A stretch of DNA of 64,000 bases, from NCBI GenBank assembly GCA_965223845.1, contig CBDCXR010000004.1, forward strand, positions 2,912,001 to 2,976,000, in the 5' to 3' direction. Numbering within the stretch: the stretch's first letter is position 1; the number at the start of each line of letters is the position of its first letter. The notes under the pieces are model-generated. The model worked only from the letters and a program-made list of their open reading frames with translations, ran no database searches and was not told where the DNA came from. Positions 1-64,000 of the stretch are shown one piece after another. The stretch is from Planctomycetota bacterium. Lineage in GTDB: Bacteria > Planctomycetota > UBA8108 > SXIK01. A program made the position numbers and the translations under genes.

Positions 1-562
1 GCAGCGCGCACTCGCGGCACAGCCGATCGAGCCATCTCGGCGCAGCGCGGGCTCGGTTTACAAGCATCGAGCGCGAGCTCCGGTACCGCCGGATCGCGAG
101 GCTCGACACGAGCAGCACACCGGCGAACCAGATCGCGACGAGCGATGATCGCAGCGACCGCGGCACGGAAAAACCGGCGGCGGGACCGACGCTCGACGCG
201 GCATTGAGCTCGCCGTCGACGAAGTCCCCCACGGACGATGCGATCGTCGGCGAGCTGGATGTGCCGGAAGTCGCTCCGTCCCCTAAGACGGGAACCACCT
301 CCGGTGCGGACGGCTGAACGAACGAGACGTCCACGACTCTTCCGATGCTAAAGGGCGAACTCCAAGTCGGCGGGATCACCAGCTTGATGAAAACGAGGAG
401 CCAAACCGCCGCAACGAACTGTGGACGTGCGCGCTGGCCGATGACGCGGTCGATCGCGGCGACGATGACAAGCACGACGACGAGTTGCATCGACATCGCC
501 GCGCCCCACTCCCAGAGCGGTTGCCAGACGGCTTGAAGTTGGCCGACCAAGGACCCGATCAC
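1..562 (-). CDS. BlaR1/MecR1-like M56 family membrane peptidase/sensor, N-terminal part (runs off window edge)
   Basis: Not in ORF track. GTG at 562 overlaps the BlaI stop (GTGA). Translates VIGSLVGQLQAVWQPLWEWGAAMSMQLVVVLVIVAAIDRVIGQRARPQFVAAVWLLVFIKLVIPP, the typical hydrophobic M56 N-terminus (W-L-L-x-x-x-K-L-x-x-P). Directly downstream of a BlaI-family gene. Confidence 0.8.
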   Translation of the reverse strand, partial: MIGSLVGQLQAVWQPLWEWGAAMSMQLVVVLVIVAAIDRVIGQRARPQFVAAVWLLVFIKLVIPPTWSSPFSIGRVVDVSFVQPSAPEVVPVLGDGATSGTSSSPTIASSVGDFVDGELNAASSVGPAAGFSVPRSLRSSLVAIWFAGVLLVSSLAIRRYRSSRSMLVNRARAAPRWLDRLCRECAL

Positions 563-936
563 CGCTTCTCCTTCTTCCCTGTTCGCTCAGCCAGTAGCGA
601 CGCGAGCTCTTCGCGGTCGCGCTTCGAGAGCTTCTCGTCGGCGAGCATGTGCTGGAAAAGCGATCCGAACGTACCGTCAAAAGCCCTCTCGACGAGCGAA
701 CGAAGCGCGGAGCCGCGTGCTTGGCTGCGGGACACGAGCGGCTCGAATAGGCTGACGTTGGCGCGCTTCCGAGTCGACAGGGCTCCTTTCTCGACGAGCC
801 GACCGAGGATGGTCTTGACCGTCGTATACGCCCAATCGGTCTCGTCACCGACGCGCTCGAGCACATCGCGAACGCTCGCCGGATGACTCGCCCAGACGGC
901 GTTCATGACCGTCCACTCGGTGTCGCTGAGCTTCAT
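559..936 (-). CDS. BlaI/MecI/CopY family transcriptional repressor
   Basis: MKLSDTEWTVMNAVW...VRDVLE...WAYTTVKTILGRLVEKG winged-helix signature and C-terminal dimerisation helix (LSKRDREEL). Start ATG 936 or GTG 939. Confidence 0.93.
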   Translation of the reverse strand: MKLSDTEWTVMNAVWASHPASVRDVLERVGDETDWAYTTVKTILGRLVEKGALSTRKRANVSLFEPLVSRSQARGSALRSLVERAFDGTFGSLFQHMLADEKLSKRDREELASLLAERTGKKEKR

Positions 937-967
937 CACGACTTTCAGCGGGAAACGGACACGCGGC

Positions 968-1015
968 TTCTGCTACACATGTAGCAGAAAATACCACAGT
1001 AGTAGCAAGAGTCAA
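968..1015 (-). promoter_or_regulatory. Sigma70-type promoter of the blaI-like gene overlapped by BlaI/CopY-type operator(s)
   Basis: Minus strand TTGACT-16 nt-TATTTT with an extended TG. Perfect inverted repeat TTCTGCTACA-CA-TGTAGCAGAA (968-989) contains the TACAnnTGTA box. A degenerate second box lies at 993-1006. Confidence 0.8.
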
Positions 1016-1336
1016 GCTGTGCTTCCGCACTCATCGGCCGTTCGCTCGAGCGGGATTCTGTCTGCCGGAGCCACGTGATTCAGTTCGCGGGAGTTCCACC
1101 ACTCGGGATCACGTGGATCCGACAACTCCGCCATGGCTCGATCCAATCGCGCTCGCCGCCGGTGACGCCCGAATCACGAGGGCGGAAAACCGATACCCAT
1201 GCGTCGATTCCGCAGCCACATCGTGTCGTCCACCGAGGGCTTCGTTTCCCGTCTTCGGTTCACTTGGCAGGTCACGGGGCGCCTGCCATGATGGGAGCAA
1301 AATCGCGCGCCGCAGCACACTCCCGAACGAGGTTCG

Positions 1337-3148
1337 ATGAAAGAGCGTTTCGTCTCGATCGCCGTGATGCCGTTCCGGAATCTGTCTGCTGATCCGGATA
1401 CGGAATTCTTCGCGAGTGGCTTCGTGGAAGACTTGATCGCGGAATTGACCCGATTTCGATCCCTGAGGGTCGTCGCGAGTCAGAGCACCGTCATGCTCAA
1501 CGCGGCGGGTCGCTCCGTCGATGAAGTCGCAGAGGAGTGGGATCTCCAGTACGTCCTCGAGGGAAGCATACGCCGCGGCGGATCTGCGCTTCGCGTGAGC
1601 GCTCAGCTCGTCCGCGTCGACGGCCGGCAGACGATCTGGGCCGAGCGCTTCGACGCCGCACTCGATCAGGTCTTCTCGATCCAAGACGAGATCGTGGCGA
1701 CCGTGGCCGGGAGTCTCGCCGTCAAGATCGACGACGCGGAGCACGCGAAGGCTCAAGGACGGTCGATCGAGCAGCTGCCCGCGTACGATTGCTGGCTTCG
1801 GGGAATGCACGTCCTCAAGCGCGGCACTCTCGAAGCCGACGCGGAGTCGCGGTCGTACTTCGAGCAGGCGCTCCAGATCGACTCGAGCTACGCGCGCGCT
1901 TACGCCGGGCTTTCGCTCTCCTATTTCAACGAATGGTCCTGCCAGGCCTGGCACCTGTGGGACGAGAGCGAGACGAACGCGTTCGACTGCGCCGCGAAAG
2001 CAGCCGACCTTGACGACTCCGACGCGATGGTGCATGCCGTGCTCGCGCGAGTCCATCGCTTCCGGCATCAACACGAGCAAGCCGACCGGCACGTCGCGCG
2101 CGCCATGGCTCTGAATCCGAACGACCCCCACGTACTGATTCAAGTTGCCATCGCGACACTGTTCGGCGGTGAACCCGAGGTGGGCTGCGAGCGAGCTCGA
2201 AAAGCCGTTCGATTGAATCCGCTCCACCCCGATTGGTACCTCGGAATCGTCGGTTGGAACCTCTTCGCGATGAAACGATACGAAGAGGCCCTTGAGCATC
2301 TCGCGAGAGCGGGCGAAACGATCGTCAATTTTGCGGCGTATCGAGCCGCCTGCGCTGCCCTCGCCGGAGACTTGCCGCGAGCGGCCGAGGAGTACCAGGT
2401 CTTTCTCGACGAATACCGAGACAAGATCACGTTCGGGCGCGACCCCGAACCGGGCGAGGCGCTTCGATGGGCCGTTCAGGTCGAGCCGTTTCGTCGCGCC
2501 CGAGATTCCAAGCACATGCCGAACGCGCTCCGGGATGCCGGCGTCGATGAAGTCGACGTCGAAGAGGCACTCAGATCGCGCGAACGCACCATGGTTCGTC
2601 CCGCCGCGATCGCTATGCCGCCCGGCAACCTGTTCCTCAAAGAAGGGAATGTGTGGTCGATCTCGTACGGCGGATCCGGAGCGCGACTCGTGGAGCTGAA
2701 GGGCTTCCACGATGTGGTGCGCCTGCTCGCGCAGCCGGGTGACGCGATCCACTGCCTCGAGTTGACCGGCGCGCCGCAGTCGAGCGACTCACCGCTCGAG
2801 ACGCTCGATGCGGAGGCCCGTCGAGAGTATCGCCGGCGCATCGAGGAGCTCGAGACCGAGCTCGAGCGAGCGGAATCCGATTACGACCCCGGACGATCCG
2901 ATCGGATCCGCAGCGAGCTCGAGACCGTGATCGGCGAGCTGGCCAAAGCCACCGGCCTGGGAGGGCGCTCTCGCCGGATCGGCGACACGGCCGAACGCGC
3001 GAGATCGGCGGTGACGTGGCGCATCCGAAGCGCGATCAAAAAAATCCACGCCGCTCACCCACGCCTCGGCCAGCACCTCTCTAACTCTATTCGTACGGGC
3101 AACTTCTGCGTGTACGCGCCCGAGGCGGCGACCGCCTGGGAGCTATGA
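1337..3148 (+). CDS. TolB-like/TPR regulatory protein with putative C-terminal DNA-binding domain
   Basis: N-terminal SIAVMPFRNLS...FFASGFVEDLI...YVLEGSIRR (TolB-like domain of adenylate-cyclase/CadC-type regulators), central TPRs, C-terminal ERARSAVTWRIRSAIKKI...HL..SIRTG.FC.Y motif. Confidence 0.75.
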   Translation: MKERFVSIAVMPFRNLSADPDTEFFASGFVEDLIAELTRFRSLRVVASQSTVMLNAAGRSVDEVAEEWDLQYVLEGSIRRGGSALRVSAQLVRVDGRQTIWAERFDAALDQVFSIQDEIVATVAGSLAVKIDDAEHAKAQGRSIEQLPAYDCWLRGMHVLKRGTLEADAESRSYFEQALQIDSSYARAYAGLSLSYFNEWSCQAWHLWDESETNAFDCAAKAADLDDSDAMVHAVLARVHRFRHQHEQADRHVARAMALNPNDPHVLIQVAIATLFGGEPEVGCERARKAVRLNPLHPDWYLGIVGWNLFAMKRYEEALEHLARAGETIVNFAAYRAACAALAGDLPRAAEEYQVFLDEYRDKITFGRDPEPGEALRWAVQVEPFRRARDSKHMPNALRDAGVDEVDVEEALRSRERTMVRPAAIAMPPGNLFLKEGNVWSISYGGSGARLVELKGFHDVVRLLAQPGDAIHCLELTGAPQSSDSPLETLDAEARREYRRRIEELETELERAESDYDPGRSDRIRSELETVIGELAKATGLGGRSRRIGDTAERARSAVTWRIRSAIKKIHAAHPRLGQHLSNSIRTGNFCVYAPEAATAWEL

Positions 3149-3158
3149 ATCCGCTGCC

Positions 3159-3185
3159 GCCTCACATTGTGAGGCCGGCCCTCAC
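3159..3185. promoter_or_regulatory. Palindromic putative operator between regulator and AhpD-like gene
   Basis: GCCTCACA-T-TGTGAGGC (3159-3175) plus a third CCTCAC half-site (3180-3185). Confidence 0.5.
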
Positions 3186-3275
3186 GCCTTGAAGGGTGGA
3201 CGTGCGGTTCCCCCGGGAGTCCGAGGGAATCTCGACGCGGCCGAACCGAAGCCTCCTTGGCGAAAGGAATTCACC

Positions 3276-4373
3276 ATGCTTCCCAAAGCCCTCCGACTCC
3301 GGCTCTTCGACAGTCTCTCGGTGAAGACGATGCGGTACGTCACGGCGGTGTCCCGACGACACGCGACGGGACTCACGCGGCGAGTCTACGACATGATCGA
3401 CGAAGACTTCTTCGTCAACGGCTCGCTCACGAGTCGCTCGCGAGTGCCGAATCTGCTCGCCGCGATTTGGACCGGTGGTCGCGAGACCATGCTCGTCGAC
3501 GATCATCTCGATCGCACCACGAAGGAAGCGATCTGCGCCGTCCTCTCCGACCTGAACGACTGCCCCTACTGTGGCGATATGCTGGTCGGGCTCGTGCACG
3601 CGGGCGACAAACATGAAGCAGCGTCGGCGGTTTTGCAGCGCTCCCTCAAAGACATCGACGATCCGGTCCTTCGCGACCGTCTCGCGTGGGTCGAGGCGGT
3701 CGGAACGCCGGGGAACACCGACGTTCCCCCGTCTCCGTTTACGTTCGACGAGCTTCCGGAAGTCCTCGGGTCGCTGATGGGAATGGCCGACATCAATCGC
3801 TTCAGCCATGTGGTCATGGACGGCTCGCCCGTCACCACGCCGCGCGGCTTGAAGGGTGCGGCACTTCGGCTCTTCGGCGTCGAGCTGAAAGCCACGAAAG
3901 CGAGCTCCGCCGAGCCAGGCCTCGCTCTCGATCTGCTTCCACCGGCAGAGTTGCCGGAAGACCTCGCCTGGGCGGCGCCGAATCCGCGGATCGCCGACGC
4001 CATCGCGCGGTGGACGGCTTCCGTCGAGCGCGAAACGGACGGCGTCATCTCCCAAGCGGTGCGCGACCGCGTCGCGAAGAGCCTAAGCGGCTGGCGGAAC
4101 GAACAGATGCCGATCAGCCGCGCCTGGGTCGAAGACGAGGTGCGCGGACTCGAAGGAGAGGATCGAGCGATCGCGAGGCTGGCGATCGTGCTCGCGAAAG
4201 CTCCGTACCAGGTGTCGGACGACCTCATCGACGAGATCGTCGACGGGGACGAGGCGCGGTTCGTTCGGATCCTCGCGTGGGCCTCCTTCACGGCAGCGCG
4301 ACGCTTCGTCGCGATCGTCCACGAGACGGTCGAGCCGTCGGCAGTGAGCGAAGAGAAAGTTCACGCGGCTTGA
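3276..4373 (+). CDS. AhpD/carboxymuconolactone decarboxylase-like protein (peroxidase-related)
   Basis: KEAICAVLSDLNDCPYC CxxC motif in the first CMD-like domain; second CMD-like half lacks Cys. RBS AAGGA before ATG 3276. Confidence 0.75.
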   Translation: MLPKALRLRLFDSLSVKTMRYVTAVSRRHATGLTRRVYDMIDEDFFVNGSLTSRSRVPNLLAAIWTGGRETMLVDDHLDRTTKEAICAVLSDLNDCPYCGDMLVGLVHAGDKHEAASAVLQRSLKDIDDPVLRDRLAWVEAVGTPGNTDVPPSPFTFDELPEVLGSLMGMADINRFSHVVMDGSPVTTPRGLKGAALRLFGVELKATKASSAEPGLALDLLPPAELPEDLAWAAPNPRIADAIARWTASVERETDGVISQAVRDRVAKSLSGWRNEQMPISRAWVEDEVRGLEGEDRAIARLAIVLAKAPYQVSDDLIDEIVDGDEARFVRILAWASFTAARRFVAIVHETVEPSAVSEEKVHAA

Positions 4374-4444
4374 ATCACGAGATCGCGATCTCGGCTTTGA
4401 TCTTCTGCGAAGACGATGACGCGAACGTCCGACCGAGTCCGAAC

Positions 4445-4483
4445 GAAGTGCCGAAGGGGACCTGCGATCTCCTTCGGCACTTC
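4445..4483 (+). terminator. Strong hairpin downstream of the AhpD-like gene (possible terminator, no U-tract)
   Basis: GAAGTGCCGAAGGGGA / TCTCCTTCGGCACTTC: 16-bp stem with one G-U pair, 7-nt loop. Confidence 0.45.
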
Positions 4484-4864
4484 CGCATGAGCACTTGGCC
4501 GCACCGCAATCGAAGCGTCTGGATCGCCCGAGTCGGACTGTCAACGTGCGTTGCCGCAGCGTCACAGCCTCTGGTACGATCCCCCCGGCGGTCGAGAATG
4601 ACTGCTGCGAGGGGAGTGCGCGGAGAATCGTTGAGCGGCGGGACAGCCAGGCTTGCGGCGCTCAGCTGGACTGGACCTCGATCGGGCCGACGGCGGGACA
4701 CCGAGAATTGCGTTCTCTGCGGATCGACGAGTTTCCGTGTGTCGAAAGGGGGTCGGACTCTCAACATCCTCGAGGCGGACTAAACCTCCTCGATTGCAAG
4801 TCGGGGAGAGTCGTGGCCCGCCATTGTACGAGCGATCTCAGGATCATACGTAAGCGCACGAGCC

Positions 4865-6778
4865 ATGGAAAAAAACCATCCACTCGAGCACCTCGGCACG
4901 GGACGGACTCCGATCGACGACCGGGAATCGCGGCTCTTTCGGTCGCTCGATATCCGCAACTCAGGGAGTGTCGTCATCGCCGACCTTCTCGAGTCGATCC
5001 GTCAGATCGGGTTGAGATCCGACGACGTCCGGCTGCGGCAAACCTACTCGGCGCTGTCTGAATTCAGTCTTCAGGATGAGATCCCGCTCCGGACGTTTTG
5101 CGACATCGCGGGTCCGAACATTCTCTTGGTGGAACAGGCGCTTCAGGGAAACGCGGCGATTCCCGACTTCGCAGACTTCTGCGCCGAGCTCGAACGCATC
5201 TTCGAAAAAACCAAGGTCATCCAAGCGGGAGACGTCGCGTCCTACATCCCCCAGTTGGCCAAGGTGTCGCCCGATCTCTACGGCGTCGGCCTCTGCACCA
5301 TCGACGGACAGCGCCACGTCCTCGGCGACGCCGACAAGGGTTTCTCGGTTCAATCGTGCTTCAAGCCGATCACCTACGGCATCGCGCTGGAAGAACACGG
5401 AGCCGACTACGTGCACCGGTACGTGGGAAGAGAACCGAGCGGGCTCAACTTCAACGAGTTGGCTCTCGGCGAAGACGGCGAACCTCACAATCCGATGATC
5501 AATGCTGGCGCCATCATGTGTTCGTCGATGGTGCGACCCGACCTGGATCTCGCCGAACGATTCGATTTTCTGCTCGATATCTGGGCACGGCTCTGCGGCA
5601 ACACGAGACCTCAATTCAACAACGCGGTTTACCAGTCGGAACGGAAGACGGCAGATCGGAACTACGCGCTCGGTTACTACATGCGCGAGCACAAGGCTTT
5701 CCCCGACGGCTCTGACATGCTCCAAACGCTGGAGTTTTATTTTCAGTCGTGCTCGATCGAGCTCGACGCCGATGCGATGGCCGTGCTGGCGGCGACCCTC
5801 GCGAACGGCGGCGTTTGTCCGATTACCGGCGAGCGCGTCTTACGCACCGATACGGTTCGGCATTGCCTCTCCCTGATGGTGTCGTGCGGGATGTACGACT
5901 TCTCCGGCGAGTTCGCGTTTTCCGTCGGCCTCCCGGCGAAAAGTGGAGTGGGGGGAGCCATGATCGTCGTCGTCCCCAATCTGATGGGACTCTGTCTGTG
6001 GTCGCCCCGACTCGACGAACGCGGAAACCCCGTGCGCGGCATCGAGTTCTGTAAGGAACTCGTCGCGAAATTCAATCTTCACAATTACGACAATCTGACC
6101 GGGGTCTCAGAGAAGGCGGATCCGAGAACCCGCCGTGCCGAGCGGAAGGCCAAGATCGGCGAGCTCATCTGGGCAGCGAGTAAGGGCGACCATGGAGCGA
6201 CGCATCGACTCATCGTGCGCGGGTTCGAGCAGAACGCGTCGGACTACGACCATCGCACGCCCCTCCACTTAGCGTCGGCTGAAGGTCGTGAGCAGGTGGT
6301 GCGATACCTGGTCGAGAACGGGGCCGAGATCAACCCGCTCGACCGATGGAACGCGACGCCTCTCGACGACGCGTGTCGATACGGACATCGAAACGTCATC
6401 GAATTCCTCCAAGCACATGGCGGCACCCGAGGCCAGCCGGCGAACGACCATGCGCGCGACACGGACGATTCAGTGGATCGCGAGAGGCTGCCCAGCGAAC
6501 GCGAATCGACTTTGGTCGTCGAGCTCATCTACGCCGCGAGTGAGGGCGATCTCGAAGCCGTGCGTCGACTCGTCGCGCGAGGGGCGCGGCTGGATCACGG
6601 AGACTATGACCTTCGGACTCCCCTCCACTTGGCTGCGGCCGAGGGGCACGAGCGCGTCGTCCAGTATCTGATCGACCAAGGAGTTCCGAAAGCGCCGCGG
6701 GACCGCTGGGGCGGTACACCGCTCGACGATGCGCGCCGTCATGGCCAGACCCGCGTGGTCCGGCTCCTGGAGAGATAG
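4865..6778 (+). CDS. glsA: Glutaminase A with N-terminal EF-hand-like region and C-terminal ankyrin repeats
   Basis: VASYIPQLA, FSVQSCFKP (SxxK), EPSG..FN, NPMINAGA, GMYDFSG, GLPAKSGVGG. Two ankyrin blocks (DYDHRTPLHLASAEG, DYDLRTPLHLAAAEG). N-terminal LFRSLDIRNSG EF-like loop. Confidence 0.93.
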   Translation: MEKNHPLEHLGTGRTPIDDRESRLFRSLDIRNSGSVVIADLLESIRQIGLRSDDVRLRQTYSALSEFSLQDEIPLRTFCDIAGPNILLVEQALQGNAAIPDFADFCAELERIFEKTKVIQAGDVASYIPQLAKVSPDLYGVGLCTIDGQRHVLGDADKGFSVQSCFKPITYGIALEEHGADYVHRYVGREPSGLNFNELALGEDGEPHNPMINAGAIMCSSMVRPDLDLAERFDFLLDIWARLCGNTRPQFNNAVYQSERKTADRNYALGYYMREHKAFPDGSDMLQTLEFYFQSCSIELDADAMAVLAATLANGGVCPITGERVLRTDTVRHCLSLMVSCGMYDFSGEFAFSVGLPAKSGVGGAMIVVVPNLMGLCLWSPRLDERGNPVRGIEFCKELVAKFNLHNYDNLTGVSEKADPRTRRAERKAKIGELIWAASKGDHGATHRLIVRGFEQNASDYDHRTPLHLASAEGREQVVRYLVENGAEINPLDRWNATPLDDACRYGHRNVIEFLQAHGGTRGQPANDHARDTDDSVDRERLPSERESTLVVELIYAASEGDLEAVRRLVARGARLDHGDYDLRTPLHLAAAEGHERVVQYLIDQGVPKAPRDRWGGTPLDDARRHGQTRVVRLLER

Positions 6779-7018
6779 GGACCGCCGATTCCCGCGGAGC
6801 GCCGCCCCGTTCGAGAGAGAATCGTCGAGGAAGCTCTCGACGTCTCCAACTCGGTCCCCCGGCACGCCGTAGACCCGATCGACGAAGTGGTACTCACTTC
6901 TCGAGGAACTCGATGACGGTTTCGACGAATCCGTCAGGATCAGGAAGGGAGTTCCGCTCTCTAGGCACGATCGTCGCGAATAGAGAGCGGAACGTCCGAA
7001 GAATTCTGTTCGATAGCG

Positions 7019-8461
7019 CTAACGGCAAATAGCCGAAGAGCTCTCGCATCCGAGGTCATCGTCGTCCGTGGGATCCGCCCCGCATTGCGTCCCCGTGGGC
7101 GCAGGTAGGTCCACGCTCCCGACGAACAGGTAGTTCAGCGCGAAAACGGCGTCCGCGAGATTCACTCCGCCACTGTCGTCGGCATCGGCCGCGTCCGCAC
7201 AGGCGAGCACGTACCCTCGACTGAAGAGATGGTTCAGAGTGAAGATGGCGTCCGCCAAATTCACGCCGCCGTCGGAGTTGGCGTCTCCACGAAGGAATTT
7301 TCGGAGTTGGATGTCTCCGATCTCGAACGCCGCGCCGACAAGCTCGAAGGCACCGGCTTCTTCGGGAACGACCAGGCCGGCCTCGCCGCTCACCGAGTTT
7401 CGTACACTCTCGCCGAAGCAGATCGCGTCATTCCCGCTGATGCCGCCGTCGGCGAAAACGATTTCGGTATTGCCGGCCAGCGCGCCCTCGCGCACGCGAA
7501 ACTCGAGCTGCACGACCGGAGGATCGTAGCGGGGAGGGAGAAAGTTCGCCGCGTCGTCGACCGAGGTGAATCGGCCGCAGCAAACGACGTAGCCTTCGTC
7601 GGTGCCATTGTTCCCCGGGGTCAGATTATCGTTGTTGACCTCGACGGCGAAATCGTCGATCGCCCGACCGTCCGGGCGCTCCCACAAAAGAGTTCCGCCC
7701 ACGGCCTCGAGCTGTTCCTCGTCGAAGTCGATCGAGACGGAGAAACCGGAGGTCGGCTGGTTGGAGCTCAAGATGAGCGGAATGATCAACCGGTCCCCCG
7801 CCGACGGAACCGCGCCGACGCCAGACAGCTCGAACGTCACGTCGTAGTCGGAGAGATTCGGAACGACCGGCGGGCCCGTCACGCTCCCCGTGAGGCGAAC
7901 GTTGAAGGAGAGATCACTACTCCGGAGGCTCTCGTTGAGAACCTGGGCCGCGATGACATTCGCCCCCGCGCGGAGCTCCGAAGTCGCCCCTCCTAGGTCG
8001 AACGACTGCGGCGTTCCCGCCTCGTGATTGCAGTTCGCAAGCGAGCGGTAGGAGAGGGGCCCCCGATGCATATCGACGTTCGCGACCGCCACGGGAGTGC
8101 CGTTGATGTAGGCCACGAAGCCATCGTCGAAGTCCGCGGTCAGAACGAGATTCTCGATGCTGCTCGGATCGTCGATGTTGAAGACTTTGCGAACGTAGAC
8201 CGAGCTGAAGTTTTCCCTCATGCCCTCGATCGTCGTGGCATCGTCGCCGTCACCGTACCCGATGCCCAGCCGTCCGGTGTTCCAGTCCGAGTCGTCGAAT
8301 CCGAGCCGAGTCCACTGAGTGGTTCCCGCCGACGGATCCCGAGTCCCCTCGAAGTAGCGCCATTCCTCGCCGAAGTCGAGCAACACCTCTTCGGCGCTAA
8401 CCCCCGAATGAATCGCCCACGTGAGACACAACGCCCCGACGAGAGACAGAGTTCGCGACAT
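7019..8461 (-). CDS. Secreted protein: galactose-binding-like beta-sandwich + cohesin-like domain + dockerin-like tail
   Basis: Signal peptide; W...FDDSDW..G..GIGYGDGDD...DDGFVAYING module; IPLILSSNQPTSGFSVSIDFD cohesin-like region; FLRGDANSDGGVNLADA...DAADADDSGGVNLADA duplicated Ca-binding loops. Confidence 0.7.
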   Translation of the reverse strand: MSRTLSLVGALCLTWAIHSGVSAEEVLLDFGEEWRYFEGTRDPSAGTTQWTRLGFDDSDWNTGRLGIGYGDGDDATTIEGMRENFSSVYVRKVFNIDDPSSIENLVLTADFDDGFVAYINGTPVAVANVDMHRGPLSYRSLANCNHEAGTPQSFDLGGATSELRAGANVIAAQVLNESLRSSDLSFNVRLTGSVTGPPVVPNLSDYDVTFELSGVGAVPSAGDRLIIPLILSSNQPTSGFSVSIDFDEEQLEAVGGTLLWERPDGRAIDDFAVEVNNDNLTPGNNGTDEGYVVCCGRFTSVDDAANFLPPRYDPPVVQLEFRVREGALAGNTEIVFADGGISGNDAICFGESVRNSVSGEAGLVVPEEAGAFELVGAAFEIGDIQLRKFLRGDANSDGGVNLADAIFTLNHLFSRGYVLACADAADADDSGGVNLADAVFALNYLFVGSVDLPAPTGTQCGADPTDDDDLGCESSSAICR

Positions 8462-8509
8462 GGCATCCTCCCTTGGATGGAATCCCTAAAGTCGATTTCG
8501 CTGGCCGGG

Positions 8510-11500
8510 CTACTCGACCGGCCCGTCCGAGGCAGATCGCACTTCCAGCCCCGACACGATCGCGACGTCGCGATCGGGTACGAAGCGGATATCGAGCGAA
8601 CCGTCCTCCACTTGAACCAGAAACTCGCGCTGCCTCGGCACGCCGAAGCCGGCACTCTCCAGCTCGTAGTCGTCGATCGATCGCGCCCCCTCGATGAAAA
8701 CGTCGAATCGCCTCGGCTCCCGAGTTCCGAGCACGATCTCCGCGAAGTGAAGGGTCACTCGATAACGTCCTCCTTTCACCGGAATGCGGTAGCCGGAGAA
8801 ATGCGCGCCGCCCGCGAACTGTCGCACCGATCGATGGAGCGCGATTCGATCCGAATCGTCGCCGGCGAGTTGCGGGCGCGCATACGTCTTGCCGCCGTGA
8901 AAGAACTGGTCCGCGGCCCATTTCGTGCCGCTCGACTCCTCGAAAGCCGCACCACCCGAGTTCAGGCGGAATGGCACATCGACGTGCCTGCCGGACGAGG
9001 ATTCACCGTGACTCCGATCGGGAGCACGATCCCGTTCGAGTCCGAGACGTTCGACGAGGTAGGCCGGAGCGTCGGGAAGACGGAGCGCCTCGCGAAGGAC
9101 GTCCGACGCCTCGGCCTCGCGCCCCGACACGCGGAGCGCCTCGCCCAGGACGGAGAGAACACTCGGATCGGACCGCGCCGTGGCGTCGACCGCCGCCGCA
9201 GCACTCGCGAGCGCGCCGGAGACGTCGTTCGGGCTTCGTCCGAAGAGCCGGGACGCCGCGAGCATGGCGAGAGCCGCCGGCTCCGTCGAGCGTGGCGCGG
9301 CGCCGTCACCGCGGTGAGATCGCAAGCCCGCGCCCAGTCGGTCCCACTCCGCCTCGAATCGGCCGTCTCTGCCGAGACGATGCTGGAGCGAGGCGAGTCG
9401 CGGCAGCAGCCAGCCGCGCGCGCGATTCTCAAGGACCGCGTCGACCCCGGTGGAAAACGCCTCGGCATAGCGACCCAGTCGCTCGAGCGCCCAGACCAAG
9501 TCGGCGACGGCTCGGTCGTAACTCGGATCGAGCTCCACCGCGCGGCGAAGGGATCGCAGGCCGGCATCGCTCTCGCCGAGGCGAAGTTGAAGAAGGCCGA
9601 GCTCGCGATGGGCTCCGGCGTCCGTCGCATCGAGCTCGACCGCGGCGAGCAGCGAATTAGCTGCTTCGGCCGGGCTGCCGTTCGCCGCCAGCGCCTGAGC
9701 CAATACCCGGTACGTCGACGTCCGGGGATCCGATGCGACGGACTCGCGAGCAACCTCGATCGCTTGATCGAACTGCCCTCGAGCGAGAAGGAGCCGACTC
9801 AGCTCGTAGCGCAGACGAAGGGATCGATGACGAGGATTTCCGCCCGCGATCTTCGCCGCAGCGCGGTACGTGTCCACCGCTTCGCGGAATCTCCCCCGGC
9901 GCTTGAAATGCCGAGCCAGGTGGAAGATCCACCGCGGTTCTTCGGGGCTCACCGCGATCGCGCGCTCAAAGTAATCCTCCGCGCGCGTCCAATCACCCTC
10001 CATCTCGTAGGCTGCCCCTAAGAGGCAGAGGGTCGCATCTCGACCCGGATTGAGCTCGTCTGCACGGTGAATGATCGTGAGGGCGTCTCGAATGCCCCCC
10101 CCCGACTTCGCGACCTTGAGCAGCGCCGCGCCCAGAGAATGGTGCAGTCGCGCATTGTCGGGAAATCGTGCGATTCCTTCGCGCCCGACGCGCACGGCCT
10201 CGTCGTAACGTCCGAGGAGATAGTTAAAGCTGGTCCGCAGCGCGAAGCTGAGTGACGCGTCGGTGCTCTTTCCGATCCATCGGAGTCCCTCTTCGTACTC
10301 GCGGTGAAACTTGTAGAACCCCGTCACCCAAGTGACGATCTCGTTCCGGAACTTCGGTTGGTGCTCGAACGCCTCTCCGAAGGTCCGGGCCGTTTCTTTC
10401 GGCTCCCCCTTCTCGAAGTAAGCCATCCCGAGGAGCAGCCTCGGTTCGACCGCGTCGGGCCAAATCGTAGTCGCCGCGATGAGCATCTCGACGGCTTCGG
10501 AAAGGCGGTCCGATTTCAGCAGTGCCGAGGCACCGCCGAGATAAAACTCGATGTCCGCCCCGAGGAACGGCTCCCCTTCGCTCTTCGAAACGTCGATGAG
10601 GCGCTTGTACGCGCTCGCGGCAACCGGCCAGTCCGACGCGCGGCTCGCTTGATAGGCCTCGAGCCAGAGCTCGCCCCATGCCGAGGCAGTTTTGGCCAAA
10701 GACGCCCGGGAGCGACCGAGCTCGACGTCGCGCAGAATTCGTGCGGGGACGAGACCGGAATCGAGCCGGAGTGCCTCGTCGAGGTCCTCGAGGGCCGCAT
10801 CTCCCCGACCTAAAAGACGAAGCCCGCGCGCCCGATGGAGGAACGCCTCCGCCCGTCGCGGATCGACGGCGATCGCATCACCGAGGCGCTTCAGCGCATC
10901 TTCGAGGGGAAGCAATCCCTCGCTCGGGAGAAGCGCGCTGCGCCAAACCCGTTCGGCGGACTGCCGCGGCGACGAGTTCGTTTCACTGTGGGCTCGCACC
11001 GTCTCGCCCGTCCACGCGTCGAGCGCCATCGCTCCGAGATGGAGCTGCATGACGGCTTCCTCGACTTCACTTCGGTACCTCCGTGCGGTTTCGAGCTCGC
11101 GCGAACTGCGATAGTTCCAGACCAGCAGACTCGAAGTGACGGCCAAGAGGACGATCGATGCCGAAAGCACGAGCTGCCGCCGGTTCTGCCAGGCACGACG
11201 TAGAATCGACTCCCACGCCGGGGGCACTCTCGCCTCGATGGGGTCTCCTCGAGAGAACCGTCTCAAGTCTTGGCCTAGCGCCTCCGCCGTTCGGTAGCGG
11301 TCGCTCGCGCTCTTCGCCATGCACCGCAGGACGATGGTCTCGAGGTCTTTGGGGACTCGAGGACTGATCGAGCGAATTCGCCGCGCGTCACGAGTGATCA
11401 CTTGGCTGAGAGTGTCCGCGTGGTCCTTCCCGCGAAACGGTGGCTCGCCCGTGAACGTTTCGTACATGGTCGCGCCGAGAGAATAGATATCGGTGCGGTG

Positions 11501-12325
11501 GTCGATCGGAATCCTTCGGCGCCGCGCCTGCTCCGGGCTCATGTACTGGGGAGTCCCGACGAAGTCGCCCGACTGCGTGAGCGACTCTTGGCCTTCGAGC
11601 CGTGCGAGTCCGAAGTCGAGGATTCGCAAGCGTTGCTGCGCGTCGAGAATCAGGTTCGACGGCTTGATATCGCGGTGGATAACACCCTTTCCGTGCGCGT
11701 GCTGCAGGCCGTCGGCAACCTCCGCGAAGATTCGAGCCAGACTGCCGAAATAAGAGACGTCGTCCTTTCTCCCAAAGGTCGTGACGCTCTCCGGATCTGC
11801 CTCCCTCAATCGCTCGAGGACGCGCGCCAAGGTCTCGCCCTCGACGTATTCCATCGCGAAGTAGGGAGTGTGTTCCTTGAGACCGACGCCGTACACGGGG
11901 ACGACGTTCGGGTGACTCAGCTTTCCCGCAGTCCGCGCCTCGCGCATGAATCGGCTGAACGCTTTGTCGTCCGCGGCTACGCCGGCAGGGAGGACCTTGA
12001 GGGCGACGGCGCGATCCATCGAGTTTTCCCATGCCTCGTACACGACTCCCATACCGCCGCGACCGAGTGGGCGCTGAAGGACGTAGTCTCCGAGAGTGCC
12101 CAGCGAGCGATGCGGCGTACCGCCTCCCAGCGCGCCATCGAAAACTCGGAGTTGGTCGACGAGGTCATCGGCAAGATGCGGATAGTCGCGCCGTACGTCC
12201 TCCACGCGGATCGCTTCGCCTGCGGTGAGCCTCTCGACGTACTCGGCGAAAACCATCTCGAGCTCGGAAAGTCCGTCGCTCGATCCTCCCGAGATGCCGT
12301 CGAACGGATCGGAATCATCGAACAT
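8510..12325 (-). CDS. Hanks-type Ser/Thr protein kinase with TM helix, TPR repeats and C-terminal malectin domain
   Basis: GRGGMGVVY, VALK, HRDIKPSN, DFG, GTPQYMSPE; TM LVLSASIVLLAVTSSLLVW; many TPRs; malectin motifs FRLNSGG...WAADQFF...YRVTLHFAEI...RRFDVFIEG...AIVSGLEV. Confidence 0.92.
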   Translation of the reverse strand: MFDDSDPFDGISGGSSDGLSELEMVFAEYVERLTAGEAIRVEDVRRDYPHLADDLVDQLRVFDGALGGGTPHRSLGTLGDYVLQRPLGRGGMGVVYEAWENSMDRAVALKVLPAGVAADDKAFSRFMREARTAGKLSHPNVVPVYGVGLKEHTPYFAMEYVEGETLARVLERLREADPESVTTFGRKDDVSYFGSLARIFAEVADGLQHAHGKGVIHRDIKPSNLILDAQQRLRILDFGLARLEGQESLTQSGDFVGTPQYMSPEQARRRRIPIDHRTDIYSLGATMYETFTGEPPFRGKDHADTLSQVITRDARRIRSISPRVPKDLETIVLRCMAKSASDRYRTAEALGQDLRRFSRGDPIEARVPPAWESILRRAWQNRRQLVLSASIVLLAVTSSLLVWNYRSSRELETARRYRSEVEEAVMQLHLGAMALDAWTGETVRAHSETNSSPRQSAERVWRSALLPSEGLLPLEDALKRLGDAIAVDPRRAEAFLHRARGLRLLGRGDAALEDLDEALRLDSGLVPARILRDVELGRSRASLAKTASAWGELWLEAYQASRASDWPVAASAYKRLIDVSKSEGEPFLGADIEFYLGGASALLKSDRLSEAVEMLIAATTIWPDAVEPRLLLGMAYFEKGEPKETARTFGEAFEHQPKFRNEIVTWVTGFYKFHREYEEGLRWIGKSTDASLSFALRTSFNYLLGRYDEAVRVGREGIARFPDNARLHHSLGAALLKVAKSGGGIRDALTIIHRADELNPGRDATLCLLGAAYEMEGDWTRAEDYFERAIAVSPEEPRWIFHLARHFKRRGRFREAVDTYRAAAKIAGGNPRHRSLRLRYELSRLLLARGQFDQAIEVARESVASDPRTSTYRVLAQALAANGSPAEAANSLLAAVELDATDAGAHRELGLLQLRLGESDAGLRSLRRAVELDPSYDRAVADLVWALERLGRYAEAFSTGVDAVLENRARGWLLPRLASLQHRLGRDGRFEAEWDRLGAGLRSHRGDGAAPRSTEPAALAMLAASRLFGRSPNDVSGALASAAAAVDATARSDPSVLSVLGEALRVSGREAEASDVLREALRLPDAPAYLVERLGLERDRAPDRSHGESSSGRHVDVPFRLNSGGAAFEESSGTKWAADQFFHGGKTYARPQLAGDDSDRIALHRSVRQFAGGAHFSGYRIPVKGGRYRVTLHFAEIVLGTREPRRFDVFIEGARSIDDYELESAGFGVPRQREFLVQVEDGSLDIRFVPDRDVAIVSGLEVRSASDGPVE

Positions 12326-12935
12326 CTTGTTTCTCCGCGCCTTCGAGCCTGCGATCGGGAAGAGTGAGACTCTCGGTATCTCCGAACGCGCTCTTCAGCT
12401 GCTTGAGCGCCCGGTAGAGGAGCTGCTTCACCGCGTCCGGTGAGCGCCCCATCCGCCGCGCGACCGCGCTAAAGGACAGGCCGTCTACGCGGGTGAGGAG
12501 AATGACTTGCCGGTGGTCGGGGTCGAGCCGAGCGAGGGATTCCTCCAGTCGATCGAAACGCTCGCCCCGCCTGAGCTCGCTGCTCGGCGAAACGAGTTCG
12601 TCGGGAACATCCTCCTCGAGTGGCGCCCGACGCTCGCGCGCCGCTCGTCGCGCCGACTCGAGAACGACGTTTTCGGCGATCTTGCCGACCCAGCGAAAGA
12701 GGGAGTCTTCCCCGCGCCACTCGAAGCGCTGAATCGACCGAAAGCTGCGAAGGAGCGTTTCCTGGTACACGTCGTCGAACTCGATTCCGAGGGCTAGATA
12801 CGCATTCACCCGCGAAGCCACGACACCTCGGAAACGGCTCGCCTCCGTCCGCACGAGAAGTTCGAACGACTCGCGGTTTCCCGACTGAGCGGACGTCACG
12901 AGCGTTCGGATGTCTTGGGGGGCTTCCATTTGCAT
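12315..12935 (-). CDS. ECF RNA polymerase sigma-70 factor
   Basis: Region 2 (DDVYQETLLRSF...LFRWVGKIAEN) and region 4 (LDPDHRQVILL...LSFSAVARRMGRSPDAVKQLLYRA). Overlaps the kinase start by 11 nt. Confidence 0.92.
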   Translation of the reverse strand: MQMEAPQDIRTLVTSAQSGNRESFELLVRTEASRFRGVVASRVNAYLALGIEFDDVYQETLLRSFRSIQRFEWRGEDSLFRWVGKIAENVVLESARRAARERRAPLEEDVPDELVSPSSELRRGERFDRLEESLARLDPDHRQVILLTRVDGLSFSAVARRMGRSPDAVKQLLYRALKQLKSAFGDTESLTLPDRRLEGAEKQDVR

Positions 12936-12977
12936 CGCGCGTGGACTAGCTCGCCTCGAGATACGTCCGGTGAAGGT

Positions 12978-14387
12978 TCAGTTCGGCGCGGCTTCGAATC
13001 CGCCGCACGCCGGTTGGCTCTCGCACGAGAGCGAATCTCGCGTGGGATCGCGGCCACACGCCGCTGCACCCGGTGCAGGCACCACGCGGCCGTCGAGAAA
13101 GAGCCAGTTGAGGGCGAAGATCGGATCGGAGAGCGTCACTCGTCCGTCGTCGTCGACGTCCGCAGCGTCTCTGCAGCCCGGTTCGTCTCCGTCCAGAAAC
13201 AACCAATTGAGCGTGTACAACGAATCGGAAAGAACGACCTGTCCGTCGCCGTCGGAATCCCCGCGCCGGAAGAGCGGTGAAGCGTCCGGGCGCTCGGTGA
13301 GCTTGGCGAGGTACTGCTCGGAGCGCGGGCCGCTCGTCCCGAAGACGACGTAGTCGCCGGCAGAAGTGAGCGCGAGAGATGGACTGCGGTCGACCTTCTC
13401 CGTGCCGAACACTTTCTCCCAGACGAGCTCACCCGCGGGATCCGTTCGGACCATGTAGAACTCCGTCGTGTCGAGTTCGCGAAAAATCGTCCATCCGACC
13501 GCCACGACCCCGCCGTCGGGAGCCGGGACGACCGAGCAGCCGCGAGCAGTTCCTGCTCCGGCGAACAACTTCTCCCAGACGACGTCGCCCCACTCCGGGC
13601 CGGTCCGGAGAACGAACATCGCTTCCGAAGCCGCAAATCCGACGACGACGAATCCGCCGTCCGGCATCTCCCGCACCGCCTTGCCGACGAATGGACGCCC
13701 TCGAGGGAACGTGGTCTCGCGCAGGAGCTCCCCCTCGCCGCTGACGAGGACAAGGTAAACACTGTCCCCGCGAGTGCCCGCGAGAATCAGATTCCCGTCG
13801 CGCGTCTCCTGGACCGAATTGACGGTGGAGTCCTCGTCGCCATCGTAGACCTCCTCCCAATGAAGGTCGCCGTCGCCGTCTGTCTTGGCGAGATAAGCGC
13901 GCCGATCCCGCGGACCATCGATCGCCGTCCGCCCGGCGACGACGTAGCCGCCGTCCGAAGTTTCGACCACGTCGAAGCCGGCGGTTTCCGCCTCCCGTTC
14001 GCCGATCCACTCCCACAGGAGCTCGCCGTCGCCGTCCGTCTTGAAGAGCCGCACGGCCAGCAGATCGTCCGCGCGGGGGATCGAGCCGCCGACAATAAAG
14101 CCGCCATCCGCGGTCTCGCGGACTCCCGATCCGGGGTAGAGCGGACCGTCGTAAGTCTTGGCCCAGACAATGTTCCCTTCGGAGTCCGTCCGAATTAGCC
14201 GCTCGCCGACGGCGATGAAACCCCCGTTCGTCGTGGGCTGCACGGTACCGTCGCCGTGGGAGATCCCGGGGCCGAGCCAGCGCTCCCATTCGACCTCCGG
14301 CGGCTCGGCCCCTCGAGCGGGTCCGCCGACGGTGACGAACGAGAGAACAGAGATCAGCCCGATCGAGTACGACCCGTGGCGAAACAT
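12978..14387 (-). CDS. Secreted beta-propeller-like repeat protein with dockerin-like tail
   Basis: Signal peptide; repeated T.DGG(F/Y)..G...KTD.DG.L.W motifs; C-terminal FRRGDSDGDGQVVLSD...DAADVDDDGRVTLSD...CGRDPT. Confidence 0.75.
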   Translation of the reverse strand: MFRHGSYSIGLISVLSFVTVGGPARGAEPPEVEWERWLGPGISHGDGTVQPTTNGGFIAVGERLIRTDSEGNIVWAKTYDGPLYPGSGVRETADGGFIVGGSIPRADDLLAVRLFKTDGDGELLWEWIGEREAETAGFDVVETSDGGYVVAGRTAIDGPRDRRAYLAKTDGDGDLHWEEVYDGDEDSTVNSVQETRDGNLILAGTRGDSVYLVLVSGEGELLRETTFPRGRPFVGKAVREMPDGGFVVVGFAASEAMFVLRTGPEWGDVVWEKLFAGAGTARGCSVVPAPDGGVVAVGWTIFRELDTTEFYMVRTDPAGELVWEKVFGTEKVDRSPSLALTSAGDYVVFGTSGPRSEQYLAKLTERPDASPLFRRGDSDGDGQVVLSDSLYTLNWLFLDGDEPGCRDAADVDDDGRVTLSDPIFALNWLFLDGRVVPAPGAAACGRDPTRDSLSCESQPACGGFEAAPN

Positions 14388-14596
14388 CGAGTGCCTCCCC
14401 CTCCCGGCGGCCGGAATCCCTTCGAACGTCGCGGAGCCGGGGAACCGGCTCGGCCGAAGACGCCGGAGCTCGCGAGAGCTCCGTCACGCATCATCGTCAT
14501 GACGACGGCGGCCCGCGGGGAACGAGAAATCTCTTCGCGAACTGCCCGAAGAGCGGGCGGCGCGCTCCGATTCGGCGGCCGGTCGAGTCACCCAAT

Positions 14597-14643
14597 AAAA
14601 AAACGTCCCGCGATCGGGCGATGGATCGCTCGATCGCGGGACG
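14597..14643 (-). terminator. Rho-independent terminator of the TlpA-like gene
   Basis: Hairpin CGTCCCGCGATCGGGCGAT / ATCGCTCGATCGCGGGACG (14604-14643) followed on the minus strand by a run of 7 T. Confidence 0.8.
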
Positions 14644-14682
14644 CAGCTCACCGGAGCCGGCGGCGTCGGATCGCCTCGGCGG

Positions 14683-16074
14683 CTACTCTTCGAGGAGCCG
14701 CTTCAGCTCGTTCTCGAGCTCTTCGAGCCCGACGCCGATCTTGTGGTACCGGACGTTTCCACTCTTATCGACGAGGAACGTGGTCGGATAGAACCGGACG
14801 CCGAACGCCGCGGCCTCGTCGGCGCCGCCCATGAGCACGGTTTGCTTGAGCTCCTTCTCCTTGACGAACTTCTCGACGACGGGTTTCGGATTCTCCCACG
14901 TGTGCACCGCGACGACTTCAACTCCCTTAGCCCGGTACTTTTCCCCAAGCTTGCTGAGGTGCGGAGCCTCCGCACGACAAGGTCCTCACCCGTAGCCCCA
15001 GAAGTTGAGGATGCTCACCTTGCCCTTTCGCTTGGCGGCGAAGTCGTAGTCGTGGCCCGCGAGGTCGGGAAGCTGGATCGCCGGAGCGGCGCGACCGAGG
15101 ACTTTCTTGAGCGCAGCCCCCTCGGCCGACGATTCGTAGAGTTGCGCGTAGGCGCGGACGCGACTCTCGAACGCCGCGGCGAGTGGTGCCACCGGCGTGT
15201 CCTCGGCCGACTTCGAGAACGTTTCGACGACCTTGGCGAGCTCGTCCGACGACGCGCTGCGGGTATCGAAGGAGGTTCCGATCGTCTCCGCCTTCGCGAG
15301 AAGCTCGGCCCACGCGGGAGCGGAATCCCCGGTGTAGGCGACCGAGCTCTTCGCGGCTAGCTTCAGCGTGCGATCGAGAACGACCGGATCGCCTCCGCCC
15401 GGCGAAAACTCGAAGCCGGCGTGATGCTCGATCGCGGCGATCACACCGTCCGTCCCGAGAACGTAACGCTCCGAGTATGCTCGGACGGTGGCTTCCTGAC
15501 CATTGAACGAGAAAACCGTATCCTTCCCGCCCGTAAGCTCGCGCGTGACAACGACCTGATCCCCGGACTTCTCGACCTTCGTCACGAGGTCGGCGGTCGC
15601 CCAGCCGACGTTCAAGACGTGGAGCGACTCGGTCGAGCGTGCGCTCGTCCCTTCGGCCGGAAGGGCCGCGAGCGGAAGCGCGAGCGGAAAAAACACGCCG
15701 AGCGTGTGGTTCTCGTCGCTCCCCGCGGTCTCGAAGTCGCGCGGCCCGTGGGGACGGAGCACGGTAGAGCCAGCCTTCCGGGACACCGTCCAATGTTCGA
15801 TCGCCCCCTGCCGGCCGTCCTCATCCTCGAGCACCCGCGCGGTGAGGAGCGGCGTCCGTTCGTTCGCAGAGCTCCCGGTGAGAAGCACCAGTGTCGCGTC
15901 GTACTCGACGTTGAGCTCGTTGTCGCCGTGTTTTTGCAGCAGGGTCGCCTTTCCGGCCAGGGTCGCGAGTCGGTCCGGCTTGAGCTCGAGCCCCGGCGCG
16001 GCACTCGTCGGCGAGGCGAGGAAGAGTGTGGCCACCACCGCGAGGGCGGCAGCGGCGGTCGACACCGGACGCAT
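14683..16074 (-). CDS. Exported TlpA/ResA-like thiol-disulfide oxidoreductase, predicted selenoprotein (UxxC, in-frame TGA at 14988-14986)
   Basis: ATG 16074 with RBS AAGGAG and signal peptide. APAIQLPDLAG...KGKVSILNFWGYG-TGA-GPCRAEAPHLSKLGEKYRAKGVEVVAV...FGVRFYPTTFLVDKSG is one continuous thioredoxin fold in a single frame (463 aa). Confidence 0.85.
14955..14988 (-). promoter_or_regulatory. Putative bacterial SECIS element
   Basis: TGA-GGACCTTGTC-GTGCGGA-GGC-TCCGCAC-CTCA: 7-bp upper stem with a G-starting apical loop 17 nt after UGA; TGAG can pair with CTCA as a lower stem. Confidence 0.7.
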
Positions 16075-16266
16075 AGCAGATTCTCCTTCTGGTAGAGTTC
16101 TCGGGGAAACGGGCTCGGCGGCGGCGAACGGCGCACCGACACACCAGCCCCGCAGTGTAACGGGAGAACGCGCGCGGCGGTAACTCGGTTCCCGCTCCGG
16201 CGCGGAAAACTGGTATCGTTCGGACGCGGACGACACGTTTGGATCCGTGCTGGCAAGGAGACCACA

Positions 16267-17043
16267 ATGAAGAGGGATGCGGCGGCCGAATTGGCCGGGA
16301 AGGTCGCACTCGTCACCGGCGGGAGCCGAGGGATCGGTCGAGCCATCGCTCAAGCCTTCCTCGAACGGGGTGCGAGCGTGGTCATCACGGGCCGTAAGCG
16401 CGAGTCGCTCGCCAGCGCTCAGGACGAGCTCCACGGGCTGGGTCTCCGGCAGATTCGGACGATCGAGGCGCACAGCGCCGACCCCGAGGCGATGGCGCGC
16501 GTCTTCGACGAAGCCGAGAGCGAGTTCGGAACGGTACAGGTCCTCGTGAACAACGCGGCGACGAATCCGGTGATGACTCCCCTCGCGGAAACCGACCTCA
16601 CGGTCGTCGACAAGATCCTCGCGACGAACGTGCGGGGATATCTGCTCGCGGCGCAGACCGCGGCCGGACGGCTGCGCGAGCACGGAAAGAGCGGGAGCAT
16701 CATCAACGTTTCGTCCGTGGCGTCCCGCCGGGGCTGGCCGGGTCTCGGCGCGTACAGCGTCAGCAAGGCGGCCGTCAACATGATGACGGAGGTCCTCGCG
16801 GCAGAGCTCGGTCCCGCCGGGATCCGCGTCAACGGGATCGCTCCCGGGCTCGTCAAGACGCGCTTCAGTCAGGCACTCTGGGGCGACGCGGCCGCAGCGG
16901 AAGGCGTGACGCAGCGACTCCCGCTCCGTCGACTGGGTGAGCCGACCGATATCGTCGGAGCTGCGGTCTTCCTCGCGTCGGACGCGTCCGCTTACATCAC
17001 CGGGCAGACTCTCGCCGTCGACGGCGGCATGCTCGTCGTGTGA
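16267..17043 (+). CDS. Short-chain dehydrogenase/reductase (SDR)
   Basis: TGGSRGIG, VNNAA, YSVSK (YxxxK), IRVNGIAPG, ITGQTLAVDGG. Confidence 0.93.
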   Translation: MKRDAAAELAGKVALVTGGSRGIGRAIAQAFLERGASVVITGRKRESLASAQDELHGLGLRQIRTIEAHSADPEAMARVFDEAESEFGTVQVLVNNAATNPVMTPLAETDLTVVDKILATNVRGYLLAAQTAAGRLREHGKSGSIINVSSVASRRGWPGLGAYSVSKAAVNMMTEVLAAELGPAGIRVNGIAPGLVKTRFSQALWGDAAAAEGVTQRLPLRRLGEPTDIVGAAVFLASDASAYITGQTLAVDGGMLVV

Positions 17044-17075
17044 CGCCGCGCGCAACCCCGGCCGGCCGAGCGACG

Positions 17076-18143
17076 TCACCAGTCGGGGCGAGTCGTTTTC
17101 AGCTCGACCGCGAGCTCCGGACGAAGCGCGGCACCACCGCCGACGAACACCGCCGCGGCTCCCGCGGCGAAGAACGGTCCTGCGTCCTCGGCGCGGAGGA
17201 CGCCTCCGACCGCGAGCGTCTGAACGTTCAAGCCGAGGCGCCGCGAGCACTCCACCGCGCCGCGAACATTGTCGAGCGCTGGCTCGCCGACCCCGCACCC
17301 GATGATCCCCGCGCGTTCGTGCCCCGGAAACGCGGGTAGACCGTCGGCCGTGTGCACCCGGCGCGCGACTCCGTTCACGATGACGACTCCGTCCGCGGCG
17401 CCGTCCACCGCACGGTAGAAAGCTTCGAGGCGCTTCGGATCCGCGAAGTGACCCGCCTTGATGAGGAGAGGCGTCGACGGGAGCGCGTCGCGAAGCGCAA
17501 GCGTGAGCAGTCCGCTCGACTCAGCGCTTTGGTAGATGCTCCCCTCCGCCGAGCAGACATTCGGACAGGAGTAGTTCGCCTCGACGATGTCCGCCCCCGC
17601 CGCCGCGGCTCGTCGCGCACAGTCGACGTAGTCCGCGACGAGTGCATCGAATCCGCCGTCACCGGGGGTGCCGACGACGCTCACGATGAGGACTTGGCCC
17701 GCACCGAGAGCCGCCTTCGCTCGCCCGACGTCTCGCGCCCACTCTTCGGGTGGCATCGACGGCATCCCGAAGCACACCGACGACGTTGTCCGAAGCGGAT
17801 CGCGAGGCGCGCGAGCGCTCACGACGAGCGGGACGTCCGCATCCGCGGCTCCGAGCCCCTCGGGAGGGAGGTCGACGTATACCCAGTTCGGCAGCGGATA
17901 ACAGGGCCGAGCCGCGCTCCGCACCGATTTGTATGTGAGGAGGTCGAATCCCCAACGAGCGTAACGCTCCACCCAGCGCGAGTTGAGGAGGATGCCCGCG
18001 GCGATCCCGAATCGGGAGGCGACCGAGAACCCGAAAAAGTCCTTTCGCGGCGTCTCCGGGACAGAGGGCGCCTCATCGGGAAGCTGCGGTCCGTTCTTGT
18101 AGTTCCAGAGGTAGCTGCGATCTCGCCGGTAGGAATTGGGCAT
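17076..18143 (-). CDS. Dihydroorotate dehydrogenase-like FMN TIM-barrel protein
   Basis: GIAAG, TYKSV, EANYSCPN catalytic loop, PLLIK, AVGGV...AGA. Confidence 0.7.
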   Translation of the reverse strand: MPNSYRRDRSYLWNYKNGPQLPDEAPSVPETPRKDFFGFSVASRFGIAAGILLNSRWVERYARWGFDLLTYKSVRSAARPCYPLPNWVYVDLPPEGLGAADADVPLVVSARAPRDPLRTTSSVCFGMPSMPPEEWARDVGRAKAALGAGQVLIVSVVGTPGDGGFDALVADYVDCARRAAAAGADIVEANYSCPNVCSAEGSIYQSAESSGLLTLALRDALPSTPLLIKAGHFADPKRLEAFYRAVDGAADGVVIVNGVARRVHTADGLPAFPGHERAGIIGCGVGEPALDNVRGAVECSRRLGLNVQTLAVGGVLRAEDAGPFFAAGAAAVFVGGGAALRPELAVELKTTRPDW

Positions 18144-18179
18144 CGAGCTGGGAGCTACGCGGCGGGTTCGGGCGTTTCG

Positions 18180-18266
18180 GTACTCGCTCCCGTTCCCTCT
18201 CGAGTCCTCCCCCCGCAGGGTTCGGGGACAGGGAATGGGAACGGGAACAGGTACTGGTACGGGAAC
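18180..18266. repeat. Hexamer-based inverted repeat (REP-like)
   Basis: Right arm ggggac-agggaa-tgggaa-cgggaa-caggta-ctggta-cgggaa; complementary left arm gtactc-gctccc-gttccc. Intergenic. Confidence 0.45.
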
Positions 18267-18722
18267 CTACTTATGGGGCCGGTGACAGCCGCCACAGCTC
18301 TTGCGGACGACTCCGGCCTGCGCCTTCGCGGCCGATTTCTTCTTCGACTTGATCGCGGCCGCCAGCTTCGTGAGGTTTTCCGTGTACTTCTTACACTGAG
18401 CCTTCCACGAGGCGACTTCACCCTTCCGCGGCTTCGACTTCGTCATCTCTTTCGAGAGAAAGAGCATCACGTTCGCCTGCGCGAGCGCTCGCTCCCAGGC
18501 TTCGTCGTCGGGTTCCTCGAGGAGGGCCTGCGTCCCGGCGAAGAGACCCGCCTTCCCTTTATTGACGACGACCATGACATCGTGAGCGGTCAGAGTCGGC
18601 TCGGCGGCGGCCGCCGTTCCCCCGGCGGTACTCGTCCATGCGGATTCGACGAATACAGCGGCGAGGGCGATCACCGCTACGATCGGCGCGGCTGCGAACC
18701 AGCTCTTCGAACATCTGCTCAT
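18267..18722 (-). CDS. Small exported c-type cytochrome (class II / cytochrome c'-like)
   Basis: Signal peptide, helical body, single CGGCH heme motif at the extreme C-terminus. RBS GGGAG before ATG 18722. Confidence 0.75.
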   Translation of the reverse strand: MSRCSKSWFAAAPIVAVIALAAVFVESAWTSTAGGTAAAAEPTLTAHDVMVVVNKGKAGLFAGTQALLEEPDDEAWERALAQANVMLFLSKEMTKSKPRKGEVASWKAQCKKYTENLTKLAAAIKSKKKSAAKAQAGVVRKSCGGCHRPHK

Positions 18723-18887
18723 GAAGTCTCTCCCTAGCGTTTTCGCGTCCCTCGATGCATCGCCATCCGGCCGTTCCGACGCGGAACGGGCCGCGGTGGT
18801 TCTGTTTCGACCCAATCCGGCCCCACCCATCCTACACAAACTTCACGGTTCGCGTAGCGAACGGCGGGCGGAACCGGGTGCGAATCG

Positions 18888-20342
18888 TCATGATTCGCCG
18901 AGGCGCGCATCCGAGGGCGGTGTCCGAACGACCATGAGTCGCACTTCGGTCATGTCTTCCATCGCCCAGCGCACGCCCTCGCGACCGAGTCCGCTATCCT
19001 TCACCCCGCCGTAGGGCATCGCATCCGCGCGCCAGGAAGGAACGTCGCCGATGACGACTCCGCCGACGTCGAGTCGATCCCAAGCGCGGTGGGCGCGGTA
19101 CAGATCTCGCGTGAAGACTCCGGTCTGAAGTCCGAAGGTGCTGTCGTTCACCTCCGCGAGCGCGGCATCGAAGTCGCGGAACGAGGAGAGCACGGCGACC
19201 GGTCCGAACGCCTCGGCGGTACAGATTTTCTGATCGCGCGGCACGTTCTCGAGCAGCGTCGCCTCGAGCATGGCGCCCTCTCTCACACCACCGCAGAGTA
19301 CCGTTCCACCGGCGCCCTCGGCCGCGCGGATCCACTCCTCGAGGCGAGTCGCCTCGCGCTCCGAGATGAGAGGACCGATGAACGTTTCGGGGTCCTTCGG
19401 GTCGCCCATCCTGAGTTTCTTCGTGGCCGCGACGAGCCGGGCTCTCAGATCCCCGTAGATCCGTTCGTGCGCGAGGATGCGCTGAACGCCGATGCAGCTC
19501 TGTCCGGACTGGTAGAACGCGCCAAAGACGATCCGATCGACCGCGTCGCTGAGGTCGGTGTCCTCGTCGACGATGCAGGCCGCGTTTCCACCGAGCTCGA
19601 GGACGACTTTTTTTCGCCCGGCTTTCGCCTTCAATTCCCAGCCGACCGACGGTGACCCAGTGAAACTGAGGAGCTTGAGTCGCTCGTCCTCGGTGAAGAG
19701 ACGCGCTCCGCCTCGACGGCACGGAAGAATCGAGAACGCCCCTGGTGGGAGGTCCGTCTCGGCAAGGATCTCACCGATGATGAGCGCGCCGAGCGGAGTC
19801 GCGCTCGCCGGCTTGAGCACGAACGGGCAGCCGACCGCCAGAGCCGGCGCGATCTTGTGCGCGGCGAGATTGAGGGGGAAATTGAACGGGGAGATGAACG
19901 AACAGGGCCCCACCGGCACGCGCTTCCAGAGTCCGATGTACCCCTCCGTACGCGGAGTACGATCGAGGGGAAGCACCTCGCCCACAATCCGGACCGACTC
20001 TTCGGCGGCGATGCGAAAGGTATCGATCAGGCGGCCGACTTCTCCGCGGCTGTCCTTGATCGGCTTACCCGCCTCGATGCAGAGTGTGACCGCGAGCTCC
20101 TCGGAGCGCTCCTCGAAGCGGCGCACGCAGTGTTCGAGGGCCGACTGACGACGATGCGCCGGAAGGCGTGCCATCGGTTCGGACGCGTCGACCGCGAGTG
20201 CAATCGCCCGATCGATCGCGGCTTCGTCGGCGAGCGCGACGCGAGTCGCGAGACGCCCCGAGTACTTGTCGATCACCTCGAGGTCGCGATTCGGGGAGCA
20301 GGCCTCGCCTCCCAGGTAGTAGGGATAAGATTCGCGGAGCAT
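18888..20342 (-). CDS. NAD(P)-dependent aldehyde dehydrogenase
   Basis: ISPFNFP, LKPAS, SFTGS, LELGGN, SGQSCIG (catalytic Cys), EAFGPV, PYGGVKDSGLGREG. Confidence 0.95.
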   Translation of the reverse strand: MLRESYPYYLGGEACSPNRDLEVIDKYSGRLATRVALADEAAIDRAIALAVDASEPMARLPAHRRQSALEHCVRRFEERSEELAVTLCIEAGKPIKDSRGEVGRLIDTFRIAAEESVRIVGEVLPLDRTPRTEGYIGLWKRVPVGPCSFISPFNFPLNLAAHKIAPALAVGCPFVLKPASATPLGALIIGEILAETDLPPGAFSILPCRRGGARLFTEDERLKLLSFTGSPSVGWELKAKAGRKKVVLELGGNAACIVDEDTDLSDAVDRIVFGAFYQSGQSCIGVQRILAHERIYGDLRARLVAATKKLRMGDPKDPETFIGPLISEREATRLEEWIRAAEGAGGTVLCGGVREGAMLEATLLENVPRDQKICTAEAFGPVAVLSSFRDFDAALAEVNDSTFGLQTGVFTRDLYRAHRAWDRLDVGGVVIGDVPSWRADAMPYGGVKDSGLGREGVRWAMEDMTEVRLMVVRTPPSDARLGES

Positions 20343-20365
20343 CAGTTTCTCCTGGCGAGCTCAGC

Positions 20366-21124
20366 TCAAAGCGTGACCGAAAAACGAGAGAGGCGCTGCT
20401 GCTTCCCGTAGTTGCCGGTGACGTCCACCATATCGCCGTGATGTCCCTTGCCGTACCGCCGGAGCCATTCCTGCGTGCGGTAGAAGTAGGCCTCGAACTC
20501 CGTCGGGCTCATTTCGCGCGCAGCGTAGTCTGCCCGCTGAACCGTGAAGATCCGACACAGCGGGTCCCCGGCCGAGATCCGGACGTGATCGCGACCGGCG
20601 TCGAGTTCGATCACGCAGTGCCAAGGATAGGACGCGGGATACCAGTCAGTATCGACGAGCGCGGAGATCACGCGGAACGGTCGCGAAAGATTGGGAATGT
20701 CCGCAAAGAAGAGAAGCTCGTTGTCGCCGGTCGCAAGAAAGAGATACGTCGAGATCTTGACCTGATTTCGGATCTCTTCGTAGACCTCGGGCGAAATCGC
20801 GTGCGGCAAGGTTTGGTCCTTGTCCCAGAACCAGGCGTTGCGCTGAACGAGCGGAGCTCCTTCGCCGTCGTCCGTCTCGGCCTCGGGCGCTGCGTACGCC
20901 CAATCGCTTTCGAGGTCGACTGGCGACTCGATGCGCCACCCCCCGTCGGAGCTCCGGTGGAAGTCCATGTCGAACGCCGCCGAGACGTCCCAGCCAAACG
21001 CGTTCGCCGCGCGCACGGGCGGACACTCCTCGGGCCAGCCGCGGCCGGGACCACGCTTCTCGTAGACCGCACGCGCCGGAGTCGGCGCGGGGACTTCGGC
21101 CGAAAATCGATAAAACCTGAGCAT
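20366..21124 (-). CDS. DUF6065-like hypothetical protein
   Basis: CPPVRAANAFGWDV and ALVDTDWYP...GDPLCRI motifs resemble DUF6065. Ends 23 nt before the ALDH start. Confidence 0.55.
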   Translation of the reverse strand: MLRFYRFSAEVPAPTPARAVYEKRGPGRGWPEECPPVRAANAFGWDVSAAFDMDFHRSSDGGWRIESPVDLESDWAYAAPEAETDDGEGAPLVQRNAWFWDKDQTLPHAISPEVYEEIRNQVKISTYLFLATGDNELLFFADIPNLSRPFRVISALVDTDWYPASYPWHCVIELDAGRDHVRISAGDPLCRIFTVQRADYAAREMSPTEFEAYFYRTQEWLRRYGKGHHGDMVDVTGNYGKQQRLSRFSVTL

Positions 21125-21233
21125 GTCAACCGGGCTCCTCCCGGAGCGACTCTAACCCGGAGCTCTCACCAGATTCCACTCCGGCGGCCCACCCGCGCGC
21201 TCGCCTGAACGTCTCGCCGCACGCCGCCGGGAT

Positions 21234-22613
21234 TCATTCGACGCGCCACCACCCGACCTTCAGATACTGGCTCTCGGGGCAGTTCGCCATCACCGGATGA
21301 TCGGCGCCCGCACCGGAAGATCCGAGCGATTGCAGCCGTCGATTCTCCCGGTGCGCCGCTCCGATCACGAGCTGCTCGAAGCGATCGGCGTCGAGCGCTC
21401 CCGAGCAGGAACACGTGACGAAGAGACCGCCCGGCGCGGTGACCGAGAGGGCGAGCCGATTGAGATCACGGTAGCGCTTCGCCCCCTCCTCGATCTCGCT
21501 TCGTCCCGCGATGAACTTCGGCGGATCGACCACGACGGTCTCGAACGTCCGCCCGTTCCGCTGCATCTGACGGAGGTAAGAAAATGCGTCCGAGTGCACC
21601 CATTTCGCTCGCACCTGATTGAGATTCGCGTTGTGTCGCGCCTGGTCGATGGCGAGCTCGTCGAGATCGACTCCGACGACCTCGCGGGCGCCGCCATGCA
21701 CGAGGGCGGAGATAGCGAACCCACCGGTGTAGCAGCACACGTCGAGCACGCTCCGCCCGCGCGCGAGCTCGGCGAAGCGGCGCCGATTCTCGCGTTGATC
21801 GCAAAAGAACCCGGTCTTGTGACCGCGCTCGAAATCGACCGCGAAACGGACGCCGTGCTCGCGGATCCGGAGCGCACGAACCGTCGGCGCGACGGGCGCG
21901 GGATCGAATCCCTCGCGGGATCGTACCTTGGCGTCGACGTGGACGAAGTGACGCGTCGTGCCGAGCTTCGCGTGGAGAAACGGCATCCACTCCTCGACGC
22001 GCCGGTGGACACCGAGGCTGAAGACCTCGACGCTGAGGAGATCCGCGAATCGATCGACGACGAGCCCGCTGAGGCCGTCGCCTTCAGAATGGACGACGCG
22101 ATAGGCGTCGGTGACTTCATCGAGCTTGAGGAGGTCGCGACGGAGCGCAGCGGCTCTCGCAAGAACGTTGCGAAAAAACGCGGTGTCGACCGGGGACTCG
22201 CCGAGCGCGAGCATCCGCAGTCGAATCTCCGAACGCGGGTTGTAGAACGCCGAGCCGAACCGCTCACCCGAGCGCCCGTAGACGTTCACGATGTCCCCAG
22301 GGGCCGCTCCTGGAGACACGCGCCCCACCATTCGTCGATAGACGAACGGATGGTAGGTGTGAGCGCGCAGCTGGACCCAGGGCTCGATCCACTCCGGGCG
22401 CGGATCGGCCGGGGCCGGCGGTGAGGGCGCATCGGCGGTGCGCCGCGCCGCGCTGCGACGGATGCGCGGCTCGAACCGCGACTCACGGTCGATCGGACGA
22501 CGCGGACGGTCGCCGGGACGCGCGGCGTGCGGACGCGATCGGCGGTCCTCGGTTCGCGATCCGCCTCGCGCGGGTCGCCGTCTCTCGGGTTGGTGCTGCG
22601 GACTGTCCGTCAC
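21234..22613 (-). CDS. rlmI: RlmI-like class I SAM-dependent rRNA methyltransferase
   Basis: PUA-like HPFVY, YRVVHSEGDGLSGLVVDRF, GHKTGFFCDQRENR, VLDVCCYTGGF, VDPPKF, TCSCS. Start uncertain (Arg-rich N-terminal extension). Confidence 0.8.
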   Translation of the reverse strand: MTDSPQHQPERRRPARGGSRTEDRRSRPHAARPGDRPRRPIDRESRFEPRIRRSAARRTADAPSPPAPADPRPEWIEPWVQLRAHTYHPFVYRRMVGRVSPGAAPGDIVNVYGRSGERFGSAFYNPRSEIRLRMLALGESPVDTAFFRNVLARAAALRRDLLKLDEVTDAYRVVHSEGDGLSGLVVDRFADLLSVEVFSLGVHRRVEEWMPFLHAKLGTTRHFVHVDAKVRSREGFDPAPVAPTVRALRIREHGVRFAVDFERGHKTGFFCDQRENRRRFAELARGRSVLDVCCYTGGFAISALVHGGAREVVGVDLDELAIDQARHNANLNQVRAKWVHSDAFSYLRQMQRNGRTFETVVVDPPKFIAGRSEIEEGAKRYRDLNRLALSVTAPGGLFVTCSCSGALDADRFEQLVIGAAHRENRRLQSLGSSGAGADHPVMANCPESQYLKVGWWRVE

Positions 22614-22640
22614 CGCGGCCGTCTCTCTCGAACTCCCACC

Positions 22641-22731
22641 AAAAAAACAGGAGGCAGCACCGTCGACCCACGTTCCGACGTCGCGGTGCTACCTCCCGGG
22701 AGAATTCGCTTCTCCCTTCTCTCTTTCTATC
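22641..22731 (-). ncRNA. Candidate small RNA or leader with two hairpins and an intrinsic terminator
   Basis: Purine-rich 5' tract, hairpin GGGAGAA-GCGAA-TTCTCCC, then long stem GGAGGTAGCACCG...CGGTGCTGCCTCC followed by TGTTTTTTT. Confidence 0.4.
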
Positions 22732-22824
22732 AGAAGCCAACGTACCGCGTCTCGGCGATCCGCAAAAGAAGCGTTTTCCACGGTTTCTCGCTGCGATCTC
22801 CGCGCGGTGGCAAACATGAGGCGA

Positions 22825-23889
22825 TCAAGTCCGCGACGCCGTCTCGAAACTAAGGGCGTCCCGGAGAATCTCGAGCACCGACTCGACCCACACTTCCGAG
22901 CTGTTCAGCGAAGGCACGAGTCGCAGCTCCTCGCCGCCGGCCGCGAGAAAGTCCTCTCGCGCTCGCATCTCGAGCTCCTCGAGAGTCTCGAGGCAGTCGG
23001 CTGTGAACGCGGGCGAGAGCACCGCGACCTTCTTCACCCCTTCGCGCGGCATCGCAGTGATCCGCTCGTCGGTGTACGGCCGAATCCAAGGATCCCGTCC
23101 GAGTCGAGACTGAAACGCGACCTCCCAAGCATCATCCGCGAGTTCGAGCGCGGCGGCGAGCGCGCGCGACGTGGCAAAACACTGCGCGCGGTAACAGTTC
23201 CGATTCGCCTGAACGAGCGCCTCGCAGCAATCCGCCCGCTGGAGGCAGTGCCGGCCGCCCGTCGCGTCGCTCTTCGTGCAGTGACGTTCGGGAAGCCCGT
23301 GGTAGCTGAGGAGGATCCGATCGGGACGAGCCTCCTCGATCACGGGGCGAGCGATCGCTGCGAACGCGCGAATGAACGCGGGGTGATCGTAGTACGGCGG
23401 AACGACGCTGAGGGCCGGAACGTCCCACGCCGCGCGGGCTTGGTTCCAAAGGTGCTCGACCGCCGATCCCCAGGCCGAGGATGAGTTGTGCGGAAAGAGC
23501 GGAAACACCGCGATTCGGTCGATCCCCGCCTCGCGCAGGCGCGCGAGCGCCGACCCGATCGACGGGTTTTGGTAGCGCATCCCAAGCTCGACCGGAATGT
23601 CGGGACCGAGGCGCTCGCGAAGCTTCGCGCAGAGATCGAGGCCGTGAAAGAGGAGGGGAGAGCCGCGTTCGGTCCAGACCTTCGAGTACGCCTCCGCCGA
23701 CGCCCGCGGGCGGAAGGGAAGGATAAATAGGTTCAGGATGAGCGCGCGCTTGACCGCCCCGATGTCGAGCACGCGAGGGTCGGAGAGAAACTCGCGCAGG
23801 TAGCGCCGGACCTCGGGCACGCGCGGCGCGTCCGGGGTCCCGAGATTGATGACGAGGAGTCCCCAGCGATCGGTCGCCCGTCCGTCCAC
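22825..23889 (-). CDS. hemH: Ferrochelatase
   Basis: GLLVINLGTPDAP...VRRYLREFLSDPRV, GSPL, GMRYQNPSI, LSYHGLP, FQSRLG..PWIRPYT, FTADCLETLEEL. Start GTG ~23889 is uncertain. Confidence 0.95.
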   Translation of the reverse strand: MDGRATDRWGLLVINLGTPDAPRVPEVRRYLREFLSDPRVLDIGAVKRALILNLFILPFRPRASAEAYSKVWTERGSPLLFHGLDLCAKLRERLGPDIPVELGMRYQNPSIGSALARLREAGIDRIAVFPLFPHNSSSAWGSAVEHLWNQARAAWDVPALSVVPPYYDHPAFIRAFAAIARPVIEEARPDRILLSYHGLPERHCTKSDATGGRHCLQRADCCEALVQANRNCYRAQCFATSRALAAALELADDAWEVAFQSRLGRDPWIRPYTDERITAMPREGVKKVAVLSPAFTADCLETLEELEMRAREDFLAAGGEELRLVPSLNSSEVWVESVLEILRDALSFETASRT

Positions 23890-24121
23890 TCTGTCTTGCC
23901 GAAGCCTCTTCCTGCGACTCTCGCGACCGGGACCCGGTTCGTTCGACGCCGTCGGCCGGGTCGCCGCGGGCCGCGATCCTACCAGGATCGTTCCGGAAGG
24001 GGTAGCTCGCCCGGCGGACGAGGTCTCCCGTTCTCGAGTGAGCCGATTTCGGGTCGACCGCGCCGTAACAAATCGCGACGCTCGCTGGAGAAGTGCGCCG
24101 AACGGGGTAAGATCGGCGCGC

Positions 24122-25084
24122 ATGAAAACGGTGATCATCGGGGCTCGTCGGCGCCGGCAGGGTACCGGCCCGTTCGTCGCTCGGGCGTTCGCGGCCGCCG
24201 GAGCGGAGGTGACGGCGGTCGTCGGTTCGACTTCCGCCAACGCCAGGACGGCCGCGCAAGAGCTCGAGAAGGACGCGGGGATCCGCGCGCGCAGCTACGG
24301 CGATGTCGAGGCGGCGCTGGCCGCCGAGCGGCCGGACGCTGTCGCCGTTTGCTCGCCTCTCGAACTTCACGCCGCCCACCTCGAAAATGCCCTAACCCAC
24401 TCCTGTCACTGCCTTTGCGAAAAACCCCTCCAGTGGTTCGACGGAGGAGATCTTCTCTCGAGGACCCGCAGCGTGGTCTCGGGATTCAGGAGCGCGGGGC
24501 TCCACCTAGACGTCCTCACGCAGTGGCCGTATACTCTTCCCGCCTTCGACGAGCTCTATCCCGGCGCGAGGAGCGAAAAGCTCGCGAGCTTCGCGATGCA
24601 CCTCGGGCCGATCACGAGCGGAGCGGCGATGGTGATCGACGCTGCGCCCCACCCGCTCAGCCTTCTCTACGCCCTCGCGGGAGGCGGAACGATTGTGGAC
24701 ACCGACGCGAAATATTTGGATGAAGCAAAATCGGAATTGTGTTTAGATTTTCGCTACTCATACGCTGACGGCGAGGCGGATGTGCGACTCCGCTGCACGA
24801 CGACGGCCCAGCCGCCCCGACCTGCCTCGTACGCCATAAACGGCCGCCCGGTCGAGCGCCGCATCCGGCTCCCGGAGTACGCGATCGAGCTCGAGGCCGC
24901 CGGACGACGAGTCGACGTCAGTGACCCGCTTTTCGGTTTGGTCCGCGATTTCGTGAAGAATGTGGAGACGAGCGCCCCGGTCGACGAGGATCGGCTGGTC
25001 AGTGGCGTCGGGGGGCTCGGAGTTCTTTACGAGGCGGCCCGGAAGGCGGAATCACGGAGAATCGAAGCCGAAGAGAACAGGTAG
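24122..25084 (+). CDS. Gfo/Idh/MocA family oxidoreductase
   Basis: Rossmann-like N-terminus, DAVAVCSP...H, HCLCEKPL motif. Confidence 0.75.
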   Translation: MKTVIIGARRRRQGTGPFVARAFAAAGAEVTAVVGSTSANARTAAQELEKDAGIRARSYGDVEAALAAERPDAVAVCSPLELHAAHLENALTHSCHCLCEKPLQWFDGGDLLSRTRSVVSGFRSAGLHLDVLTQWPYTLPAFDELYPGARSEKLASFAMHLGPITSGAAMVIDAAPHPLSLLYALAGGGTIVDTDAKYLDEAKSELCLDFRYSYADGEADVRLRCTTTAQPPRPASYAINGRPVERRIRLPEYAIELEAAGRRVDVSDPLFGLVRDFVKNVETSAPVDEDRLVSGVGGLGVLYEAARKAESRRIEAEENR

Positions 25085-25183
25085 CGTCGTTCCCTCTGGT
25101 GGACGGATCGCGGGACCTTCGAAGCACGAGGCCCCGCGGTGCGGGTTCGACCGCGGCGCGGCGATTGAGGACGTAGTTCATCC

Positions 25184-26572
25184 ATGAGCAAGATCATCCC
25201 GGTCAAGGTGCTCAACTCGGGCGGCGATCCCGGCGACGACCAGAGCCCCGACGCGGCGGCAAACGGCGCCGCCGACGGCCCCCAGCCCGTCTCACCGACG
25301 GGCGGAGAGCGGCACGTCGAGCTGTCGAGGATCCACGATTTCGCGAGCAAGCTCCTCCAGCCCGAGATCTTCCCGCGCGTGCGCGAGTACGTCCGCTGGC
25401 AGGCGCGTATGCGCGGTGCCGACCTCGGAGGCGACGCGACGATTCGCGACGAGAAGAGCGTCGCCCGCGTTCCGGAGTTCGCGCCGGTGTCGATCAACCT
25501 CGACATCACGACCGCGTGCAACTACGCGTGCGACCACTGCGTCGACATGGACATCCTCAACCAGCCCATCAAGTACGACCACCAGAAGCTGCTCGACAGC
25601 CTCGAGCTGATGGCGGGGAAAGGGCTGCGGTCGGTAATCGTCATCGGCGGCGGCGAGCCGACGGTCTACCCGAAGTTCGGCGAAACCATCCGGTTCATGA
25701 AGGCGCTCGGCCTACAGATCGCCGTCGTTTCCAACGGCTCCGGGATGAAGAAGATCGCGGAGGTCGCCGACTGCCTCGACGAAGCGGACTGGATCCGGCT
25801 CTCACTCGACAGCGCGAGCGACGACGTCTTCCAGCGAATGCACAAGCCGAAGCGTCCGATCTCGCTCGACGAAATCTGCGAAGGCGTCGCGGAGATCAAG
25901 CAGTCCCCGACGCGCTTCCAAATCGGCTTCTCGTTCATCATCACGTGGAAGGGCGCGTTCATCAACGATACGAACATCGTCGAGAACATCGGTGAGATCG
26001 TCGAAGGTGCCGAGCGCGCGCGTCGGTACAAGTTCGATTACATCTCCTACAAGCCCTTTCTCACGCGGGCGCCGAGCAACAACGCCGAAATCGTCGATCT
26101 CACCGAGGCGAAGCACACGAACTTCGACGCGATCGTCGCGCGCATTCGCGCGTCCGTCGACGAGGCGAAAAAACGCGAAACGGACGAGTTCAGCGTCTAC
26201 GAGGCGACGAACCTGAAAGTTCTCGAGAATCGAAGCTACCGGAATTACACGGAGCAGCCGCACAACTGCCACATGCAGTTCTTCCGCCAGGTGCTGAGCC
26301 CGCTCGGCATGTACAACTGCCCGGTCTACCGGAACCAAGGCCACGGCTTCCTCGGAACGAAGGAAGCCTACGCCGACCCACCGACTTTCGACGACACACG
26401 CGCGAAGACGGCGGGCCTCATCGGCTCGTTCGACGCGACGCACGAATGTAGCGAAGTGACGTGCCTCTACAATCACGTCAACTGGTGGTTGGAGGACCTC
26501 GTGCGGAACCCGGAAAAGCTCGACGGGATCGAGCCCTCACCCGTCGGCTCCCTCCCGGACTATTTCCTGTAG
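25184..26572 (+). CDS. Radical SAM enzyme with C-terminal SPASM/twitch-like Cys region
   Basis: CNYACDHC (CxxxCxxC), GGGEPT, VSNG, IRLSLDS; C-terminal C...YNCP...ECSEVTC. Confidence 0.9.
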   Translation: MSKIIPVKVLNSGGDPGDDQSPDAAANGAADGPQPVSPTGGERHVELSRIHDFASKLLQPEIFPRVREYVRWQARMRGADLGGDATIRDEKSVARVPEFAPVSINLDITTACNYACDHCVDMDILNQPIKYDHQKLLDSLELMAGKGLRSVIVIGGGEPTVYPKFGETIRFMKALGLQIAVVSNGSGMKKIAEVADCLDEADWIRLSLDSASDDVFQRMHKPKRPISLDEICEGVAEIKQSPTRFQIGFSFIITWKGAFINDTNIVENIGEIVEGAERARRYKFDYISYKPFLTRAPSNNAEIVDLTEAKHTNFDAIVARIRASVDEAKKRETDEFSVYEATNLKVLENRSYRNYTEQPHNCHMQFFRQVLSPLGMYNCPVYRNQGHGFLGTKEAYADPPTFDDTRAKTAGLIGSFDATHECSEVTCLYNHVNWWLEDLVRNPEKLDGIEPSPVGSLPDYFL

Positions 26573-26605
26573 GCGCTGGGTTTTCGCCGGCAGACGCGGG
26601 ACGCG

Positions 26606-27133
26606 CTACGAGAGCAGCGGCGAGTTCTGCAGCTCGCGGAGCATGTCGGTCGTCGAGTGGTCCTTCGGATCGCCCACGATGGCGACGCGCCCGCCGTAGC
26701 CTTCGACCACCACGCGCTCGGGAATCCTCTCGAGGGTGTAGTCCGTCCCCTTCGTGTGGACGTCCGGTCGGAGCACTCCGAGAATCTCCGCCGGAGTTCG
26801 CTCGTCGAGAGGCACCACGTAATCGACGCATTCGAGCGCGGCTAGGATCTCGTAGCGCTCGACGTCCGGATTCACGGGACGACGGTTCGGCTTGATCGCT
26901 CGCATAGACTCGTCGGTATTCACCGCGAGCACGAGGCGGTCGCCCAGCGCGCGCGCGGCCGTGAGGTAGCGGATGTGGCCGACGTGAAGGAGCTCGAAGC
27001 ATCCGTTCGCGAACACGATGACCTCATCTCGAGCGCGGTGCTCGTCGAGTCGGGCGGCGAGCGCGTGCCGGTCGAGGAAGATCTTCCCTCGCACCGCCGG
27101 CGCCACCGAAGAGAGAAACGTCTTCGGGTCCAT
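26606..27133 (-). CDS. RfaE domain II-like cytidylyl/adenylyltransferase
   Basis: [33 protein letters not shown] motifs. TATAAT upstream at 27220-27215. Confidence 0.88.
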
Positions 27134-27799
27134 CGTTCTCCGGGGTCCCTCCTGCTTCACTTCCGGTCAGTTCACCGCGGCTGAGCCGCCGCCCGGCACG
27201 GCCGGGGCGAGCGCATTATAGCTCGAGTCGAGCCGCGCATCAGCGCGGCCAAGGCGCGAGGAGGGGACGGCTTGGGCTGCGAATGGCCGGTGGTCTCGGG
27301 CAGGGCATCGCCCCCCGGATCGCCCGGCCGTTCGACCTCCCCCAGCGAAAACTCCCTCACAGACGTCACACCCGTTCAGAGAATGCGACGCGATCTCGGG
27401 CTTCAGGTCGCTCGCCCCCTCGGCGCGAGCGACGTCGAGTATAGGCGGCCGAGGGATGGACGGTCAAACGGAGCGGCCGGACGGGGCCTTTGCGCCTTCT
27501 ATCACAGCGCGAAAATCACGCGAAACAGAGAGACCGACTGCACCGAACGAGGTACCATGGATCCTGGCCCGAAGTGTGGATCGAGGGTGTTTTAAGGAGC
27601 GGGCGGCCACGCGCGGTCGTTCGATCGGGTCCCACGGTACGCTCGTACCGAGCCAAGGCGCTCGCGGCGAGCCGGGTAATGATCGTCGACTTTCGTGTAC
27701 TCGCACGCGCGACGCCCCTTTCTAGTTCGACCGATTCGTATCGGATCGAACGGGCGCGCGGGCGCGTCCATCGGACGGAGCGAGTCGCCTCGGACCGAC

Positions 27800-27859
27800 G
27801 ACGGCAGGAACGTCGACGGCGGGAATGTCGACGGCAAGGACTCAGACGGACGGAATTCG
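27800..27859 (+). repeat. Four imperfect 15-bp tandem repeats upstream of the cotH-like gene
   Basis: GACGGCAGGAACGTC / GACGGCGGGAATGTC / GACGGCAAGGACTCA / GACGGACGGAATTCG, directly before RBS GGGAGG (27862-27867). Confidence 0.65.
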
Positions 27860-27873
27860 CCGGGAGGTTTAGT

Positions 27874-30800
27874 GTGTACGCCAACCGTTTCACTCTTCGT
27901 CTATTTGTACTGACGCTCGGCCTGCTCACCGCGGGCACGACGCGCGGCGCGGACTTCGCGATCACCGAGTTCATGGCGGTGAACCGCGACGTGCTCGAGG
28001 ACGAGGACGGGGACTACAGCGACTGGGTCGAAGTCTACAACACGACGGATTCCGTCAAGAGTCTCGCCGGCTGGCATCTGACCGACGATCCGATGCGCCT
28101 CGACAAGTGGGCGTTTCCCGAAGTCGAGCTTGGACCGGGCGAGTTTCTCCTCGTGTTCGCATCGAGCAAGAACCGCCAAGATCCTTCGACCGAGCTCCAC
28201 ACCAACTTCCGGCTCGAGAAAGACGGGGAGTTCCTCGCGCTCGTCGAGCCGGACGCGGCCACGGTCGCGTCGGAGTTCACCGAGTTCCCGAAGCAGGTCC
28301 CGTACGCGTCGTACGGGTTTTCGATGGGGACGACCACGAGCTTCTTCGGGCTCGGCACCGAAGCGGCCTACCACGTACCGACGTCGGATGTCCTCGGTGA
28401 TCAGTGGGTCGCCCCGGAGTTCGGCGACGGCGAGTGGCCGCGCGGACCGCTTCCCATCGGATACGACCGGAAGTCGCGGCCGAGCTTCACTCCGTTCATC
28501 GCGACCGACATCCAGGAGCTCATGGATCGCGTCAGTTCGTCGGCCTACGTGCGGATCGCGTTCGACCTCCCGGCCGACGCGAGCTTCGACTCGCTCCTCC
28601 TCACCGCACGATTCGAGGACGCGATGGCCGTCTATCTCAACGGCGAGGAAATCCTCCGAGAGAACACCGAAGAGGGTCCCCTCACCTGGGAGAGTCAGGC
28701 CGACCGATCGCGGACCGACGCCGTGGCCCTCACGCCCGTTCAGTACGACCTCGCCCCCCACGCGGCGAAGCTCGTCGCCGGAACGAACATCGTCGCGATC
28801 CACGGCATCAACCGCAGCGCGTCGAACAGCGATTTCTTTCTCGAACCTGCACTCGAGGGAATCACGTTCGAAGGCGTCGCCGAACGGGGTTCCTACTTCA
28901 CGTCGCCCAGTCCCGGCTGGTTGAACGGAACCGGCGTCGCGGCGATCGCTCCCGAGCCCACGTTTTCTCGGGCGAGCGGCGCGTTCGTCGGGAGCTTCGA
29001 GCTCGTCCTCGAAACGGACGCCGAGGGAGGCGAGATCCGTTACACGACCGACGGCAGCGATCCGATCGCGAACTCGACGCTCTACTCCGGGCCGATCACG
29101 ATCGAGGACGCGGGCGAAGTGAGGGCGCGGGTGTATCTCGCCGATCACCTCCCGAGCCCGATCGTCTCGAGCAGCTACCTCGAGCTCCACGAGGCCGTCG
29201 CCGAGAACTCGTCCAATCTGCCGATCTTGATCGTCGACACCTTCCGAGGCGGCATTCAGGACGGAGCGCTCACCCCGGGCCACGCCCTCATGATCGACCT
29301 CGACGCCGAATCGGGCCGCGCGAAGCTGACCGACGCCGCCTCGCTGAGCCATTTCATCGGCATCAAGAAACGAGGCTCGAGCTCGCTCGGATTCCCGAAG
29401 AACAACTACGCGATGGAGCTCTGGGACGAGAATCGCGAGGACACGGACGAGTCGGTCCTCGGCATGGCGCCCGAGTCGGACTGGATTCTCCACGGTCCCT
29501 ACAGCGACAAATCGCTGATGCGAAACCAGCTGACGTACGAGTGGAGCAACCAGATCGGCCAGTGGGCGGTGAAGACACGCTTCATCGAGCTCTACTTGAA
29601 CGTGAACGGCGGCGAGGTCGCGGCGAACGACTACCACGGCGTCTACGTGTTCATGGAGAAGATCAAACGCGGAGAGGATCGCCTCGACATCGCGTCGCAA
29701 GATGAACGCGCGAGCACGGAGCCGGAGATCACGGGCGGCTACATCTTCAAGAACGACCGACCGGACCCGGGCGATCAGGGATTCCGAACGAGTCGACTCA
29801 CTCTCCGCTGGGTCTACCCGAAGGAACGCGAGGTCACGGCGGCCCAGCGCGCGTACGTGAACTCGTACTTTCGCGACTTTGAAGCCGCGCTCTACGGACC
29901 GGACTTCGCCGACCCCGAAGTCGGCTACCGGAAGTACATCGACACGACTTCGTTCATCGACCAGCACCTCCTCGTCGAGCTCTGCAAGAACATCGACGGC
30001 TACCGCCTGAGTACCTTCATGTTCAAGGATCGCGAAGGAAAGCTGAAGATGGGGCCGGCGTGGGACTACAACCTGAGCCTCAGGAACGCGAACTACAACA
30101 ACGGCTCCACGCCGACGGGTTGGTACTGGAGCATCTACGAGAACAGCATTCAGGAGTATCCGTGGTACGCACGGCTCTTCGACGACCCGGCGTTCAGTCA
30201 AGAGTACGCCGCGCGCTGGCTCGAGCTCCGCGGCGAGCACTGGACGAACGACTACCTCATCGGCACGGTCGACCGAAACACCGAGCTGCTCCAGGAGTCG
30301 TCCGTGCGCAACTTTCAGCGCTGGCGCATCCTCGGAAGCTACGTCTGGCCGAATCCGAATCCGCTCGCGCGGACGTTCAATCAGGAAGTCGACCTGATGA
30401 AGGAGTGGTTGGTCGCGCGGCTCCGCTGGATGGACTCGCAGCTCGTCCCGCCGCCTCTTCTCAGTCACCCGGGCGGCGTCGTCGAGCCGGGTTTCGAGCT
30501 GACGATCACTTCGCCGGGTGGGGACATCTACTACACGCTCGACGGAACGGATCCGCGCGGCTCGAATCGCGAGCCGAGCGAGAGCGCGATCCTCTACACC
30601 GGCGCTCTCACGATCAACGAGAACACGGTCGTTCGCGCCCGCGTGAAGCTCGGCGATCTCTGGAGCGGCCGCATGGCCGAAGGTGGCTACTTGACGGAGT
30701 TCCCGACCGTCGTCGTCTCCGAGTTCATGTATCACCCGGCACCGCCGGACGAGGGGAGTCCGTATTCCAAGTCGGACTTCGAGTTCATCGAAGTTCAAAA

Positions 30801-31497
30801 CGTCGGCTCAGAGGCGATCTCGCTCGCAGGACTCAAGTTCGGCGTACGCCCGGTGACGTTCGAGTTCCCCGATGTCGAGCTCCCGGCCGGTGGGTTCGGA
30901 GTCATCGCCAGGAACCCCGACGCCTTTCGGTCGCGCTACGGTGACGGCGCGACGATTCTCGGCGAGTTCGAGCGCGGGTCGCTCAGCGACTCGGGCGAGC
31001 CCTTCGAGCTCGAGTTCACCGGCGTGTTCATCGCCGAGTTTACCTACGACGACGAATGGTATCCCGAGACGGATGGCGGCGGCTATTCGCTCTCGCTGAA
31101 GAATCCGCTGGCGGCGCTCGGCCAAGACCTGAACGACCGAGAGCTCTGGAAAGCGAGCTCGGTCGAGCACGGCACGCCGGGCCTCCCCGATAGCGGTGAA
31201 GAACCGGCGGGCCTTCAGCGACCCAACGACTTCAACCAGGATGGGAAGCTCAACGTCACGGACGCGATCTCGCTCCTCGGACGCCTCTTCGGCTCGAGCA
31301 CGGCGCCGCTCCCCTGCAGCGGCGCGTCGATCGATTCCGGAGGAAACCTCGCGGTCTTCGATGCGAACGGCGACGGCGGCGTGAACCTGAGCGACGCGGT
31401 GTACTCGCTCCAGTACATGTTCGGGCGCGGTGCGCCGCACGCACTCGGGCGCGATTGCGTTCGGGTTGGCGGCTGCCCGGACGTCTGCACGGAGTAA
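27874..31497 (+). CDS. Secreted CotH-family kinase with lamin-tail domains, chitobiase/hexosaminidase C-terminal-like domains and dockerin-like tail
   Basis: GTG 27874 with RBS and signal peptide; ITEFMA.N...DWVEVYN (LTD); IRYTTDGSDP; GIKKRGSSS..FPK, DKSLMRN, GVYVFMEKI, KNIDG, GPAWDYN; NDFNQDG...DANGDG tail. Confidence 0.88.
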   Translation: MYANRFTLRLFVLTLGLLTAGTTRGADFAITEFMAVNRDVLEDEDGDYSDWVEVYNTTDSVKSLAGWHLTDDPMRLDKWAFPEVELGPGEFLLVFASSKNRQDPSTELHTNFRLEKDGEFLALVEPDAATVASEFTEFPKQVPYASYGFSMGTTTSFFGLGTEAAYHVPTSDVLGDQWVAPEFGDGEWPRGPLPIGYDRKSRPSFTPFIATDIQELMDRVSSSAYVRIAFDLPADASFDSLLLTARFEDAMAVYLNGEEILRENTEEGPLTWESQADRSRTDAVALTPVQYDLAPHAAKLVAGTNIVAIHGINRSASNSDFFLEPALEGITFEGVAERGSYFTSPSPGWLNGTGVAAIAPEPTFSRASGAFVGSFELVLETDAEGGEIRYTTDGSDPIANSTLYSGPITIEDAGEVRARVYLADHLPSPIVSSSYLELHEAVAENSSNLPILIVDTFRGGIQDGALTPGHALMIDLDAESGRAKLTDAASLSHFIGIKKRGSSSLGFPKNNYAMELWDENREDTDESVLGMAPESDWILHGPYSDKSLMRNQLTYEWSNQIGQWAVKTRFIELYLNVNGGEVAANDYHGVYVFMEKIKRGEDRLDIASQDERASTEPEITGGYIFKNDRPDPGDQGFRTSRLTLRWVYPKEREVTAAQRAYVNSYFRDFEAALYGPDFADPEVGYRKYIDTTSFIDQHLLVELCKNIDGYRLSTFMFKDREGKLKMGPAWDYNLSLRNANYNNGSTPTGWYWSIYENSIQEYPWYARLFDDPAFSQEYAARWLELRGEHWTNDYLIGTVDRNTELLQESSVRNFQRWRILGSYVWPNPNPLARTFNQEVDLMKEWLVARLRWMDSQLVPPPLLSHPGGVVEPGFELTITSPGGDIYYTLDGTDPRGSNREPSESAILYTGALTINENTVVRARVKLGDLWSGRMAEGGYLTEFPTVVVSEFMYHPAPPDEGSPYSKSDFEFIEVQNVGSEAISLAGLKFGVRPVTFEFPDVELPAGGFGVIARNPDAFRSRYGDGATILGEFERGSLSDSGEPFELEFTGVFIAEFTYDDEWYPETDGGGYSLSLKNPLAALGQDLNDRELWKASSVEHGTPGLPDSGEEPAGLQRPNDFNQDGKLNVTDAISLLGRLFGSSTAPLPCSGASIDSGGNLAVFDANGDGGVNLSDAVYSLQYMFGRGAPHALGRDCVRVGGCPDVCTE

Positions 31498-31643
31498 GCG
31501 GGGGTCGGACGGCGGCAGTACCGGTGGCGAACTCGACGGCGAATGCCGGGGTTCGCCGCCGGTATTCGTCGTTCGAGGGGGAGCCTCCAAGACTCGATCG
31601 GTCACGAGGCGAAGAGAAAAACGTGAGCCGGAGGGAAGGCACA

Positions 31644-34600
31644 TTGACGAGGACGGCGAACCGCGCGGCAGTTTGGGGGATGTTCGTCGCAGTCGGGCTC
31701 GCGACGATCTCGAGCGCGTCGGCGCAAATCATCGTCACCGAGCTGATGGCGTCGAATCTCACCGTTCACACGGATGAGGACGGCGACTACTCCGACTGGG
31801 CGGAGTTTTACAACCCGACCGCCGTCGACGTCGACCTGAGCGGTTGGTACCTGACCGACGACGCCCTCCACCTCGACAAGTGGCGGTTCCCCGATGGCGT
31901 GACCCTCCCCGCCGGCGAGTTCCTCCTCGTGTACGCGTCGGACAAGGACAAGCGCGATCCCGGAAGCCCGCTCCACACGAACTTTCAACTCGAGACGGAC
32001 GGGGAGTACTTCGCGCTCGTCGAACCGGACGGCGTGAGCGTCGCCTTCGACTTCGGCGCGGCCTTCCCGCCCCAAGTGACCGACTACTCCTACGGTCTTT
32101 CGCAGGGCGCATCCATTTTCACACTCGTCGACACGGCCGACGACGCGCGCGCGTTCGTGCCGTCGGGGAGCGGGCTAGGCACGCAGTGGCGTCAGATCGG
32201 CTTCAACGACGCGGGCTGGAAATCCGGTCGCACCGGCGTGGGCTACGAATCGGGAAGCGGCTACGAGAGTCAAATCCGCTTGGATGTTCAAGCGGAGATG
32301 CAGGACGAGAATACTACGACGTACATTCGCATCCCGTTTCGAATCGATGACGCTTCGTCGGTCTCCTCGCTCCGCTTTCGAATGAAGTACGACGATGGCT
32401 ACGCGGCGTTCCTGAACGGGAATCTCATCGCCTCTCGGAACGCGCCGTCGACTCTCGGCTGGAACTCATCCGCGTCGAGCCTGCACGACGACAGCGCTGC
32501 GGTGGTCTTTGAGGAAGCGCCCGTTCCCGGCGCGGCCGCGCACCTCCGCGACGGCGAGAACGTCCTCGCAATCCACGGCCTAAACGACAATCTCGGCAGC
32601 TCCGATTTCTTGATTCTGCCCGAGCTCGAAGGTGTCAACGTAGGTGAGCTCGATCTCGAGTCGCGGCACTATTTCGACGAACCGTCACCCGGCGTCCCCA
32701 ACTTCACCGGAGCGTCTGCGGTGAGTGCCGTCCCGACGATCTCCGAGCCGAGCGGCACGAAAACGAGCAGTTTCAACGTCGCCCTCGACGTCGCCGACGG
32801 CGCGGCGACGATCCGCTACACGACGAACGGAAACGAGCCGACGGCGTCGTCGACGCGGTATACGGGCCCGATCTCGATCAGCCAGACGACCCAACTGAAC
32901 GTGAAGTCGTTTACGCCCGACGCGCTTCCGAGCCCCACCGTCACGGCGAACTACATCTTTCTCGCGAGCAGCGTGCGGAGCGTGACGTCGAACCTTCCGA
33001 TCGTCTACATCGACACGTTCGGGGACGGGATCGGTAGCAGCAGCCAGACCTCAGCCTACGCGAGCATCGTCGACGTCGATCCCGCAACCGGCCGCGCGCG
33101 CATCACGGATCCGCCGAGCTTTCAGCATTTCGTCGGCATGAAGCAGCGCGGATCGAGCTCGAGCGGGTTCGCGAAGAAACAGTGGGCCTTCGAGATTTGG
33201 AACGCACCGCATGGAAACGACGAGGACGCGCCGCTCCTCGACATGCCTCCGGAATCCGATTGGATTCTTCAGGGTCCCTACTCGGACAAGTCGCTGATGC
33301 GAAACGTGCTCTCTTACGACTGGAGCAACCGTATGGGACTCTGGGCCGTACGCACGCGTTTCGTGGAGGCGTACCTGAACACCGGGGGAGGAAGCATTTC
33401 GTCCTCGGATTACATAGGCGTCTATATCTTCATGGAGAAGATCAAACGCGGTAGAGATCGGGTCGACATCGCGCGGCTTCTCGGATCGGAAAACACCGGC
33501 GACGACGTCACCGGTGGCTACATTCTCAAGATCGACCGCCTCGACCCGGGTGACTCGGGCTTCACGACGAGTCGCGGGCTCCGCCTCGCGTACGTCTATC
33601 CGAAGGAAGACCGCGTGACCGGCCCGCAGGCGAACTACATCCGGTCGTACATGAACGCGTACGAGACGGCGCTCTACGGCACGAACTACCGGAGTCCGAC
33701 GAGCGGCTACCGCCGATACATCGACCCGGCATCCTTCATCGACCACCACATCATGGTCGAGCTCACGAAAAACATCGACGGCTTCCGCTTGAGCACGTTC
33801 ATGTACAAAGACAAAAACGGGAAGCTGGCGAGCGGTCCAATCTGGGACTACAACCTCTCGCTCGGAAACGCCGACTACAACGAAGGTTGGCGCACATCGG
33901 GTTGGTACTACTCGCTCCTGAGTGGCAACTCGTACGCTTGGTATCCGCGTCTCTTTCAAGATCCGGATTTCACGCAAGAGTACGTGGATCGCTGGACCGA
34001 GCTCCGCGAGACCGTATTCCAGACGTCGGAGCTGCTCGGCAGCGTCGACGAGTACGCAGCGGAGATCGACGAAGCGCAAGCGCGCAACTTCAACCGCTGG
34101 AGAATCCTCGGCCAGGACGTATGGCCCAACTGGTTTGTGGCCGACACGTGGGAAGAGGAGATCGATTGGATGAAGGACTGGATCGCGGGTCGCGCCGACT
34201 GGATGGACAGTCAGTTCACCGCTCCCGTCAGCTTCAATCGGTCGACCGGCCTCATCTCGCCCGGATTCCGTCTGATCATGAGCTCGAGTGAATCTCCGAT
34301 TTACTACACGCTCGACGGCACGGATCCGCGCCGCTCGGGCGGTGGGTTGAGCGACAGCGCCATCCAGTACGACGGCGGCGGAGTCACGATCGATGAGACG
34401 ACCCGTGTGATCGCACGCGTGCGAAGGAGCTCATCGCGCTGGGGCGCACCGCGCGACGAAGTCTTCTACACGAAGCCGCCGCAGATCGGCATCTCGGAGA
34501 TCATGTACCACCCGCCGAATCCCGATCCGAGCGATCCCTTCGGCGACGAAGACTACGAGTTCTTCGAGATCGTCAACTTCGGCGAGGAGCCGGTCGACCT

Positions 34601-35276
34601 CCGCGTACTCCGGCTCGCCGGCGGAATCGAGTTCGATTTCGCCGACGGTGCGGTCGACATCCTTCAGCCCGGCGAGTACGCCCTCGTCGTCGAGAACCTC
34701 GCCGCGTTCGAAAGCGCCTACGATACGGACGGGATGAACGTCGCCGGCGAGTACGAGGGGAATCTTGCGAACGGCGGAGATTTCGTCCAAATCCTCGGTC
34801 CCCACGACCTCCTCCTCCGCGAGATCGTTTACGCCGACGCCTGGCACCCGGAGACGGACGGCGGAGGCTATTCGCTCGTGATCGTCGACGCGTGGACGAC
34901 CGGCGACGGCTGGAGCGATCCAACGAGCTGGCGATCGAGCACCGACCCCGGAGGCTCGCCCGGGAGCGAAGACCCCGGCGGCGCGGCGGGCGGGCGGCAA
35001 CGTCCTGGAGACGCGAATCAGGACGGTTCGCTCGACATCGCCGACGCCCTATCGCTTCTTCTCCAGCTCTTTGGCGGCGCAGCGCGTCCGCTTCCTTGCG
35101 AAGGCGCGCTCGACTCGCCGGGCAACACGGCAGTGCTCGACGTCAACGGCGACGAGGGAGTCAACGTCGCTGACGCGCTCCACCTGCTCGCGTACCTGTT
35201 TCAGAACGGCGCGCCGCCTGCGCTCGGGTCAACCTGCGTTCGCGTCGAGGGTTGTCCGAGCTCGTGCTCGTTCTGA
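31644..35276 (+). CDS. Second, tandem paralogous secreted CotH-family kinase with the same architecture
   Basis: Same domain order; GMKQRGSSS..FAKK, DKSLMRN, KNIDG, GPIWDYN; GDANQDG...DVNGDEG tail. Start TTG 31644 (alternatives GTG 31623, ATG 31680). Confidence 0.88.
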   Translation: MTRTANRAAVWGMFVAVGLATISSASAQIIVTELMASNLTVHTDEDGDYSDWAEFYNPTAVDVDLSGWYLTDDALHLDKWRFPDGVTLPAGEFLLVYASDKDKRDPGSPLHTNFQLETDGEYFALVEPDGVSVAFDFGAAFPPQVTDYSYGLSQGASIFTLVDTADDARAFVPSGSGLGTQWRQIGFNDAGWKSGRTGVGYESGSGYESQIRLDVQAEMQDENTTTYIRIPFRIDDASSVSSLRFRMKYDDGYAAFLNGNLIASRNAPSTLGWNSSASSLHDDSAAVVFEEAPVPGAAAHLRDGENVLAIHGLNDNLGSSDFLILPELEGVNVGELDLESRHYFDEPSPGVPNFTGASAVSAVPTISEPSGTKTSSFNVALDVADGAATIRYTTNGNEPTASSTRYTGPISISQTTQLNVKSFTPDALPSPTVTANYIFLASSVRSVTSNLPIVYIDTFGDGIGSSSQTSAYASIVDVDPATGRARITDPPSFQHFVGMKQRGSSSSGFAKKQWAFEIWNAPHGNDEDAPLLDMPPESDWILQGPYSDKSLMRNVLSYDWSNRMGLWAVRTRFVEAYLNTGGGSISSSDYIGVYIFMEKIKRGRDRVDIARLLGSENTGDDVTGGYILKIDRLDPGDSGFTTSRGLRLAYVYPKEDRVTGPQANYIRSYMNAYETALYGTNYRSPTSGYRRYIDPASFIDHHIMVELTKNIDGFRLSTFMYKDKNGKLASGPIWDYNLSLGNADYNEGWRTSGWYYSLLSGNSYAWYPRLFQDPDFTQEYVDRWTELRETVFQTSELLGSVDEYAAEIDEAQARNFNRWRILGQDVWPNWFVADTWEEEIDWMKDWIAGRADWMDSQFTAPVSFNRSTGLISPGFRLIMSSSESPIYYTLDGTDPRRSGGGLSDSAIQYDGGGVTIDETTRVIARVRRSSSRWGAPRDEVFYTKPPQIGISEIMYHPPNPDPSDPFGDEDYEFFEIVNFGEEPVDLRVLRLAGGIEFDFADGAVDILQPGEYALVVENLAAFESAYDTDGMNVAGEYEGNLANGGDFVQILGPHDLLLREIVYADAWHPETDGGGYSLVIVDAWTTGDGWSDPTSWRSSTDPGGSPGSEDPGGAAGGRQRPGDANQDGSLDIADALSLLLQLFGGAARPLPCEGALDSPGNTAVLDVNGDEGVNVADALHLLAYLFQNGAPPALGSTCVRVEGCPSSCSF

Positions 35277-35343
35277 CGCGGAGTCCGCCTCAGCGGGCGA
35301 ACGGTCCATCGAATGCGTCTCAGCGCGACCCTCGATGAACCAG

Positions 35344-35444
35344 GCTCTGTCTGAAAAACCCTGCTGGTCGGGGAATCCAGGCTTCTCGAGAGCCCCCTCA
35401 AGGGAATGCTCTGGCTGAAGAAGCTCCTTTTTCAAAGACAGAGC
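35344..35444. repeat. ~100-bp element bounded by imperfect inverted repeats (MITE-like or bidirectional terminator)
   Basis: GCTCTGTCT-GAAAAA at left vs TTTTTC-AA-AGACAGAGC at right, between convergent genes. Confidence 0.4.
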
Positions 35445-35445
35445 T

Positions 35446-36444
35446 CTACGCCGGCGGGTTTCGGTCGGAGGACTCTCCGGCCTTCTTCGACTTTTCGAGC
35501 TCCTCTTTGGCCTTCCGCTCGATCTCCTCAAGCTCCTCCGCCGGGATCTCGCGCACCGAGAGGAGCACGACGCACTCCGAGTTGGCCCTCGAGATCCTCG
35601 ACTGCGAAAGGGGAGGCTCGACGGGCTCGTAGGTCTCCTCGATGAAGTCGCCGACGACGAAGGCACGCGCGCCCGCGACCGACTGCTGCACCTCGTAACC
35701 GAGGCGAGCGAGCACGAGCTCGTTCTTCCCGACGCGAAGCTGCCCGGGCAGCGTATCGCTCGACTTCGCTCGGAGAACGACGGGCTCCTGCCACGGAACG
35801 ACTTCATGGATGTCCTCCGAGCCAACCGTCGCCAGGCAGGTTCGCGTTCCGATGAGCGAGGCCTGTCGCGCGCGGAAGTGCTGCACCTCGACCTGATCAC
35901 CCAGCGCAGTCAGCTGGAGCTCGACGACACTTCCGGTGTTGAGCACGTCGATCTTCGGCTCGAGCTCGTAGCCGGACGGCTCTTCCGCGTTCACCTTGAA
36001 GCCGACATCTCGGATGTAGGCTGCTTGCGTGACGACGAGCACGTGAGATTTCTGACCCGAGAACGTCGTCAAAAACGGCCGCGTGAGCACCGTTCCGTCC
36101 TCGCGCGCCCGAGCGAGGATCTTCTCGGCGATCTCCTTCGACACACGCGGGTAGGCCTCGCCGTCCTGGACACCGAGCGACTTCAGAAAGTGCGGGCTGA
36201 CGCGCACGATCGTCGCCTCGGCGCGAATCGCTCGCGACGTATCGACCCCGGGCGCGTCCGGGTCGAACTTCAACTCGTCGAGGTCGAGCCCGATCGGCTC
36301 GGACTGTGTAATCGAGACGACGGGTGCGAAGCCGCGCGTCTCTTTGCGATCGACGGACGCGTGCCGTGTTGATCCGCAGGAAACGATGGGGAAAACAAGG
36401 CACACGGACAAGGCCGTGACAAACGCGTGACACACCTGCTTCAT
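35446..36444 (-). CDS. Hypothetical lipoprotein with a secretin-like segment
   Basis: Lipobox IVS-C; VLTRPFLTTFSGQKSHV...AYIRD...EPKIDVLNTGSVVEL resembles the secretin core motif. Confidence 0.55.
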   Translation of the reverse strand: MKQVCHAFVTALSVCLVFPIVSCGSTRHASVDRKETRGFAPVVSITQSEPIGLDLDELKFDPDAPGVDTSRAIRAEATIVRVSPHFLKSLGVQDGEAYPRVSKEIAEKILARAREDGTVLTRPFLTTFSGQKSHVLVVTQAAYIRDVGFKVNAEEPSGYELEPKIDVLNTGSVVELQLTALGDQVEVQHFRARQASLIGTRTCLATVGSEDIHEVVPWQEPVVLRAKSSDTLPGQLRVGKNELVLARLGYEVQQSVAGARAFVVGDFIEETYEPVEPPLSQSRISRANSECVVLLSVREIPAEELEEIERKAKEELEKSKKAGESSDRNPPA

Positions 36445-36618
36445 CTCGCAAATCCTCCGGCAAAGCAGTTAGAGACTCTCTTCTCTCGTCACCCGTTCCG
36501 AATCACTCTACGGTACGAGTATCGGCTCCTCAAGCGCTCTCGAGGACTAGACGCACGCCTCCCGGCCGGTGCGCTCACCGAATCTGCTGAGAAGGCCAGG
36601 TAAATCGTTCGCGACCGT

Positions 36619-38004
36619 TCACCGTCGCGCGAGCCATCGGCCGGCGATGACGACTAGACCCAGACCGAGCGCGACGACGGGTGGCAAAAGCGCGCCCGCA
36701 GACGCTTTCGCGAGACTCGTCACGACGACGGCAAAGGAGACCACGACGAACACGACCGCCGGAACGGGAGAGGCCGGCGAGCGGTAGACGTCAGCGTCCG
36801 GCGATCTGTTCCGGCACAGCCGAAAATACGCTACGCCGACCAGCACGAAGAATCCCCAGTCGACAAAGACGACGCTCTCGAGAAGCGACCACAGATTGAT
36901 CGACGGGAACGTCGAGGCGAGAGCGACGTAGAGGAGAGCGATGCCGGCCTGAAGAACGATCGCCACGTGGGGCGTCGCGAAGCGCGAGTGGGCCCGGTGA
37001 AAAACGCGGAAGAAGACGCCGTCCTCAGCCATCGAGTAGTACACCCTCGGAACGAGAAGCAGGTAGGCGTGAACGACGCCCGCCGAGGAGATCGCGACGA
37101 TGAGCGCGACCAAAACGTGTCCGGTCCTCCCGATGACTCGTCCGGCGGCGTCTGCGACCGGGGTACTGGTCGCGCGCAGATCATCGATTCCGAGAATCGC
37201 GACGAGAGCGACGTTGAGCGCGAGATAGAGCGCGATCACGAGACTCGTGCCGAGCACGATCGCGCGCGGGAGCACGCGACTCGCGCCGCGGATCTCTCCG
37301 GCGATGGCCGCGATCGCCTGTCCCCCGCCGTAGCTAAAGAGCGCGCCGAGGAGAGCCGGCCCAAAGGACGAGAACTGCGGTGTCCCTCCGGCGGACTCCC
37401 ATCCCGATCGGCCGCTCTCGCCCAGCAGCCAGGCGGCTCCAAGCGCAGTGACGAACACGATTCCGAGGACTTTGAGCACCATCAGCCAGTTGTGGAAGAC
37501 AGCGCCGAGCTTCACTCCCCGAACATTGATCGCCGCGAAGCCGACGATGAGTGCGACGCTGACTGCGGTCTTCGCCGCCGGAGGGAGGAACCGAGAATCC
37601 GAAGCGCCGCCGAGAACCTCTCGGAGGACGATGTCGACGTGGTCCGCGCAGACGGTCGCGATCACGGCGATGGCGGCCGAGACGACCACGACGAGCAAAC
37701 ACCACCCGAAGAGGAACGCGAGCGGAGCTCCGAACGCCTCGCGGAGGAACACGTATTGGCCGCCGGTGCGCGGGTAGCGCGCGCCGAGCTCGGCGAAGAC
37801 GAACGCGCCGGCGAGAGTCAGCCCGCCGCCGACGGTCCACGTCGACACGATTCCCGCAAGGGACGGCTGCGCGTCGGCGACGCTCGCCGGGCTGAAGAAG
37901 ATGCCGGCGCCGATGATTCCCCCCATGACGAGGAACGTCGTGTCGACGACGGTGAGGCTCGGGCGAAGCGCCTCAGAAGAGCGCGGCGCTGATTCTTGCG
38001 TCAC
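36619..38004 (-). CDS. APC family amino acid permease
   Basis: GGIIGAGIFFSP, FAELGARYPRTGGQYVFLREAFG, LFSYGG, about 12 hydrophobic segments. Start uncertain. Confidence 0.92.
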   Translation of the reverse strand: MTQESAPRSSEALRPSLTVVDTTFLVMGGIIGAGIFFSPASVADAQPSLAGIVSTWTVGGGLTLAGAFVFAELGARYPRTGGQYVFLREAFGAPLAFLFGWCLLVVVVSAAIAVIATVCADHVDIVLREVLGGASDSRFLPPAAKTAVSVALIVGFAAINVRGVKLGAVFHNWLMVLKVLGIVFVTALGAAWLLGESGRSGWESAGGTPQFSSFGPALLGALFSYGGGQAIAAIAGEIRGASRVLPRAIVLGTSLVIALYLALNVALVAILGIDDLRATSTPVADAAGRVIGRTGHVLVALIVAISSAGVVHAYLLLVPRVYYSMAEDGVFFRVFHRAHSRFATPHVAIVLQAGIALLYVALASTFPSINLWSLLESVVFVDWGFFVLVGVAYFRLCRNRSPDADVYRSPASPVPAVVFVVVSFAVVVTSLAKASAGALLPPVVALGLGLVVIAGRWLARR

Positions 38005-38268
38005 GGGGCGATTTCGACGGGTGACTAGAGCGGACGGCGATTCGGCTCGCGGCACCCTACTCGATCCCTCGAATCGATGCAGCGCCCCGCCCCCACGCGT
38101 CTCGTCCGATGTACGCCGAACGGATCGCGTCGAACGCTCCCGAACATTGGCAACGCCTGGCGCTTGTGGGATGATGACCGGCTCTGCAGGCCGTGGTCGT
38201 TCTCGTTCGTCTGAACGCCTGCGCTATCCCGTCCCGGTGGTCACTCCGTCTCGCGCGCGTCCGAGGTC

Positions 38269-41200
38269 ATGTACCGCAAGATCGCCCTTCCGCTCTCGTT
38301 CGCGGTCCTTCTCGCCGGCGTAATTCGCGCTGACGACGAAGGGCGTCCCGCGCCCGACTTCAACCGCGACGTGCGGCCGATCCTGTCGGACCGCTGCTTC
38401 AAGTGCCACGGCCCGGATGAGGACGATCGACAGGCCGGGCTCCGTCTCGACGTCCGCTCCGCGGCGACCGCGAAGGACGGCGGGCGCGCAGCCATCTCTC
38501 CGGGAAGCCCGGAGACCAGCGAGGTGTATCGGCGGATCACCTCCGCCGACCCGGATGAGCGCATGCCGCCCCCCGAATCGAAGCTTCGCCTCACTGCAGA
38601 GGAGGTCGACATCCTTCGGCGGTGGATCGAGGCCGGCGCCGAGTACGATGCCCATTGGGCGTTTCGGGCGGCCTCCGACGTGACGCCACCGAGTCCGTCC
38701 GGGATTCCGGCGCACTGGACCGAGAGCGCGATCGATCGTTTCGTGTACGGGAAGATCGCCGAGCGGAACTGGGCTCCCCGCCCGGAAGCCTCACGCGAAC
38801 GCTTGATCCGCCGGCTATCGTTCGATCTGAACGGTCTCCCGCCGACACCGGAGGAAGTCGCGGCCTTCGTCGCCGATCCGGGACCCGACGCGTACGAGAA
38901 GCTCGTCGATCGCCTTCTCGCATCACCGAGATACGGCGAACGGATGACCGCCAACTGGCTCGACGTGTCCCGCTACGCCGACTCGTACGGATTTCAAGTC
39001 GACCGCGACCGCTTCGTGTGGCCCTGGCGCGACTGGGTGATTCGAGCGTTCAACGACAACCTCCCGTTCGACGAGTTCATCACTTGGCAGCTCGCGGGAG
39101 ACCTCCTCCCCGACGCGAGTGACGATCAGATCCTCGCGACCCTCTTTAATCGACTCCACTCACAGAAGACCGAGGGCGGAAGCGTGCCGGAGGAATTCCG
39201 GGTGGAATACGTCGCCGACCGCCTGCACACCTTCGGCACCGCGTTCCTGGGCCTCACTCTCGAGTGTGCGCGTTGCCACAGTCACAAGTTCGATCCCATC
39301 TCGACGAAGGAGTACTACCAGCTCTTCGCGTTTTTCAATCAGATCGACGAGGCCGGACTCTACGCGTTCTTCGGAAACTCCGTTCCGACACCGACGCTGA
39401 AGCTCGCGAGCGACGCACAGAAGCGGGAGATCGCGCGCATTGAGGAGGAGATCCGAGCCGCCGAGGCGGAGCTGGAAGCGGTCGCGGAAAGCCGTCGCGC
39501 GCCATTCGAGAGCTGGCTCGACGTGCGACCGGACACCGCACCGCCGCGTGGGCTCCTCGCTCATCACTCGTTCGACGAGCTGCTCGAGTCCCGGAAGGTA
39601 GCCAATCTGGCGGACCCAGCGAAACCGGTGTCCATCTCGCGAAACGAGCTCGTCCCGGGCCGGCACGGCAGCGCGGTCCGGCTGACCGGCGACGACGCGG
39701 TCGGCCTGGGGGTCGGCAACTTTCCGCGCTATCAACCGTTCTCCATCGCGCTTTGGCTCCGCAGCTCTGACCACAAGGAACGAGCGGTCATTTTTCACCG
39801 TTCGCGCGCGTGGACGGACTCGGGCAGCCGCGGCTACCAACTCCTCCTCGAGGACGGTCGTCCGAGCGCGTCGTTGATCCACTTCTGGCCGGGAAACGCG
39901 CTGCGCGTTCGGACTCGCGCGGCGGTCGAGCCCGGACGCTGGACGCACGTCGCGATGACGTACGACGGCTCGAGCCGGGCGGACGGTCTCAAAATCTACG
40001 TCGACGGCGAGCTCGCTCCGACCGATGTCGTCCGCGACAAGCTGACGAAGAACATCACCGGCACGGGCGGCGACACCATCGCGATCGGCGAACGCTTTCG
40101 CGACCGCGGCTTCAAGGATGGCGAAGTCGACGAGTTCTACGTCTTTGAGCGCGAGATGACTCCGCTCGAGATCGCGCAGCTCTACGACGGCGATCGACTC
40201 AAGGCGGTGCTCCAGCGCCCGCGCGCGGAGCTCGCACCGGCCGAACGGAGCGGACTGTTCGCGTATTTTCTCCACGCCTTCGACGAACCGTTTCGCGCGA
40301 AGCTCGCCGTCGTGCGCTCCAAGCGCGAAGCGCGCAGCAAGGCCGTCGACGGACTGCGCGAGCTGATGGTGATGCGCGAGCTCGTTCCGCCGCGGAAGAC
40401 GTTCGTCCTCGAACGCGGACACTACGCTTCACCTACCGAGGAGGTGAACGCGGGCACTCCCGCGGTGTTCCCACCGCTCGGAGATTCGGATCGCGGGGGC
40501 GAGCCGAATCGTCTCGACCTCGCGAAGTGGCTCACGCGGCCCGACCATCCGCTCACGGCACGCGTCACCGTCAATCGGATCTGGCAGCTCTTCTTCGGCT
40601 CAGGACTCGTCGCCACGGCGGAAGATTTCGGAAGCCAGGGAGCACTCCCGTCTCATCCGGCGCTTCTCGACTGGCTCGCGCGGCGGTTCGTAGAGAGCGA
40701 CTGGGACGTCAAGGCGCTCGTGAGGACGATAGTTCTCTCCGCGACATATCGACAGGATTCGACGGCGGACCGAGAGGCGTATCGTGCCGACCCCGACAAC
40801 CGCTGGCTCGCGCGCGGACCGCGCTACCGCCTTCCGGCGGAGATGATCCGCGACAACGCCCTCGCGGTGAGCGGGCTCCTCGTCGAGCGCATCGGCGGCG
40901 CCCCGGTGAAGCCCTACGAGGTCGCAGTTTCATTTAAGCCGGTCGCGCGAGGGAAGGGAGACGATCTCTACCGCCGGAGTGTCTACACGTACTGGAAGCG
41001 CACGGCGCCGGCGCCGTCGATGCTCGCCCTCGATGCGGTGAAGCGAGAGGTCTGCTCGGTCAAACGCGAGACGACTGCGTCCCCACTTCAGGCGCTCGTC
41101 CTTCTGAATGATCCGCAGTTCGTCGAGGCGGCGCGGGTTACCGCCGAGCGAGTCGAGCGGATGGGTGGAAGCGTCGAGGAGAAGATCACTCGTCTCTTCG

Positions 41201-41424
41201 TGCTCGCAACCAGCCGATTCCCGGCGGCGCGCGAGCTCGAGATCCTTCACCGACTCTACGACGAAGAGCTCGCGGCGTTTCAGGCCGAGCCGAAGCGGGC
41301 GCGCGAGTTTCGCAGCAACGGCGAAGCCCCCGCTGACGACACCTTAGACCCACCGAGGGTCGCGGCTCTCGGAGTCGTCGCGTCGAGTCTCCTCAGCTAC
41401 GATGAGTGCGTGATCAAACGCTGA
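38269..41424 (+). CDS. Planctomycete cytochrome c / DUF1549 / LamG-like / DUF1553 protein
   Basis: DFNRDVRPILSDRCFKCHGPD, LIRRLSFDLNGLPPT, YGER...WLD..RYAD, CARCH, LamG-like insert (WTHVAMTYDGS), HPLTARV.VNR.WQ, PSHPALLDWLA. Confidence 0.93.
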   Translation: MYRKIALPLSFAVLLAGVIRADDEGRPAPDFNRDVRPILSDRCFKCHGPDEDDRQAGLRLDVRSAATAKDGGRAAISPGSPETSEVYRRITSADPDERMPPPESKLRLTAEEVDILRRWIEAGAEYDAHWAFRAASDVTPPSPSGIPAHWTESAIDRFVYGKIAERNWAPRPEASRERLIRRLSFDLNGLPPTPEEVAAFVADPGPDAYEKLVDRLLASPRYGERMTANWLDVSRYADSYGFQVDRDRFVWPWRDWVIRAFNDNLPFDEFITWQLAGDLLPDASDDQILATLFNRLHSQKTEGGSVPEEFRVEYVADRLHTFGTAFLGLTLECARCHSHKFDPISTKEYYQLFAFFNQIDEAGLYAFFGNSVPTPTLKLASDAQKREIARIEEEIRAAEAELEAVAESRRAPFESWLDVRPDTAPPRGLLAHHSFDELLESRKVANLADPAKPVSISRNELVPGRHGSAVRLTGDDAVGLGVGNFPRYQPFSIALWLRSSDHKERAVIFHRSRAWTDSGSRGYQLLLEDGRPSASLIHFWPGNALRVRTRAAVEPGRWTHVAMTYDGSSRADGLKIYVDGELAPTDVVRDKLTKNITGTGGDTIAIGERFRDRGFKDGEVDEFYVFEREMTPLEIAQLYDGDRLKAVLQRPRAELAPAERSGLFAYFLHAFDEPFRAKLAVVRSKREARSKAVDGLRELMVMRELVPPRKTFVLERGHYASPTEEVNAGTPAVFPPLGDSDRGGEPNRLDLAKWLTRPDHPLTARVTVNRIWQLFFGSGLVATAEDFGSQGALPSHPALLDWLARRFVESDWDVKALVRTIVLSATYRQDSTADREAYRADPDNRWLARGPRYRLPAEMIRDNALAVSGLLVERIGGAPVKPYEVAVSFKPVARGKGDDLYRRSVYTYWKRTAPAPSMLALDAVKREVCSVKRETTASPLQALVLLNDPQFVEAARVTAERVERMGGSVEEKITRLFVLATSRFPAARELEILHRLYDEELAAFQAEPKRAREFRSNGEAPADDTLDPPRVAALGVVASSLLSYDECVIKR

Positions 41425-41443
41425 AGCCACGAAGTCGAAAACG

Positions 41444-42931
41444 ATGAACGCGAACTGCACCGGATTCGAAAACACGGCGAACTGGAGTCGTCGGCGGTTC
41501 CTGAACCAATTCGCCGGCGGCCTCGGAGGATTGGCGCTCGCCGATCTCGCGGGGTCGACGCTGCGCGCAGCGCCGGCGGCCGCGGACGCGCCTCGCGGAG
41601 GAATCCTCGGGGCTCCGCACGGGTCGCCGGCGGCGAAGCGAATCATTTACCTCTTTCAGAGCGGCGGTCCGTCGCAGATGGACCTCTTCGATCACAAGCC
41701 GCTCCTCAATCAGCTCCACGGAACGGAGCTCCCCGACTCCGTGCGCGCCGGCCAGCGCCTCACCGCGATGTCGGGAAACCAAGCGAGTCTTCCGCTCGCC
41801 GGTTCGCCGTTTCCGTTCCATCGCCACGGCGAATCAGGAGCGTGGATGAGCGATCTCCTTCCGCACACTGCCGGCGTCGCCGACGAGCTCTGCATCATCC
41901 CTTCGATGTACACCGAGGCGATCAACCACGGTCCCGGCGTCACGTTCATGCAAACGGGTTCGCAGATTCCGGGGCGTCCGAGCTTCGGCGCGTGGCTCGA
42001 CTACGGGCTCGGCTCGACGAACGAGAATCTTCCGTCCTTCGTCGTCCTCATCACGAAGAACAAAGGCGGCCAACCGCTCGTCTCGCGCCTGTGGGGAAAC
42101 GGCTTTCTGCCGTCTCGTCACCAAGGAGTTCGATTCCGCTCGGGCAAGGACCCGGTGCTCTACATCGGGAATCCGGCGGGAATCGACCGCGCCAGTCGCC
42201 GTCGCCTCCTCGACCGACTGCGCGAGTTGCACGAAAACGAACTCGAATCGACGCCGGACGCGCTCATCGACGCTCGCATCGCGCAGTACGAGATGGCGTT
42301 TCGGATGCAGTCCTCCGTCCCCGAGGTCACGGACCTCGCGAGTGAGCCGCCATCGACGTTCGCTCTCTACGGCGAGGAGGCGCGAAACGCGGGAAGTTTC
42401 GCGGCGAACTGTCTCCTCGCCCGGCGTCTCGCCGAGCGCGGCGTTCGATTCATCCAGCTCTACCACCAGGGCTGGGACCAGCACGGTGGGCTGCCGCGCG
42501 GAATTCAAACTCAGTGCCGTGAGACCGATCGCGCGTCCGCCGCGCTCGTCGCCGACCTCAAGCAGCGGGGGTTGCTCGACGACACTCTCGTCGTCTGGGG
42601 CGGCGAGTTCGGAAGGACGAACTACTGTCAAGGGCGATTGACGGCGAACGACTTCGGTCGCGACCATCACCCGCGATGCTTCTCGATCTGGATCGCGGGC
42701 GGCGGCATTCGCGCGGGGACGACGTACGGACGGACCGATGACTTCGGCTACAACGTGGTCGAAAACGGCGTCCACGTGCACGACTTCCACGCGACGCTTC
42801 TCCACCTTCTCGGCATCGACCACGAGCGACTCACCTACCGGTTCCAGGGGCGTCGCTTCCGCCTGACGGACGTGCACGGACACGTGGTTCGAGACATCCT
42901 CGCCGACCCGTCGCGCGGAGCGCTCGCGTGA
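41444..42931 (+). CDS. DUF1501 family (sulfatase-like) Tat-exported protein
   Basis: SRRRFL; IYLFQSGGPSQMDLFD.KP; ARRLAERGVRF; GWDQH; WGGEFGRT; GRDHHP; LGIDHERLT. Confidence 0.93.
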   Translation: MNANCTGFENTANWSRRRFLNQFAGGLGGLALADLAGSTLRAAPAAADAPRGGILGAPHGSPAAKRIIYLFQSGGPSQMDLFDHKPLLNQLHGTELPDSVRAGQRLTAMSGNQASLPLAGSPFPFHRHGESGAWMSDLLPHTAGVADELCIIPSMYTEAINHGPGVTFMQTGSQIPGRPSFGAWLDYGLGSTNENLPSFVVLITKNKGGQPLVSRLWGNGFLPSRHQGVRFRSGKDPVLYIGNPAGIDRASRRRLLDRLRELHENELESTPDALIDARIAQYEMAFRMQSSVPEVTDLASEPPSTFALYGEEARNAGSFAANCLLARRLAERGVRFIQLYHQGWDQHGGLPRGIQTQCRETDRASAALVADLKQRGLLDDTLVVWGGEFGRTNYCQGRLTANDFGRDHHPRCFSIWIAGGGIRAGTTYGRTDDFGYNVVENGVHVHDFHATLLHLLGIDHERLTYRFQGRRFRLTDVHGHVVRDILADPSRGALA

Positions 42932-45414
42932 ACTCGTACCACCGAGTCCTGAACCGTGTCGTGCTGGGAGCGATCCTCGCTCTCGGCCCGCCGTCGCTCA
43001 CCGGCGCGGATTCGATCGACTTCAATCGTGAGATCCGCCCGCTCCTTGCCGACGCGTGCTTCGAGTGTCACGGCCCCGACGCGAAGACTCGACGGGCGAA
43101 GCTGAGACTCGACACGCGGGAGGGACTCTTCCGGACGCGAGACGGAGTCGCCGTCGTCGCGCCGGGAAAGAGCGGAGAGAGCGAGCTCCTCCGGCGCGTC
43201 AGAAGCACGGATCCAGACGAACAGATGCCTCCGCCCGACGCGCGGCGCCGACTCTCCGCCGAAGAGATCGAGCGGCTACGACGCTGGATCGACAGCGGCG
43301 CCGACTGGCGCGGACACTGGGCGTTCATCCCACCCGAGCGTCCCGAGCTGCCGACGGTCCGCGACGGCGGCTGGCCGCAGAACCCCATCGATCACTTCGT
43401 CCTCGCCCGCCTCGAACGCGAAGGGCTCGAGCCCTCGCCGCGCGCCGAGCGCGAGATTCTCCTTCGGCGTGTGACTCTCGACCTGACCGGCCTCCCGCCC
43501 ACTCCCGAAGAGATCGACGCCTTTCTCGACGACTCTTCGCCCTACGCGTACGAGCTCGCCGTCGAACGCCTGCTGGCTTCACCGCGCTACGGCGAGCGCA
43601 TGGTTTGGGAATGGCTCGACGCCGCCCGCTACGCCGACTCGAACGGGTATCAATCCGACCCCGAGCGCACGATGTGGCCATGGCGAGATTGGGCCGTCAA
43701 CGCGCTCAACACGAATCTTCCCTTCGACGAGTTCACCGTAGAGCAGCTCGCGGGCGATCAGATTCCCGACGCCCGCCCGGATCAGATCATGGCGACGGGA
43801 TTCCATCGCAATCACATGCACAACGGCGAGGGTGGCCGCATCGCGGAGGAGACCCGGGTCGAAAACGTGATCGACCGCACCGAGACGACCGCGACGGTCT
43901 GGCTGGGCCTCACTCTCACCTGCGCGCGCTGTCACGACCACAAGTACGATCCCGTCACTCAACGCGAGTACTACCAGCTCTACGCGTTTTTCAACCGCTG
44001 CTCGGAGAACGGCGGCGGAAGAGGCGGACAGATGGCACCGGCCATCGCGTACCGCTCCCCCGAGTACCTCGAGCTGCGGAAACGCGCGGACCGGCGCATA
44101 GCGGAGCTCACCGCAGAGCTCGTCGCCGAGGAGAGCGAACTCTTCACCGGGAGCGGCGCGGATCTACCAGACGAAGCGAAAGCGGGCCTTGCGCGCGAGC
44201 CGGGAAAGCGGAGCGACAAGGAAATCGAGCTCCTCGTCGCGGCGGCGGGCGAGCGCGCGAAGGGTGGCTACGCCGATCGACTTCGCGCGGTGCGAAAGGA
44301 AGCGAACGAGAGGGAAAACGCCGAGAAGCGTCTTCCGAAGGTCATGGTCCTCGACGACGCGAAGCCGCGCGAGACCGCGATCCTCGCCATGGGGCTCTAC
44401 AACCAGCCCGGAGAGAAGGTGCCCGCCGGAGTCCCCGCCGCGCTTCCGCCGCTTCCAGACGGAACCACTCCGAACCGTCTTGCGCTCGCGCGCTGGCTCG
44501 TCGATCCGCAGCATCCGCTCACCGCACGAGTCACGGTGAACCGATACTGGCAGACGTTTTTCGGCGTTGGGCTCGTCGCGACGCCAGAGGATTTTGGTGC
44601 GCAGGGCGAACGTCCATCCCACCCTGAGCTTCTCGATTGGCTCGCGCGCGAGTTCGTCGACTCCGGGTGGGACGTGAAACGGCTCCACCGCCTGATCGTA
44701 ACGAGTTCGACGTACATGCAGAGCTCGAAGCGTCGGAGCGACGCCGGGCGAGGCGCGACCGATCCGACGAACCGCCTTCTCAGCCGAGGCCCGCGCTATC
44801 GACTCCCCTCGTGGATGATCCGCGACCAAGCGCTCTTTGTGAGCGGCCTCCTCACACCGCGGTTCGGCGGAGCTCCGGTGAAGCCGTACCAGCCGGCGGG
44901 AGTTTGGGCGGAGGCCACGTTCGGGAAGAAGCGCTACTCTCCCGACGCCGGCGACAAGCTCTATCGACGGAGCCTCTACACGTTCTGGCGGCGCATCATC
45001 GGCCCCACGATGTTCTTCGATGTCACGCCGCGCCAAACGTGCACCGTGAACACCTCGCGCACGAACACACCGCTCCACGCGCTCATCACGCTGAACGACG
45101 TCACCTACGTCGAAGCTTCGCGGGCGCTCGCCGAGCGCGTCCTACGGGAAAAACACCCTTCGACGCGTGAACGCATCGCGCGCGCCTTCCGCCTCGTCAC
45201 GGGCCGGACGCCGGAGCTCCGGGAGCGCGAAATCCTGAGTCGCCGTCTCGCGGTGCTCGCCGAGAGGTTCCGCGAGAACCCCGCGGCCGCGAAGGAGCTC
45301 CTCAGCGCCGGCGCGTCGCCTCGCGACGAATCGCTCGACCTCACGCAGCACGCGGCGTTCGCCGCGCTCGCGACGGTGATTCTCAATCTCGACGAAACGC
45401 TCAGCAAGCAATGA
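42928..45414 (+). CDS. Planctomycete cytochrome c / DUF1549 / DUF1553 protein
   Basis: CFECHGPD, CARCHDHKYDP, PSHPELLDWLA, TNTPLHAL. Overlaps the previous stop (GTGA). Confidence 0.93.
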   Translation: MNSYHRVLNRVVLGAILALGPPSLTGADSIDFNREIRPLLADACFECHGPDAKTRRAKLRLDTREGLFRTRDGVAVVAPGKSGESELLRRVRSTDPDEQMPPPDARRRLSAEEIERLRRWIDSGADWRGHWAFIPPERPELPTVRDGGWPQNPIDHFVLARLEREGLEPSPRAEREILLRRVTLDLTGLPPTPEEIDAFLDDSSPYAYELAVERLLASPRYGERMVWEWLDAARYADSNGYQSDPERTMWPWRDWAVNALNTNLPFDEFTVEQLAGDQIPDARPDQIMATGFHRNHMHNGEGGRIAEETRVENVIDRTETTATVWLGLTLTCARCHDHKYDPVTQREYYQLYAFFNRCSENGGGRGGQMAPAIAYRSPEYLELRKRADRRIAELTAELVAEESELFTGSGADLPDEAKAGLAREPGKRSDKEIELLVAAAGERAKGGYADRLRAVRKEANERENAEKRLPKVMVLDDAKPRETAILAMGLYNQPGEKVPAGVPAALPPLPDGTTPNRLALARWLVDPQHPLTARVTVNRYWQTFFGVGLVATPEDFGAQGERPSHPELLDWLAREFVDSGWDVKRLHRLIVTSSTYMQSSKRRSDAGRGATDPTNRLLSRGPRYRLPSWMIRDQALFVSGLLTPRFGGAPVKPYQPAGVWAEATFGKKRYSPDAGDKLYRRSLYTFWRRIIGPTMFFDVTPRQTCTVNTSRTNTPLHALITLNDVTYVEASRALAERVLREKHPSTRERIARAFRLVTGRTPELREREILSRRLAVLAERFRENPAAAKELLSAGASPRDESLDLTQHAAFAALATVILNLDETLSKQ

Positions 45415-46880
45415 CCGAGCCCACCCCTCTCCACGACCGGCGCCTCGACGTCACCCGCCGTCACTTTTTCGGACGCGCGGCGAGCGGTATCGGTACGGCC
45501 GCGCTCGCGACTCTACTCGCCCGGGACCTCGACGGCGCAACGTCCGGCGCGGAGAGCCCGCTCGGGAAAAGCGTGCGCCAGTTCGCACCGCGGGCGAAGC
45601 GCGTCATCTACCTCTTTCAGAACGGCGCGCCGACCCACGTCGATCTCTACGACTACAAACCCAAGCTGCGTGAGTGGCACGGTCGACAGATCCCGCCCGA
45701 AATCCAGGCGGGTCGCCGTCTGAGCACCATGACGAGCGGACAGACCAGTCGCCCGCTTCTCGGCGAGGTCACGCGCTTTTCGCAGCATGGCGAGAGCGGC
45801 GCCTGGGTGAACAGCTTCATGCCCCACATCGCCGGCATCGCCGACGACCTCTGCTTCGTCAAGAGTCTCCACACCGAGCAGGTGAATCACGCGCCGGCGA
45901 TCACGTTCTTCCTCACCGGCGCCGAGATCGTCGGTCGACCGAGCATGGGCGCATGGCTCACCTACGGCCTCGGAAGCGACTCGGAGGATCTGCCGGGGTT
46001 CGTCGTCATGACGTCGCGCGATCGCGAGGCGTCCTGCGGGCAGATCTTCTACGACTACTACTGGGGAAGTGGATTCCTCCCGACAAAGTTCCAAGGCGTG
46101 AAGTTTCGGGGGAGCGGCGATCCGGTGCTCTACCTCTCGAGTCCGCGCGGGCTCGACCGGCGCATGCGGCGCGATCTGCTGGACGACATCGCCGAGCTGA
46201 ACGAGCTCAACCTCGCACGCTTCGGCGACCCGGAGATCGCGACCCGCATCGCCCAGTACGAGATGGCCTATCGCATGCAGGCGTCCGTGCCCGAGCTCAC
46301 GGATCTCTCGACGGAACCGCGGCACATCCTCGACATGTACGGCCCAGACGTCGAGCGGAAGGGATCGTTCGCTTACAACTGTCTGATGGCGCGGCGCCTC
46401 GCCGAGCGGGGAGTTCGTTTCGTGCAGCTCATGCACGCGGGCTGGGACCAGCACAACAACCTCAACCACCAGCTCGAGGTTCAGTGCCGCGACACGGACG
46501 CGCCATCCGCCGCCCTCGTCGCCGATCTCAAGCAGCGCGGTCTCCTCGACGAAACGCTCGTGGTTTGGGGCGGCGAATTCGGACGCACGCCGTTCCTCCA
46601 GGGAAAGATCGCGGACACCAAGCGCTGGGGCCGCGATCACCACCCGTACGCGTTCACGATCTGGATGGCCGGCGGCGGAATCCGTGCGGGCACGTCCTAC
46701 GGCGAGTCGGACGAGTTCGGGTACAACGTCGCGAAGGACCCGGTGCACGTCCACGACTTTCAGGCGACGGTGCTCCATCTTCTCGGCATCGATCACGAGC
46801 GGCTGACGTTCAAGTACCAGGGTCGGCACTTCCGGCTGACGGATGTGCACGGTCGCGTCGTGCGAGAGATTCTGGGGTGA
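45411..46880 (+). CDS. DUF1501 family (sulfatase-like) Tat-exported protein
   Basis: TRRHFF; IYLFQNGAPTHVDLYD.KP; GWDQH; WGGEFGRTP; GRDHHP. ATGA overlap with the previous gene. Confidence 0.93.
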   Translation: MTEPTPLHDRRLDVTRRHFFGRAASGIGTAALATLLARDLDGATSGAESPLGKSVRQFAPRAKRVIYLFQNGAPTHVDLYDYKPKLREWHGRQIPPEIQAGRRLSTMTSGQTSRPLLGEVTRFSQHGESGAWVNSFMPHIAGIADDLCFVKSLHTEQVNHAPAITFFLTGAEIVGRPSMGAWLTYGLGSDSEDLPGFVVMTSRDREASCGQIFYDYYWGSGFLPTKFQGVKFRGSGDPVLYLSSPRGLDRRMRRDLLDDIAELNELNLARFGDPEIATRIAQYEMAYRMQASVPELTDLSTEPRHILDMYGPDVERKGSFAYNCLMARRLAERGVRFVQLMHAGWDQHNNLNHQLEVQCRDTDAPSAALVADLKQRGLLDETLVVWGGEFGRTPFLQGKIADTKRWGRDHHPYAFTIWMAGGGIRAGTSYGESDEFGYNVAKDPVHVHDFQATVLHLLGIDHERLTFKYQGRHFRLTDVHGRVVREILG

Positions 46881-47043
46881 CCTTCCATTCTCCGGGGAAG
46901 AGATGCACTCGAAGGTGGCGACGTGCACGCGAAGGAAGACGAAGAGAGACGATTTAGCTCTAGGAGCTCGTGTGAACCTCTTGTCCGAGGATCGCGGGAG
47001 CGAATAGTCTGAACGCCGGCGCCACGCCGAACGGGAGATCACG

Positions 47044-48264
47044 ATGCCCTCACGCAAAGAACTCACCCGCCGCCGCTTCCTCGCGAGCTCAGCGATCGCC
47101 GCTGGAGTCGCGCCGCTCTTCGCCCCGTCGACCGTTTTCGGCGCCAACGATCGCATCGCGATGGCGAGCATTGGAGTCGGCAGCCGCGGCCGCGGCGACA
47201 TGGCCGGACTGCTGGGGTTTCCCGAAGTTCGCATGCTCGCGGTGTGCGATGTGGTGAGAAGCCATCGCGACAACGCGAAGAGCATGGTCGACCGTCGCTA
47301 CGGCAACTCCGATTGCACCGCGGTGACCGATTTTCGTGAGCTCGTCCATCGACGGGACATCGACGCAGTCATGATCGCGACGCCCGACCACTGGCACGCG
47401 CTCATCGCGATCGAGGCGATGAAACACGGAAAGGACGTCTTCTGCGAGAAACCCGAATCGCTCACGGTCCGGGAGGGGCGCGCGATGGTCGATGCCGCGC
47501 GTCGATACGGCCGAGTGTTCTCGGGTGGCAGCCAGAGAGTGTGGGGCGACTACAACTGGTTTCACCGCATGGTGCGCGGCGGGGAGATCGGAGAAGTGCG
47601 AGAAGCTTGGGTCAACGTCGGCGGTCCCTCCGGCCCGTGCCACTTGCCGGCCGTACCCACACCGGACGGGGTCGACTGGAACCTGTGGCTCGGCCCGGCG
47701 CCGGCGCGCCCCTTTCACCCGACGCTCATCCGCGGCGGCTTCCGTCCCTACCGCGACTACTCGGGCGGCGGGATGACCGATTGGGGCTGCCACGGATTCG
47801 GCGGCGCGCTCTTCACCTGCGGTCTCCACGAGACGGGACCGGTCGAGATCATTCCGCCCGACGGCGATGAATTCCCGCAGCTCACCTACCGATTCGCGAA
47901 CGGAGTTCGCATCTACCACGGCGGCGGGTGGGGTGGCCTTCTCTCGTTCCGCGGCACGGAGGGCGAGCTTCCCGAGCGCGACCCGAAAAAGCGCGGCGCC
48001 GAGCCGCCGGCGATCCACATTCCGAACTACAAGGGTCGCGGCGGTCTCCTCGGCGACTTCGTGCACTGCGTGAAAACGCGCGAGCTGCCGTTCCGCGACA
48101 TCGAGATCGCCCACCGGACGGCGACTCACTGTCACCTCGGAAACATCGCGTATTGGCTGCGGCGGACCATCCGCTGGAATCCGGAGAAGGAAGAGATCAT
48201 CGGCGATCCAGAAGCGTCGCGCTGGCTCGGTCGACCCATGCGCGAACCGTGGTCACTCGGCTGA
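47044..48264 (+). CDS. Tat-exported Gfo/Idh/MocA oxidoreductase
   Basis: TRRRFL; IGVGSRG; ATPDHWH; FCEKP; WLGPAP; DWGCH. Confidence 0.92.
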   Translation: MPSRKELTRRRFLASSAIAAGVAPLFAPSTVFGANDRIAMASIGVGSRGRGDMAGLLGFPEVRMLAVCDVVRSHRDNAKSMVDRRYGNSDCTAVTDFRELVHRRDIDAVMIATPDHWHALIAIEAMKHGKDVFCEKPESLTVREGRAMVDAARRYGRVFSGGSQRVWGDYNWFHRMVRGGEIGEVREAWVNVGGPSGPCHLPAVPTPDGVDWNLWLGPAPARPFHPTLIRGGFRPYRDYSGGGMTDWGCHGFGGALFTCGLHETGPVEIIPPDGDEFPQLTYRFANGVRIYHGGGWGGLLSFRGTEGELPERDPKKRGAEPPAIHIPNYKGRGGLLGDFVHCVKTRELPFRDIEIAHRTATHCHLGNIAYWLRRTIRWNPEKEEIIGDPEASRWLGRPMREPWSLG

Positions 48265-48349
48265 CGCGCCGCGACGACCTTCGTCGTTCGAAGCGCGCGG
48301 ACGGATCTCGAGCGACTCGGGGACACATCGAACGCGAGGCATTCGTACC

Positions 48350-50893
48350 GTGAGATCTAGATCGACGGGTTCACTCGCCCTTGGGCTTCTCTGGATCATC
48401 GCGTCGTCTTCCCCCACTGCCGAGGGGGGAGAAACGCTGACAGATCTCGAGAGCGCGCTCGCGGCCGCGAAAGACTACCGTTACGGCGAAAACGAAGCGC
48501 CGCTGAAGACGATCGAACGATTCGCGGTCGATGCGATCGGTCCGGAATCGTCGGCGCGCGAAGCGGTCGAGTCCCGGCTTCTCGACGCACTCAGCGGAGA
48601 GGGCTCGACCGAATTCAAAGCGTTTCTCTGCCGCCAGCTCCGCACCGTCGGCGGTGGACGGTCCATCCCATTGCTCGAACGACTTCTCGCCTCGCCGGAG
48701 CTGTCTCACATGGCGCGCTTCGCGCTCGGACGCATTCCCGACCCGGAGGCCGCGCGAGCCCTTCACCGCGCGGCGAGTCGTCTCGAAGGAAAGCAACTCG
48801 CCGGGGTGCTCGGTACGCTCGGCGAACGGCGTCACGCTCCAGCGATCGCTCTCCTCGTCAAGCACCTCGGGTCGAGCGACCCCAGCGTCGCCGCGGCCGC
48901 CGCAAACGCGCTCGGGCGCGTGGGAACGGGTGAAGCAGCAAACGAGCTTGTCTCGGCGCGGGCGAAGGCGAGCGATTCCCTTCGGCCTTTCGTCGACAAT
49001 GCGCTCTTCGTTTGCGCGGAACGCTTGGCCGCGGGTGGTGACATGGAGGCTGCGGCATCGATCTACGCGCGATTTCTGACGCCGGATCATCCGAGCCATC
49101 TGCGCGTCGGCGCGCTGAACGGCCTCGCTAGCACCGACCGAGAGCGCGTCGGGACTCGACTCCTTCGCGCGCTCACGGATCGAGACCCCGCGGTGCGGGC
49201 CAGTGCGGTCGCCCTCACCGGAAGCGTTCCGGGGACCGAGCTGACCCAAAAGCTCGTCTCGCGGCTTCCCGCGCTCGAGGCTGACACGCGGTCGCGCCTC
49301 ATTCGTTCGCTCGGATCTCGCGGGGATCGAGTGGCTCTAGGAGCCGTGCGCGACGCCCTCGAAAGCGAGCACGAACCGACGCGCGTCGCCGCTCTCTTCG
49401 CGCTGGGGCGGATCGGAACCGCGGCGGATGTCGCTCGGCTCGCAGAAGCGGCGGCGAGCAAATCGGGCGCAGCGCAAACGACCGCGCGGGCGAGTCTCGT
49501 CCGCATCACCGCTCCGGGCGCGGAGGACGCGATCGTCAGCGGCGTCCTCGTCGGCGACGCGGCCCAGCGCCGAGAACGGATCCGTGCCTTGCGCGACCGT
49601 CGCGCCGGGGCGGCATTCGAAACCATCGTTCGCGCGGCGAGTGCCGACGACGCGGGCGTGCGTGCGGACGCCTTCGACGCCCTCGGACGCCTCGCGGACG
49701 CGTCGACTCTCGGCGAGCTCACCGGCCTCGTCGGCTCCACTCGCGCGGACGAGCGCGGACTCGCGGCGAAGGCGATCGAGTCTGCGTTCAGGCGCGTTCG
49801 CGACCCCGCGCTCCGTCTCAACGCCATTCGGAGCGCACTCGACGCGAGTCCCGTAGACGCGAAGCCTACGCTCGTCGGGATCCTGAAGTCGATCGCCTCG
49901 GCCGAGTCTCTCACGCTCGCGTGGCAGGCCGCGAAGTCCTCCGAGACCAGCGTTCGACGCGCGGCGATCGAAACCATCGCCGCCTGGCCGGATTCGTCGC
50001 CCGCCGACGCTCTCCTCGCCGCCGTTCCCCAACTGACCGATCCCCGAGAGAAGCGCACGGCGCTTCGCGGATTCGTCCGCATGGCGCAGCAATCCGAGGA
50101 GCCCGTCGCTCGCGTGAACGCGGCGTTCGAGGTCTGCTCCGGTCCCGAGGAGCGCGCGATCGTACTCGATGGACTCGCCGCCGTCGGTGACGAAACCACG
50201 CTGGCACTCGTCCTCGGAAAGCTGAGCTCAAGCAGCGCCGCCGAGGTCGAGCTCGCTGCCGCCGCGCGAGCTGCGGTACGGATCGCCGATCGCATTCGAT
50301 CGAAGGACACGGCGGTCGCGTCCCGCGCGCTCGAAAGCGTTGTCGCGAAGACCGGCGACGCGAAGATCCGCGCAGAAGCGCAGGACGTCCTCGGGCGCAT
50401 CCACCAGTTCGAGGGGCACATTCGACTTTGGCAGATCTCTGGGCCGTACCAGAAGAACGAGGCCGACTTCGAAGCCGTGTTCGCGGCGGAGTTCCGTCCC
50501 GAGAGCGCCGACGGGAACGCGGCGTGGAAGCAGCTTCGACGCGGCGTCGGGGCCTGGGACATCGATCTCACGCGGATGATGGGAGCTCTCGGGAACGCGG
50601 CCGCGTACGTTCGAACGCGCATCGCATCGCCGACCGCTCGAGGCGCCCGTCTCGAGCTCGGGAGCGACGATGCCGTCAAGGTCTGGCTCAACGGGAAGCT
50701 CGTCCATGCAAAGCTCGCTCTCCGCGGCCTCTCGCCGCGGTCGGACGTCGTTCCCGTCGAGCTTCGCCAGGGCTCGAACGAGCTTCTCCTCAAGATCGTC
50801 AACAGCGGCGGCGGCTGGAGCTTTTGCTGCCGCGTGCGAAACGCCGACGGTAGTGCACTGGACGACATCCAGATCTCGCTCCCGACGCCTTGA
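48350..50893 (+). CDS. Exported HEAT-repeat protein with C-terminal beta-sandwich domain
   Basis: Signal peptide; many HEAT-like R..A..ALG repeats; C-terminal AAYVRT...LGSDDAVKVWLNG...NELLLKI. Confidence 0.8.
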   Translation: MRSRSTGSLALGLLWIIASSSPTAEGGETLTDLESALAAAKDYRYGENEAPLKTIERFAVDAIGPESSAREAVESRLLDALSGEGSTEFKAFLCRQLRTVGGGRSIPLLERLLASPELSHMARFALGRIPDPEAARALHRAASRLEGKQLAGVLGTLGERRHAPAIALLVKHLGSSDPSVAAAAANALGRVGTGEAANELVSARAKASDSLRPFVDNALFVCAERLAAGGDMEAAASIYARFLTPDHPSHLRVGALNGLASTDRERVGTRLLRALTDRDPAVRASAVALTGSVPGTELTQKLVSRLPALEADTRSRLIRSLGSRGDRVALGAVRDALESEHEPTRVAALFALGRIGTAADVARLAEAAASKSGAAQTTARASLVRITAPGAEDAIVSGVLVGDAAQRRERIRALRDRRAGAAFETIVRAASADDAGVRADAFDALGRLADASTLGELTGLVGSTRADERGLAAKAIESAFRRVRDPALRLNAIRSALDASPVDAKPTLVGILKSIASAESLTLAWQAAKSSETSVRRAAIETIAAWPDSSPADALLAAVPQLTDPREKRTALRGFVRMAQQSEEPVARVNAAFEVCSGPEERAIVLDGLAAVGDETTLALVLGKLSSSSAAEVELAAAARAAVRIADRIRSKDTAVASRALESVVAKTGDAKIRAEAQDVLGRIHQFEGHIRLWQISGPYQKNEADFEAVFAAEFRPESADGNAAWKQLRRGVGAWDIDLTRMMGALGNAAAYVRTRIASPTARGARLELGSDDAVKVWLNGKLVHAKLALRGLSPRSDVVPVELRQGSNELLLKIVNSGGGWSFCCRVRNADGSALDDIQISLPTP

Positions 50894-50911
50894 ATGGAAT
50901 AGAGGATCACG

Positions 50912-51892
50912 ATGGCAACGAACAACGACAACCCAGTCGCTGCCCACACTCGACGAGACCTCCTCGTCGTCGCGGGAGGCGGCCTCGCCGCGACTCTCAT
51001 TCCGTCGCGCGCGGTGGCGGCTGAACCGCGTGCGATCACTCCCGCTGAGCATCCCGGTTTCCGCTACGGACTCAACATGAGTACGATTCGCGGGCAGAAG
51101 CTCTCGGCGGATCGCGAGGTCGACGTCGCCGGAAAAGCCGGGTACGACGCGATCGAGCCGTGGCTCGGAAAGCTCCACGAGTACGTTCGCGGGGGTGGAT
51201 CGCTCACGGATCTGCGCAAACGGATCGCCGACCACGGCCTCAGCGTCGAAAGCGCGATCGGATTCGCGTCGTGGATCGTCGACGACGACGCGCAGCGCGC
51301 GAAAGGGCTCGAGCAGGCGAAGCGGGACATGGAGGTGATCGCAGCGATCGGCGGAACCCGGATCGCCGCGCCGCCGGCCGGAGTTCCGCGAGGACAGAGC
51401 GTCGATCCGCGCGCCGCCGCCGAGCGCTACCGCGCGCTCCTCGAGATCGGCGAAAACCTGGGAGTGATCCCACAGATCGAAATGTGGGGAGGCAACGCGA
51501 GCATCGGCCGTGTGGGCACGGCGATTTTCATCGCGATCGAGTGCGGCCACCCGAAGGCGTGCTTCCTAGGCGACGTCTACCACACGTACAAGGGTGGATC
51601 GGACTTCGCGGGACTGCGGCTCCTCAGCGCTCACGCACTCCAGGTCTATCACTTCAACGACTACCCGGCCGACCCGCCGCGGGAACGCATCGGAGACGCG
51701 GATCGAGTCTATCCCGGCGATGGAATCGCACCGATCGGCGAGATCCTCCGCTCGTTCATCGCAGTCGGCGCAGCACCCGTGCTGTCGCTCGAGCTGTTCA
51801 ATCGAGAATACTGGAAGCTCGATGCGCTCGACGCGGCACGCACGGGGCTGAAGAAGATGAAAGCCTCGGTGGCGGCAGCCACGACCGGGTAA
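50912..51892 (+). CDS. Tat-exported sugar phosphate isomerase/epimerase (xylose isomerase-like TIM barrel)
   Basis: TRRDLL; AGYDAIEPW; PQIEMWG; DVYH; HFND; RVYPGDG; SLELFN. Confidence 0.88.
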   Translation: MATNNDNPVAAHTRRDLLVVAGGGLAATLIPSRAVAAEPRAITPAEHPGFRYGLNMSTIRGQKLSADREVDVAGKAGYDAIEPWLGKLHEYVRGGGSLTDLRKRIADHGLSVESAIGFASWIVDDDAQRAKGLEQAKRDMEVIAAIGGTRIAAPPAGVPRGQSVDPRAAAERYRALLEIGENLGVIPQIEMWGGNASIGRVGTAIFIAIECGHPKACFLGDVYHTYKGGSDFAGLRLLSAHALQVYHFNDYPADPPRERIGDADRVYPGDGIAPIGEILRSFIAVGAAPVLSLELFNREYWKLDALDAARTGLKKMKASVAAATTG

Positions 51893-51995
51893 CCGACGAC
51901 CGGCGCTTTCGCCTACACGGGCTCACGCGCGGGCGAATCGGATCGCGCGGAGATGTCACCACGAAGGGATTGAAATGAGCGAGTCCCGAGCCGGC

Positions 51996-52739
51996 CTAGG
52001 GAAGCTCGCGCATCCGAAGCCCACGAAACTCGACCGGCGATCCCTCCGACTCGAGGCAGAGATATCCGGTCGCCGGCTGACAGTTCGTCCCGCCGGAGAC
52101 TTCTTCACCGTTCACCCAGAGGCGCACTTCGCCGTTGATACAGCGGACGTAGTAATGATTCCACTCGCCGACACCTCGCGTGAGGTTCTTTGATGGGAAG
52201 CTCCGCTTTCCGTTCGGAGCGGCCGGAGGAAAGGGCTTCATTTTCGCGGGGCCGGTCGGGAAGACGTCGCCGTGGCCGGTGAACCAGTCCGCTTTCTTCT
52301 TGTGCCGCTTCTCGTACGCCTCCGCGTAGCCGGGGTCGAGCACCTGCACCTCGATCCCGTGCGGAAGACGGCCTTTTCCCTGCTCGAGGTTCTTGATCGA
52401 CTCGGGCGACGCCCAGACGAAGACGCCGGAGTTCCCGGCCGCCTTGAGGTGGCGCCACTCGACGACGAGCTCGAAGTTCGTCACGGGCTTCTCGACTCGA
52501 ATCACTCCGACGGGTGTTCCCGTGCACTTCGCGACGCCGTCTTCCCAGCTCCACGTATCTTCGTCGCAGTTGACGTTGACGAAGTCATCCTTGCCGAGAG
52601 TTCTCCAGTCCGGTCCGATGCCGTCGATGAGGACGTTGCGGACCGCGGACGCGGGCGACTCGCCGCCGGCGCGAGGACCAGAGAGCGAGACGGCCGCGAG
52701 CGCCAGAACGACGAGGCAGAGTCGAAGAGCGCGATTCAT
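51996..52739 (-). CDS. DUF1080 (3-keto-disaccharide hydrolase-like) exported protein
   Basis: NFELVVEW...GNSGVF, GIEVQVLD, GEWNHY, GYLCLESEG..VEFR. Confidence 0.9.
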   Translation of the reverse strand: MNRALRLCLVVLALAAVSLSGPRAGGESPASAVRNVLIDGIGPDWRTLGKDDFVNVNCDEDTWSWEDGVAKCTGTPVGVIRVEKPVTNFELVVEWRHLKAAGNSGVFVWASPESIKNLEQGKGRLPHGIEVQVLDPGYAEAYEKRHKKKADWFTGHGDVFPTGPAKMKPFPPAAPNGKRSFPSKNLTRGVGEWNHYYVRCINGEVRLWVNGEEVSGGTNCQPATGYLCLESEGSPVEFRGLRMRELP

Positions 52740-52939
52740 TGCGAGAGGTCCTTTCCGTCACGAAGGGGGTTCCATCGAATCTGGACGCGCCGCGGGATGG
52801 ATAGAGCGCGCGCCGAACGCGAACATTGTCCCTCGGAGCGGGGAGCCCGGCAATGACGGCGAATCCGCGATTCGCAGAAGAAAGCCGTAGTCGACGAGGC
52901 TCCAAGTTCTCGGCTCTTCTCGTGAGGTAGTTCAAGACC

Positions 52940-55900
52940 GTGGTACGTCCGAAGCTGATTCTTCTCGTCGCCCTCCTCGCCGCGTCTCGCGCAGATGCGT
53001 CCCCGTGGCTCACGTTCACCGAAGTCTCTTCCTTCCCCGCCGCCGGCGGAGTGGAGTTCGTCGAGATCTACAACATCGACGCCCCGGCCGTCGACCTATC
53101 GGGCTGGCGACTCGAAGGCGCCGTCTCGTTCGAATTCCCGCGCGGGACATCGATCGCCCCTCGCGAGTGTCTCGTCGTTGCGAAGGACCTGGCCGCGTTT
53201 CGAACGATCTACCCCAAAGTGAGCGCGGTCGTCGGCCCGTTCACCGGGGAGCTCCCGGACCGCGGAGGCCGCATTCGCCTTCGGAGCCGAGAAGGCACGG
53301 AGGCGGCGGCGATGCGTTTCGGAACCCTCGGCGCGTGGTCGTCCGTTCCCCGCGGGACGGGGTACACGGCGGTCCTTGGCGACGTCCTCTTCGACCCCGA
53401 AGCCGCGCGAAGCTGGAAACCGAGCGCGCAGCGAGGCGGCAGCCCCGGATCGTTCGAGCAGGTGTTTCGACGTCTCGAAGGCAAATCGATTCTCCGCCGG
53501 GGAGAGCGCTGGCGATTCTTTCGCGGGACCACCGCCCCGCCTCAAGATTGGTTCGAGCCGGAGTTCGACGACTCGAGCTGGGACGAGGGACCGAGTGGCT
53601 TCGGATTCGGCGATGGCGACGACGCCACCGAGCTCAGCGACATGCGGGGAAACTATTTGAGCGTGTTCACTCGGAAGCGCTTCACCGTCGATGATCCCGC
53701 AGGGTGGGCGCGCCTCCGACTCCTCGTCGACTACGACGACGGATTCGTCGCGTTTTTGAACGGCCGCGAGGTTGCGCGGGCGAACTTGGGTGCTCCGAGA
53801 AGTGCGTTCGCCTGGAATCTCCCGGCACGCGGGAGTCGCGAGGCCGGCCAGCCGCAGGTGTACGCACTCGGGAACGGAGCGCGTTGGCTTCGCAAAGGGG
53901 AGAACGTGATCTGCGTCGCCGGATTCAACAACGATCTGTCGTCGTCCGATCTCAGCCTCGCCGTCGAGCTCGACCATCTCCCCGTCCCGAAGCGCGAAGC
54001 GCGCTCGGAGACCGGGCTGCAGCTGAGCGAGGTCGCGCTGCGAGCGAGCGATTCCGGCGATGCTCTCCTTTGGATCGAGTTCTTCAACGCGGGTACCGAG
54101 CCCGAGTCCATCGGTGGCCGCTTTCTGAGCGACGACGCCTCGCGCCCGAAGAAGTGGCGGATTCCCGCCGGCGAGATGATCCCGCCGCGCTCGTACTGGG
54201 TCGTCGACGCGAAGGCACTCGGCGCCGAACGCATCGCCGAGCGAGCGGTGTTTCTCGCTGACGGCGATCGCCGGATCCTCGACGCGATGGCGCTCGCGCG
54301 ATCCGCACCCGGCTCAGGGGAAGGTGCCGAGCTCAGCTTCGGTCGCGGATCTACCCTCGCGCGCGGTGTGAGGCGCCTAGCGCGCAGCACTCGAGGTGCT
54401 CCGAACGCGTTCGAAGCCGCGGGCGACATCGTCATTCACGAAATCCACTATCACCCGCCGACGGGTGACGCCGACGCGTTCGTCGAGATCCACAACCGAG
54501 GGACGAAAACCGCTTCGCTCGCGGGGCTGAGACTCGATGGGCTCGGATTTCGGTTCGCACCCGACCATCGGATTCCCGCGGGCGGTTTCGTGGTCGTCGT
54601 CCGCGATCCTCCGAGCTTTTCGAAGAGAAACTCGCTCTCGCCCGCGCAGGTGCTCGGGCCGTTCACCGGTTCGCTCTCGCGACGCGGAGAATCCGTCCGG
54701 CTGGTCGATTCGGCCGGACGGACGCTCGACGCGGTCGAGTACGCCGATCGAGAGCCGTGGCCGCGCTTCGCGGACGGCGGCGGCTCGAGTCTCGAGCTCG
54801 TCGACGCACGGATCGACAACGCCCTCCCCGGCGCATGGGCCGCGAGCGACGAACGCGCGACCGCACGCTGGCAGGAGATCGAGTACGAGGCCGGCGTCCA
54901 CCTCTTTCGCGACATGCGCGCGTCGTCATTTCAGTTTCTCCTTCTCGACGCGGGTGAATGTTTGATCGACGACCTTCGCATCACGGACGCGAACGGGAAG
55001 GTCGTTCTCTCGGAGTCCTTCGACGGGGATGCAGGTTCCCTAGCGCGCTGGCGCGCGTTCGGGACGCATCTCGACTCGAAACCAATCTCCGATTCGAAGT
55101 ACTCGGAGAGCGCGTGCCTTCGCATCTTCGCGACGGGGCGCGGCAATTCGCGGCACAACTACGTGAGCTGCGATCTCGACCCGGAACTCGAGGAAGACGC
55201 ACGCTACACGGTAGCTTTCCGTGCGAAGTGGCTCGCGGGATCCGCGCTCCTTCTCACGCGAACCTCCGGGCAGGGTCTCGCCCGCCGCCACCAACTGCTG
55301 CGGCCGAACGCGGGCGGCACGCCGGGTCGTCCGAACAGTCGCGCGACGCTCGCCGCACCGATCGTGGGTCGGCCCGAGCAAGCACCGATCGCGCCGTCGT
55401 CCGAGGAGCCGACGCGGTTCGTCTTCCCGATCTCGGCGCGCACGGCGCTCGCGACGGCTGAGCTCCGCTACCGGTCGGCGACCTCCGCTTGGAGCTCCTC
55501 TCCTCTCACCCGCGAGGCGAGCGGTGAATGGACAGCGACGATCCCGCCGCTTCCGCGCGGTCGAGTCGAGTTCTACGCCATCGCGATCGATCGAGACGGC
55601 CGGCGCGGACAATTCCCGCCGGAGGGCGCCGCACGGCCGGCACAGTACGCAGTGGATCTCGAGGTCGCGCCCGAGCTCCCGACCTACACCGTGCTCGTCT
55701 CGGAGCGTGAGTGGAACGCCGCACGCGCACGTCAACGACTCTCGAATCGAACGATGGACGCGACGCTGGTCTACGGCGATCAGAGGATTTTTTACAATGT
55801 TGGATTCCGTGCGCGCGGGAGTGGGTTCACTCGCGGCTCGCGCAATTGGCGCGTCGTTCTCGGCCGAGATACGCTCGACGGGCGCTCCGAGCTGACGTTC

Positions 55901-57109
55901 GACGGCCAGGGTCGCGACCGCGCGATGATGAACGAACGCCTGACGTTCTGGTTGCTCGATCAAGTCGGAGCCCCGACGCCACGACAGCGGTACGTGCGTC
56001 TCAACGTCGTCGGCCACCCCGAGGAGAGCGGCACCTACGAGGATGTCGAAAAGATCAACGGCGCTTACGTCGATCGGTGGTTCGCGCACGAGGAAGGAAA
56101 CGAATCGCCGCGACTCCACAAGATCGATGACTATTGGGACTTTCGGCCGCCATCCCGAACTGCACCGGCGTTCGGAGGCGATCCACGCGGTTTCCGGGGC
56201 TTCCGCGGGCGCGGGGGCAGCTACGTCGAAGCGTACCTCCAGTACGAAACCGACGATCCCGAGGACTACCGGTGGAACTTCCCGCCGCGAGCGAACGGCG
56301 GACGAGAAGATTTCCGACCGCTCCTGGATCTCATTCGTCTCGTCGACCCGAGGGAGACGAGTGACGACGAATTCCGCCGGCGCGTCGAATCGCTCGTCGA
56401 CGTCGACGAGTGGATCCACGTGCTCGCAGCGCGAACGGTCGCGAACGACTGGGACACGTACGGACTCAGCCGCGGGAAGAACGCCTACCTCTATCGCGCT
56501 CCGTCGGGACGGTGGAAGCTGCTCCCGTGGGACTCCGATCTGAGCTGGTTTTCACGCGGCTTCGGCCGCTTCTCTCAAGGAAACTCGCTCTTCTACGACA
56601 AATTTCCGGCGGTGCGTCGGCTGCTCGCACAGCCCCCCTACCGCCGGGAGTTCCTGAGCACCATCGCGTTCCTCGCGCGGAAGCGTCTCGAACCGGCGCG
56701 CTTCCGGCGAGTTCTCGACGAGCTCGAAGCCCAGGTCGGCTCTCGCGCCTACGGCCTGGCGGAAACGGCGGCGCAGCGTCGCGAGCAGGCCCTGCGTCAG
56801 ATTCCGTCGGTCGAGTTCAGAATCGAAGCTGTCTCGCGCGGCGACAGGAGCGACGAGGGAGACGGCGATCGACTCCATCTCGCGGGCACGGCACCGTTGA
56901 TCGCCCACCGACTCGTCGTCGCCGGTCGCGCGGTGGACTGGCGTTTCCGCGATCTCGAATCATGGACGAGCGAGATCGACTGGAGCGACCTCGGGCCGGA
57001 GTACGCTGCGGACGAACCGCCCGAGCTTCGTATCGAAGTCGTCGACCGCGACGGAGACGCCGTCGGCGCGGTCTCGGTGGCGGCGCCGAAACGACCCGAC
57101 GCGAAGTAG
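52940..57109 (+). CDS. Secreted multi-lamin-tail protein with C-terminal CotH-like kinase domain
   Basis: Signal peptide; three LTD-like units (EFVEIYN, WIEFFN, FVEIHN); GDGDD beta-sandwich module; RARGS, DWD...KNAYLY, LPWDSD. No dockerin tail. Confidence 0.8.
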   Translation: MVRPKLILLVALLAASRADASPWLTFTEVSSFPAAGGVEFVEIYNIDAPAVDLSGWRLEGAVSFEFPRGTSIAPRECLVVAKDLAAFRTIYPKVSAVVGPFTGELPDRGGRIRLRSREGTEAAAMRFGTLGAWSSVPRGTGYTAVLGDVLFDPEAARSWKPSAQRGGSPGSFEQVFRRLEGKSILRRGERWRFFRGTTAPPQDWFEPEFDDSSWDEGPSGFGFGDGDDATELSDMRGNYLSVFTRKRFTVDDPAGWARLRLLVDYDDGFVAFLNGREVARANLGAPRSAFAWNLPARGSREAGQPQVYALGNGARWLRKGENVICVAGFNNDLSSSDLSLAVELDHLPVPKREARSETGLQLSEVALRASDSGDALLWIEFFNAGTEPESIGGRFLSDDASRPKKWRIPAGEMIPPRSYWVVDAKALGAERIAERAVFLADGDRRILDAMALARSAPGSGEGAELSFGRGSTLARGVRRLARSTRGAPNAFEAAGDIVIHEIHYHPPTGDADAFVEIHNRGTKTASLAGLRLDGLGFRFAPDHRIPAGGFVVVVRDPPSFSKRNSLSPAQVLGPFTGSLSRRGESVRLVDSAGRTLDAVEYADREPWPRFADGGGSSLELVDARIDNALPGAWAASDERATARWQEIEYEAGVHLFRDMRASSFQFLLLDAGECLIDDLRITDANGKVVLSESFDGDAGSLARWRAFGTHLDSKPISDSKYSESACLRIFATGRGNSRHNYVSCDLDPELEEDARYTVAFRAKWLAGSALLLTRTSGQGLARRHQLLRPNAGGTPGRPNSRATLAAPIVGRPEQAPIAPSSEEPTRFVFPISARTALATAELRYRSATSAWSSSPLTREASGEWTATIPPLPRGRVEFYAIAIDRDGRRGQFPPEGAARPAQYAVDLEVAPELPTYTVLVSEREWNAARARQRLSNRTMDATLVYGDQRIFYNVGFRARGSGFTRGSRNWRVVLGRDTLDGRSELTFDGQGRDRAMMNERLTFWLLDQVGAPTPRQRYVRLNVVGHPEESGTYEDVEKINGAYVDRWFAHEEGNESPRLHKIDDYWDFRPPSRTAPAFGGDPRGFRGFRGRGGSYVEAYLQYETDDPEDYRWNFPPRANGGREDFRPLLDLIRLVDPRETSDDEFRRRVESLVDVDEWIHVLAARTVANDWDTYGLSRGKNAYLYRAPSGRWKLLPWDSDLSWFSRGFGRFSQGNSLFYDKFPAVRRLLAQPPYRREFLSTIAFLARKRLEPARFRRVLDELEAQVGSRAYGLAETAAQRREQALRQIPSVEFRIEAVSRGDRSDEGDGDRLHLAGTAPLIAHRLVVAGRAVDWRFRDLESWTSEIDWSDLGPEYAADEPPELRIEVVDRDGDAVGAVSVAAPKRPDAK

Positions 57110-57145
57110 GACAGGCGGGAGCGAGTGAGTCTCCGCCCGACCGGA

Positions 57146-57733
57146 TCACGCCTCGAGTTGCCCGTCGAGTTCGATCGACAGCCACTCCTTCGCAAGGCGC
57201 CACTTGCGTTCGACGCTCGACTTTGAAACGCCGAGCGCCGCCGCGATCTCCTCCATCTCAAAACCCGCGAAGAACCGAAGGAGAACGATGCGAGCCTGTT
57301 GCTCGTCTTTTTGCTCGAGCCGCTCGAGTGCTTCGTCGAGAGCGAGGATGTCCGAGCTCGGCCCCGTCACCGCGAGATCTTCGGCGTTCGCGTTGACGCG
57401 ATGATGATCGCCGCCGCGCCGCTTCGTGCGCTTTCGCCGCGCCTCGTCGACGAGAATGTTCTTCATCGCCCGAGCCGCAGCCGCGAAGAAGTGTCCCCGT
57501 CCGTCCCACTTTCGCGTCTTTCCGCCCGCAAGCCGCAAGTAGGCCTCGTGCACGAGCGCGGTCGCCTGCAGCGTTTCCCCGGGCTTTCGTTGACGCATGA
57601 GCGCCCGCGCGAGCTTGCGCAGCTCGTCGTAGAGGATCGGGAGCAATTCGGTAGCCGCGCGACGGTCTCCTGACTCGATCGCGTCGAGCGTGTCACGAAT
57701 GCGACGGGAAGATTTCTCGAGTGCGTCCGACAT
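57146..57733 (-). CDS. ECF sigma factor (TIGR02999/ECF43-like)
   Basis: LLPILYDELRKLA...TLQATALVHEAYLRL...HFFAAAARAMKNILVD.AR...KRRGG...LRFFAG...W..AK.WL. Confidence 0.92.
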   Translation of the reverse strand: MSDALEKSSRRIRDTLDAIESGDRRAATELLPILYDELRKLARALMRQRKPGETLQATALVHEAYLRLAGGKTRKWDGRGHFFAAAARAMKNILVDEARRKRTKRRGGDHHRVNANAEDLAVTGPSSDILALDEALERLEQKDEQQARIVLLRFFAGFEMEEIAAALGVSKSSVERKWRLAKEWLSIELDGQLEA

Positions 57734-57868
57734 GCACCGATCAGAACCGGTCGCCGCGGATTCTTCAAGATCGCACAGGGAGATTCGCGCGATCGTCTGA
57801 ACGCCGCGGTGAAGTAGGATGTCGGGGTACCCGAACGGCTTCTCCTTCCTCGCCGAGAGAGCTCCTCG

Positions 57869-59275
57869 ATGTGGCAACCGACCCGACGTGACTTCCTCCG
57901 CTTGACCGCCGGAACCGTCGCTGCGGCGGCGGCACCGTCGCTCCGCGCCCGACCGCCGTACCTTCCCGAGGTTCCGCGCGGAGAGCGCCCGAACCAAGCA
58001 GCCGGAATCGGCGTGCTTCTCCCGCGGGAACGCGTCCCCCTCTCCTTCATCATCGACGACTCGACGTGCCTCGTGAACATGGGGTACTTCTGCATGCCGC
58101 AGTTCGCGGCCGCGTGGCCGAATCGCGCCGCGTACAAGAAGCCATGGCGATCGTGGCCGCGAGAGATCCCCGACGATTTCGTGCGCGAGTTCTGCGATTG
58201 GTGCGGCGAGAACGGTGTCCGCGGGAAGTACAGTGTCGTTCCCAACCCGGCTTGTGTCGGTTGGCTCGATCGCGAGCTTCCAGGGTGGTCGCGCCGGCAG
58301 CTGAGCGAAAGCCTGGCGCTCGTGCGCGATCGCATGACGCCGAACTGGGATCTTCATCCCGAGATGATCACGCACACGCGAGTGATCGATCTTCGGACGG
58401 GCCGTCCATTCGAGGAAGTGAGCCCGGCGACGATGGAGAATTCGTACCCGCAGGAGAAAAAAAGCGTCGACGAGCTCGCGAGCTATCTGGCCTACGCCCT
58501 CGAGATCCTCAAGAATTGCGATCTTCCCTGTGAGGGAATCACGACCCCGGGTGGATTCGGCGGACGCGTTCAGAAAGAGCTCTCTCTCGCGGCGGGAGAC
58601 GCTGTCCGCGACGTCTACGCGGCGGAGCTTCCGCACTATTTCAAGTACGTTGCGTCCGGCGACGAGAGCACGGAGCCGCTCGTCGAGAATGCGCGAGGAC
58701 TGACGGGTGACGATCCGCGCGCGGTGGTCAACGTGCCGGCCGGAACCGGCGACTGGTTCGGCGGGTGGGATGGAGATCGCGAGAACGAAGGACATCGCTA
58801 CGCGAACGAAGACGCGACGAAAGGGCGCATGGTCGAGCTGATCGAGCGCGAGCAACCGGCGGTGATGCTGTGCCACTGGCCCGGACTCTACAACCACGGC
58901 GCAAAATCCGGACTCCGGGCGTTTCAGCGTGTCGTCGAAGCCTTACACGGGCGCTATTCCGACCGAACGCAATGGCTCAAGGTGAGCGAGATCGCACGGT
59001 ACTGGGCCGCGAAGGAGCTCACCGCGATCGAGCGCCCCGCCGGCGGTGGCGTGCGATTGAGGGCGCCGTTCGCGTGCCCGTCTTTCACCGTTCGCGTGAG
59101 TGAAGCGAAGGAGATCCGCGACGTTCGGCTTGCGCACGGTGATCAGGTCGCGACGCTCGACGAAGTCCAATCCCGTACGAATCTCGCCGCTGGGAACTGG
59201 CGCCGAGAGGGCGACGCGGTCATCGCGTGCTTCGATCTCGTCCGAGGCGAATCCTCTCTCCGTCTCTCGAAGTGA
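57869..59275 (+). CDS. Tat-exported hypothetical protein, possibly polysaccharide-deacetylase-like fold
   Basis: TRRDFL; PLSFIIDD, HPEMITH, GITTPGGFG, MLCHW motifs. Confidence 0.55.
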   Translation: MWQPTRRDFLRLTAGTVAAAAAPSLRARPPYLPEVPRGERPNQAAGIGVLLPRERVPLSFIIDDSTCLVNMGYFCMPQFAAAWPNRAAYKKPWRSWPREIPDDFVREFCDWCGENGVRGKYSVVPNPACVGWLDRELPGWSRRQLSESLALVRDRMTPNWDLHPEMITHTRVIDLRTGRPFEEVSPATMENSYPQEKKSVDELASYLAYALEILKNCDLPCEGITTPGGFGGRVQKELSLAAGDAVRDVYAAELPHYFKYVASGDESTEPLVENARGLTGDDPRAVVNVPAGTGDWFGGWDGDRENEGHRYANEDATKGRMVELIEREQPAVMLCHWPGLYNHGAKSGLRAFQRVVEALHGRYSDRTQWLKVSEIARYWAAKELTAIERPAGGGVRLRAPFACPSFTVRVSEAKEIRDVRLAHGDQVATLDEVQSRTNLAAGNWRREGDAVIACFDLVRGESSLRLSK

Positions 59276-59355
59276 GTGTCGCCATCACGATCCGGAACCC
59301 GCCCTGCCCTCAACGTCGTCATTCCCTCCAACCCATCTCGAAGCTCATTTCCAAC

Positions 59356-61383
59356 ATGCATTTGGTCCCGGCTAGGTTCGCGATCCTTCCCGTTCTCGTC
59401 TCCACTGTCGCCTTCGCACACCCGACACTCGGAGCGACCGAGTCTCCGTCCAACGAGGATTCGATCGACCGCGAATCGAACGGTTGGAGTCCGCCCGCTT
59501 CCTTTTTGTCGCTGCCGTCGACGACTGATCTTCCGGACGTTTGGACCCTTTCGAGCGGACGTCGGGTCTCCTCCGCCCGAGACTGGACCGCGAGACGAGC
59601 GGAGCTGAAGGAGATCCTCCAGTTCTACCAGTACGGCCGCGTGCCGCCGCGACTGGATCGCGTCGAAGCAGTGCTCGAGCGGGAGCGACCGCACGCGAGC
59701 GGAAGAGGACGGGAAGAGTGGCGGACTCTCGTCATCGGTTCCGAGCGCCGGCTCCGGATGCGATTCGTGGTCTACGTACCGGACTCCGCCGGGCCGTACC
59801 CAGCCGTCATCCGCGAGGAAGGAACGCTCGGCCGCACGGAACAGATCCCGATGTTTCTCGCCAAGGGGTACATGTTCATCGAGTACGCGCGCCACGATCT
59901 CGATCCCGATCGACAGGGCGTCGTCGGTCCCGCGCAGGCCGCCTATCCGTCGTACGACTGGGCGACCCTCGCAGTGTGGGCTTGGGGCGGAATGCGCGTC
60001 GTCGACTACCTCGAAACGCGGGACGACGTCGACCGGGCAAAGATCGCGATCACGGGTCATTCGCGCGGCGGAAAGATGGCGCTCCTCGCCGGTGCGCTCG
60101 ACGAGCGGTTCACTCTCGTCGTTCCGAACGGTTCGGGCGCCGGAGGCGCCGGCTCGTACCGAATCCTCGGCCCGGGAGCGGAGTCGCTCGGTATGAACGA
60201 CAAGCCACACTGGTACCACGAGCGCATTCGCTGGTTCGGTGGGCGCGAGGATCGACTGCCGTTCGACCAGCACTTTCTCAAGGCTCTCGTCGCGCCGCGC
60301 GCGCTTCTGTGCACGGAATCGGTCGACGACGAGTTTGCGAACCCCGCCGGTACGCAGGCGACGACGCTCGCTGCGCACGCGGTGTTTCGCTTTTTGGGCG
60401 CCGAGAAACGAAACGGAATCCACTTCCGTCGCGGAAAGCACGACTCGAATACCGAGGACTGGAAGGCACTCCTCGAATTCGCCGAGTGGCAGTTCTTCGA
60501 TCGCACTCCGGAGCGGCCGGAGCGGTTCTGGCGTCGACCGTTCCCCACGGGACCGTCGAATGCCGGAGCGACGGCGGCAGCGCCCGGAGCGGTCTCGCCA
60601 CCGACGCGCGACGATGCGGCCGAACATTGGATTCGCATCGGAGCAGCGGGAAATCGCGCCGATCGAAACTACTACGACGCGGGAAAGTTCGGCGCTGTTT
60701 CGTACGAGTTCGAAATCGGCCGCAATCCAGTCACGAACGCCCAGTACGCCGAGTTTCTGAACGCGGTCGCGAAGCGAGATCCCCACGAGCTCTACCATCC
60801 CGCGATGGCCACGCACGCCGAAGGCGGCATCGTCCGGCGCGGCGAGACGGGCGAGCACCGCTACCTCGTGAAGGACGGATTCGCGCGGAAAGCCGTCGTG
60901 TTCGTGAGCTGGTTCGACGCGCTGCGGTACTGCAATTGGCGACACAACGGCGCGCCGACGGGTCCGGGCGCCGCACGCGCGACGGAGAGTGGAGCCTATT
61001 CGCTTGCCGACGGAACGGACGTGGGCTTGCGGCGTCCAGACGCTCGGTTCTTTCTTACAAGCGAAGACGAATGGTACAAGGCGGCGTACTTCGACGCGAG
61101 CGCGGCCGAAGACGATGGGTACTCGCTCTTTCACCGAACCGACGAGGACCTAGAGGTCGTTCGGCGCCCTCTCGACTGGGCGAGCCCGCTCGGAGTTCGC
61201 GGGCTCGCGGATCGTGTGTGGGAGTGGAACGAGGCGCGCGTAGGCGTTCTCTTTCGCGGTGTCCGCTCGGGAGCGTGGTTCCTCGGCAACAACCGACAGT
61301 CGGCCGGCCGTTTCTTCTGCAATCCCGATCTCGAGCTCGCGACCATCGGATTTCGCATCGCGAAACCGATCGGAAGCGGTTGA
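59356..61383 (+). CDS. CE15 glucuronoyl-esterase-like alpha/beta hydrolase fused to an FGE-sulfatase/SUMF1-like domain
   Basis: W..RRAE, WAWG..R.VDYL, GHSRGGK nucleophile motif, LPFDQH...LVAPR; then VTNAQYAEFLN, VSWFDA..YCNW, EDEWYKAAY, VWEW, GFRIA. Confidence 0.82.
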   Translation: MHLVPARFAILPVLVSTVAFAHPTLGATESPSNEDSIDRESNGWSPPASFLSLPSTTDLPDVWTLSSGRRVSSARDWTARRAELKEILQFYQYGRVPPRLDRVEAVLERERPHASGRGREEWRTLVIGSERRLRMRFVVYVPDSAGPYPAVIREEGTLGRTEQIPMFLAKGYMFIEYARHDLDPDRQGVVGPAQAAYPSYDWATLAVWAWGGMRVVDYLETRDDVDRAKIAITGHSRGGKMALLAGALDERFTLVVPNGSGAGGAGSYRILGPGAESLGMNDKPHWYHERIRWFGGREDRLPFDQHFLKALVAPRALLCTESVDDEFANPAGTQATTLAAHAVFRFLGAEKRNGIHFRRGKHDSNTEDWKALLEFAEWQFFDRTPERPERFWRRPFPTGPSNAGATAAAPGAVSPPTRDDAAEHWIRIGAAGNRADRNYYDAGKFGAVSYEFEIGRNPVTNAQYAEFLNAVAKRDPHELYHPAMATHAEGGIVRRGETGEHRYLVKDGFARKAVVFVSWFDALRYCNWRHNGAPTGPGAARATESGAYSLADGTDVGLRRPDARFFLTSEDEWYKAAYFDASAAEDDGYSLFHRTDEDLEVVRRPLDWASPLGVRGLADRVWEWNEARVGVLFRGVRSGAWFLGNNRQSAGRFFCNPDLELATIGFRIAKPIGSG

Positions 61384-61584
61384 TCGAGATCGACTGCGAA
61401 ACTGGCGGATTCGAAGGTACCACGGAGACGGATTTCGAGTCCTCGGCTGGATTGGTATCATCTCCGTCGCGATCGACGTCGTCGGTCGGAGGATTTCGCA
61501 CGAAGGCTTGAGTCGCCTGGTAAGCTTCGGACGCCCTCTCGTGCCCAAAGAGAAGCAACGCGTAGCGCCCCCATCGAGAGATTT

Positions 61585-62961
61585 ATGAAACCGGTCAATT
61601 TGTGCAAGGTGGGCGATCAAGTCGCCGGGCATCCGGCGCTGACACGGATCGCGGTCATCGCGGGGCTCTCGCTCGCCGCGATCGCTTCCGTGCCAGCGGG
61701 CGAGCGCGACGACCGCGAGCTCAACTGGCCCGAGTGGCGCGGTCCGCTCGGAACCGGGGTCGCGCCGAAGGCCGATCCACCGCTCAGCTGGAACGAAGAG
61801 AGCAATGTTCGCTGGCGCGTTGCACTTCCCGGGCGCGGTCACTCCACGCCGGTCGTTTGGGGAGACAAGATCTACCTGACGGCCGCGGTCCCGTACGGCC
61901 CCGCCCTCGAGCCGAAACCCGAAACGGCCCCGGGCGCTCACGACAATCTTCCCGTGACGCACCGGCACGAGTCGGTTGTCGTCGCCGTGAGTCGAGCGAA
62001 ACGCGACATCGTCTGGCAGAAGACGGTCCACCGCGGTCTTCCGCACGAAGGAGGGCATACGACCGGGAGTCTCGCGTCCGCGTCACCGATCACCGACGGC
62101 ACCCACGTCTATGCGTTCTTCGGGTCGCGTGGACTCTACTGCCTCGACCCCGCCGGTGAAATCGTGTGGGAGAAACACTTCGGCGAAATGCAGACGAAGC
62201 ACGCCCACGGAGAGGGCAGCTCCCCCGTTCTCTACCGCAACACGATCGTCGTCAACTGGGACCACGAAGGGCAATCCTTCGTGACGGCACTCGACAAGGA
62301 GACCGGCGATCCTCGGTGGCGCATCGACCGCGACGAAGTTACCTCGTGGGCGAGTCCGATCGTCGTCGAGCACGCGGGAAAACCCCAGCTCATCGTGAGC
62401 GGAACGGGTCGAGTGCGCGGATACGATCTCACGTCCGGCGGCGTGATCTGGGAGTGTGGAGGGCTTTCCCACAATGTCGTCGCCTCGCCCGTCGCCGGCA
62501 ACGGTATGGTGTTCGCCGCGAGCAGCTACGACCGGCAAGCGATGCTGGCGATTCGGCTCACGGGAGCGAAGGGAGATGTCACCGGGACGAAGAATCTCGT
62601 CTGGCGTCGCGTCCAGCGCACGCCGTACGTACCGTCTCCTCTCCTCTACGATGACGCGCTCTACTTTCTCCGGCACTACCAAGGTATCCTCTCCCGTGTC
62701 GACGCGAAGTCGGGCGAAGAACGGCACGGACCGATTCGCCTGCCGCGAATCCGAAACGTCTACGCATCTCCGGTCGGCGCAGCGGGGCGGATCTACATCA
62801 CCGATCGCGATGGGACGACGGTCGTCATGAGTCACGACGACGAACGGAAGTTGCTCGCGATCAACCAGCTCCGCGATACGTTCAGCGCGTCGATGGCCAT
62901 CGTCGGGAAGGAGATTTTCCTCCGCGGCGAAGCGCAGCTCTACTGCATCGCAGAGGACTGA
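61585..62961 (+). CDS. PQQ-binding-like (BamB-type) beta-propeller protein
   Basis: NWPEWRGP, LPGRGHSTPVVWGD, ASASPITDG, GSSPVL, ALDKETG...W, YVPSP, YASPV. Confidence 0.88.
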   Translation: MKPVNLCKVGDQVAGHPALTRIAVIAGLSLAAIASVPAGERDDRELNWPEWRGPLGTGVAPKADPPLSWNEESNVRWRVALPGRGHSTPVVWGDKIYLTAAVPYGPALEPKPETAPGAHDNLPVTHRHESVVVAVSRAKRDIVWQKTVHRGLPHEGGHTTGSLASASPITDGTHVYAFFGSRGLYCLDPAGEIVWEKHFGEMQTKHAHGEGSSPVLYRNTIVVNWDHEGQSFVTALDKETGDPRWRIDRDEVTSWASPIVVEHAGKPQLIVSGTGRVRGYDLTSGGVIWECGGLSHNVVASPVAGNGMVFAASSYDRQAMLAIRLTGAKGDVTGTKNLVWRRVQRTPYVPSPLLYDDALYFLRHYQGILSRVDAKSGEERHGPIRLPRIRNVYASPVGAAGRIYITDRDGTTVVMSHDDERKLLAINQLRDTFSASMAIVGKEIFLRGEAQLYCIAED

Positions 62962-63137
62962 TCCGGTCGCGGACGAGGGCGGCGACCTCCCACGAATGGC
63001 AGTATCGTCCTTGACGACGCCAGATGGATCGCTCTACGTTGGTGTCTGAACCGACAGAGGGTCGAGCGTCACTCCAGCCAGGGGCAAGTGCTCGGGGGCG
63101 ACGCTCGCGCAGACGCACGAGCGGTAAGGAGGCAGAT

Positions 63138-64000
63138 GTGATTGATCGTCGTTGGACCCGTTGTATCGGGCGAATTCGGCGTCCCGGGCGCGCGAACGCG
63201 GCCCCTCGGTGCGCGAATCGTTTCGCGCGAGCCACGCTGCTCGCGCTCAGCACTGTGCTCGCGAGCGGTTGCAGCGACTACCTCAAGAAGAGGGAGCTCG
63301 CGGCGGTCGCGAAAGACTGGTCTCTCGTCATCCGGGCGAGTCAGGTCATTCCCGTTTACCCTCTCACCGAGGATCTTCAACCGGGTGACCTATTCCTCGT
63401 GCTTCGCTCGATTCCCGAGCAAGTCGACGAGTACACAAAGAGTGGCTTCCTCCCACTCGATCAGCACATCACTCGTTTGGGCCCGTTCGACTACGCGACG
63501 CACTATCAGGAGTCGTACGGGACGAAAGATCGCCCCGTCATCCCGCGCGATTATCAGTTCCCATCGAACGCTGCCGGCACGCCGGCGACGCCGGAAAGAG
63601 ATGCGAGCTCGTCGACCCCGCCGGATGGTGCGGCTGCGACCGCGACCGCAGACGCTACGCCGGCGGGAGGCGAAGAGAGCGGGGACGACGCGGGGGACAA
63701 TTCGAGCGAGCCAGCGACGACGACGGACTGGAAGCTCGCGCCGCGCGCCGCCTTCCCGAGCTACAACTTTTCGGTGAAGAGCGGAGGCGCGCTCGGGCTC
63801 GCGATGCCGATTCAGGGGGTTCCCGTCGCGCTGAGCCTCATGCAGGCGGATCAGGCGACCGGGTCGGTGACGATCAGCGATGCGTATACGTACGGGCTAC
63901 CGTTTCAAGGAATCGCTACCGAAGTCTACGACTGGGCCAGACAGCCCCTTCACCGGTCCATGTTGGCGAACCTGCGACGGGAAGTCGTGAACGCGGAGAG
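63138..64000 (+). CDS. Hypothetical lipoprotein (partial, runs off window)
   Basis: Not in ORF track. RBS TAAGGAGG then GTG 63138; lipobox LASG-C; continues SDYLKKRELAAVAKDWSLVIRASQVIPVYPLTEDLQPGDLF. Confidence 0.7.
   Translation, partial: MIDRRWTRCIGRIRRPGRANAAPRCANRFARATLLALSTVLASGCSDYLKKRELAAVAKDWSLVIRASQVIPVYPLTEDLQPGDLFLVLRSIPEQVDEYTKSGFLPLDQHITRLGPFDYATHYQESYGTKDRPVIPRDYQFPSNAAGTPATPERDASSSTPPDGAAATATADATPAGGEESGDDAGDNSSEPATTTDWKLAPRAAFPSYNFSVKSGGALGLAMPIQGVPVALSLMQADQATGSVTISDAYTYGLPFQGIATEVYDWARQPLHRSMLANLRREVVNAE

Follow-up and report, generated by a model that had tools for sequence, protein, structure and literature searches.

The locus analyzed in this work raises the question whether a TGA triplet inside an otherwise continuous reading frame is a genuine stop codon or is translated as selenocysteine (Sec), and what kind of protein the complete frame encodes. 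The locus lies on the reverse strand of a 64,000-nucleotide stretch (the window) of the 7.93-Mb genome (G000) of a Planctomycetota bacterium. An initial annotation, made from the letters of the window, proposed here a selenoprotein hidden from gene callers, namely an exported TlpA-like redoxin fused to an N-terminal domain of no recognizable family. According to the analysis presented below, the gene very probably encodes one exported two-domain selenoprotein, in which Sec would be inserted by SelB and which would act as a periplasmic disulfide reductase of the ResA/TlpA type.

Gene structure and boundaries

Two open reading frames found on the reverse strand, 14986..17298 and 14683..14907, are parts of one frame split only by the TGA triplet at 14986-14988. 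When the frame is read from the ATG at 16074 with this triplet as U, the product has 463 residues and a single U, at codon 363 (NFWGYG-U-GPC), exactly where the nucleophilic Cys of the redoxin motif belongs, as the initial annotation had stated. The gene and its signals are as follows.

14683..16074, (-), complete predicted selenoprotein gene, 463 codons plus TAG with a single in-frame TGA (translation with TGA as U; the layout is repeated in 32 loci)
16083..16088, (-), putative Shine-Dalgarno-like AAGGAG, 8 nt before the ATG, proposed from the sequence
14986..14988, (-), UGA codon read as Sec, residue 363 (relatives have either TGA or Cys in this column)
14683-14685, (-), stop codon TAG, end of the frame
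14597..14644, (-), intrinsic terminator, a long hairpin rich in G+C with a tract of 7 U after it (fold and U-run in the sequence)

The part of the frame that follows the TGA retains the fold, including the FYPTTFLVD segment, up to the TAG, and the terminator noticed initially is well defined: a 91-nt region folds with -53.1 kcal/mol (z -4.98), none of 200 shuffles being equally stable. It was missed by a simple terminator scan because its loop is long. A simple promoter scan of the locus gave no match, and an Rfam search returned nothing relevant. With its own terminator and a divergent upstream neighbor, the gene looks monocistronic. A 1601-nt stretch was recovered whole in single contigs of four public runs with no differences (these runs represent two samples from a single study, from which the assembly itself may derive), and TGC, TGT or TGG, the triplets that would have spoken against recoding, were not seen at 14986-14988 in any of them. 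The public runs listed as carrying the locus include none of RNA.

Redoxin domain and proposed activity

The two ends of the chain are as follows:

16000..16074, (-), putative signal peptide of residues 1-25, in which a hydrophobic segment lies between MRP and TSAA, recognized by eye
14686..15099, (-), ResA/TlpA-like redoxin domain, residues 326-463 (Pfam and profile search against PDB)

A hydrophobic, signal-peptide-like N-terminus was seen by eye at the start of all 15 aligned homologs, in line with the initial proposal, and the selenoprotein is presumably exported to the periplasm. Within the C-terminal part, residues 327-452 matched the Pfam families Redoxin (74.8 bits, cut-off 26.6) and AhpC-TSA (73.2 bits, cut-off 26), while the redoxin profile searched against PDB found ResA 4nmu (E 4e-39, residues 323-455), followed by the DsbE-like protein 3gl3 and other extracytoplasmic reductases. 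The landmarks of the domain are U363-G-P-C366, E369 and the cis-Pro pair P430-T431; U/C363, C366, P430 and T431 align with the active-site motif and the PT loop of ResA. The top NCBIfam rows were ResA, DsbE, StoA and TlpA, all below their cut-offs. These profile comparisons show the predicted C-terminal domain to belong to the ResA/TlpA family.

The following course of events, from export to re-reduction, is proposed by inference, as is the N-terminal function discussed further below. After removal of the signal peptide the protein would reside in the periplasm, where the selenolate of U363 would be the attacking nucleophile and C366 would resolve the selenenyl-sulfide intermediate; the substrates reduced would most likely be disulfides (or sulfenates) on particular envelope proteins, and the enzyme itself may be re-reduced by a membrane electron shuttle of the CcdA/DsbD type. 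The reductive direction is proposed because the dipeptide between U and C is that of thioredoxin and the relatives are of the ResA, DsbE and Etrx types.

The main functional rival of this proposal is a thiol peroxidase, in which Sec would attack peroxides as in Prx and GPx enzymes. Peroxiredoxins are marked by a Thr or Ser three residues before the peroxidatic residue (T/S-x-x-C/U). The protein studied here has Gly (G360) at this position, its U-G-P-C motif is of the thioredoxin type, its best solved relatives are reductases of the ResA, DsbE and Etrx types with no peroxiredoxin in the top rows, and the NCBIfam rows named above point the same way. Even though the AhpC-TSA score nearly equals that of Redoxin, and related Sec families are called 'Prx-like' in the accessible text of two publications (PMC13188914, PMC1088965), we regard peroxidase activity as improbable.

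Conservation of the TGA codon and its replacement by cysteine

A six-frame search of 60 relatives gave many matches with exactly one TGA. In 20 loci from 20 genomes (one cut by a contig end just past the motif, one open upstream), TGA stood at the same place in every case and the redoxin domain ran on in frame, the common motif being FW[GA]xx-U-G[PA]C. Other families of the same class contributed 12 further loci, each from a different genome, and all 12 have this layout and this TGA; most of these have FWGY[ST]-U-GxCRAE[AS]PHL, with variants such as FWGYA-U-PSC and FWAYL-U-GSC. Across 27 aligned sequences the invariant columns are U/C363, C366, R367, E369, P371, P430 and T431. The two halves were encoded in one frame in all 32 loci, so that the separate genes named initially as a possible objection were not seen.

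The expected alternation of TGA with Cys codons at this column was likewise observed. Four Cys forms were found overall: two stop-free full-length relatives, G001:C182 and G002:C891 (FWGYGCGPC and FWGYGCPPC), and two library proteins, P0028 and P0033. All 32 genomes carrying the gene have a Sec form, including G001 and G002, which keep a Sec copy next to the Cys one and are the only genomes where the gene is not single-copy. A tree built by maximum likelihood from 18 Sec and 3 Cys sequences accounts for the Cys state with two changes, both among Sec forms; it is midpoint-rooted only and does not give the direction of change. In seven moderately close pairs, pN/pS amounted to 0.16-0.39 after the TGA, compared with 0.21-0.61 in the 100 preceding codons; the codons 3' of the TGA are under purifying selection.

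Standard gene calling truncates the protein, as was foreseen in the initial annotation. A collection of 5.8 billion proteins holds it solely as a 362-residue version, and 21 of the 26 library representatives stop one residue short of the Sec position, the others being two Cys forms and three fragmentary or frame-shifted entries. This is a systematic annotation error: what public collections contain of a whole protein family lacks the catalytic domain, the break lying just ahead of the active site by one residue.

Putative SECIS hairpin

The hairpin GTGCGGA-GGC-TCCGCAC, reported initially ten nucleotides after the TGA, was found at 14975-14959.

14959..14975, (-), putative SECIS hairpin, 7-bp stem GUGCGGA/UCCGCAC and loop GGC, 10 nt downstream of the UGA

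Taken by itself, the hairpin region is no more stable than expected by chance (z -0.45, 50 of 200 shuffles folding as well, against a background of 65% G+C), and the significance of the element therefore comes solely from the relatives. In 16 distinct sequences, obtained after three duplicates and one contig-cut locus had been dropped, all 112 helix cells pair, and two of the pairs change on both sides. When the 12 further loci were added, 195 of 196 cells paired in 28 distinct sequences, with compensatory changes at three of the seven stem pairs (UA/AU, GC/AU and CG/GC/AU). The covariation score was reached by none of 500 shuffles, and sliding the partner strand by 1-3 columns lowered pairing to 36-66%, these controls overstating independence, since the sequences are related. 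The loop is GGC, GUC or GUU, each with the G expected in the apical loop of a bacterial SECIS, and one sequence has a 6-bp stem with a 5-nt loop. A loop of three nucleotides is small for a putative SECIS and counts against reading the structure as one.

The hairpin also encodes the conserved peptide R-x-E-A/S-P-H/Y, and part of its nucleotide conservation is consequently a protein constraint; the case is built on the compensatory changes, one of which affects a Pro codon at its synonymous third base, and on what is seen in the Cys forms. For two of these DNA is available; their stem can pair at just three and four of the seven positions, while almost the same peptide as in the Sec forms is encoded across this region. 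Because pairing is lost in these forms, the stem-loop goes with the TGA rather than with the encoded peptide. Comparison of the sequences shows UGA-363 to be decoded and linked to a conserved covarying hairpin. The selenoproteome of Planctomycetota gains a strongly supported member, whose SECIS is clear and covarying.

If the TGA were a true stop, the locus would be either a decaying gene or a gene for a 362-residue secreted protein followed by a small redoxin fragment, and the two pieces produced by standard gene calling, together with the unremarkable fold of the single hairpin sequence, agree with such a view. The fragment, however, would be devoid of the first active-site residue, and its first possible start is a GTG at 14907, 26 codons past the motif. 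Moreover, 32 genomes with very divergent sequences (identities of about 20-35%) have all retained the frame, the column of the TGA and the domain downstream, and selection on the post-TGA codons, the continuous Cys forms and the covarying hairpin all argue against termination, so that a stop at this place is scarcely tenable.

Selenocysteine machinery and other recoded genes

The search for the Sec machinery suggested in the initial annotation revealed all four components in G000 above curated cut-offs: tRNA-Sec (selC; 68.1 bits, identified by ARAGORN as SeC with the anticodon tca), selB (320 bits, 352.7 summed), selA (536 bits) and selD (308 bits). Decoding as Sec would proceed as follows: SelB with Sec-tRNA(Sec) would recognize the 7-bp hairpin beyond UGA-363, Sec would be inserted, and the ribosome would carry on through the remaining 100 codons.

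Among 35 AhpC-TSA-type matches in G000, seven contain an in-frame TGA, the gene studied here included. In all seven the TGA occupies the active-site position, and a hairpin is predicted 10-20 nt downstream of it in each. The motifs of these frames are:

FWGYG-U-GPC, the gene at 14683..16074
FWGHW-U-GPC
F-U-LM-U, with two Sec
ASW-U-PFC
ASW-U-AGC
VASR-U-G, GPx-like
GKN-U-GPC

An FdhA-like frame of G000 also has a TGA, which brings the candidate selenoprotein genes with a TGA in this genome to at least eight. From these other redoxin and FdhA-like frames it follows that the use of Sec is routine in the organism. Reading of the UGA without selenium, either by near-cognate Trp or Cys insertion or through reassignment of TGA in the lineage, is formally conceivable with nothing specific in its favor, and may be dismissed as highly improbable, as TGA is the ordinary stop of six out of nine genes checked around the locus and ends several homologs of the selenoprotein gene, the Sec machinery is complete, the non-TGA forms hold Cys, as expected for Sec/Cys pairs, and the dedicated hairpin accompanies the TGA forms alone.

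N-terminal domain

Between the signal peptide and the redoxin domain lies the following feature.

15100..15999, (-), N-terminal domain, residues 26-325, not assignable to a described family (no sequence match in Pfam, NCBIfam or PDB)

The statement of the initial annotation that this part could not be assigned was borne out. A Pfam search of 14 members at E values up to 10 revealed no shared family, NCBIfam gave no match to the domain, a profile of the N-terminal part matched in PDB nothing but the first redoxin strand, and a word-index search with the N-terminal profile returned solely the protein of the window. The aligned homologs share no invariant Cys or His in this domain. According to a crude propensity estimate, which serves as a rough guide, it consists of beta structure and coil up to about residue 235 and is about 80% helical at 251-325. 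Vitellogenin_N and DUF6263, suggested for this part by the ESM Atlas, were rejected on account of low scores (0.83, recognition 1919) and small shares. A LolA-like (DUF2092) identity was rejected as well, its profile-profile probability being 0.3% with an overlap confined to the redoxin. The LolA-like lead had arisen from the database name of library protein P0005.

When the first 301 residues of the N-terminal part were run with HMMER against the full set of 1.84 billion representatives, 26 proteins were returned at E values up to 0.001, and the named relatives of the domain are Planctomycetota MAGs alone. In 401 evenly sampled genomes of the phylum, the N-terminal profile matched ten, i.e., all sampled genomes of families f1, f2 and f3 and one of f9, and a profile of the second group of sequences matched 12, which are all the sampled members of f6; neither of the two sampled f4 genomes gave a match in these searches. 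The domain was thus seen solely in the class of the window and in one other family of the phylum, and the gene is present in every sampled genome of f1, f2, f3 and f6, which belong to that class. The two profiles are collinear over 156 columns (74% probability, E 2.8e-5) and probably represent one fast-evolving domain.

Most likely, the N-terminal domain would be a substrate-binding or positioning module, connected to the redoxin by a helical linker. A bolder proposal, which we consider tentative and rather doubtful, is that the N-terminal 300 residues form a new fold for lineage-specific substrate recognition and constitute, with the almost obligatory Sec redoxin, a dedicated selenium-dependent redox system of the envelope in one class of Planctomycetota. 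If such a system does exist, it would act on a component of the envelope that is peculiar to these bacteria.

Relation to known redoxins and selenoproteins

The selenoprotein resembles ResA, DsbE (CcmG) and TlpA (PDB 4nmu, 1st9, 3gl3) in its thioredoxin fold, the equal placement of the active-site motif, the Glu three residues after the second Cys, the cis-Pro-Thr loop and the presumed extracytoplasmic location. It differs from them in having Sec in place of the first Cys, a putative cleavable signal peptide (recognized by eye) and an added N-terminal domain of 300 residues; compared with ResA, Gly and not Trp precedes the Sec (FWGYG-U versus FWGTW-C). With 83.8 bits against the cut-off of 170 for NCBIfam NF002854, and with no resB, resC or ccdA among its neighbors, the protein is not ResA proper. 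A curated selenoprotein family is NF041054 ('ResA-like WAxxUGC motif-containing protein', WAxxUGC_long), a long-form ResA-like family, to positions 75-193 of which residues 321-440 align; the score of 30.2 bits against a cut-off of 300 and the motif WGYG-U-GPC place the protein outside this family. Fusions of DUF2092 (LolA-like) with a TlpA-like redoxin occur in the relatives (G033:C94 of 451 aa, G014:C542 and P0005) and have a comparable layout, in which the signal peptide is followed by some 250 residues of a non-redox domain and the redoxin forms the C-terminus. They are, however, Cys forms (FWATWCGPC), and their N-terminal domains have no detectable relation to the one described here.

Reports of UxxC proteins with Sec, of Prx-like and thiol-disulfide-isomerase-like types, date from 2004-2005, according to the accessible text of PMC1088965, and the accessible part of a 2026 review lists such UxxC proteins together with a UGC-containing TlpA family (PMC13188914). 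In Table S9 of a 2016 paper, as far as it could be consulted (PMC4807772), planctomycete candidates appear as 'thiol-disulfide isomerase-like thioredoxin', 'peroxiredoxin' and 'AhpC/TSA', each annotated as two genes. The published Sec TlpA-like and Prx-like families share with the protein studied here a Sec at the first position of UxxC and a hairpin just downstream, and are likewise routinely annotated as two genes or truncated. A conserved N-terminal domain of 300 residues is not mentioned in the accessible portions of these sources. Within the partly accessible literature searched, no description of the two-domain family was found. TlpA-like and Prx-like UxxC proteins with Sec are an old class and rank among the most common selenoproteins of bacteria, so that the finding will not surprise a specialist; the remaining novelty is the uncharacterized N-terminal domain.

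Genomic neighborhood and electron supply

Upstream of the selenoprotein gene, in the opposite orientation, lies its sole conserved neighbor.

16267..17043, (+), divergent gene of an SDR-family oxidoreductase (Pfam adh_short_C2, 216 bits)

Of 15 other loci retrieved together with flanking DNA, nine have an SDR gene in the same divergent position. It is of a generic kind, and no signal peptide was noticed in its product. Comparison by eye of the stretch between the two genes across loci revealed no obvious common motif. None of the genes adjoining the locus is for CcdA/DsbD, cytochrome c maturation or methionine sulfoxide reductase. Elsewhere in the genome, ResB gave a weak sub-threshold match of 21.5 bits, and a DsbD_TM/CcdA homolog (96.7 bits), which is a possible electron donor for the selenoprotein, is encoded about 95 kb away.

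Gene boundaries and downstream neighbours

The 770-codon ORF at window positions 14986-17298 (-) is for the most part artefactual, a product of the high G+C content: the approximately 400 codons at its upstream end lie antisense to the divergent SDR gene, and the real gene within it is only the portion from 16074 downwards. Downstream of this gene, which encodes the redoxin with the in-frame TGA, the following genes were located in the window:

12978-14387 (-), secreted protein of 469 residues, directly downstream
12315-12935 (-), ECF sigma factor
8510-12325 (-), Ser/Thr kinase of 1271 residues containing TPR repeats and, C-terminally, a malectin domain

The secreted protein contains numerous D-G-G-F/Y repeats and, at its C-terminus, two D-x-D-G-D-G...L-S-D repeats, which by eye are dockerin- or EF-hand-like; it had no matches in Pfam or NCBIfam. 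The sigma factor and kinase genes overlap by 11 nt and are probably co-transcribed as a signalling pair (8510-12935).

Other TGA-containing frames and selD in the genome

Six more redoxin-fold frames whose active-site position is occupied by an in-frame TGA, together with a formate-dehydrogenase-alpha-like frame interrupted by a single in-frame TGA, were found outside the window on the same contig (C4) of its genome (G000):

339807-340166, redoxin fold
4433395-4433751, redoxin fold
5691152-5691451, redoxin fold
6272189-6272455, redoxin fold
6700085-6700354, redoxin fold
7394122-7394478, redoxin fold
4984214-4984963, formate-dehydrogenase-alpha-like

A hairpin is predicted 10-20 nt 3' of the TGA in all six redoxin-fold frames, one of which would carry two Sec residues (F-U-LM-U) and one a GPx-like motif, VASR-U-G. 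The selD gene of this genome, also on C4 (locus L017:1390-3744, (-)), encodes a 784-residue fusion, in which a part of about 440 residues, starting with the dinucleotide-binding-like motif G-G-G-H-S-H, precedes the SelD domain; the active site of the latter (CGGCGAK) has Cys, not Sec.

Homologs in relatives and their neighbouring redoxin genes

In the closest full-length homolog (L021, genome G003) the hydrophobic N-terminus ends in a lipobox-like L-G-A-C, and certain family members may therefore be lipoproteins; the window's copy differs in having no Cys at this position. In family f2 of the class, two conserved genes come after the neighbouring SDR gene (L051:3078-6986, with matching stretches in L052-L056) and encode:

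FG-GAP repeat protein
ASPIC/UnbV + redoxin + TPR protein, 684 residues

The latter is a second redoxin-bearing envelope protein near the homolog; it is absent beside the window's copy. In family f6, a six-frame search revealed a second TGA-containing redoxin gene approximately 15-20 kb from the ortholog on the same contig (G023:C24, G027:C2, G030:C76, G034:C169, G035:C20, G038:C1, G039:C2 and G057:C77).
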